In this document: positions 1 through 32,000 of the stretch, piece after piece
Numbering within the stretch: position 1 is the stretch's first letter
Layout of the letters: the number at the start of each line of letters is the position of its first letter
Source of the DNA: Ktedonobacterales bacterium
Lineage (GTDB): Bacteria; Chloroflexota; Ktedonobacteria; Ktedonobacterales; JADMIN01
Length of the DNA stretch: 32,000 nt
Reading direction: 5' to 3'
Assembly (NCBI GenBank): GCA_030167145.1
Contig: CP126532.1
Location: forward strand, 3,270,001 to 3,302,000
Translations under genes and position numbers: made by a program
The notes under the pieces: model-generated
Told to the model about the DNA's origin: nothing
The model's input: only the letters and a program-made list of their open reading frames with translations
The model's database searches: none

Positions 1-508
1 GGAGGGTTTCCCATTCGTGCTCGTAGCGCAGGACTTCCATCATGGCGGGGGTGGTCTCGATGTGGATGCCGGTGCTATGGGCGGGCAGACGTTCGTCGGC
101 GTGAAATTCGTAGCTGCCTTCGCGCCAGAGCGCCAGTTCGCGGACGGTCCAGAGGGTTTGGGTTTTGAGGGCGTGAACGAGATGTTCGGGGCTGATGATG
201 CCGAGGTCTACGAGTCGCTCGCCGATGCGGGGGCCAAGGGGATCTTGCGTTTGCAGGTGGTAGGCGTGATCGAGATGTTCTGGTCCAGCGAGGTTGAGTT
301 GTTGGAGCACATGGCCGAGGGTGAGCGCTTCGGTATCGAGTTCGACGCAACTGACCAGCCCGCCGTTATCGAAGTAGACAATGCCCGATTGGCCGGAGTC
401 ATGGTGTATGTGCAGAGCGCCGGTGTTTGAGCCAAGCCCCATCATTTGGAGCAGTTCAACCAACCGGAACTCTTCGAGCCGGCCATTCAGTACATTGTGT
501 GCTGCCAC
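1..508 (-). CDS. DUF4388 (PATAN-like) domain protein, C-terminus cut by the left window edge
   Basis: Absent from the ORF track because it runs off the edge. My translation of the minus strand from GTG 508..506 (GAGGG 7 nt upstream) gives MAAHNVLNGRLEEFRLVELLQMMGLGSNTGALHIHHDSGQSGIVYFDNGGLVSCVELD... and stays open to position 1. The G-L-EEF-L-ELLQ...TG-L...G-I-F-NG-LV pattern matches the DUF4388 signature as I recall it. The plus-strand ORF 17..430 is its antisense shadow. Confidence 0.6.
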   Translation of the reverse strand, partial: MAAHNVLNGRLEEFRLVELLQMMGLGSNTGALHIHHDSGQSGIVYFDNGGLVSCVELDTEALTLGHVLQQLNLAGPEHLDHAYHLQTQDPLGPRIGERLVDLGIISPEHLVHALKTQTLWTVRELALWREGSYEFHADERLPAHSTGIHIETTPAMMEVLRYEHEWETL

Positions 509-738
509 GTCGTTGCCCTCGTTCTCTGCGCGCCCGCCGTGTTACGCCGACGGAGGTCGCTCGCGATCATCTAGCGCGCCCAGCCACGGAGGATGCCGCG
601 CAGATCGCGGCGGCGCTCCCAGACGCATGCCATGCGCCCTGATGTGGCCTGCGCAGGCGCATACCGTGCGCCCCTGCACCACCCACCACGTGTTGCCCGC
701 TGTGAAGTGGCAACCCCAATCACATCCCCACGCGCGGC

Positions 739-767
739 ATTATACTTCAGCCAGCATCTCAGAACAA
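739..767 (-). promoter_or_regulatory. sigma70-like promoter TTGTTC-17 nt-TATAAT reading leftward
   Basis: The minus strand reads cacTTGTTCtgagatgctggctgaagTATAATgcc. The -35 (762..767) lies in the last codons of folK and the -10 is at 739..744. It would give a leader of about 220 nt to the DUF4388 gene start at 508. Confidence 0.35.
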
Positions 768-1268
768 GTGGCCGCACTGCGTCACATCGGCTGGTGGCAG
801 CGCGCGTGCCAGTTCGGCCACCGTGGTGTCGAGCGCGGGATGGCGCAGATCGGGGGCGATTTCGGCGAGGGGCGCCAGCACGAAGGCGCGCTCGGCGATG
901 CGGGGATGGGGGATATGCAGCTCAGGCGTATCCAGGATTAGGTCATCGTAGAAGAGGAGGTCAATGTCTACGACGCGCGGCCCATAACGGATGCCTGGTG
1001 TGCGCCCGACCGCCGCCTCCACGGCTTTGGCGTGGCGCAGCAGCGCGAGCGGGGTGAGGGTGGTGTGGCCGATACAGGCGATATTGTGGAAACGCGGTTG
1101 CGCGGTGACGAGCATTGGCGCGGTGTCATAGATCGCGGAAACACGCGCGATGGTGACGGCCGGGGCGAGATGCGCCAGCGCGGCGCGCAGGTTGGCGTCG
1201 CGGTCGCCCAGGTTGCTGCCCAGCCCCAGTGCGACGGTGTGGGTATGCGCCGCTTCGTCCTCGTGCAT
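759..1268 (-). CDS. folK: 2-amino-4-hydroxy-6-hydroxymethyldihydropteridine pyrophosphokinase (HPPK)
   Basis: The 169-aa ORF carries GLGSNLGDR near the N-terminus, then SAIYDTAP, QPRFHN, GPRVVDIDLL and PHPRIAERAFVLAPLAE, which are the classic HPPK motifs. Confidence 0.9.
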   Translation of the reverse strand: MHEDEAAHTHTVALGLGSNLGDRDANLRAALAHLAPAVTIARVSAIYDTAPMLVTAQPRFHNIACIGHTTLTPLALLRHAKAVEAAVGRTPGIRYGPRVVDIDLLFYDDLILDTPELHIPHPRIAERAFVLAPLAEIAPDLRHPALDTTVAELARALPPADVTQCGHLF

Positions 1269-1443
1269 TGTCGCCGCTCCTTTCCCATATCGTGGCGTAT
1301 CGCGGGTGCGAATAATAAGAATATAGGGTGAATGCCTGACGCGCGGGAGGATCTATCACGGTAGCATACAATAGTGATGGGCTATATCTTTTCTGGTGCG
1401 CTATGATAGGCATGAACTATTTTCAAGGCGGTGTGGATACGGC

Positions 1444-2808
1444 ATGATAGGTCTGATTGGACTCGATCATCACGCGGCGGATGTGGATCTGCGCGGACGG
1501 GTCAGCTTTGCGGACGAGCGCTTGCGGGCGGCGCTGCGCGAGCTGGCGGCGCTGCCCGCGCTGCGCGAGGTGGTGGTGCTTTCGACGTGCAACCGCACGG
1601 AGGTCTATTTCGCGGCTGAGGATGGGATCGCGGCTGGTGATGCGGTGCGGCGCTATCTGGCTGGGGCGTTTGTGCGCGGCGCGGCTGCTGTGCGCGTGGA
1701 TGGGGCGGATGCTGGCGTGCAGACGCAGGCGCCGGTGGCGCTGCCGGTGGCGCTGCCGGTGGAACTGGCGCGGGCGCTCTATGCGCGTGAGGATGAGGAA
1801 GCGGCGCGGCATCTCTGCCAGGTTGCCGCTGGATTGCGCTCGATGGTGCTGGGCGAGGCGGAGATTTTGGGGCAGGTCAAGGATGCGCTGACCGCCGCCG
1901 AGATGGCTCAGACGCTGGGCGACGAACTGCGGGCGCTGTTCACGACGGCGATCAAGGTGGGCAAGCGGGTGCGCGCGGAGACGGAGATCGGGCGCGCGGA
2001 TGTGTCGGTGGCGGCGGTGGCGGTGCGGACGGCGGATGAGGCGCTGGCGGGGCTGCGCGGCAAAGCGGCGTTGCTGATCGGCGCGGGCCGCACCATTCAA
2101 CTCTGTGCGCATCTGCTGGCGCAGGCGGGCGTGGCGCGCCTGGCGCTGGCGAACCGGACGTTGAGCGCGGCGGAGACGCTGGCGCGGGAGGTTGACGGCG
2201 AGGCGTTGCCGCTGGCGGGGATCGCGGGGGCGCTGCCGCAGGTGGATTTGGTGATCAGCGCGACAGCTTCGCCGCAGGTGGTGCTGGATGAGGCGACGGT
2301 GGCGGGCGGGCTGGTGGGACGCACACGGCGATTGGTGATCTTCGATCTGGCGGTGCCGCCAGATGTGGCGGAGAGAGTGCGCGGGCTGCCAGGGGTGACG
2401 CTTTACACGCTGGATGCGCTGCGCGCCGACGACCTGGCGCTGGTGGAGGCGGCGGCGAATCGCGAGGCGACGCTGGCCGAGGCCGAGCAGATCATCGCGG
2501 CTGGGCTGCGCGCGCTGGCACATGCGCGGACGGTGCGCCTGGCGGCGCCGGGGATCGCGGCGCTGCGAACGCATGTGGACCGCTCGCAGCGCGCCGAGCT
2601 AGAGCAGGCGCTGGCCCAACTCGGTCATCTCTCGCCGGAGGAGAAGGCGATTATCGAGCGCTTCGGGCGGCGACTGGTGGATAAGATGTTCCATCACCTT
2701 GTCTCGCGGATTCGCGCGCTGGCGGAGTATGACGAGGTGCCGCCGGAACTGACGATGCGCGTGCTGGCGCGGCTCTTCGCGGACCCGGATGGGGGCGACG
2801 GCGTCTAG
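1444..2808 (+). CDS. hemA: glutamyl-tRNA reductase
   Basis: MIGLIGLDHH...VVLSTCNRTEVYF...GLRSMVLGEAEILGQVKDA...LLIGAGRT match HemA motifs. I place the start at ATG 1444, not the track start 1396, because HemA proteins begin at the M-x-x-x-G-x-x-H segment. Confidence 0.9.
   Translation: MIGLIGLDHHAADVDLRGRVSFADERLRAALRELAALPALREVVVLSTCNRTEVYFAAEDGIAAGDAVRRYLAGAFVRGAAAVRVDGADAGVQTQAPVALPVALPVELARALYAREDEEAARHLCQVAAGLRSMVLGEAEILGQVKDALTAAEMAQTLGDELRALFTTAIKVGKRVRAETEIGRADVSVAAVAVRTADEALAGLRGKAALLIGAGRTIQLCAHLLAQAGVARLALANRTLSAAETLAREVDGEALPLAGIAGALPQVDLVISATASPQVVLDEATVAGGLVGRTRRLVIFDLAVPPDVAERVRGLPGVTLYTLDALRADDLALVEAAANREATLAEAEQIIAAGLRALAHARTVRLAAPGIAALRTHVDRSQRAELEQALAQLGHLSPEEKAIIERFGRRLVDKMFHHLVSRIRALAEYDEVPPELTMRVLARLFADPDGGDGV
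1741..1773 (+). repeat. in-frame 12-bp tandem repeat (gccggtggcgct x2 plus a partial third copy) inside hemA
   Basis: Direct reading gives gccggtggcgct gccggtggcgct gccggtgga, encoding PVALPVALPVE. Confidence 0.9.
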
Positions 2809-2887
2809 CGGGTGGCCTCAACGGTATGGCGAGGTTCGTGGTGGAGTGATGCGAACCGAGATCCCCTGATACATCCAGGCTGGCGCG

Positions 2888-2916
2888 TTGACGCCTTGCC
2901 GTGGGAGCGGTATACT
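2888..2916 (+). promoter_or_regulatory. sigma70-like promoter TTGACG-17 nt-TATACT
   Basis: The sequence is ttgacg(2888..2893)-ccttgccgtgggagcgg-tatact(2911..2916), about 75 nt upstream of the lipoprotein GTG at 2994. Confidence 0.5.
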
Positions 2917-2993
2917 CGCCCCGCTGGAGTCGCGCTGTAGCTGGCCCGCTGATGGGCCGCAAATGGGCCGCGCGCAAATGAGGAGGGCGAGAC

Positions 2994-3572
2994 GTGTTCA
3001 CGATGGGAGCGTGGGGATTGGCGCGGCGACGCTGGCTAGGTGTGGCGTTGGGTTTGCTCGCGCTGAGTCTCGCCCTGGTGGGCTGCCGTGCGCAAACAAC
3101 GGCGTTGCCGCAGACGGCGGGTGGCACGTACAGCAGCGATGCCTATCATTTTCACATGACGTACCCCAATGGCTGGAAGCTCGTGGAGCAGCAGAGCGCG
3201 GGCGGCGCAGTGCCACTGGTGGTGACGCTGACGCGCATCGCAGCGCTTCAGACGACCAACTCGTTCGTTTCGACGCTGACGGTTACGGTCTTCGACCTGC
3301 ATGCGCCCGACGAGGCCACCCCCTACGCCCAGCTTCAGGCGCAGATTCACGATAAGAAGACGCCGCTTAAGCAGATTACGCTGGCGGGCCACCCAGCCTA
3401 TCAGGATGCGCCGACGCAGCAGACCTCGCCGGACGGCAAGACGACCGTTACCCACACTGATTATTATCTGCTGACCAGCGCCTATGAGTATCAGATCAGC
3501 ACCGATGCGGTATCCAGCGAGAACGCCGATGCTGACCTGAGCGCGATAGTGACGAGCTTCACGCTGCAATAG
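2994..3572 (+). CDS. hypothetical secreted lipoprotein
   Basis: GTG start with GGAGGG 7-8 nt upstream. The N-terminus MFTMGAWGLARRRWLGVALGLLALSLALVGC has a positive n-region, a hydrophobic core and an L-V-G-C lipobox. The mature part has no motif I can name with certainty (possibly a PsbP/DUF1795-like fold). Confidence 0.6.
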   Translation: MFTMGAWGLARRRWLGVALGLLALSLALVGCRAQTTALPQTAGGTYSSDAYHFHMTYPNGWKLVEQQSAGGAVPLVVTLTRIAALQTTNSFVSTLTVTVFDLHAPDEATPYAQLQAQIHDKKTPLKQITLAGHPAYQDAPTQQTSPDGKTTVTHTDYYLLTSAYEYQISTDAVSSENADADLSAIVTSFTLQ

Positions 3573-3598
3573 CGCTGCAATGACACTGCCCGAAGCCG

Positions 3599-4780
3599 CT
3601 AGAGTTCGTAGGAGCCGGTGTGCGCGTCTTCGAGATAGCGGGCGAGAAGTGTCGCGGCGGCGGCGAGGTCGCCGAGGTTGACCATCTCGTTGACGGTATG
3701 CACGTAGCGCGAGGGAATCGAGAGCGTGATGGCGGCGGCGCCAGTATCCGCGCGCTGCATCGCGCCCGCGTCGGTACCACCGCGTGGCAGCACTTCGAGT
3801 TGGTGAGTGATCGCTTCGCGTTCGGCGAGGTCGCGCAGGTGCTGGACGAGCTTGTAGTTCGGGATAAATGAGGAATCGAAGACTTTGATGGCGACGCCCT
3901 TGCCCAGGCGTGTCACCGCGCCGTTCTCCGGCATGCCTGGGGTGTCTACGGCAAGCGTGGTATCGAGGGCGATGGCGACGTGCGGTTTGACGGCGAAGGC
4001 TGAGGTGATCGCGCCGCGCAGGCCAACTTCTTCTTGCACGGTGGCGACGGCGTAGATGTCCACGTCGTGCGCGCCAAGCTGCTTGAGCGCCGCGATCATT
4101 GTGAAGACGCCGCTGCGGTCGTCCATGGCTTTGGCGATGACGTTGTCGCCGACGCGCTCTAGCGTGCGGTCCATCGTCACGGAGTCGCCGAGGGCGACCA
4201 ACTCACGGACACGCTCGCCAGGGAGGCCGAGGTCCACGTAGAACTCGTCGAGCTTGGGCGCGGCGGGCTTTTCGTCGGCGAGCAGGTGGATCGGCTTGGA
4301 GGCGGGGGTGAAGACGCCGCGCAGGGTGTCGCCGCCGCGTGTATGCACCAGCACGCGCTGGGCGACGAGCACGCGCGGATCGAAGCCGCCGAGCGGCTGC
4401 ACATTGAGGAAGCCGCGCTCGTCAATGTAGCGGACCATGAAGCCGATTTCGTCCATATGCGCCGCCAGCATCACCCGACGGCGCTCTTTGCCTTTGCCCG
4501 CGCCTTTCTTGAAGGCGATGACGTTGCCGAGCGCATCTACGCGGATATCATCCACGAGCGGGCGCAGCTCTTCGACGACGAGCGCGCGTACACGCTCTTC
4601 GCGTCCGGCGACGCCCGGCATTTCGCTGAGGCGTTTGAGCAGCGCGACGTTCACCTGCTGCTCGCCTTGTGTCTCCTCAGTCTCCTGGGGCTGATGCCCG
4701 TTGGCCTGCGCGCGGTCTTGCCGCGCCGCCGTCTTCGTTGCGGTCTTTGCCCCACCCTTGTCCGATGCTTGTTTTGCCAT
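3599..4780 (-). CDS. M42 family metallopeptidase (glutamyl aminopeptidase / FrvX-like)
   Basis: LLKRLSEMPGVAGREERVRALVVEEL...ALGNVIAFKKG...VMLAAHMDEIGFMV...GAHDVDIYAVATVQEEVGLRGA match the M42 pattern. I set the start at ATG 4780 (minus strand reads gtGAGGAGacaggatATG), not the track start 4843. Confidence 0.85.
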   Translation of the reverse strand: MAKQASDKGGAKTATKTAARQDRAQANGHQPQETEETQGEQQVNVALLKRLSEMPGVAGREERVRALVVEELRPLVDDIRVDALGNVIAFKKGAGKGKERRRVMLAAHMDEIGFMVRYIDERGFLNVQPLGGFDPRVLVAQRVLVHTRGGDTLRGVFTPASKPIHLLADEKPAAPKLDEFYVDLGLPGERVRELVALGDSVTMDRTLERVGDNVIAKAMDDRSGVFTMIAALKQLGAHDVDIYAVATVQEEVGLRGAITSAFAVKPHVAIALDTTLAVDTPGMPENGAVTRLGKGVAIKVFDSSFIPNYKLVQHLRDLAEREAITHQLEVLPRGGTDAGAMQRADTGAAAITLSIPSRYVHTVNEMVNLGDLAAAATLLARYLEDAHTGSYEL

Positions 4781-4937
4781 ATCCTGTCTCCTCACCGTGC
4801 CTGTGCGCCCATCTGCTGTGGGACGAGCGCGTGTGTTGTACAAGTTAGAGCGCAGTCTTCTATGTTAGATGATTCTAGCACTTCGATGCGCGATTGCCTA
4901 TAGGTGAGATCGGGCGGGCAACGTGGTCCTAGAGCAT

Positions 4938-4967
4938 TTGACGCTTGAACTGGTGTTCTAGTATGCT
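4938..4967 (+). promoter_or_regulatory. sigma70-like promoter TTGACG-18 nt-TATGCT
   Basis: The sequence is ttgacg(4938..4943)-18 nt-tatgct(4962..4967), about 58 nt upstream of ATG 5025. Confidence 0.4.
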
Positions 4968-5024
4968 GTTGAGGCGCGCTGGCGGAACACATTCACATAG
5001 GCACCGAGCGATAGAGAGGTTCCC

Positions 5025-5492
5025 ATGCAGGTACTGGAAGCGCCATCGGAGACCGATAGGCTGGTGGTGGTGGCGGATTACCCCAATGTGGCGCCAGAGG
5101 TGGTGTTCGCCTACTGGACACGGCCCGAACTGATCCGCCAGTGGTGGCCGCAGGAGGCGGAGCTGGACGCGCGGCCCGGCGGGGCGTATGCGTTGGGCTG
5201 GCCGGAGCGCAACTGGCGGCTACGCGGCTGGTATACTCGTGTCGAGCCGGGGCGGACGCTGGCCTTCACCTGGCAGTGGGATTCGGAGCAGGACGAAGCG
5301 GAGATGAAAGCGGTGGTGGCGCATTTCGAGCCACTGGGCGCGGCTGGCGTGGGTGGCACGGGTGGCACACGGCTGACGCTGACGCATGGCCCCTACACCG
5401 ATGACGATGCGGGTCGTGAGGCGCGAACGGAACACCTCGACGGGTGGCAGCACTTTCTGGCGCGGCTGGGCGAGGCGCTTGCGGGCGCATAA
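5025..5492 (+). CDS. SRPBCC superfamily protein, AHSA1 (activator of Hsp90 ATPase homolog 1-like) type
   Basis: APEVVFAYWTRPELIRQWW...GGAY...WRLRGWYTRVEPGRTLAFTWQW fits the PF08327-type pattern as I recall it. RBS agagagg lies 6 nt upstream. Confidence 0.75.
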   Translation: MQVLEAPSETDRLVVVADYPNVAPEVVFAYWTRPELIRQWWPQEAELDARPGGAYALGWPERNWRLRGWYTRVEPGRTLAFTWQWDSEQDEAEMKAVVAHFEPLGAAGVGGTGGTRLTLTHGPYTDDDAGREARTEHLDGWQHFLARLGEALAGA

Positions 5493-5494
5493 TT

Positions 5495-5527
5495 CGGCCC
5501 TCTCCCCATGAATTGAGGAGGGGGCCG
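5495..5527. terminator. hairpin between convergent genes (11-bp stem with one G.U pair, 11-nt loop)
   Basis: The arms are cggccctctcc (5495..5505) and ggagggggccg (5517..5527). It sits between the SRPBCC stop (5492) and the gdh stop (5547). There is no clear U-tract. Confidence 0.5.
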
Positions 5528-5546
5528 CGCAATCTCATGAGCAGCG

Positions 5547-6815
5547 CTACGGATAGATGCCGCGAAGCTGGGTGGCTTCGGCGACGCGGCGGATGGCGAC
5601 CATTTGCGCCGCCGTCCGCATGTCGCATTCCTCTTTTGTGGCGAGGCTGGCGACATTGGCGTAGGCGCGGGCCATGACCAGCGAAAGTTTTTCGCCGACT
5701 TCTTCGGGGGTCCAGAAGAAGCTCTGGAGGTCTTGTACCCATTCGAAATAGCTGACGGTGACGCCTGCCGCGTTGGCGAGGATGTCTGGGATGACCAGGA
5801 CATCGCGTGCGGCGAATACGGCGTCGGCTTCGGGGGTGGTGGGGCCGTTGGCGGCCTCGACGATGACCCTGGCCTGCACGCGCGGCGCGTTCTCGCCGGT
5901 GAGCACGCCCTCGACCGCGGCGGGAATCAGGATGTCGCAGGGGACTTCCAGCATCTCGGCGACTTCCAGTTTCTGCGAACCCGCAACACCGACGACACTG
6001 CCCGTCTCCTGCTTGTGTTTGGTCAGCGCATCTATATCCAGGCCGCTCTCGTCGTAGGCTGCGCCCTGGCGGTCGGCGATGGCGACGATGCGCGCGCCCT
6101 CCGCAGCGAGCAGTTCAGCGGCGATAGCGCCCGCGTTGCCAAAGCCTTGAATGGCGACCCGCGCGCCGCGCAGTGGCATCTTGAGGTCCGCGCTGGCGAT
6201 CTTCAGGCATTCGAGCACGCCGGTGGCGGTGGCGTCGCCGCGCCCTTCGCTGCCGCCAATGGCCAGGGGCTTGCCGGTGACCACCGCCGGAACCGAGTAG
6301 CCCTGGTGCATGGAGTAGGTATCCATGATCCACGCCATGATCTGGGGCGTGGTGTTGACATCGGGTGCGGGGATGTCGCTGCCGGGGCCGATGAGGATGG
6401 AGATCTCGGTGGCATAGCGGCGGGTGAGGCGTTCAAGCTCGCCCAGGCTGAGCGGTTTGGGGTCAACGGTGACACCGCCCTTGCCGCCACCGAAGGGGAT
6501 GTCTACGACGGCGCATTTCCAGGTCATCCACATCGCCAGCGCTTTGACTTCATCGAGCGTGACGTTGGCGTCGTAGCGGATGCCGCCTTTGGCGGGGCCA
6601 CGGTTGATGTTGTGCTGGACGCGATAGCCGGTGAACATCCGCAGACTCTTGTCGTCCATCCGCACGGGGAAGTGGACGATCAGTTCGCGTTTCGGCTCGC
6701 GCAGGATCGCGCGCATGCCATGGTCAAGATGCAGGCGGTCAGCGGCGGCCTCAAATTGTGCCACCGCGACGTGATACGGGTTCGGTCGCTGCGAGTGCGG
6801 CACATCATTGTGCAT
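5547..6815 (-). CDS. gdh: NAD(P)-dependent glutamate dehydrogenase
   Basis: The 422-aa ORF carries VQHNINRGPAKGGIRY, WMTWKCAVVDIPFGGGKGG and VAIQGFGNAGA (Rossmann motif). GGAGGA lies 9 nt upstream of ATG 6815. Confidence 0.95.
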   Translation of the reverse strand: MHNDVPHSQRPNPYHVAVAQFEAAADRLHLDHGMRAILREPKRELIVHFPVRMDDKSLRMFTGYRVQHNINRGPAKGGIRYDANVTLDEVKALAMWMTWKCAVVDIPFGGGKGGVTVDPKPLSLGELERLTRRYATEISILIGPGSDIPAPDVNTTPQIMAWIMDTYSMHQGYSVPAVVTGKPLAIGGSEGRGDATATGVLECLKIASADLKMPLRGARVAIQGFGNAGAIAAELLAAEGARIVAIADRQGAAYDESGLDIDALTKHKQETGSVVGVAGSQKLEVAEMLEVPCDILIPAAVEGVLTGENAPRVQARVIVEAANGPTTPEADAVFAARDVLVIPDILANAAGVTVSYFEWVQDLQSFFWTPEEVGEKLSLVMARAYANVASLATKEECDMRTAAQMVAIRRVAEATQLRGIYP

Positions 6816-6967
6816 AGGTGAGGTCCTCCCCTCAAACAGGGCGCAATACCACTACCACAAACTACACGCTTCACGCTACCATGAACGAGCTACCATGCAC
6901 GTGGCGCGGCCCGTCGCCGCGCTCTGGGCGGATACCTCAGCGATGCGCGTATCACCGCCGGAGAGCG

Positions 6968-8455
6968 CTAGAGTTCTCCGAGCTTGCCCAGCAGAATCGG
7001 GCGCACGGCATCGGGGCTGGCACGCCCCTTGGTGCGCTTCATCACCTGGCCGACCAGGAATTGCAATGAGGCGGTTTTGCCCGCCCGGTAATCTTCGACG
7101 GCTTTGGGATTAGCCGCCAGCACTTCATCTACGATGCCGTCTAGCTCGGCGGTATCGCTGATCTGCGCGATGCCCTCGCGGGTGACGATGGCGCTGGGCG
7201 TCTCGCCGGTGGCGAAGGCTTTTTCGAGCACTTCTTTGGCGATTTTGCCGCTGATTGTGCCGCTATCCAGCAGGTCGAGCAATTCAGAGAGCGCAGCGGG
7301 TGAGACGCGGCTGGCGGTGATGTCCAGTCCATCGGCATTGAGCAGGCGGCGCAGGTCGCCAAGGATCCAGTTGGCGGCGGCTTTCGCACGCGCCTGGGGA
7401 TCGGCTGGCTGTTTGCCGCTGAGCGCCGCTTCGAAGTAATCGGCGAGCGCGCGCTCAGCGGTAAGCTGTTCGGCGTCCTGGGCAGAGAGGCCATAGGCGC
7501 TGATGAAGCGCTCGTATTTGGCGTCGGGCAGTTCGGGCATCTGCGCGCGGAGCCGGTTGACCCACTCGCGGCTGACAATGAGCGGGGGCAGGTCGGGTTC
7601 AGGGAAGTAGCGATAGTCGTCGGCGTACTCTTTGTCGCGCTGCGAAACGGTGATGCCCTTCTCTTCGACCCAGCCGCGCGTCTCCTGCTTGATGGTCTCG
7701 CCGTTGCCGATGGCGGCGATCTGGCGTTGCGCCTCATAGGCGATGGCGCGCTCGACGGCGCGGAAGGAGTTCATGTTCTTGATTTCGGTCTTAACGCCGA
7801 ATTCCTGCTGGCCGCGCGGACGCACGGAGATGTTGGCGTCGCAGCGGAGCGCGCCTTCTTCCATGCGCCCGGAACTGACGCCGAGGTAGAGCAGAATCTG
7901 ACGCAGCTTCTCCATGTAGAGCCGGGCTTCTTCGGCGCTGCGCATGTCTGGCTCGCTGACGATCTCCATCAGCGGCACGCCGGCGCGGTTCATGTCTACC
8001 AGGGTGAAGTTAGCATGGGCCTCGTTACGATGGACGAGGCGCCCGGTGTCTTCTTCGAGGTGAACGCGGGTGATGCCGATACGGCGCGACGCGCCATCCA
8101 TGTGGATGGTGAGGTAGCCGTTGCGGCTGAACGGTCGGTCGTATTGCGAGATTTGATAGCCTTTGGGCAGGTCGGGGTAGCCGTAGTTCTTGCGGTCGAA
8201 TTTGGAGAAGTCGGGAATCTCGCAGTTGAGGGCAAGCGCGGTCATGATGGTGTAGTCAACGGCCTGTTCGTTGATGACGGGCAGCACGCCGGGGTAGCCC
8301 ATGCAGATGGGGCAGCAGTGCGAGTTGGGCGCGGCGTTGGCGTAGTCGGCGGGGCAGCCGCAGAACATTTTACTTTTGGTGAGCAGTTGCGCATGAACTT
8401 CGAGGCCGATGATGATTTCGTAGTCTACGGCAGTGGATACAGATGCGGTCGCCAT
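6968..8455 (-). CDS. gatB: Asp-tRNA(Asn)/Glu-tRNA(Gln) amidotransferase subunit B
   Basis: YEIIIGLEVHAQLLTKSKMFCGC...CPICMGYPGVLPV...RVHLEEDTGRL...DMNRAGVPLMEIVSEP are canonical GatB motifs. Confidence 0.95.
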   Translation of the reverse strand: MATASVSTAVDYEIIIGLEVHAQLLTKSKMFCGCPADYANAAPNSHCCPICMGYPGVLPVINEQAVDYTIMTALALNCEIPDFSKFDRKNYGYPDLPKGYQISQYDRPFSRNGYLTIHMDGASRRIGITRVHLEEDTGRLVHRNEAHANFTLVDMNRAGVPLMEIVSEPDMRSAEEARLYMEKLRQILLYLGVSSGRMEEGALRCDANISVRPRGQQEFGVKTEIKNMNSFRAVERAIAYEAQRQIAAIGNGETIKQETRGWVEEKGITVSQRDKEYADDYRYFPEPDLPPLIVSREWVNRLRAQMPELPDAKYERFISAYGLSAQDAEQLTAERALADYFEAALSGKQPADPQARAKAAANWILGDLRRLLNADGLDITASRVSPAALSELLDLLDSGTISGKIAKEVLEKAFATGETPSAIVTREGIAQISDTAELDGIVDEVLAANPKAVEDYRAGKTASLQFLVGQVMKRTKGRASPDAVRPILLGKLGEL

Positions 8456-8509
8456 GGGTGGTCTATCCTCTATTTCTTTCCTCTATATCATGCCTCGCTG
8501 GCGCTCGCG

Positions 8510-8534
8510 GGGGCGTCTGGCGGACGCCCCTACG
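8510..8534. repeat. copy 1 of the dispersed motif GGACGCCCCTACG, embedded in an 8-bp hairpin
   Basis: The hairpin is ggggcgtc(8510..8517)-tggcg-gacgcccc(8523..8530), followed by tacg. It lies between the aminotransferase stop and the gatB start and may act as a terminator for the aminotransferase gene. Confidence 0.7.
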
Positions 8535-8607
8535 CGCACGCTGCCGGAGGGGTGCGAATGTGTGTTGATAGGGTTGGTATTGCGTTGGATGCCTGACGGC
8601 GGGCGCA

Positions 8608-8624
8608 CGCCGGACGCCCCTACG
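8608..8624. repeat. copy 2 of the dispersed motif (GCCGGACGCCCCTACGA)
   Basis: This 17-nt string is identical to 14359..14375 minus its first base. It overlaps the stop codon (8620..8622) and the last codon of the aminotransferase gene. Confidence 0.7.
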
Positions 8625-9795
8625 AGTGGCGCTGGACGAAGTGACCGAGACGTTCGATGGCCTGTTCGATTTTGTCTTTGGCGGTGGCATAGGTGCAGCG
8701 GATGAAGCCTTCGCCCGCGCTGCCGAAGGCGCTGCCAGGGACGACGGCGACCTTTTCCTCGAAGAGCAGCTTTTCGGCAAACTCATCGGAGGTGAGGCCG
8801 GTGCGCGCTATCGAAGGAAAGGCGTAGAACGCGCCTTTGGGTTCATAGCAGGTGAGGCCGATGGCGTTGAGTCCGGCGACGAAGAGTTTGCGGCGCTCGT
8901 CGTAGCTGGCGGTCATCGCGCAGACATGCTCCTCGCCGTGCAGCAACGCTTCGAGTGCGGCGGCCTGGCTCATCGTCGGCGCGCACATGATGGCGTACTG
9001 GTGAATCTTGAGCATCGCTTCGAGGATGTGCTGTGGCGCGCAGACATAGCCAACACGCCAGCCGGTCATGGCGTAGGCCTTGGAGAAGCCGTCTACCAGA
9101 ATGGTGCGCTCGCGCATACCGGGCATGGCGGCGATGCTGATGTACTCCTGGCCGTAGACGAGGCGGCTGTAGACCTCGTCACTCAGCACGATCAGGTCGT
9201 GCTTGACGGCGAGCGCGGCGATCTTCTCTAGCTCGTCGCGGGCGATCACCGCGCCGGTGGGGTTGTTGGGGTTGCCCAGCAGCAGCACTTTGGAGCGCGG
9301 GGTGATAGCGTCGGCGATGGCGCTGGCCTTGACCTCGAAATCGTCGCTGACGCTGGTATGGACGGGCGCGACACTGCCGCCCGCGAAGACGACATCGGCT
9401 TCGTAGGCGACGTAGCCGGGGTCGGGGATCAGCACTTCATCGCCGGGATCGAGCAGGGCGCGCATGGCGGCGTCAATCGCCTCGCTGACGCCTACCGTCA
9501 CCATCACCTCGCTGGCGGGGTCATAGCTGACGCCGTAGCGGCTGGCGATGAGGCTGGCGATGGCGCGGCGCAGTTCGATGGTGCCGTAGTTGGAGGTGTA
9601 GTGCGTGTCGCCTTGCTCGATGGAGCGAATGCCAGCCTGGCGAATGTTGTCGGGCGTGACGAAATCGGGTTCGCCGACGCCAAGCGAGATGACGTCCGCC
9701 ATGGTGGCGGCGATGTCGAAGAACTTGCGGATGCCCGATGGCTTGACTGCGCGTACCCGCTGCGAGAGCATCTCGCGCTCGACCAGGCTGTCCAT
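8620..9795 (-). CDS. pyridoxal-phosphate-dependent aminotransferase, class I/II (aspartate/aromatic aminotransferase-like)
   Basis: VKPSGIRKFFDIA...ISLGVGEPDFVTP...YTSNYG...LLLGNPNNPTG...SDEVYSRL...VDGFSKAYAMTGWRVGY matches the class I pattern, including the SKxxxMTGWR lysine motif. I set the start at ATG 9795 (MDSLVERE..., GGAGGG upstream). The track start 9918 adds an implausible R/P/H-rich extension. Confidence 0.9.
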   Translation of the reverse strand: MDSLVEREMLSQRVRAVKPSGIRKFFDIAATMADVISLGVGEPDFVTPDNIRQAGIRSIEQGDTHYTSNYGTIELRRAIASLIASRYGVSYDPASEVMVTVGVSEAIDAAMRALLDPGDEVLIPDPGYVAYEADVVFAGGSVAPVHTSVSDDFEVKASAIADAITPRSKVLLLGNPNNPTGAVIARDELEKIAALAVKHDLIVLSDEVYSRLVYGQEYISIAAMPGMRERTILVDGFSKAYAMTGWRVGYVCAPQHILEAMLKIHQYAIMCAPTMSQAAALEALLHGEEHVCAMTASYDERRKLFVAGLNAIGLTCYEPKGAFYAFPSIARTGLTSDEFAEKLLFEEKVAVVPGSAFGSAGEGFIRCTYATAKDKIEQAIERLGHFVQRHS

Positions 9796-9916
9796 ACGAC
9801 GTGTAGCCCTCCTGCCCGGCCCCGACACAAGGCGCGCCGTTGCGCCTGCCGGTGGCTCCGAGCGATGCGAAAAGTGGGAGCGATGGGGCGCGGCGCGCGC
9901 CGTCTCCCCGCCGTGC

Positions 9917-9925
9917 ATGATAGCA
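9917..9925 (-). promoter_or_regulatory. possible extended -10 element (TGcTATCAT) for the aminotransferase gene
   Basis: The minus strand reads ggaatgTGcTATCATgcacgg. I found no good -35. Confidence 0.25.
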
Positions 9926-9989
9926 CATTCCGGGGTGTCGGGGCGATGGCAAAGAGGGGAGGGGAGATGCGAGGTGAAATGGCGCGGGG

Positions 9990-10065
<76 letters not shown>

Positions 10066-10103
10066 GTGGCCAGCCGCACGCTGGGGGCGCGCTGGCGAGC
10101 ATT

Positions 10104-10133
10104 AGTGTACCATCTCTGGCGTGGCGCTGTCAA
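10104..10133 (-). promoter_or_regulatory. tRNA-Phe promoter TTGACA-18 nt-TACACT with a TG extended -10
   Basis: The minus strand reads cgcgTTGACAgcgccacgccagagaTGgTACACTaatgc. The -10 ends about 38 nt upstream of the mature tRNA 5' end. Confidence 0.6.
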
Positions 10134-10154
10134 CGCGCGCCGATGTAGCAAGCG

Positions 10155-10178
10155 GCAGGAGCTTCATGAAGCTCCTGC
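10155..10178. terminator. perfect 24-nt palindrome just downstream of the TIR-membrane gene stop codon
   Basis: The sequence is gcaggagcttca|tgaagctcctgc. It sits 2 nt after the TGA (10181..10183, minus strand) and before the tRNA-Phe promoter. There is no U-tract. Confidence 0.5.
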
Positions 10179-10180
10179 GA

Positions 10181-11668
10181 TCAGTCGGAGGGTGAAGGGG
10201 TGGTGGCTGAGCCAGTGGGCGTGGTCACTTTCGCTCTCCGGTTCATGACATGATTGAGGCCATCAATGACCTCAACCGTACCCACAATGAGCAACATCAG
10301 GCCCAGGATGACCGCGCCGGCAATACGCCCAATGTATTCGCCGAGATGGCTTCCGATGACGGTAGATGGATTAGTATCGGTCTTGACGCCATTGTAGCCG
10401 TCCATAAATGACCTGACGCTGAATTCAACAGCGACTCCGATATAGTGGCCGAGGAAAGATCCAGCCAAGGCGCCGACCAAGACCCCAATGGCGCACAGGA
10501 TGATGCCGATGAGGATACCCGCAACCTGCCTGGCAGTAGGCTTCTTGGGCTTGAAAATACCGCGGAAGAATCGTTTGGTCTGAGCCTGGATATGCGGAAT
10601 GATGCGCTCGCTGAACAGTTTTCCAATCGCATCGCCCGCGTATCCGCCGCGACGCATGCCAATGATACCCACGATAATTGCGAGGAGGGCGGCCTCGGAG
10701 AGGCCGATTTGCGTTTGGCTAAACGATGTCAGGACATACTGAAAGATCAAGAGGACGACCATTGCTCCGACCATGAAACCGATGAAAGCCCCAAAACAGC
10801 CCAGGTCGTCTTCCGCGGTTATCATTGTCTGCCTGACGCGAAGGACCGCTCTCAGCGAGGCAAAGAATGGTACTTTGAGGGCGCCGCCCATGACGCCGCC
10901 CATGACGGCCCCAAGGAAGGCGGTAACGGCGACAACCCATGCGGGATTTACGCCATTGGGAATGTTTTCGACAATGCTCGCGAAGACGCCGATGTTGCCG
11001 CCAATCGCGAGTCCGATGAGTTCTCCGATGAGGATCCTGCGATTGAGCCGCTTCTTCCGTTGCTGCGCAGCAACCCGTTCTTGCCTATTCTTTTCGGTTC
11101 TGAGGAGTAACGCCTGTCGCTCTTGCTCGATGCGGGCCAATTCCGCTTGCCGCTCTTGTCCGAGCTGAAGCAATCGCTGCTGTTCTTCTTGTTCGCGTTG
11201 CCGTTCTTGCACATGCGATTGCACTTCGATAGCGTGGACAATCTTCTCGGCGTTGTCCTGGATGCTGGCGTCGCTGGAAATCTGCACGCCATTGTGCGAC
11301 TTGAGTGCGTCAATGTCTTCTGGCAGTTCTGGAAAGCTGGCGCCATCGAGCAGAATGGGGATAATGGGAATGGACTCACGTATTGCCAGCGCGATCTCGA
11401 CATGAACAAAGTCGCCAGGGTTATCAATGCGTCGTTCCGCGCTATTGGCTGGATTCGGCGCAGCCCATTGTGATCCGACAACCGCGAGTAGCACATCGCT
11501 GCTTTTGATATAGCGCTCGATTTCCTTGGGAAATATGACTCCTGGAAAGAACGAATCTAAGTCCATAATTATTTGTTCTTTGCCAAAGCGTTTGGCCAGT
11601 TCATCAAAAAGAGGTCTGCAAAATTGCGCGCTATCATCGCGCCGATAGGAAATGAAGATGGTCGGCAT
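10181..11668 (-). CDS. TIR domain - coiled coil - polytopic (about 6 TM) glycine-zipper membrane protein
   Basis: The N-terminus MPTIFISYRRDDSAQFCRPLFDELAKRFGKEQIIMDLDSFFPGVIFPKEIERYIKSSDVLLAVVGSQWA...DFVHVEIALAIRESIPIIPILLDG fits the TIR_2-type pattern. Next comes QERQREQEEQQRLLQLGQERQAELARIEQERQALLLRTEKNRQERVAAQQRKKR. Six hydrophobic G/A/I/V-rich segments follow, with GxxxG spacing (for example AFLGAVMGGVMGGAL and ILCAIGVLVGALAGSFLG). I place the start at ATG 11668 (GGAGGA 8 nt upstream); ATG 11683 is the alternative. Confidence 0.8.
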   Translation of the reverse strand: MPTIFISYRRDDSAQFCRPLFDELAKRFGKEQIIMDLDSFFPGVIFPKEIERYIKSSDVLLAVVGSQWAAPNPANSAERRIDNPGDFVHVEIALAIRESIPIIPILLDGASFPELPEDIDALKSHNGVQISSDASIQDNAEKIVHAIEVQSHVQERQREQEEQQRLLQLGQERQAELARIEQERQALLLRTEKNRQERVAAQQRKKRLNRRILIGELIGLAIGGNIGVFASIVENIPNGVNPAWVVAVTAFLGAVMGGVMGGALKVPFFASLRAVLRVRQTMITAEDDLGCFGAFIGFMVGAMVVLLIFQYVLTSFSQTQIGLSEAALLAIIVGIIGMRRGGYAGDAIGKLFSERIIPHIQAQTKRFFRGIFKPKKPTARQVAGILIGIILCAIGVLVGALAGSFLGHYIGVAVEFSVRSFMDGYNGVKTDTNPSTVIGSHLGEYIGRIAGAVILGLMLLIVGTVEVIDGLNHVMNRRAKVTTPTGSATTPSPSD

Positions 11669-11708
11669 AGATTCATCCTCCATAGGTCAATGTTGGCTTG
11701 TTGCCGAC

Positions 11709-11737
11709 AGTCTAGCAGATCATGGCGTCTCCGGCAA
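11709..11737 (-). promoter_or_regulatory. candidate promoter TTGCCG-17 nt-TAGACT for the TIR-membrane gene
   Basis: The minus strand reads cagcTTGCCGgagacgccatgatctgcTAGACTgtcggc, about 40 nt upstream of ATG 11668. Confidence 0.4.
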
Positions 11738-11856
11738 GCTGATAACGTAAGAGGAGGATGAGAAGACAGTACAACCTGGCATACAGCACTTTGCGTATGG
11801 CATACTTCAGGCACGAGTAGTTATGTAGCGAACGTGCGAAAAGAAGGCGGAACATC

Positions 11857-14262
11857 ATGGCGTCACTGCATATTTTTGTCAGCCACCACCGCACTGACGA
11901 TACCTTCTGCGCCGCGTTGGTTGAGGCGCTACAGAAGGCCGGGGCAGATATCTCTTATGATCGTGATAGCCTGGAGACCGCTGAGGCGCGTACACTACTT
12001 GAGCAGACGATTCGGCGGCGACCAGTGTTCGTGGTGGTGCTGTCACCCGATGCACTCGCCTCCGCACGAATCCGAGAAGAGTGTGAGTGGGCGTCTTCCC
12101 AATACATGCTGCATCCAGAACGTTCGCGGATCGTTTTGCAAGTAGTGGCGCGTGCGGTTGATGAAGAGCGTGTTTGGCCGACTCTATCAGCATTTGGCCG
12201 CCTTGAGGAAAGCCACAATACGCCATTGTCGCCAGAAGCGGCTATTCGCCATGCGCTCTCTCGTCTGGAACTCTCGCTTCCGGGCGAAGGACATACCACA
12301 CTGCCGGCCGACTCGTCTAGGCTAGAGCATCTCTTAGCGCGCGGAACAGCGCTCCGTTTACAATACCGATTTCAAGAAGCACAGAGCATCTACGAAACGG
12401 CGACAAAACTCGCGCCGGAATCTGTATCGGCCTGGAATGGTAAGGCGTGGGCATTGCTGAATTGCAATCAATTTGCCGAATCGCTGCTTGCGAGCGAAGA
12501 ATCCCTGAGGCGCGAGACGCAGGATGCGGTTGCCTGTACCTATAAGAGCGCGGCACTGGATAGCTTGAAGCGAACTGACGAAGCCCTGGCGTGTGCGGAG
12601 CAGGCGCTGAGCATTGACCCCAATCTAGCCCTCGCCTGGAATAACAAAGGCGTTATCCTCAATGAGTTACAGCGAACTGGCGAAGCGCTGGCGTGTTATG
12701 GCCGAGCGGCAGCCATTGACCCCAATTATGCTATCGTGTGGAGCAATCAGGGATGGGTTCTCATTGCCAGGCGGCAGTATGAAGAAGCTTTGGTCTATAT
12801 CGAGCGTGCGCTGGCCATTGACCCCAATCTGGCTCTCGCCTGGAATAACAAGGGAATTATTCTCGAGAACACGCAGCGTGCTGACGAGGCGCTGGCGTGT
12901 TATGACCACGCGCTGGCGCTTGACCCAGTCTCGGTCTTTGCCTGGACCAATAAGGGGTTCAATCTCAACACCGAGAAGCGCTATGAGGAAGCGCTGGCGT
13001 GTGTCGAGCAGGCGCTGGCGCTTGACCCTACGTACATTTTTGCCTGGAGTTGTAAGGGTGCTGTTCTGGACGGCATGCAGCGCTATGAAGAGGCGCTGGC
13101 GTGTGTTGAGCAGGCGCTGGCGCTCGACTCGAAGTCCGCTGCTATCTGGAACAGCAAAGGGGCTGCTCTCGACAGGTTGCGTCGCACCGAGGAAGCCCTT
13201 GCCTGTTATGACCAGGCGCTGGCGCTTGACCCCAACTTTGTTTTTGCCTGGAACAACAAGGGACTTCATCTCGGTAACGTACAGCGATATGAAGCCGCGC
13301 TACGTTGTTTTGATCAAGCCTTGGCCATTGACGCGAAAATGGCCATATCGTGGAGATATAAAGGCAATATACTCAACAAGTTAGAACGCTACGAGGCGGC
13401 GTTGCGTTGTTTTGACGAGGCCATAGCGCTTGATCCCAATGACCTGCGTGTCTGGAATGACAAAGGTGATGCGCTGAATAGCTCGCAACAATATGAAGAA
13501 GCCCTGGTGTGTTATGACCGTGTGCTGGCGCTTGATCCCAACAACCTGTATGCTTGGAATCATAAGGGAGATACGCTAAAAGCCTTAGAACGGTATGAAG
13601 AAGCGCTCGCAAGTTATGACCATGCACTGGCGAGTGATCCCCAAAGCATATACGCCTGGAACTCCAAGGGAGATGTGCTGTACACCTTACAACGCTATAA
13701 GGAGGCAGTGCGTTACTATGACCAGGTGATAGCGCTGGTTCCCATCAACATGTACGCGTGGAATGCCAAGGGGAACGCGCTTGAGCGCTTGCGGCGCTAT
13801 GATGAAGCTCTAGCTTGCTTCAACCATGTGCTGGACAGTGAACCCAACCACCTTTACGCCTTGTTTAGTAAGGCGCGGACCTACTTCATTGCGCACCAGT
13901 ATGAAAATGCGCTTGCCGCGTATGACGAGTACCTGATTCTGGAGCCAACTGATACTGCGGCATGGATCAACAAGGCTGACTCTCACCGACGATTGGAGCA
14001 GTATGAAGAGGCGCTGATCTGCTATGACCACGCGCTGCGTATCAATCCTCACTATGCGCCTGCCTACGTAGGCAAAGGCATCACCCTGAATGACACGAAG
14101 CGCTACAATGAGGCTCTCACCTGCTTTGACCAGGCGCTCGCCATTGATCCACTATCCTATGTTGCTTGGTATAACAAAGGGACGGCTCTGAAGAACCTGG
14201 GCAAGAGGAAGGAATCTAGCGACGCATATGAGCGCGCGAAGGAACTGGAAGCCATTTCGTAA
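11857..14262 (+). CDS. TIR domain protein with a C-terminal array of about 19 TPR repeats
   Basis: The N-terminus MASLHIFVSHHRTDDTFCAALVEALQKAGADISYDRDSLETAEARTLLEQTIRRRPVFVVVLSPDALASARIREECEWA fits the TIR_2-type pattern. From about aa 165 to the end there is a 34-aa periodicity with the consensus AWnnKGxxLxxLqRYEEALACYDqALALDPn. Confidence 0.85.
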   Translation: MASLHIFVSHHRTDDTFCAALVEALQKAGADISYDRDSLETAEARTLLEQTIRRRPVFVVVLSPDALASARIREECEWASSQYMLHPERSRIVLQVVARAVDEERVWPTLSAFGRLEESHNTPLSPEAAIRHALSRLELSLPGEGHTTLPADSSRLEHLLARGTALRLQYRFQEAQSIYETATKLAPESVSAWNGKAWALLNCNQFAESLLASEESLRRETQDAVACTYKSAALDSLKRTDEALACAEQALSIDPNLALAWNNKGVILNELQRTGEALACYGRAAAIDPNYAIVWSNQGWVLIARRQYEEALVYIERALAIDPNLALAWNNKGIILENTQRADEALACYDHALALDPVSVFAWTNKGFNLNTEKRYEEALACVEQALALDPTYIFAWSCKGAVLDGMQRYEEALACVEQALALDSKSAAIWNSKGAALDRLRRTEEALACYDQALALDPNFVFAWNNKGLHLGNVQRYEAALRCFDQALAIDAKMAISWRYKGNILNKLERYEAALRCFDEAIALDPNDLRVWNDKGDALNSSQQYEEALVCYDRVLALDPNNLYAWNHKGDTLKALERYEEALASYDHALASDPQSIYAWNSKGDVLYTLQRYKEAVRYYDQVIALVPINMYAWNAKGNALERLRRYDEALACFNHVLDSEPNHLYALFSKARTYFIAHQYENALAAYDEYLILEPTDTAAWINKADSHRRLEQYEEALICYDHALRINPHYAPAYVGKGITLNDTKRYNEALTCFDQALAIDPLSYVAWYNKGTALKNLGKRKESSDAYERAKELEAIS

Positions 14263-14336
14263 GGAGTTGGCTTCGCGTGAAGCTGGATTCCCTGGGCGCC
14301 AGGCGCGAGTAGTCGTGTTCGTTCACTTGTGGATGA

Positions 14337-14375
14337 GGCGTCCGGCGGACCGGTGCGTCGCCGGACGCCCCTACG
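14337..14375. terminator. 11-bp hairpin carrying copy 3 of the GGACGCCCCTACG motif, between convergent genes
   Basis: The hairpin is ggcgtccggcg(14337..14347)-11 nt-cgccggacgcc(14359..14369), followed by cctacga. It lies between the TPR gene stop (14262) and the arginase stop (14396). Confidence 0.55.
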
Positions 14376-14395
14376 ACTGTCGTATGGAGCGCATG

Positions 14396-15289
14396 TTAGT
14401 AGATGTGCTTGCCGGTGGCTGAGAGCGCTAGCTCGGTGGCGAGCAGGCCAGTTTTGTTTTGTTGGTCGAGGATGGGGTTGACTTCGACGAGGTCCATGCT
14501 GATGAGCTTGGCGCTTTCGGCGACGAGTTCCATGGCCAGGTGCGCTTCGCGGTAGGTCAGCCCGCCGGGGACGGGGGTGCCGACGCCGGGGGCTTCGGAG
14601 GGGTCCATTCCGTCGAGATCGAAGCTGACGTGCAAGCCGTTGGTGCCATCGGTGGCAAGGGCAATGGCCTGACGGGTGACGTCGTACATGCCCAGACGGT
14701 CAATATCGGCCATGGTGAAGACATGCACGCCCGCCTCACGCAGGAGCATGCGCTCGCCCACATCGAGGTCACGCGCGCCGACGATCACCACGCGCCGCGA
14801 TTGCAGCTCTGGCCCCTGCCCGGTGGCGTTGACGAGCGCGGGGTCGCCGTAGCCGTTGAGCGCGCCGAGGATCATGCCGTGGATGTTGCCGGATGGGGAG
14901 GTGTCGCTGGTATTGAAGTCGGCGTGGGCGTCGAACCAGATCACGCCGATCTCGCCGCGCGCATGGGCCACGCCGGCGATGGAGCCGAGGGCGATGCTGT
15001 GGTCGCCGCCGAGCACCAGCGGCAGCGAGCCGCCGCGCACCGCCGCTTCGGTTCGCGCGGCGAGATCGCGTGTGGCCACCAGGATGGGGTCGAGATATTT
15101 GAGCTTGTGGTTGCCTGGCTCGCGTGGGTCCGGCACCGGCACGGCGACCGTGCCTTGATCGCGCACGGTGTGGCCGAGTGCGCGCAGCTTTTCGTTCAAT
15201 CCGGCGTAGCGAATGGCGCTCGGTCCCATGTCTACGCCACGGCGATCCGCGCCGAGATCCATGGGGACGCCAATGATTGTGATGTCCAT
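14396..15289 (-). CDS. rocF: arginase
   Basis: The ORF is collinear with Bacillus RocF as I remember it: IIGVPMDLGADRRGVDMGPSAIRYAGL, PLVLGGDHSIALGS, GVIWFDAHADFNT..SPSGNIHGM, HVSFDLDGMDPSEAPGVGTPVPGGLTYREAHLAME and EVNPILDQQNKTG. Confidence 0.9.
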   Translation of the reverse strand: MDITIIGVPMDLGADRRGVDMGPSAIRYAGLNEKLRALGHTVRDQGTVAVPVPDPREPGNHKLKYLDPILVATRDLAARTEAAVRGGSLPLVLGGDHSIALGSIAGVAHARGEIGVIWFDAHADFNTSDTSPSGNIHGMILGALNGYGDPALVNATGQGPELQSRRVVIVGARDLDVGERMLLREAGVHVFTMADIDRLGMYDVTRQAIALATDGTNGLHVSFDLDGMDPSEAPGVGTPVPGGLTYREAHLAMELVAESAKLISMDLVEVNPILDQQNKTGLLATELALSATGKHIY

Positions 15290-15478
15290 CCGTGTACTTC
15301 CATTTGCTGGGGACGGGCGCCGTTGCCCGGTAGCGCCACCCTCAGCGCGTGAGGGGGTCGCCGCCGCATACTATACTGCTTCAGTGGAAAGGTGTCCAGC
15401 GGGCAATGCCGTCCGGTGGGGAGAGACGCCCACTCTGCATCAGGGCGCACAGTAGCCCATTGCGGCCATGCGCTATTG

Positions 15479-15494
15479 TGTGAACAAGGTCACA
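15479..15494. promoter_or_regulatory. perfect CRP/FNR-family consensus palindrome TGTGA-N6-TCACA
   Basis: The sequence is tgtga acaagg tcaca. A TATGGT -10 candidate at 15516..15521 places the site centre about 41-42 nt upstream of the implied transcription start, which is class II geometry. It lies 83 nt upstream of the GTG of paralog 1. Confidence 0.4.
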
Positions 15495-15576
15495 GACTGC
15501 GTAATCGGCTGGCTGTATGGTGAGTGAGGCGAACATGGCGAAGTGGCAATTCGCGTGAGGAGATAGGTGGTGGCTA

Positions 15577-16881
15577 GTGGACGACTTTGACATCGAGGTG
15601 ACACGGCTGCGGCGGGGCAGAGATGGCGCGCCGCCGGATGCGAGCGGCGTGACGGTCGCGCCCGATCCGCGCCGCCCGCGCGGGGATTCGCCACTGACCG
15701 ACCGTAGGAACACACGCACACGGCTGCTAGGCACGCTGGGCGCGGCGTGCGCGCTGCTGATCGCGCTGGCGGTGCTGGCCTCCACCGTGCCGCAGGCGCG
15801 CGATACTCTGCGTGGCATCGTCTACGGGCCGACCGCCACGCCGACGGCGACGCTGGGGCTGGGCGAACCGATCGTGTTCTTCGAGCATATGGTCCCCTGG
15901 GGGACGCTGAAGGTCAATGGTACGCAGGTGACGGTGTTAGATTTGGCGAATCCAGCATTTGCGCCTTCGGATGGATCGATAAGTTTTACAACCATTTTGC
16001 CACGCGGGCGCAATATGATTACTTACGACGCCGCGCCATGGCCGTCGCTGCGCTGTGTGCTGATGGTGCCAATTGCGGCGGGCAAGAGCACCTGTCCGCT
16101 GGTGCAACCTAGCCAAGATCAGCAGACGCATGTGATAGGCGAATCGCGGCTGGTGGACCTGGGCGCGACTGTGGATAACCTGCCGCCGGATGCGCTGGCG
16201 TCGCTGAAGAGCACAGTGACGCATCTCTTCAACGAATCCAGCGCCCCCGCGACGGTGCAGCCGGGGGAGCAGTACCTGACGGCGGATGGCACAACGGCGA
16301 CGGCGCAGCAACCGCTGCTGGCGACACTCTACCGCAAGGTGTTGGATGGGCAGTGTGGCGGCATCTGCCAGGTGGAGGGCGTGTCACCCGCGCGGATCGA
16401 TTTGTGGCCGGTCATCGTGGGGGTTGAGGAAGGCTATACATACACCACCACCGATGGAACGGTGATAGCCGCGAATGTGCCACTCGTGCCGCAGAAGCTA
16501 CGGCAGTCGAGCACGCCAGTTGATCAGTATACGGTATCGCTGTCTTGGAATGCTGGTTGGCAAGCAACAGTTGACGAAACATATACGACTCCACTGAGCT
16601 GCTACGCCGCGACCTACTGGCTGAATGGCGCATATGGCGGCACTATCGTACCGCAGATGACGGCGCAGTGGGCGGCGGCGAATCCAGCCGATGGCTGTGT
16701 GACGCGGGTGCAATTGATCGATACAGCGAACCAAACGCAAGGGCCGCCGATGTATCTGCTCTATCGCTTCGGCCAGATGTTCGTGGTGAATCAGTTGGCG
16801 GCAAGCTACTTCACCGGCATGCCCTTCGCCAACGCCTATGCCGAGGCGCTGGCGCAGCAGATCATTGCGCAGCACGCCTGA
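15577..16881 (+). CDS. hypothetical single-pass membrane protein, paralog 1 of 3 (short cytoplasmic N-terminus, one TM helix, Cys-containing extracytoplasmic domain)
   Basis: MDDFDIEVTRLRRGRDG...RRNTRTRLLGTLGAACALLIALAVLAS is a positive stretch followed by a TM helix. The remaining roughly 360 aa contain six Cys residues. The protein is collinear with the next two ORFs. I recognise no named family. Confidence 0.75.
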   Translation: MDDFDIEVTRLRRGRDGAPPDASGVTVAPDPRRPRGDSPLTDRRNTRTRLLGTLGAACALLIALAVLASTVPQARDTLRGIVYGPTATPTATLGLGEPIVFFEHMVPWGTLKVNGTQVTVLDLANPAFAPSDGSISFTTILPRGRNMITYDAAPWPSLRCVLMVPIAAGKSTCPLVQPSQDQQTHVIGESRLVDLGATVDNLPPDALASLKSTVTHLFNESSAPATVQPGEQYLTADGTTATAQQPLLATLYRKVLDGQCGGICQVEGVSPARIDLWPVIVGVEEGYTYTTTDGTVIAANVPLVPQKLRQSSTPVDQYTVSLSWNAGWQATVDETYTTPLSCYAATYWLNGAYGGTIVPQMTAQWAAANPADGCVTRVQLIDTANQTQGPPMYLLYRFGQMFVVNQLAASYFTGMPFANAYAEALAQQIIAQHA

Positions 16882-16940
16882 GCATGTACGGCTGATAGAG
16901 ATGATGGGCAATAGTGAGCGTGAGAGGTAAGGAGCGCGCG

Positions 16941-18260
16941 ATGGATGACTTCGAGATCGAGCGCACGCGGCTGCGTCCTGAGAGAGATGGCGCGTCACCG
17001 GAGGCGAGCGGCGTCACGCTCGCACCCGATCCGCACCGCCCGCGCGACGATTCGCCGCTGGCTCCGCATCGCAGGAACACACGCACGCGACTGCTAGGCA
17101 CACTGGGCGCGGCGTGTGCGGTGCTGGTGGCGCTGGTGCTGCTGGCCTCCACAGTGCCCCAGGCGCGCGACACCTTTCGAGGCCTGATTTCGGGGCCAAC
17201 GGCGACGCCAACGGCGACACTGGGGCTGGGCGTGCCAATCGTCTTCTTCGAGCATCTGGTTCCCTGGGGCACGCTGACAGTCAATGGCAAGCCAGTGGTG
17301 GCGCTGGATCTGGCGAACCCTTCATATTCGTCAGATGGCTCCGGGAGCTTTTCGCAGATTCTGGCGCGCGGGAAGAACACGATTGCCTACGATGCGCCGC
17401 CGTGGCCTCCGGTGCGTTGTGTGCTGCTGGTGCCTATCGTGGCGGGTAAGGATACCTGCACGCTGGCGCAGCCGACCGACCAGCAGCTTCCACGCATGGT
17501 GGGTGCTTCGCGGTTAGTAGACCTCGGCGCGACGATAGACACGTTGCCGCCCGATGCGCTGGCGTCGCTGAAAAGCGCGGCGGCGCACCTTTTCAACCAA
17601 TCCAGCGCGCCGGTGACGGTGCAGCCGGGAGAGCAGTATTTGACAGCGGATGGCACAACGGCGACGGCGAACCAACCGCTGCTAGCGACACTCTACCGCA
17701 AGGTGTGGGACGGGCAGGGGCAGGATCCCTGGTTTCATTGCGGGAGCATCTGCCCGGTGAATGGAGGGTCGCAGGCGCTGTCAGATGTGTGGCAGCTTGA
17801 AGCGGTGATCGCGAAAGGCTATCGCTACACCACGACCGCCGGAGCAGTGGTGCTTGCCGATGGCGCGCTGCTGCCGCCGAAGGTGACGGAGAATGGGTCC
17901 GCTGACGAAGATGCCTTTACGGCGACGTGGAATAATGGTTGGCAGGTGGCAAGCGGGAAAGTTGATAAGAGTCCATTGAGTTGTTCCGCGGAAATGTATT
18001 GGCTTGGCTACTATACCGGAGCGCCTGGCCCTCAAGAGACGGGCCAATGGGCGGCGGCGAATCCCGCCGATGGCTGTGTGGTGCGGATGCAATTGATCGA
18101 TACAGCGAACCAAACACCAGGGTCGCCGATGTATCTGCTCTATCGCTTCGGCCTGTTGTTCAATGTCAACCAGGCGGCGGCAAGCTACTATAGTTATCTG
18201 CCGTTCGCGAACCCGTATGCGGAGGCGCTGGCGCAGCAGATCATTGCGCGGTACGCCTGA
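16941..18260 (+). CDS. hypothetical single-pass membrane protein, paralog 2 of 3
   Basis: I place the start at ATG 16941 (MDDFEIERTRL, AAGGAG 7 nt upstream), not the track start 16914. The N-terminal roughly 255 aa and C-terminal roughly 70 aa are very similar to paralog 1. Confidence 0.75.
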   Translation: MDDFEIERTRLRPERDGASPEASGVTLAPDPHRPRDDSPLAPHRRNTRTRLLGTLGAACAVLVALVLLASTVPQARDTFRGLISGPTATPTATLGLGVPIVFFEHLVPWGTLTVNGKPVVALDLANPSYSSDGSGSFSQILARGKNTIAYDAPPWPPVRCVLLVPIVAGKDTCTLAQPTDQQLPRMVGASRLVDLGATIDTLPPDALASLKSAAAHLFNQSSAPVTVQPGEQYLTADGTTATANQPLLATLYRKVWDGQGQDPWFHCGSICPVNGGSQALSDVWQLEAVIAKGYRYTTTAGAVVLADGALLPPKVTENGSADEDAFTATWNNGWQVASGKVDKSPLSCSAEMYWLGYYTGAPGPQETGQWAAANPADGCVVRMQLIDTANQTPGSPMYLLYRFGLLFNVNQAAASYYSYLPFANPYAEALAQQIIARYA

Positions 18261-18325
18261 AAATGAGACACTGGCGCTGGCGCAGCAGATCATTGCGCGG
18301 TACGCCTGAAAATGAGACACTGGCG
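18228..18325 (+). repeat. perfect 49-bp tandem duplication (2 copies) spanning the last 8 sense codons and stop codon of paralog 2
   Basis: ctggcgcagcagatcattgcgcggtacgcctgaaaatgagacactggcg occurs at 18228..18276 and again, identical, at 18277..18325. Each unit begins and ends with ctggcg (microhomology). Confidence 0.95.
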
Positions 18326-18360
18326 CGGGCGTGTAACGAGGAGGCGGGAGGGAGCGCGCG

Positions 18361-19635
18361 GTGGACGACACTGAGTTCGAGGTCGGGGATCTCCAGCGCG
18401 AGGACGGCGGCGAAGCTGAGCATGCGGACGCGCGCAGGGCCGGATTGTTCGCGCGTTCGCGCCGGGTGCGCGGCATCCTCGTCGTTGGCTGTGTGCTGCT
18501 GGTGGCGGCGCTGCTGCTGGCCGCGCTCCCCAACTCGCGCGATACGCTGGCGAGTCTCTTCGGCAGGGCTACGCCGCCATCCGCCACGCAAGGGGTCAAG
18601 GCCGAGGCATATTACTTCGTCAATGGCGTGCCCTGGGGCACACTGCTGGTGGACGGCCACCCGAACACTACTACTCCACTCGTTCTTCAGCCTGGCCGTT
18701 ATACCATCAGCTACAACGCCGCGCCGTTCCGTCCGCTGCGCTGTGTGCTCAGCCTGCCAAAAGTGGATGCAGATACTTGTCGTATCACGTCGGTTTCGCT
18801 GCCATCTATGACCGACCAGGGGACGCCAGAGGACGGCTATGCTTCCGCGATAGATCTGCGCGCAGATCTATCTGGCCTGCCATCAGATCAGTTTCAGGCG
18901 CTGCAAACCGCCATCGAGGCTGCTGTAACAACAACGCTCCCACCCGCGACGGTACAGCCCGGCGACCACTACGAGGGTGCGGACGGCAGCGCACAGATTG
19001 CCACGCGGGCGCTGATCGCCACGATCAGTTACTATCCCGATACCGCCGCTGGGTTGGTGAATGGCGTGTATCAGGGCACCCTTTGCCGTATCATGCTCTG
19101 CCAGAGTGCGAACGAACGCTACGATCCGCAACAGGATTGGGGTGTGGAAACACCTGTCGCCGCCCACTGGCAATTCACCACGCCTGACGGCCAGGTGATC
19201 GCAGCGCCGCCAGCCAGCAATCCGAACAGTGGCGCATATGACCAGGGAGCCTGGGAGGGCGCTACCGTGCAGTGGAATAATGGCTGGCAGGTTAGCGATA
19301 CCATCGCCGATCCCACCAGCCAACAGGCGTACAATGCGTCATGCAATCTCGCTGCTAGCGCCACCTACGCCATTTCGCGAGCGCAGCAGCCCACTGCCAG
19401 TAATCCTGAGGTGATGGAGGTAGATGCGGACACACCCGCATCAGGCTGCCTCATCGCATGGGCGCCCGCGCCCGCGCTCGGTGTGTACCCGAAGTGGAGC
19501 TATCTGCTCTATCGCTTCGGCGTGCTGCTGGCGGCCAACGATCAGGCGCACTACAACTTCCCGCTACTGCCCGTGGCCACCAAGGGCGAGCGTGCGCTGG
19601 CGCAGCAATGGGCGGCGCGGCAAGGTCTGGCGTGA
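18361..19635 (+). CDS. hypothetical single-pass membrane protein, paralog 3 of 3 (most divergent)
   Basis: GTG start preceded by gggagggagcgcgcg. MDDTEFEVGDLQRE...ILVVGCVLLVAALLLAAL is the TM helix. It shares VPWGTLLVDG, the LRCVL...DTC pair, LPxDxxxxLxxxxxxxxxxxxxPATVQPGxxY, WNNGWQV, YLLYRFG and ALAQQ with paralogs 1 and 2. Confidence 0.75.
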   Translation: MDDTEFEVGDLQREDGGEAEHADARRAGLFARSRRVRGILVVGCVLLVAALLLAALPNSRDTLASLFGRATPPSATQGVKAEAYYFVNGVPWGTLLVDGHPNTTTPLVLQPGRYTISYNAAPFRPLRCVLSLPKVDADTCRITSVSLPSMTDQGTPEDGYASAIDLRADLSGLPSDQFQALQTAIEAAVTTTLPPATVQPGDHYEGADGSAQIATRALIATISYYPDTAAGLVNGVYQGTLCRIMLCQSANERYDPQQDWGVETPVAAHWQFTTPDGQVIAAPPASNPNSGAYDQGAWEGATVQWNNGWQVSDTIADPTSQQAYNASCNLAASATYAISRAQQPTASNPEVMEVDADTPASGCLIAWAPAPALGVYPKWSYLLYRFGVLLAANDQAHYNFPLLPVATKGERALAQQWAARQGLA

Positions 19636-19723
19636 GCGCGACGTGAGAGCAGATCATACTCAGTCCAGTTGGGTTTTCGGATCGGGGTAGTGACGATGCA
19701 AGCGAGTGCGAGAAGGAGGAACA

Positions 19724-20521
19724 TCAGGCGAGCAAAGGTTCATCGGGCCGAAGAAAGATTTCCAGCCGCTCGCCACGCAGCACTGGGGCGGTATCGTAGA
19801 TGTTGAGTTGGGCGGCAAAGGACACATCTTCGCCCAGCCCTTTGTCGCGCAACTCCTGCCCGCTTTCGCATTCCCAGAGGACCGCTTCGAGGTGATCTTG
19901 CATCGCCTGGAAGGTCGCGCAACACGCTTGCGCTTCGATGGTCTGGGCGAAAGGCAGCGCTGAGAGCACCGCGCCCGCGCCAAGGTAATCTTCCAGGGCA
20001 AAGCGCAGGATGCCCTCTTCATCAGGAACTCGCCAGCGTTCACCACACGCCAGGAGCGTGGCATTGAGCCGACTGGCGGTAGTGAGCAGGTGGGCGACAG
20101 CTTTGGCCACCGCCTGCGCGTTGACCAGCGCGCCCACAAAGAGCGCGGCGGCGTGGGCGCCATACTGGCAGCAGGTGGATCCATTGGGGGACGGCAGCAC
20201 CACGCGCGTGCCTGGCTCGATCCCCAAATATGAACGCGGCGAGAGGGTGAAGCGGGTGGGCACGGACGAATGGGGGCTTGGGTTTTGGCTGTGGAGGGCA
20301 ACTACGCCGCCCACGCGCTCAGCAAGGGCAGTGAACAGCGCCTCATCGGGCGGGGAGGGGTAGATCAGCGCGCCGTGGTGGACGGCGGTCGCGGCGGCGG
20401 TGGAGAAGCGCAGCGTATCTATGACGACCAGGATGTCGCCCCGTTCCGCCGCGGCTTGCGCGCCGCGTCGTCCCCAGGCAAGGTGGACGCGAGGGATCTC
20501 GCCGTTGTGTTCGTGTGGCAC
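19724..20521 (-). CDS. 2-phosphosulfolactate phosphatase (ComB) family protein
   Basis: GDILVVIDTLRFSTAAATAVHHGA fits the ComB-family N-terminal motif (VVIDVLRAT-like), and the size of about 265 aa is appropriate. GTG start with GGGAG 10 nt upstream. The family call is from memory of the motif only. Confidence 0.65.
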   Translation of the reverse strand: MPHEHNGEIPRVHLAWGRRGAQAAAERGDILVVIDTLRFSTAAATAVHHGALIYPSPPDEALFTALAERVGGVVALHSQNPSPHSSVPTRFTLSPRSYLGIEPGTRVVLPSPNGSTCCQYGAHAAALFVGALVNAQAVAKAVAHLLTTASRLNATLLACGERWRVPDEEGILRFALEDYLGAGAVLSALPFAQTIEAQACCATFQAMQDHLEAVLWECESGQELRDKGLGEDVSFAAQLNIYDTAPVLRGERLEIFLRPDEPLLA

Positions 20522-20577
20522 AGAAGGAAACTCCCTTGCACCTGTTTTCAGGGTGCAAAATCAAACTGGACCCAGTA

Positions 20578-21687
20578 CTATTCCATTGCGTCGCAGATCA
20601 AGTTCTGGAAGTGGCGCAGAGCTTTCTCGCGCGAGAGCATCAGCTTGCCGCGCTCGAAGTAGCCGGACTGCATGCCACGTTGCACTGATTCGCAGAGCAC
20701 GATGTCTTCTTCCTGCACCTGATCTATGAAGCGCACGAAATCGCGCTCCTCCTGCTCGCTGACGGCATCGGCGAAGCAGTAGTCGTAGACGGCGAGGGTG
20801 CGATCTACGGCGAGCGGCACGAAGAGATTGAGGGAGACATTGCCGGGGCCAGGGTAGATGTTGATGGTGAAGTTGGGCCAGAGGTAAGCGTAGAAGCCCT
20901 CCTGCACCCCCTGGCTGGCATCGTAGAGGTTTGCCGCTTTGCCTTCGCGTGCCGTTTGCTTCACCGCGCCGTTCTGCGTGGAGAAGTATTCGTATTCGGT
21001 GACGGTATAGTGGTTCACGTCAATCAGGTCGCAGAAGGAGGGGTGCGCCACCGCGCAATGATAGCACTCAAGATAGTTGTCCACGACGGCTTTCCAGTTC
21101 GCCCCGATCTCATAGGTCCGGCGGACACGGCGCTTGATTGTGCTGAGGTCCAGTCCGGTGGCGTCCACCAGGGCCGGCAGCTCGCCGAGATACGCGCTGA
21201 GCGGGCGGGCGGCGCGGTCGGGGTTGGCGAAGATGAACGGCCCCCAGGTCTCGACGCGCACCGGAAAGAGTGAGAATGCGCTGGCGTCGAAGTCCGGTTC
21301 GTCCTTGGAGGAGGGCGCGGCGCGCAGGGTGCCGTCGAGGTTGTATGTCCAGGCGTGGTAGTGGCATTGCAGCGTCGCGCGGCTGCCGCACTCGGCTAAG
21401 ACGAGTTGCGAGCCGCGATGGCGGCAGACATTGGCGAAGGCGCGCACGTCGCCATCTTTGTCGCGCAGGATCACCACGGGAACCTCGCCGATGGTGCAGG
21501 TGAAGAAATCACCGGGTTTGGCGATCTGCTCGGTCAGGCCGACGTACTGCCAACTCTTGCGGAAAATGCGCTGCCGTTCACGCGTGAACATCGCTGGATC
21601 GGTATACCAGTCCGCTGGCAGCGTGTAGCCCTGCGCGAGGGATGCGCGAACGGAGGTCTGGGGGGTGGTGGTGGGAACGTCGGCCAT
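20578..21687 (-). CDS. Rieske [2Fe-2S] non-heme iron oxygenase, alpha-subunit type (homomeric class, CMO/GbcA-like size)
   Basis: The Rieske motif CRHRGSQL...CHYHAWTY is present, followed by a catalytic domain with NYLECYHCAVAHP (a mononuclear iron His pair). AGGAG lies 10 nt upstream of ATG 21687. No beta subunit gene is nearby. Confidence 0.85.
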   Translation of the reverse strand: MADVPTTTPQTSVRASLAQGYTLPADWYTDPAMFTRERQRIFRKSWQYVGLTEQIAKPGDFFTCTIGEVPVVILRDKDGDVRAFANVCRHRGSQLVLAECGSRATLQCHYHAWTYNLDGTLRAAPSSKDEPDFDASAFSLFPVRVETWGPFIFANPDRAARPLSAYLGELPALVDATGLDLSTIKRRVRRTYEIGANWKAVVDNYLECYHCAVAHPSFCDLIDVNHYTVTEYEYFSTQNGAVKQTAREGKAANLYDASQGVQEGFYAYLWPNFTINIYPGPGNVSLNLFVPLAVDRTLAVYDYCFADAVSEQEERDFVRFIDQVQEEDIVLCESVQRGMQSGYFERGKLMLSREKALRHFQNLICDAME

Positions 21688-21845
21688 AGTGTGCTGCTCC
21701 TATGAAGTATCCGCATCGTGGCGTAAGCATGAGAGGCGTGCCCCCATAGTGTCGCGTTATGCCTGGCTGCGTGTCAACTGATCGGGCTGGTGGGCGCTGA
21801 ATGTGATGGAACGCATTTGGCTATGAGGTGGGGTGAGGGGGCGCT

Positions 21846-23237
21846 ATGGCAAGCAATACCACGGGTCCAGATGCGATTGGGCAGAGCAGCGGGGCAAGCG
21901 GGCTGATGAAGCGGTTGTTCATCAATCGCGACTTCGGGCTGCTCTGGGGCGGGCAGGCGATCTCGAATCTGGGGGATGTGGTATTCGATACGGCGCTGCT
22001 GCTGTGGGTCGGCGCGTTTCTGGCGGCGGGAAAATCCTGGGCGCCGCTGGCGATGAGCGCCATTTTGCTGGCAGCGGTGGTGCCGCAGGTGGTGGCGGGG
22101 CCGATTGCGGGGGTCTTCGTGGACCGCTGGGACAAGCGCCGCACGATGATGGCGATGGATGCGGCGCAGGCGGCGCTGGTGGGGCTGCTGGCGGTGGCGG
22201 TGGACATCTCACATCTGCCGCTGATGGGGGCACGGCGGCTCCCGGATGGGTTGCTGCTGACGCTGGCCTGTGGCGATGTGCTGCTGGTCTCAATCTGCGC
22301 GCAGTTCTACCGTCCGGCGCGTTTCGCACTGGTGGGCGATCTGGTTCCAGACGACGATCTGCGCCCACGCGCCATCTCGATGAGCCAGGCGCTCGATGGA
22401 CTGGCGGTGATCTTCGGGCCGCCCATTGCCGCCGCGCTGGTCTTTGGCCTGGGCGTGCAATGGGCGCTGGTGGTCAATGCGCTCTCGTTTGCGGCATCGT
22501 TTGGGTTTGCCGTCCGCATCCGCGCGCCGAGGGCAGCGCGCAGTGTCGCGCCGGGGCAGCATGGGGATTTTGCGCGCGAGTTTCGGGCGGGATTCCGTTA
22601 TGTGGCGCGGCATCGGGTGCTGCGGACGCTGCTGGTCGCGGTGGTGCTGGCGTGGCTGGGGTTCGGCGCGTTGCAGGTGCTGGGCTACTTCTTCGTCACC
22701 GAAAACCTGGGCGCGTCGCCTGCGCTCTTTGGCTGGCTCGGCTCGTGCTTCGGCGTCGGCGCGGTGGGCGGGGCGGTGCTGGTGACGATCTACGGCAAGC
22801 GGATTGGGCTGGCGCGCATCCTCTGGATGTCGCTGGTGGTGTCGGGCATTTTCGTCGCCGTGCTGGGGCATCTGACCTCGATTGGCCCGGCGCTGGTGGC
22901 GGCGGTGATCTTTGGCGTGTCGGCGACGACGGTGATCATCGCGTCGGGGCCACTGATTCTGGACGTGACCGAGCGCGAGTTTGTGGGGCGCGTGACTTCG
23001 GTGATTACCCCGATTGGCAGGCTGGCGGCGCTGATTTCGATTGCGATTGCCGGGTATCTGGTGAGCGAGGTGCTGGCTGGCGTGGATATTTCGGTGCTGG
23101 GGGTGAACTTCAATGCGGTTACACTGGTGTTCACTGGCATGGGACTGCTGGCCGTCGCGGGTGGCCTCTATGCACGCGCCAATTTGGACGACGCCAAGCC
23201 GCCAGACGGAGTGGGCGCGGCGGATCACGGCGGATAA
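21846..23237 (+). CDS. MFS transporter
   Basis: The 463-aa ORF has about 12 hydrophobic segments. The N-terminal LFINRDFGLLWGGQAISNLGDVVFDTALLLWV and GVFVDRWDKRRTMM are typical of the MFS_3/EntS-like group. Confidence 0.85.
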   Translation: MASNTTGPDAIGQSSGASGLMKRLFINRDFGLLWGGQAISNLGDVVFDTALLLWVGAFLAAGKSWAPLAMSAILLAAVVPQVVAGPIAGVFVDRWDKRRTMMAMDAAQAALVGLLAVAVDISHLPLMGARRLPDGLLLTLACGDVLLVSICAQFYRPARFALVGDLVPDDDLRPRAISMSQALDGLAVIFGPPIAAALVFGLGVQWALVVNALSFAASFGFAVRIRAPRAARSVAPGQHGDFAREFRAGFRYVARHRVLRTLLVAVVLAWLGFGALQVLGYFFVTENLGASPALFGWLGSCFGVGAVGGAVLVTIYGKRIGLARILWMSLVVSGIFVAVLGHLTSIGPALVAAVIFGVSATTVIIASGPLILDVTEREFVGRVTSVITPIGRLAALISIAIAGYLVSEVLAGVDISVLGVNFNAVTLVFTGMGLLAVAGGLYARANLDDAKPPDGVGAADHGG

Positions 23238-23252
23238 CGGCGCGGCGCAGGC

Positions 23253-24407
23253 TCACAGCCTGTAGAGTCGGAGCGCGTTCTCGCGCAGGATTGCGCGGCC
23301 CGCCGCTTCGGCATCGGCGGCGCTCAGGTCGCCATAGGCGACGCTCTCGCCCAATACCTGGCCCAGCACGCGCCGCCCGGTGTGCGCGCTGCTCCAATGC
23401 AGTTCCGGCACGCCAACGCCGTCTGAGCTATAGAGCAGCTTCGAGACCGGCGCGACTCCTAGCGCCGCGCGGGTGAAGGCCAGCATCTCCGCATAGCTCA
23501 GGAACGGAATCCCATACGAGAGGTCGAGATAGACGTTTTCGTAGACCGCCGCCAGATAGCCGCCCTCGCGGGTGTACGGATAGCATTCGTGCAGCAGCAC
23601 CACCGGCATGCCGCGATAGGCGCGCGTCTCCAGCACTGCTCGCAGGTGCAGCGGATTCGCCAGCAGCAGATCGGCGTCGGTATCGCCATAGCCGGTGTGA
23701 AACTGCACCGGAACCTCCTGCCGCGCGGCTTCGGCGAAGGCCACATGGAGCAACGTGTCGAGCAGCGGCTGGTGTGTCAGCCGTAGCACGCCGCGCTGCT
23801 CCACCTCGCGCCGCGCCTCCATGAAGCTGGCGCCGGCGTCGTGCCGATCCCAGACGCGAATTGCCAGCCCGGTGCGATAGGCGGCGATGCTCTTCAGCGC
23901 CACATAGCCCGCCGCGCGCACATCGGCGAGCGCGACGCGCAGCGCCTCTTCCACCGCGTCCAGTGTGTTGTGCGCGGCGATCAATTCTTGCATCAGCGTT
24001 TCCAGCCGCAGCATCGGCGCGACCCGGCAGCCCGCCAGCGCCGCGACCTCGGCATCGGGCATGACCAGTCCACGCGGCGGGTAGCCCTGGTCTACGAGCA
24101 GCGTTTCGATACGCGCCGCCCGCAGCAGTGCGGCGATCAGTTCGCGCGCATCGCGGCGTTCCCGCGCGGCGACCACCGACGCTTCATCCGCCGCGCAGCC
24201 GAGGAATGCTGCCATCTCGCGCAGCAGCCGGTGATAGAAGAGCGTGGTGGCGGTGTGTTCGTCGCGCATGCCCGCGTCACCGGACTCCGTGAAGTGCCGC
24301 CGCCATGCCTGCGCGCTCGTTGCTGCCTGCATCGCGTAGAGGCCGTGGCAATGGTTATCCACCACGGGAATCGCCGAGAGGTCCAGCGCATCCATAGCGG
24401 CTTTCAC
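23253..24407 (-). CDS. amidohydrolase family protein (amidohydrolase_2 / FluG N-terminal-like)
   Basis: IPVVDNHCHGL is the metal-binding HxH near the N-terminus, followed by VQFHTGYGD and VVLLHECYPY. The start is either GTG 24407 or ATG 24395. Confidence 0.7.
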   Translation of the reverse strand: MKAAMDALDLSAIPVVDNHCHGLYAMQAATSAQAWRRHFTESGDAGMRDEHTATTLFYHRLLREMAAFLGCAADEASVVAARERRDARELIAALLRAARIETLLVDQGYPPRGLVMPDAEVAALAGCRVAPMLRLETLMQELIAAHNTLDAVEEALRVALADVRAAGYVALKSIAAYRTGLAIRVWDRHDAGASFMEARREVEQRGVLRLTHQPLLDTLLHVAFAEAARQEVPVQFHTGYGDTDADLLLANPLHLRAVLETRAYRGMPVVLLHECYPYTREGGYLAAVYENVYLDLSYGIPFLSYAEMLAFTRAALGVAPVSKLLYSSDGVGVPELHWSSAHTGRRVLGQVLGESVAYGDLSAADAEAAGRAILRENALRLYRL

Positions 24408-24473
24408 CTTTCAAGGCGGGCTTTCTACTGGGTTGGCGAGTGGTTCAGCCGTTCATCTGCTCCCATTGCTCGC

Positions 24474-24502
24474 TTGACATCTGCTCTCACCTTGCCTATC
24501 GT
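24474..24502 (+). promoter_or_regulatory. sigma70-like promoter TTGACA-17 nt-TATCGT upstream of the GS-like gene
   Basis: The sequence is ttgaca(24474..24479)-tctgctctcaccttgcc-tatcgt(24497..24502). It implies a leader of about 85 nt. Confidence 0.45.
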
Positions 24503-24593
24503 ACATCATCATAGCGGATTGTACGCGCGCAGTGCGTCCCTTCAGCGAGCAAACGTCTTCATCCTCATCGCGAATAGCAAGGTGGGAAGGCAT

Positions 24594-25955
24594 ATGGACG
24601 CGCAAACGGTTCTCGAACACGCGCAGGTCGCGGGCGTGCGGCTGGTGCGCTTTCTGTATTGCGATAACGGCGGCATCATTCGGGGCAAGGCGACGCATAT
24701 CAACGGCCTCGAACGGCGGATGTCGGAGGGCATCGGGCAATCGCTGGCGATGCAGGCGTTCGCGGGGGTGGATGCGCTGGCTTCGGTGGAGGGATTGGGA
24801 CCGGTGGGCGAGTTCCGCCTGCTGCCCGACCCGGAGACGTTCGTCTTGCTGCCTTACACTCCTGGCAGCGCGATGCTGCTCTGCGACCTCTACACCGCTG
24901 ATGGCCAGCCGTGGGAACTGTGCCCGCGCACGATGCTCAAGCGTCAGATCACCGCCGCCGATGCGCTGGGCCTGCGGATGAACGCCGCCATCGAGCATGA
25001 ATTCTACCTTGCGCGCGAGATGCCATCGGGCTACGAGCCATTCGACCGCAGCCTATGTTACAGCAGCATCGGCTTCGACTCGTCCGCGCCGATCATCGCC
25101 GACATCGTGGCCACGCTGGATCAGCAGGGGATTCAGGTCGAGCAGTTCATGCCAGAGCTTGGCCCCGGCCAGCAGGAGCTATCCATTCAGCATGCCGATG
25201 CGTTGACAGCCGCCGACCACGTAATCCAGGTGCGCGAGACGGTGCGCGGCGTGGCCCATCAGCACGGCGTGCTCGCCTCGTTCGCCGCCAAGCCATTCTT
25301 AGACCAGGCGGGCAGCGGCGCGCACATCCACTTCAGCCTGTGGGGCGTGGCGGGCAGTGACGCGGCGGGGCGCAATCTGCTCTACGACGAGCGCGGGCGC
25401 GGCAGCATCAGCGCGCTGGGCTATCACTTCATCGGCGGGATCATGGCGCACCTGCCGGGGCTGCTCGCGCTCACCTGCGCCAGCCCGAACTCGTACCGCC
25501 GCCTGCTGCCGCACTTCTGGGCCTCGGCCTACACCGCCTACGGATTCGACAACCGCGAAGGCGCGATTCGCATCCCGTCGCCGTTCTGGGGCCGCGAGGC
25601 AGAGTCCACCAACTTCGAGCTAAAGCCCGCCGATCATAGCGGCAACCCGTATCTGGCGCTGGGCGCGCTGCTGGCCGCCGGGCTAGATGGCATTCGCCGC
25701 GAACTGGAGCCTGGCGAGCCGGTGGATGTGGACCCCGGCAACCTGAGCGACGACGAGCGCGAGCGGCGTGGTATCCATCGCCTGCCGCAGTCGCTCGACG
25801 CGGCGCTAGATGCGTTGGAAGCCGATACGGTATTGCGCGAGGCGCTCGGCTCGCGCCTTGCGGCGGCATATGTTGCGGTCAAGCGACTGGAGAGCGCATA
25901 CTTCGCGGAGAAAACGCCCGAAGAGGAGGCTCGCCAGCACTTCTACAAGTATTGA
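24594..25955 (+). CDS. glutamine synthetase family protein (GSI-like; gamma-glutamyl-amine synthetase candidate)
   Basis: MDAQTVLEHAQVAGVRLVRFLYCDNGGIIRGK...EHEFYL...PELGPGQQELS...GSGAHIHFSLW...NSYRRL...NREGAIRIP fit the GS beta-grasp and catalytic motifs. The track ORF start (23841) is an artefactual upstream extension that runs antisense to the amidohydrolase gene. ATG 24594 is preceded by ggtgggaagg. Confidence 0.85.
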   Translation: MDAQTVLEHAQVAGVRLVRFLYCDNGGIIRGKATHINGLERRMSEGIGQSLAMQAFAGVDALASVEGLGPVGEFRLLPDPETFVLLPYTPGSAMLLCDLYTADGQPWELCPRTMLKRQITAADALGLRMNAAIEHEFYLAREMPSGYEPFDRSLCYSSIGFDSSAPIIADIVATLDQQGIQVEQFMPELGPGQQELSIQHADALTAADHVIQVRETVRGVAHQHGVLASFAAKPFLDQAGSGAHIHFSLWGVAGSDAAGRNLLYDERGRGSISALGYHFIGGIMAHLPGLLALTCASPNSYRRLLPHFWASAYTAYGFDNREGAIRIPSPFWGREAESTNFELKPADHSGNPYLALGALLAAGLDGIRRELEPGEPVDVDPGNLSDDERERRGIHRLPQSLDAALDALEADTVLREALGSRLAAAYVAVKRLESAYFAEKTPEEEARQHFYKY

Positions 25956-26045
25956 GCATGACGAGCATGTGGCGCGGATGCGACACGCGCGGCTCGCGTG
26001 AACGTGGCGCGAGCGTTCAGCCGATGGCACAGGAGGTATGGTGTA

Positions 26046-27617
26046 ATGGAAACTCCGCTTAGCCCGCTGGAATTTCTGCGACGCACGCGGCGGCTGCATC
26101 CCAACCGCGAGGCGGTGGTGGACGGCGATCTGCGGCTGACCTACGCGCAATTCTTCGACCGCTGCGACCGCTGGTCGGCGGCGCTACAACGGCTGGGCGT
26201 GCGCCAGGGCGACCGCGTGGCCTATATCGCGCCGAACACCCATGCGCAGCTCGAATCTTTCTACGCGGTGCCACAGATCGGCGCGGTGCTGGTGCCGATC
26301 AACTACCGGCTGACGCCCGACGACTTCGCGTACATCCTGAATCACTCTGGCGCGAAGGTGGTCTGTGTCCATGAGGACTATCTGAGCGCGGTGGATGGCA
26401 TACGCGCGCAACTGCCGCAGGTCGAGCAGTACGTCGCGCTGGAGGGCGCGGCCCCTGGCTGGATTGACTACGAGCAGACGCTCAGCCAGACAGCGCCTAC
26501 CTTCACGAAGCCGGAGATCACCGAACACGACCTGCTGACCATCAACTACACCAGCGGCACAACATCGCGTCCCAAAGGCGTGATGATTACCCATCGCAAC
26601 GCCTACATGAACGTGGTGGGCACACTGATCCATGTCCATATGACGCCTGCGGATAGCTATCTGTGGACGCTGCCGATGTTTCACGCCAATGGCTGGACGT
26701 TTGTGTGGCAGGTGACATCAGTTGGCGCGAAGCATGTCTGTTTGCGCAAGGTTGAGCCAGCGCGCATCTTCGAGGCGATCAACGGCGAGGCGGTGACGAT
26801 GCTCTGCGCCGCGCCGACGGTGCTGATCGGCGTGGCGAATAGCCCGGAAGAACTGCGCCGCAACGTGCGCCGGGGCGTGCAGGTGCTGACGGCGGGCGCG
26901 CCACCAGCGGCGGCGACCATCGAGCGCATCGAGGGCGAGCTTGGCTGGGAGATCACGCACGTCTACGGCCTGACCGAGACCGCGCCCTTCATCACTATCT
27001 GCGAACCGCTCCCCGAACATGCGAACCTCTCGCCGCAGGCCCGCGCGACAGTGAAGTCGCGCCAGGGTGTGGAACTGGTGACATCGGGCGAGCTGATGGT
27101 GATGGACGACGCGGGCAACGAGGTGCCGCACGACGGCGAGACGCTGGGCGAGATCGTGGCGCGCGGCAATGTGATTATGGCGGGCTACTATAACGATCCC
27201 GAAGCGACCGCCAAAGCCTTCGCGGGTGGCTGGTTCCACAGCGGCGACGCGGCGGTGGTCCACCCCGATGGCTATGTCGAGATCCGCGACCGCATCAAAG
27301 ACGTGATTATCAGCGGCGGCGAGAATATCTCATCTATCGAGGTGGAGGGCGTGCTGCTGCGGCATCCCGCCGTGCAGGAGGTGGCGGTGGTGGGGCTGCC
27401 CGATGAGCGTTGGGGCGAGGCGCCGCACGCCTTCGTGGTGCTCAAGCCCGGCGCGGAGGCGACCAGCGAAGAACTGCGCCAGTTCGCCCGCGACCGGCTG
27501 GCGCACTTCAAAGCGCCCAAAGAGGTGCATTTTGTCTCAGAACTGCCGAAGACAGCGACGGGCAAGATTCAGAAATATGTGCTGCGCGGCGGCAGAGCAG
27601 CGGTGACGCGGCAATAG
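26046..27617 (+). CDS. AMP-forming acyl-CoA synthetase / ligase
   Basis: INYTSGTTSRPKGVMITHRN is the AMP-binding P-loop-like motif. YGLTETAP, GWFHSGD, DRIKDVIISGGENIS and LPKTATGKIQK are also present. I place the start at ATG 26046 (AGGAGG upstream). Confidence 0.9.
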   Translation: METPLSPLEFLRRTRRLHPNREAVVDGDLRLTYAQFFDRCDRWSAALQRLGVRQGDRVAYIAPNTHAQLESFYAVPQIGAVLVPINYRLTPDDFAYILNHSGAKVVCVHEDYLSAVDGIRAQLPQVEQYVALEGAAPGWIDYEQTLSQTAPTFTKPEITEHDLLTINYTSGTTSRPKGVMITHRNAYMNVVGTLIHVHMTPADSYLWTLPMFHANGWTFVWQVTSVGAKHVCLRKVEPARIFEAINGEAVTMLCAAPTVLIGVANSPEELRRNVRRGVQVLTAGAPPAAATIERIEGELGWEITHVYGLTETAPFITICEPLPEHANLSPQARATVKSRQGVELVTSGELMVMDDAGNEVPHDGETLGEIVARGNVIMAGYYNDPEATAKAFAGGWFHSGDAAVVHPDGYVEIRDRIKDVIISGGENISSIEVEGVLLRHPAVQEVAVVGLPDERWGEAPHAFVVLKPGAEATSEELRQFARDRLAHFKAPKEVHFVSELPKTATGKIQKYVLRGGRAAVTRQ

Positions 27618-27633
27618 GCGCGCTATGATTACA

Positions 27634-27658
27634 CCCCCTCCCCGACGTGGGGAGGGGG
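27634..27658. terminator. perfect 10-bp C-rich/G-rich hairpin (ccccctcccc-gacgt-ggggaggggg)
   Basis: It lies 17 nt after the acyl-CoA ligase stop and 18 nt from the 3' end of the convergent tRNA-Val. Confidence 0.55.
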
Positions 27659-27675
27659 CCGGGGGGAGAGGTAGG

Positions 27676-27748
27676 TGGGCGGCAAGGGACTCGAACCCCT
27701 GACATTCTGCGTGTAAAGCAGACGCTCTGCCAACTGAGCTAGCCGCCC
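27676..27748 (-). tRNA. tRNA-Val (anticodon TAC), CCA not encoded
   Basis: The reverse complement is GGGCGGC TA GCTC AGTTGGCA GAGC G TCTGC TTTACAC GCAGA ATGTC AGGGG TTCGAGT CCCTT GCCGCCC A. It is followed by CCT. Confidence 0.9.
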
Positions 27749-27837
27749 GGAAAATCGCCGCGAAAACGCGGCGCAAATAACACGACGTGCGGACCTCTGC
27801 CGCTGGTGCGACACTCCGCACGTCATCTATGCACTCT

Positions 27838-27922
27838 TGGTGCCCCCGAGTGGACTCGAACCACCACGCCCTTTCGGGCACAGGCCCTCAACCTGCCGCG
27901 TATACCATTCCGCCACGGGGGC
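27838..27922 (-). tRNA. tRNA-Leu (anticodon GAG), long variable arm, CCA encoded
   Basis: The reverse complement is GCCCCCG TG GCGGAATGGTATACGC GGCAGG TTGAGGG CCTGT GCCCGAAAGGGCGT GGTGG TTCGAGT CCACT CGGGGGC A CCA. Confidence 0.9.
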
Positions 27923-27958
27923 TTGTCGCGGCTGGCGCCATTGCCGACCGCAGAGAAC

Positions 27959-27988
27959 AGTATACACAGCAGAACGGGCGCATGTCAA
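27959..27988 (-). promoter_or_regulatory. tRNA-Leu(-Val) promoter TTGACA-18 nt-TATACT
   Basis: The minus strand reads ccgTTGACAtgcgcccgttctgctgtgTATACTgttc. The -10 ends about 36 nt upstream of the tRNA-Leu 5' end. Confidence 0.6.
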
Positions 27989-28236
27989 CGGTTGCGCCGA
28001 ACATGCGGCTTTGCCTATGAGCATCGCACGACGCGCTCATGGTTGTGCTACTGATCGGCGCCGGTGGCAAGGATGCGGCGCCGCAGTGATATGGCAGAGA
28101 CGAAGCGGCTGGCACAGCATGTGCGGCGAACCCCTGGCGTGCGACAGCGCATACGCGGTGAAATCAGCATCGCGCCGACGAGGCCATAGCCGCAACCCAC
28201 CCGCAATAGCCCATACGATGGGAAGGAGAACGCACC

Positions 28237-28776
28237 ATGTCCATGACGATGTTGAACGCCCAATACACCCTCAGAGCCGCGCTCGCCGCCGCTCATGGGG
28301 TTCTCGAAGCGACGATGAGCGATGTCACCGACGATATTGCCAACCGACCTGCCCCCGGCAATGCCAATCCCATCGGCGCCAGCTACGCGCACGTCGCCCT
28401 CGCCGAAGATGCCATCGTCAACGGCCTGCTCCAGGGTAAATCGCCGCTGTGGTCAGGCGCCTGGGCGGGGCGCACCGGAACCGACAAGCCGATGCCGATG
28501 GCAGGCATGGTGCAGGGCGATATGGGCCAGTGGTATCACACCGTTCATGTGGATGTCGCCGCCTGTCGGGCCTATGCGCAGACCGTCTACGCGCAATCCG
28601 AAGCCTTCATTGGTGGGGTTGATGATGCTACGGTGGCGCGCGAGATCCAGACACCCATGGGGCCGATGTCGCTTGCCACCGCGTTCACCACGCTCGTCAT
28701 CGGCCACTGCAACAATCTCGCTGGCGAGATCTCGGCCATCAAAGGCGTCTTCGGCCTGCGCGGCTACCCCTTCTAA
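28237..28776 (+). CDS. DinB-like (DinB_2 superfamily) four-helix-bundle protein
   Basis: AAGGAG lies 7 nt upstream of the ATG. The size of about 179 aa, the helical pattern with spaced His residues (AAAHGVLE, SYAHVALAEDAI, IGHCNNLAGEIS) and the C-terminal GxxGxxGYPF fit. Family assignment is by resemblance only. Confidence 0.5.
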   Translation: MSMTMLNAQYTLRAALAAAHGVLEATMSDVTDDIANRPAPGNANPIGASYAHVALAEDAIVNGLLQGKSPLWSGAWAGRTGTDKPMPMAGMVQGDMGQWYHTVHVDVAACRAYAQTVYAQSEAFIGGVDDATVAREIQTPMGPMSLATAFTTLVIGHCNNLAGEISAIKGVFGLRGYPF

Positions 28777-28828
28777 CGACTACACACCTATCGCTGTGGG
28801 CGGCTCACATGGCCGCCTAAAACATCCA

Positions 28829-28855
28829 CGCCTTGACGGCGTAGCCGTCAAGGCG
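28829..28855. terminator. 12-bp perfect hairpin with a 3-nt loop, between convergent genes
   Basis: The hairpin is cgccttgacggc-gta-gccgtcaaggcg, between the DinB-like stop (28776) and the LamG-like gene stop (28911). Confidence 0.55.
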
Positions 28856-28910
28856 GCGCTGCGGCGGGTGACGGCGCGAGCCCAACGGTGTGAGTAGAGA
28901 GGCAGATCGT

Positions 28911-29708
28911 TTAGAGTGCGATAACTTTGAAGCTACTGACAGCGATTTGCAAACCGTTCCAGCACTCAATACCCACTGCTCCACTTGAGAGGAACTGATT
29001 GTCCGTCGCTTGCGTTACCGTGTGGCCGTCTATCAAGAACGCGATGTGGTTGCCTTTGACTTCCAAACGGTATACATGCCATCCTGTGTCTGGCGTGTAG
29101 TTCACACTTCCCAGCACATTGCTGCAACATGGAGCATCGCCGCCCGTATGGATGTCGGCGATTCCAGAAAATGGACGCTGCGCCGAGATATTGTCCACAC
29201 CGCCAATGTACCCATCTGACCCGCTATCCATGGTTATTGCTCGTGCGTATAAGCCGAAGCCCGCTGTGCAGCACCCGATATTCACGATTTGGATGCGTGC
29301 CTCAACCGCGTAATTTGCCACTGTTGGTTGATACGGAGGTGTGGCATCGGGGAAATCGTAACCACCGCTACCATTGCTCACCAGCATCCCATTGAGCACA
29401 TTCCACTGCGCCGTACCCGTCCAGCCATTCATGCCGCTCGACCAGTTGGCCTGGTAGAGCACTGTTCCTGGCGCTGACGGTGCGGAAGTAGCGGTAGCTG
29501 TAGTCTCGGAAGCCGTCGGCAAAGGGGTTACTGTCTGTGAAGTATTTTGCGTAGATTGGCCGGACGGTTGCGTAGGTTGCGATGCGCTGGAGGTCGTGGC
29601 TGTATCTTGGCTTCGCAAGAAACCTAGAATCGCGATCATTGAGGCGAGAATACCGAGAACAACTCCCACACGAACCACAGTTCGCCAGACGCCACTATCA
29701 TCATTCAT
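28911..29708 (-). CDS. membrane-anchored protein with an S/T/P/Q-rich linker and a concanavalin-A-like (LamG / DUF1080-type) domain
   Basis: The N-terminal helix is VVRVGVVLGILASMIAILGFL. The linker is SQDTATTSSASQPTQPSGQSTQNTSQTVTPLPTASETTATATSAPSAPG. Then come WNVLNGMLVSNG...YAVEARIQI...GFGLYAR...WHVYRLEVKGNHIAFLIDG, which resemble the DUF1080/LamG beta-sandwich pattern. Confidence 0.55.
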   Translation of the reverse strand: MNDDSGVWRTVVRVGVVLGILASMIAILGFLRSQDTATTSSASQPTQPSGQSTQNTSQTVTPLPTASETTATATSAPSAPGTVLYQANWSSGMNGWTGTAQWNVLNGMLVSNGSGGYDFPDATPPYQPTVANYAVEARIQIVNIGCCTAGFGLYARAITMDSGSDGYIGGVDNISAQRPFSGIADIHTGGDAPCCSNVLGSVNYTPDTGWHVYRLEVKGNHIAFLIDGHTVTQATDNQFLSSGAVGIECWNGLQIAVSSFKVIAL

Positions 29709-29934
29709 ACGTCATGTACTCGCCTTCGATTCTCATCGCAAATGCTCACGAGACGACACGACTCGTAGTTCTATACTATCAAACTGTGTCAATTGTATCC
29801 ATCGCGCGGCATATGCCCCTTCATAGAATCATCCAGTACGCCATATATGTCGCGCTCGCGTTGATACATCGTCCGTTACTTCCCATGCCTGTTTCTGCGT
29901 CATGGATGAGTTGCCCTGGCATCTCCCCCAGATG

Positions 29935-29944
29935 TGGTACACTA
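29935..29944 (+). promoter_or_regulatory. extended -10 box TGgTACACTa upstream of tRNA-CAT
   Basis: The sequence is cagatgTGgTACACTag, about 23 nt upstream of the tRNA 5' end. It is the same 10-mer (tggtacacta) as in the tRNA-Phe promoter. No convincing -35 is present. Confidence 0.4.
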
Positions 29945-29966
29945 GTAGCTGCGCGTAGCCGCGCCG

Positions 29967-30041
29967 GGGCCCATAGCTCAGCGGCAGAGCGGACGGCTCA
30001 TAACCGTTTGGTCGCAGGTTCGAACCCTGCTGGGCCCACCA
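29967..30041 (+). tRNA. tRNA with CAT anticodon (elongator Met, or Ile2 if lysidinylated), CCA encoded
   Basis: The sequence is GGGCCCA TA GCTC AGCGGCA GAGC G GACGG CTCATAA CCGTT TGGTC GCAGG TTCGAAC CCTGC TGGGCCC A CCA. Positions 1:72 are paired and the anticodon stem lacks the three consecutive G-C pairs, so it is not an initiator. Confidence 0.9.
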
Positions 30042-30177
30042 GCATCATACAACCGAACAACGAACGCAACGTAAGCAACGAACATTTCAGAACCAGAGAC
30101 GCGAGCAGGGATCAGGCGGGGCACGCCATCTTGCGACGGACGCCCCGCCGCGCTGTGTCTGGCAGGAGCAAACGCAC

Positions 30178-31491
30178 GTGCAATTCTTCGACCGCGCCAA
30201 AATCAATGTCACCGCTGGCAACGGCGGCAACGGCTCGCTGCACTTCCGCCGCGAAAAGTTCGTCCCTATGGGCGGACCCGACGGCGGCGATGGCGGACGC
30301 GGCGGCAGCGTCTACCTCGAAGCAAATCAGGGCATGAACACCCTCGTAGACTACCACTATCATCCGCACCACAAAGCCAAGTCCGGTGGCGCGGGCGCGG
30401 GCCAGAAGATGCATGGCGCGAAGGGCGACGATCTCGTGCTGCAAGTGCCCGTCGGCACTATCATCCGCGACGCTGAAACCAACGCCCTCATCGCCGACCT
30501 CACCGAGCCTGGGCAGCGTGTGATGGTCGCGCGTGGCGGACGTGGCGGCCTCGGCAACGTCCACTTCGCCACCCCTACCAACCAGGCGCCGCGTGAAGCC
30601 CAACGCGGCGAGCCAGGCCAGGAAGTTGCCCTGGAACTCGAACTCAAGCTCATCGCCGATGTCGGCCTTGTGGGCTACCCCAATGCAGGCAAATCCACCC
30701 TGCTCTCCGTCGTCACTCAGGCGCGCCCCAAAATCGCCAGCTACCCGTTCACCACGCTCGTCCCCAATCTCGGCGTTGCCATCGTCGGCGACCCCACCCG
30801 CCGCGACGACTACAGCTTCGTCATCGCCGACATCCCCGGCCTGATCGAAGGCGCGGCGCAGGGCGTCGGCCTCGGCCACGAGTTCCTGCGGCATGTCGAG
30901 CGCACGCGCCTGCTGCTGCACCTGATTGATGGCATGTCGGAAAAAGACCCGTGGGACGAATTCGAGGCGATCAACCGCGAACTGGCCGAATATAGCGCCG
31001 ACCTCGCCGCACGCCCGCAGATTATTGTGCTGACCAAGATGGACCTGCAAGAAGCGCGCGACAAGTGGCCCGCGCTCCAGGAACGCGCCGCCGCTGCTGG
31101 CCTCTCTGCACTCGCTATCTCCTCTGCCACCAGCGAAGGTGTGCGCGAACTGATGAACGTCACCGCCGAACGTCTGCTCGAAATGCGGCGCGACGAAGCC
31201 GAGCGCAACAAACAACTCGCCGCCGAGATCTCCGCCACCGGACCTGTGCTGCGCCCGGAACCCGACGACGCCTTCACCGTCGAGCAGACGCCCACCGGCT
31301 ACCGCGTCCGTGGATACCGCATTGAGCGCATCGTCGCCATGACCATGCCCGAAAGCAGCGATGGCATGGAACGCATGGAGCGCCAGCTTCGCAAGCTCGG
31401 CGTCCTCGAAGCTCTCGAAGAGGCGGGCGTCCAGCCCGGCGACACCGTTTCCTTCGGCAAAACCGAACTCATCTGGGGCGAAGAGATGTAG
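30178..31491 (+). CDS. obg: GTPase Obg/CgtA
   Basis: FFDRAKINVTAGNGGNGSLHFRREKFVPMGGPDGGDGGRGGSVYL is the Obg glycine-rich fold. G1 is GYPNAGKST, G3 is DIPGLIEGA and G4 is TKMD, and a C-terminal TGS-like domain follows. GTG start with AGGAG upstream. Confidence 0.95.
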   Translation: MQFFDRAKINVTAGNGGNGSLHFRREKFVPMGGPDGGDGGRGGSVYLEANQGMNTLVDYHYHPHHKAKSGGAGAGQKMHGAKGDDLVLQVPVGTIIRDAETNALIADLTEPGQRVMVARGGRGGLGNVHFATPTNQAPREAQRGEPGQEVALELELKLIADVGLVGYPNAGKSTLLSVVTQARPKIASYPFTTLVPNLGVAIVGDPTRRDDYSFVIADIPGLIEGAAQGVGLGHEFLRHVERTRLLLHLIDGMSEKDPWDEFEAINRELAEYSADLAARPQIIVLTKMDLQEARDKWPALQERAAAAGLSALAISSATSEGVRELMNVTAERLLEMRRDEAERNKQLAAEISATGPVLRPEPDDAFTVEQTPTGYRVRGYRIERIVAMTMPESSDGMERMERQLRKLGVLEALEEAGVQPGDTVSFGKTELIWGEEM

Positions 31492-31542
31492 CGCCAGCAT
31501 CCCCGCGCCGCAAGCCGCACTCTTTCTGCGCACATTTGGTGG

Positions 31543-31836
31543 TTAGGGATGCTGCAATATATCGTGTGTCCCTATGCGAAGCCACGTAATATGGACATCC
31601 CCCGCATGGGGTGATGTGCCATACGTGAACAGCGCGCGCCCATCATTGGCCCATGTCATCTCAAACACACCGGGAAGCCGACGAAATCCTTTGACCCGCA
31701 AAGCAGGATGAAATGGACGTTTGGCCTTCATGTCGGCAACCATATCGGCCACAGCGGCGAGAAACAGCGAACGCTGCTCCGGGGTAAGCTTGTCCCAATC
31801 GCGCCAAAAGCGCGGCGCTTCGTCATGTGTGGGCAT
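31543..31836 (-). CDS. RelE/ParE-superfamily type II toxin (putative)
   Basis: The 97-aa ORF contains F..DWDKLTPEQRSLFLAAVADMV...LRVKGFRRLPGVFEMTWANDGRALFTY...ITWLRIGTHDIL, which follows the RelE/ParE layout (helical hairpin, then G-x-x-E-x-x-x...R-x-x-F, then a terminal I-x-x-L-R-I-G-x-H). Its ATG shares one base with the stop codon of the upstream ORF. Confidence 0.55.
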   Translation of the reverse strand: MPTHDEAPRFWRDWDKLTPEQRSLFLAAVADMVADMKAKRPFHPALRVKGFRRLPGVFEMTWANDGRALFTYGTSPHAGDVHITWLRIGTHDILQHP

Positions 31837-32000
31837 TATTGCTGCCCAGAAGCTTGTCGGTCAACCTCGCGGGCGCGCTCCAATTCTTCGTTGCTCGCCC
31901 CAAGGTGCTGGAAAAACGTTTCAGTCGAGGGATAGGTGCTGGCTTGCCCCGCGCCCGTCTCGGCCAGCGCTTCGCGCGCGCCTTCGATCCATGCGGGATC
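31836..32000 (-). CDS. putative cognate antitoxin, N-terminus beyond the right window edge
   Basis: My translation is in frame from position 32000: DPAWIEGAREALAETGAGQASTYPSTETFFQHLGASNEELERAREVDRQASGQQ*. The TAA (31838..31836) overlaps the toxin ATG (31836..31834) in the sequence TAATG. Only the gene order and overlap support the call. Confidence 0.4.
   Translation of the reverse strand, partial: DPAWIEGAREALAETGAGQASTYPSTETFFQHLGASNEELERAREVDRQASGQQ

What the first reader, a model, noticed from the sequence alone, without database searches (positions are those of the whole stretch)
10181..14262. Divergent pair of TIR-domain genes (TIR-coiled coil-6TM and TIR-19xTPR): candidate undescribed two-gene TIR immune/signalling module
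Two adjacent genes are transcribed head-to-head from a 188-bp AT-rich spacer. Each begins with a TIR_2-type domain (FISYRRDD.../IFVSHHRTDD... beta-A strands, VLLAVVGS / VVVLSP beta-D strands). Each also has an acidic residue where the catalytic Glu of NADase TIRs sits (DFVHVEIALA; ARIREECEWA). One TIR is attached to a long TPR solenoid, which is a typical ligand- or peptide-sensing scaffold. The other is attached through a coiled coil to a glycine-zipper membrane domain, which is a typical membrane-perturbing effector. Established knowledge: bacterial TIR domains act as NAD+-consuming or signal-producing enzymes in Thoeris, CBASS, Pycsar, SPARTA and Avs-type defence, and TIR domains activate by homo- or hetero-oligomerisation. 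As far as I can recall, no named system pairs TIR-TPR with TIR-TM without a STAND NTPase, SIR2, Macro/SLOG or cyclase partner. My inference is a sensor (TPR) plus membrane effector that communicate through TIR-TIR assembly or a TIR-made nucleotide. The lower GC of the segment fits an accessory, horizontally acquired module.
Basis: partly seen in the sequence, partly recalled or inferred. Interest (0 to 1): 0.8.

Follow-up and report, generated by a model that had tools for sequence, protein, structure and literature searches.

The report
Two adjacent, unlinked TIR-domain genes
Two neighbouring genes in a Ktedonobacterales (Chloroflexota) genome each encode a real TIR domain with the catalytic glutamate, one fused to 19 TPR repeats and one to a membrane domain, but they are never found together elsewhere, so they are best read as two separate single-protein TIR sensors of already known kinds and not as a new two-gene immune system.

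Summary
ORF A (10181-11668/11683, minus strand) has a SARM1-like TIR, an ~80-residue helix and six TM segments. ORF B (11857-14262, plus strand) has a TIR and 19 TPRs. They diverge from a 188-bp spacer. Both pass Pfam TIR_2's gathering score, and both carry the catalytic Glu (A E96, B E75). Together they form a GC-poor block (0.54 against 0.64) beside tRNA-Phe.

The interpretation as a two-gene module is not supported. None of 46 B-type TIR loci in reference genomes has an A-type or TIR-TM neighbour. None of 83 A-type loci has a divergently adjacent TIR-TPR gene. No other partner gene recurs.

Each TIR is a modular head fused to varied C-terminal domains. The B-type is confined mainly to Ktedonobacterales and 'Chloroflexia' MAGs, with at least 10 paralogs in one MAG, mostly fused to TPRs. 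The A-type is widespread and usually followed by a linker, a TM segment and a variable domain. Single-protein TIR+TPR (E. coli TIR-II) and TM-containing TIR systems are already validated anti-phage defences.

The likeliest reading is two independent, self-contained TIR NADase sensor-effectors in one small accessory block. ORF A's membrane domain has no detectable homolog, and ORF B is an unusually divergent family member. Shared composition leaves a small chance that they cooperate.

The parts
9990..10065 (-). tRNA-Phe (GAA). It marks the left boundary of the GC-poor block. A promoter-like site (TTGACA-18-TACACT) lies at 10133-10104.
   Evidence: ARAGORN; Rfam tRNA 74 bits; promoter scan
10181..11683 (-). 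ORF A (TIR-TM protein). It is 500 aa from the first ATG. The probable true start is the ATG at 11668 (495 aa, WIG60389.1, GGAGG 8 nt upstream).
11264..11668 (-). ORF A TIR domain (aa 6-140 in 500-aa numbering). It is SARM1-like, with the motifs FISYRRDDS and DFVHVE96I.
   Evidence: Pfam TIR_2 37.5 bits; phmmer against PDB gives SARM1 at E 3e-6 with E96 opposite E642; AF2 pLDDT above 90; Foldseek top hits are SARM1 TIR with TM-score 0.80-0.85; Glu invariant in 21 sequences
11036..11263 (-). ORF A charged Q/E/R-rich stalk (aa 141-216). AF2 predicts one continuous helix that runs into TM1, probably a coiled coil.
   Evidence: sequence; AF2 helix 136-223 in 495-aa numbering, pLDDT 93-98
10253..11035 (-). 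ORF A membrane domain (aa 217-477). Six hydrophobic segments rich in G/A/I/V, with small-xxx-small motifs. Predicted topology is N-in/C-in with basic cytoplasmic loops. No homolog was detected.
   Evidence: hydropathy; only the TIR part has homologs among 5.8 billion proteins; phmmer against all ORFs of 130 loci finds only itself; AF2 pLDDT 45-65
11669..11856 (.). Divergent intergenic spacer of 188 bp, GC about 0.50. No significant promoter or operator signal was found. It contains an 11-nt duplicate of ORF B's start context.
11857..14262 (+). ORF B (TIR-TPR protein), 801 aa.
11857..12291 (+). ORF B TIR domain with its family-specific extension (aa 1-145). S69-x-R71-x-x-x-E75 stands in for the S-x-W-x-x-x-E motif. 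It differs from the family consensus at 7 of 30 conserved positions (W33S, G42A, W71R, P95Q and others).
   Evidence: Pfam TIR_2 41.9 bits; 778 representative relatives; E75 97% conserved; hhalign probability 95%; divergence statistics
12319..14259 (+). ORF B TPR solenoid (aa 155-800): 19 units of 34 aa, a 102-nt DNA period with copies 60-82% identical.
   Evidence: Pfam TPR_1 E 2e-120 with 17 stretches; in-register units; DNA repeat families D1-D5

Best explanation
The locus holds two independent, self-contained TIR-domain proteins that sit side by side in one small (~4.2 kb) GC-poor accessory block at a synteny breakpoint next to tRNA-Phe. It is not a dedicated two-gene system.

ORF B belongs to a TIR family that is largely confined to Ktedonobacterales and 'Chloroflexia' MAGs, occurs in many paralogs per genome, and is usually fused to a TPR array. 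By analogy with validated single-protein TIR+TPR defences, the inferred mechanism has three steps. The TPR solenoid binds a protein or peptide cue from an invader or from stress. That binding drives TIR self-association. The Glu75 active site then cleaves NAD+, causing depletion or signal production.

ORF A belongs to a widespread SARM1-like TIR subfamily built as cytoplasmic TIR, charged helical stalk, membrane anchor and variable domain. In ORF A the variable part is a unique six-TM glycine-rich domain. The inferred mechanism is that a membrane-level event changes the packing of the stalk and TM bundle, clusters the TIR domains and switches on the NADase through Glu96. Alternatively, the TM domain itself damages the membrane.

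Shown here: the domain composition, the conservation of the catalytic residues, the family distributions and the lack of conserved pairing. Inferred: NADase activity, the triggers and an immune role.
For: TIR calls exceed Pfam's cut-off for both proteins.

The catalytic Glu is present and conserved in both families.

ORF A's TIR is modelled with pLDDT above 90 and matches SARM1 TIR structures.

The pairing is absent elsewhere. In 46 B-type loci there is no A-type or TIR-TM gene within 10 kb and no recurrent neighbour family. Divergent membrane ORFs next to other TIR-TPR genes are unrelated proteins: DUF1345-like, rhomboid and histidine kinases. In 80 A-type loci (584 kb) and 3 contigs there is no divergently adjacent B-type TIR-TPR gene.

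Both TIR types behave as modular heads. The B-type is fused to TPR in 70 of 119 relatives, and also to FGE-sulfatase and beta-helix domains. The A-type is fused to FGE-sulfatase, PD40/WD40, PDZ, ankyrin, TctC and CHASE2 domains, usually across one TM segment.

The B-type family has many paralogs per genome: 10 loci in one MAG from a single narrow search pattern.

Literature: single-protein TIR+TPR (TIR-II) and TM-containing TIR systems protect E. coli and need the TIR active site (PMC11350192). TIR effectors fused directly to FGS, TPR and similar sensor domains are described in multicellular bacteria including Chloroflexi (PMC8195603).
Against: The two genes share the same atypical composition (GC 0.544 each; GC3 0.62 and 0.59, against 0.80-0.85 in neighbours), and the GC dip coincides exactly with the pair. 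That fits one joint acquisition.

They are divergently arranged around a short shared spacer, which would allow co-regulation.

One Ktedonobacterales protein (L047 10001-10945) fuses a B-type TIR to an A-type-like TIR, a weak hint that the two types can work together.

A two-gene TIR plus NADase-TPR system in which both genes are needed exists (BcTir/Tpr preprint).

The window has no defence-island context. PADLOC, NCBIfam and PHROGs give no system-level hit. An immune role therefore rests on analogy only.

ORF B is unusually divergent at conserved TIR positions, so it may not be a normal enzyme.
Confidence: 0.6

Rival explanations
1. The pair is a real but rare two-gene TIR system. TIR-TPR senses a cue and then activates the membrane-bound TIR-TM protein, either through TIR-TIR hetero-assembly or through a TIR-made nucleotide. 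The TIR-TM protein then kills or arrests the cell. The two genes would have been acquired together.
For: Both genes have identical atypical GC and similar GC3, and the GC-poor block equals exactly the two genes. They are divergent around a 188-bp shared spacer. One natural fusion of a B-type TIR with an A-type-like TIR exists (L047). TIR genes sometimes cluster (L117, L061, L004, L009, L048). The BcTir/Tpr system is a precedent in which both genes are required (bioRxiv 10.1101/2023.05.26.542521).
Against: No second instance was found in 46 + 80 + 3 loci. ORF A's membrane domain has no homolog anywhere, so there is no family of such effectors. ORF A contains no known signal-binding domain such as SLOG, Macro, SAVED or STING. 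In BcTir/Tpr the partner TIR lacks the catalytic Glu and the genes form a co-directional operon, whereas here both TIRs keep the Glu and the genes diverge. The two TIRs show no pairwise sequence similarity by BLASTP.
Confidence: 0.15
2. The proteins are not immune NADases. They would be signalling or scaffold proteins of a multicellular, developmentally complex bacterium, using TIR as a protein-protein assembly domain. Possible roles are kin or self recognition, programmed cell death during sporulation, or envelope-stress signalling.
For: The window holds only housekeeping genes, with no defence genes or mobile-element genes. B-type TIR is absent from plasmids and viral contigs, and A-type is rare there. 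The family is lineage-restricted and highly paralogous in filamentous Ktedonobacterales. The A-type architecture resembles a transmembrane receptor. Apoptosis-like systems in multicellular bacteria are discussed in PMC8195603.
Against: The catalytic Glu is invariant or nearly so in both families, which argues for enzymatic constraint and against pure scaffolding. ORF A's closest structural relative is the NADase SARM1. One A-type relative is cargo of an integrase/AlpA/PrimPol element, which is typical of defence cargo. Every bacterial TIR+TPR or TIR+TM system tested so far was anti-phage (PMC11350192).
Confidence: 0.15
3. One or both genes are decaying or non-functional relics. They would be recently acquired, poorly expressed accessory DNA under relaxed selection.
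For: ORF B deviates at 7 of 30 conserved TIR positions, including W33S, W71R and P95Q. Only 5 of 114 relatives are as divergent. GC3 is low compared with the host genes. ORF A's C-terminal domain is an orphan. ORF B's exact sequence is absent from the protein collection that holds ORF A. No convincing promoter was found in the spacer.
Against: Both reading frames are long and intact (500 and 801 codons). The 19 TPR units stay perfectly in register. The catalytic Glu is retained in both. ORF A has a strong Shine-Dalgarno sequence. ORF A's topology obeys the positive-inside rule throughout.
Confidence: 0.1

Closest known systems
E. coli TIR-II defence system (single protein with TIR + TPR; Nat Commun 2024, PMC11350192)
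   Same: ORF B has the same two-part architecture, TIR plus a TPR array in one polypeptide with no NTPase, and it keeps the catalytic Glu that those systems need. The paper reports TIR-II as the most widespread of its TIR systems and as working alone.
   Different: ORF B's TIR belongs to a subfamily largely confined to Ktedonobacterales and 'Chloroflexia' MAGs. ORF B has 19 TPRs, against 3-7 in most family members, and it diverges at conserved TIR positions. No phage-defence evidence exists for it.
SARM1-type TIR NADase domain (human SARM1, C. elegans TIR-1)
   Same: ORF A's TIR is most similar in sequence and in predicted structure to SARM1 TIR. It shares FISYRR, D-x-V-H-x-E-I with the Glu equivalent to E642, and the (I/V)-(I/V)-P-I ... 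LPED segment.
   Different: SARM1 regulates its TIR through ARM and SAM domains in a soluble octamer. ORF A instead has a long helical stalk and a six-TM domain. Sequence identity is only about 26-29%.
BcTir/Tpr two-gene anti-phage system (bioRxiv 10.1101/2023.05.26.542521) and the TPR-centred TIR assemblies of Burroughs & Aravind 2020, as cited there
   Same: It is a two-gene unit that pairs a TIR protein with an N-terminal NAD+-cleaving domain fused to C-terminal TPRs. That paper's figure legend lists TM among the partner-gene domains.
   Different: BcTpr's catalytic domain is MilB/CMP-hydrolase-like, not Pfam TIR_2. BcTir is a short soluble TIR whose catalytic Glu is replaced by Lys. The two genes form a co-directional operon that is conserved in Firmicutes. 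Here both TIRs keep the Glu, the genes diverge, and the pairing is not conserved.
Thoeris systems (ThsB TIR plus a signal-activated effector, including TM effectors and the TPR-bearing ThsI; bioRxiv 10.64898/2025.12.03.692087)
   Same: A TIR protein lies next to a membrane protein that could act as an effector, and TPR occurs in TIR-signalling contexts.
   Different: Thoeris effectors carry a signal-binding domain (SLOG, Macro, SLATT, DUF6650 and others) and no TIR domain. ORF A has a TIR and no such domain. The PADLOC ThsB and NCBIfam ThcB4 hits are far below family level: 19 bits, and 30 bits against a cut-off of 220.
TIR-effector fusions to sensor domains in multicellular bacteria (Kaur et al., eLife 2021, PMC8195603)
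   Same: The same logic applies: TIR acts as an N-terminal effector swapped onto FGS (FGE-sulfatase), TPR, WD40 and other sensor modules, these are often standalone genes, and they are enriched in Chloroflexi, cyanobacteria and actinobacteria. Both TIR types here show these fusions.
   Different: Most systems described there include a STAND or other NTPase, or effector-associated adaptor domains (EADs). ORF A and ORF B have neither.

Membership tests
TIR domain (Pfam PF13676 TIR_2) | Profile match above the curated gathering score | tested here: met
   ORF A scores 37.5 bits and ORF B 41.9 bits, against a cut-off of 28
TIR domain (enzymatic NADase type) | Glutamate at the catalytic position of the alpha-C helix (SARM1 E642 equivalent) | tested here: met
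   A's E96 aligns with E642 and is invariant in 21 sequences. B's E75 is 97% conserved in 119 relatives and aligns with the A-type Glu by hhalign at 95% probability. An initial phmmer alignment that put Q82 at this site was a shift caused by a SARM1-specific insertion.
TIR domain | Flavodoxin-like beta-alpha fold that matches solved TIR structures | tested here: met
   ORF A only: AF2 pLDDT above 90 over residues 1-135, and Foldseek top hits are SARM1 TIR with TM-score 0.80-0.85. For ORF B the single-sequence model failed (pLDDT 40), so the fold is inconclusive for B.
TIR NADase | NAD+ cleavage or cADPR-isomer production | not testable with these tools
   This needs a biochemical assay
Single-protein TIR+TPR defence (E. 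coli TIR-II type) | TIR and TPR array in one polypeptide with no other required gene | tested here: met
   The architecture is met in ORF B. 70 of 119 relatives share it. No conserved neighbour occurs in 46 loci.
Single-protein TIR+TPR defence (E. coli TIR-II type) | Sequence homology to the validated E. coli TIR-II protein, and anti-phage activity | not tested
Thoeris | A TIR (ThsB) gene paired with an effector that carries a signal-binding domain (SLOG/SIR2, Macro, SLATT and others) | tested here: not met
   No such domain appears in either protein or in the neighbours. PADLOC ThsB reaches 13-19 bits only. NCBIfam ThcB4 reaches 30 bits against a cut-off of 220.
BcTir/Tpr-type two-gene system | Conserved co-directional operon of a catalytically dead TIR-only protein with a MilB-like glycosidase-TPR protein | tested here: not met
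   The genes here are divergent, both TIRs keep the Glu, and ORF A carries a TM domain. No conserved pairing was found.
STAND / Avs / NLR-like (effector-NTPase-repeats) | A P-loop NTPase (NB-ARC, NACHT or AAA) between the effector and the repeats | tested here: not met
   No NTPase family was found in ORF B. The TPRs begin at about residue 155, directly after the TIR and its family-specific extension.
Proposed new 'TIR-TPR + TIR-TM' two-gene module | Recurrent adjacency of the two gene types in other genomes | tested here: not met
   0 of 46 B-type loci. 0 of 80 A-type metagenome loci. 0 of 3 contigs of the closest ORF A relatives.

The most novel reading that the evidence does not exclude
The two genes were acquired together and form a previously unseen minimal two-TIR system. 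A cytosolic TIR-TPR sensor would nucleate or chemically activate a membrane-anchored SARM1-like TIR whose unique glycine-rich six-TM domain breaches or senses the membrane. That would be a bacterial counterpart of TIR-TIR adaptor signalling at a membrane.
Probability: 0.12. Interest if true: 0.65.

Novelty: new member of a known kind. Interest (0 to 1): 0.3.

Why it matters
If the pair were a real module, it would be a minimal TIR-to-TIR relay ending at the membrane, and a useful model for how TIR domains pass signals to each other. The evidence instead points to two ordinary stand-alone TIR fusion proteins.

Three things remain of modest value. First, a TIR-TPR family expanded to at least 10 paralogs per genome in filamentous Ktedonobacterales looks like a receptor repertoire, and the held literature does not describe it. 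Second, SARM1-like TIR domains are widely built into transmembrane architectures with the layout TIR, stalk, TM segment and variable domain. Third, ORF A carries an orphan six-TM domain that could be tested as a membrane sensor or effector.

Tried and rejected
1. The phmmer alignment of ORF B to SARM1 put Gln82 at the catalytic site. I rejected this after the closest homolog P0030, the family alignments and hhalign all placed E75 there. The SARM1-specific loop had shifted the pairwise alignment.

2. Word-index homolog searches suggested that ORF B's TIR was an orphan, with one hit. The exhaustive HMMER search overturned this, finding 778 relatives.

3. I searched for att-like direct repeats or other insertion scars around 10066-14395 and found none.

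4. I tested for an empty site using four Ktedonobacterales relatives that share the aminotransferase-gatB-GDH block. Homology stops at ~9800-9824 and the far side differs in every genome, so no clean empty site can be defined.

5. Low GC is not a general trait of the TIR-TPR family. The mean gene-minus-flank difference is -0.02, and only 4 of 25 members are strongly GC-poor.

6. I followed up divergent multi-TM ORFs next to other TIR-TPR genes (L004, L009 and others). They are unrelated housekeeping membrane proteins.

7. The AF2 model of ORF A's membrane domain had pLDDT 45-65, too low for a fold comparison.

8. PADLOC, NCBIfam and PHROGs gave no system-level assignment. The plasmid and viral collections gave almost nothing.

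9. Scans of the spacer for promoters, terminators and operator-like repeats found nothing above chance. Rfam found only tRNAs.

10. The Burroughs & Aravind 2020 paper (J Bacteriol) could not be read because it is not held. Its content is cited only through the BcTir/Tpr preprint.

Full report
**What is there**

The window comes from a Ktedonobacterales (Chloroflexota) metagenome-assembled genome. ORF A is identical to NCBI protein WIG60389.1 (locus tag OJF49_003137) on a 5.07-Mb contig.

Two long ORFs lie head to head:
- ORF A is 10181-11683 on the minus strand, 500 aa.
- ORF B is 11857-14262 on the plus strand, 801 aa.

ORF A's likely true start is the second ATG, at 11668. It has GGAGG 8 nt upstream and matches the 495-aa NCBI call.

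Both proteins match Pfam TIR_2 above the curated cut-off: 37.5 and 41.9 bits against 28.

ORF B also carries a very strong TPR signal (TPR_1 E = 2e-120, 17 stretches). The array resolves into 19 units of exactly 34 residues, seen at the DNA level as a 102-nt period.

ORF A continues after the TIR with three parts:
- a Q/E/R-rich segment;
- six hydrophobic segments rich in Gly, Ala, Ile and Val;
- basic loops on alternate sides, giving a consistent N-in/C-in topology.

AlphaFold2 models the ORF A TIR (residues 1-135) and a single helix (136-223, 495-aa numbering) with high confidence, with pLDDT 93-98 up to about residue 210. The membrane part is helical but low-confidence, at pLDDT 45-65. Foldseek returns SARM1 TIR structures as the best matches, with TM-score 0.80-0.85 on the target.

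**Catalytic residue**

ORF A's 'DFVHVE96I' aligns residue for residue with SARM1 'DWVHKE642I'. That Glu is invariant in an alignment of 20 relatives plus SARM1.

That alignment was shifted by a SARM1-specific insertion. Three results place E75 at the catalytic position instead:
- The closest homolog, P0030, has 'LSPDATSSQWVDEEI', which aligns without gaps to ORF B's 'LSPDALASARIREEC'.
- In 119 family members the position of E75 is Glu in 97%.
- A profile-profile comparison of the two TIR families aligns E75 with the invariant A-type Glu at 95% probability.

ORF B is nevertheless an outlier in its family. It differs from consensus at 7 of 30 strongly conserved positions, including W33S, G42A, W71R and P95Q. 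The family median is 2, and only 5 of 114 members are as divergent.

**Families and distribution**

*ORF A.* Only the TIR part has relatives among 5.8 billion proteins (29 hits, 13-40% query coverage). The membrane domain has no detectable homolog there or in any of the 130 loci fetched later.

The A-type TIR is very common. It is typically an N-terminal cytoplasmic head followed by a charged linker, one TM segment and a variable domain. The variable domains seen include FGE-sulfatase, PD40/WD40 propellers, PDZ, ankyrin and TctC, and some relatives have the TIR C-terminal to CHASE2. Of 82 A-type ORFs, 50 have one TM segment. One relative, P0003, has a multi-TM tail like ORF A.

*ORF B.* Its TIR looked like an orphan in the word-index search. 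Exhaustive HMMER then found 778 representative relatives, 211 of them at E ≤ 1e-10. Of the top 119, 70 also carry TPR arrays.

A scan of one genome per species found 46 loci. Nearly all are in Ktedonobacterales or 'Chloroflexia' MAGs, with up to 10 loci in one MAG from one narrow pattern. Typical members have 3-7 TPRs, so ORF B's 19 is at the long end.

In the same genomes the B-type TIR is also fused to FGE-sulfatase and beta-helix domains. In one case it is fused to an A-type-like TIR.

**Test of the two-gene hypothesis**

I tested it in both directions.

| Loci examined | DNA searched | Result |
|---|---|---|
| 46 B-type TIR loci | up to 10 kb on each side | no A-type TIR gene and no TIR gene with multiple TM segments |
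| Same 46 loci, all flanking ORFs clustered | up to 10 kb on each side | nothing recurs except the TIR-TPR gene, its antisense shadow ORFs and generic abundant families; nothing clusters with ORF A |
| 80 A-type loci from metagenomes | 584 kb in total | none has a divergently adjacent B-type TIR-TPR gene |
| 3 contigs of ORF A's closest relatives | whole contigs (up to 10 kb flanks) | no TIR-TPR neighbour |

Two B-type loci (L004, L009) looked like the window, with a divergent ~5-TM ORF about 190-230 bp upstream. Those ORFs are a DUF1345-like protein and a rhomboid protease, unrelated to ORF A or to each other.

TIR genes do occasionally cluster. Examples are four in a row in L117, two in L061, a tandem pair in L048, and a second B-type TIR 1-2.5 kb from the TIR-TPR gene in L004 and L009. 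Sporadic adjacency of two TIR genes is therefore not surprising.

**Context**

The GC-poor segment runs from about 10,150 to about 14,350, which is exactly the two genes and their spacer.

| Feature | Value |
|---|---|
| GC of ORF A and of ORF B | 0.544 each |
| GC of flanks | 0.64 |
| GC3 of ORF A, ORF B | 0.62, 0.59 |
| GC3 of neighbouring housekeeping genes | 0.80-0.85 |

This is not a general trait of the TIR-TPR family. The mean gene-minus-flank difference is -0.02, and only 4 of 25 members are strongly GC-poor. The block is therefore plausibly recent accessory DNA, and the shared composition is the best argument that the two genes arrived together.

Several observations qualify that reading:
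- The block abuts the 5' side of tRNA-Phe and has no flanking repeats.
- The 32-kb window contains no integrase, transposase or defence gene. The neighbours are hemA, an M42 peptidase, GDH, gatB, an aminotransferase, arginase, a Rieske oxygenase, glutamine synthetase and Obg.
- In four relatives that share the aminotransferase-gatB-GDH block at 75-80% nucleotide identity, homology stops at ~9800-9824. The other side is different in each, with no tRNA-Phe and no TIR genes. The pair thus sits at a synteny breakpoint, and no clean empty site can be defined.

PADLOC, NCBIfam and PHROGs give no system-level hit. B-type TIR is absent from plasmids and viral contigs, and A-type is rare there. One A-type relative is cargo of an integrase/AlpA/PrimPol element.

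**Comparison with what is known**

- A systematic E. coli study validated twelve TIR-containing anti-phage systems. They include the single-protein TIR+TPR system TIR-II, reported as the most widespread in prokaryotes, and systems that contain TM domains. All depended on the TIR active site (PMC11350192).
- A preprint describes BcTir/Tpr. It is a conserved Firmicutes operon in which a TIR protein lacking the catalytic Glu works with a MilB-like NADase fused to TPRs, and both genes are required (bioRxiv 10.1101/2023.05.26.542521).
- The 2025 Thoeris survey lists many TM effectors, and a TPR-bearing effector, ThsI, that responds to TIR-made cADPR (bioRxiv 10.64898/2025.12.03.692087).
- Kaur et al. 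describe TIR effectors swapped onto FGS, TPR and other sensor domains in multicellular bacteria, including Chloroflexi (PMC8195603).
- I found no paper in the held library that mentions TIR domains in Ktedonobacteria.

**Conclusion**

The interpretation as an undescribed two-gene module is not supported, because the pairing is a singleton and each gene belongs to a family that behaves as a stand-alone TIR-plus-variable-domain protein.

My best explanation (confidence about 0.6) is two independent, self-contained TIR NADase sensor-effectors lying in one small accessory block:
- ORF B is a TIR-TPR protein of the TIR-II kind of architecture. TPR-mediated ligand binding would drive TIR assembly and NAD+ cleavage through E75.
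- ORF A is a SARM1-like TIR tethered by a helical stalk to a unique six-TM domain. That domain would either sense a membrane event or itself damage the membrane, with E96 as the catalytic residue.

Enzyme activity, triggers and an immune role are inferred, not shown.

The rivals are:
- a real but rare two-TIR module (about 0.15), supported mainly by the shared composition, the divergent layout and one natural B-type/A-type TIR fusion;
- a non-immune signalling or cell-death role in a multicellular bacterium (about 0.15);
- decay or relaxed selection (about 0.1), suggested by ORF B's unusual substitutions.

Noticed in passing
window 15577-16881, 16914-18260, 18361-19635 (+): Three tandem paralogous genes with no Pfam match. 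The first two are 67% identical, and the third is 31% identical to the second (E 2e-40). Each has an N-terminal 'MDDxExE' cytoplasmic tail, one TM segment, and a conserved C-terminal region (…ANPADGCV…YLLYRFG…). This looks like a lineage-specific membrane-anchored protein family of unknown function.
   Followed up: partly
window 28500-30000: A second GC-poor patch (0.55-0.58) next to tRNA-Met (29967-30041). It holds a DinB-family gene (28237-28776) and a weak 3-keto-disaccharide-hydrolase-like gene (28911-29708). It may be another small accessory insertion beside a tRNA.
   Followed up: no
window 11719-11729 and 11854-11864: An exact 11-nt duplicate (ATCATGGCGTC) of ORF B's start-codon context lies 135 nt upstream in the spacer. 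It opens a 6-codon mini-ORF (MASPAS*). It could be a remnant of a rearrangement, a leader peptide or chance; the rough chance expectation is about 0.01.
   Followed up: no
L047 10001-10945: One Ktedonobacterales protein (314 aa) has a B-type TIR at the N-terminus and an A-type-like TIR at the C-terminus (E 2e-23 and 3e-20). This is a single natural fusion of the two TIR types that are neighbours in the window.
   Followed up: partly
L004-L049: The B-type TIR family is almost confined to Ktedonobacterales and 'Chloroflexia' MAGs and is strongly paralogous. One MAG has 10 loci and another has 5, from one narrow peptide pattern. Several copies in long-read MAGs (L011, L019, L024, L036, L039, L040, L042, L044) are split by frameshifts, which may be sequencing errors or pseudogenes.
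   Followed up: partly
L117 951-9068; L061 810-3311: These metagenome contigs carry runs of TIR genes on one strand: four in L117 and two in L061. TIR genes can therefore form tandem clusters.
   Followed up: no
L003 310-6565 (and the 13.8-kb JGI contig): The closest relative of ORF A's TIR (P0002, TIR-coiled coil-TM-TctC) lies directly downstream of an integrase, an AlpA-like regulator and a PrimPol/DUF5906 gene. It appears to be cargo of a small integrative or satellite-like element.
   Followed up: no
P0027: This A-type TIR protein has an N-terminal EAD1 adaptor domain and roughly 130 residues of hydrophobic, TM-like sequence inserted inside the TIR domain, between the beta-C region and the catalytic helix. 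That is an unusual split-TIR membrane architecture.
   Followed up: no
window 11857-14262: ORF B's exact protein sequence is absent from the 15-billion-protein collection, although ORF A from the same contig is present from both NCBI and JGI. ORF B may have been called with another start, or not called at all, in the public annotations.
   Followed up: no
L132 14505-14849: In a relative that shares the aminotransferase-gatB-GDH block, a short B-type TIR ORF (111 aa, E 5e-14) lies just beyond the GDH gene, and several IS605-family transposases are nearby. B-type TIR genes therefore occur around this conserved block in different positions in different genomes.
   Followed up: no
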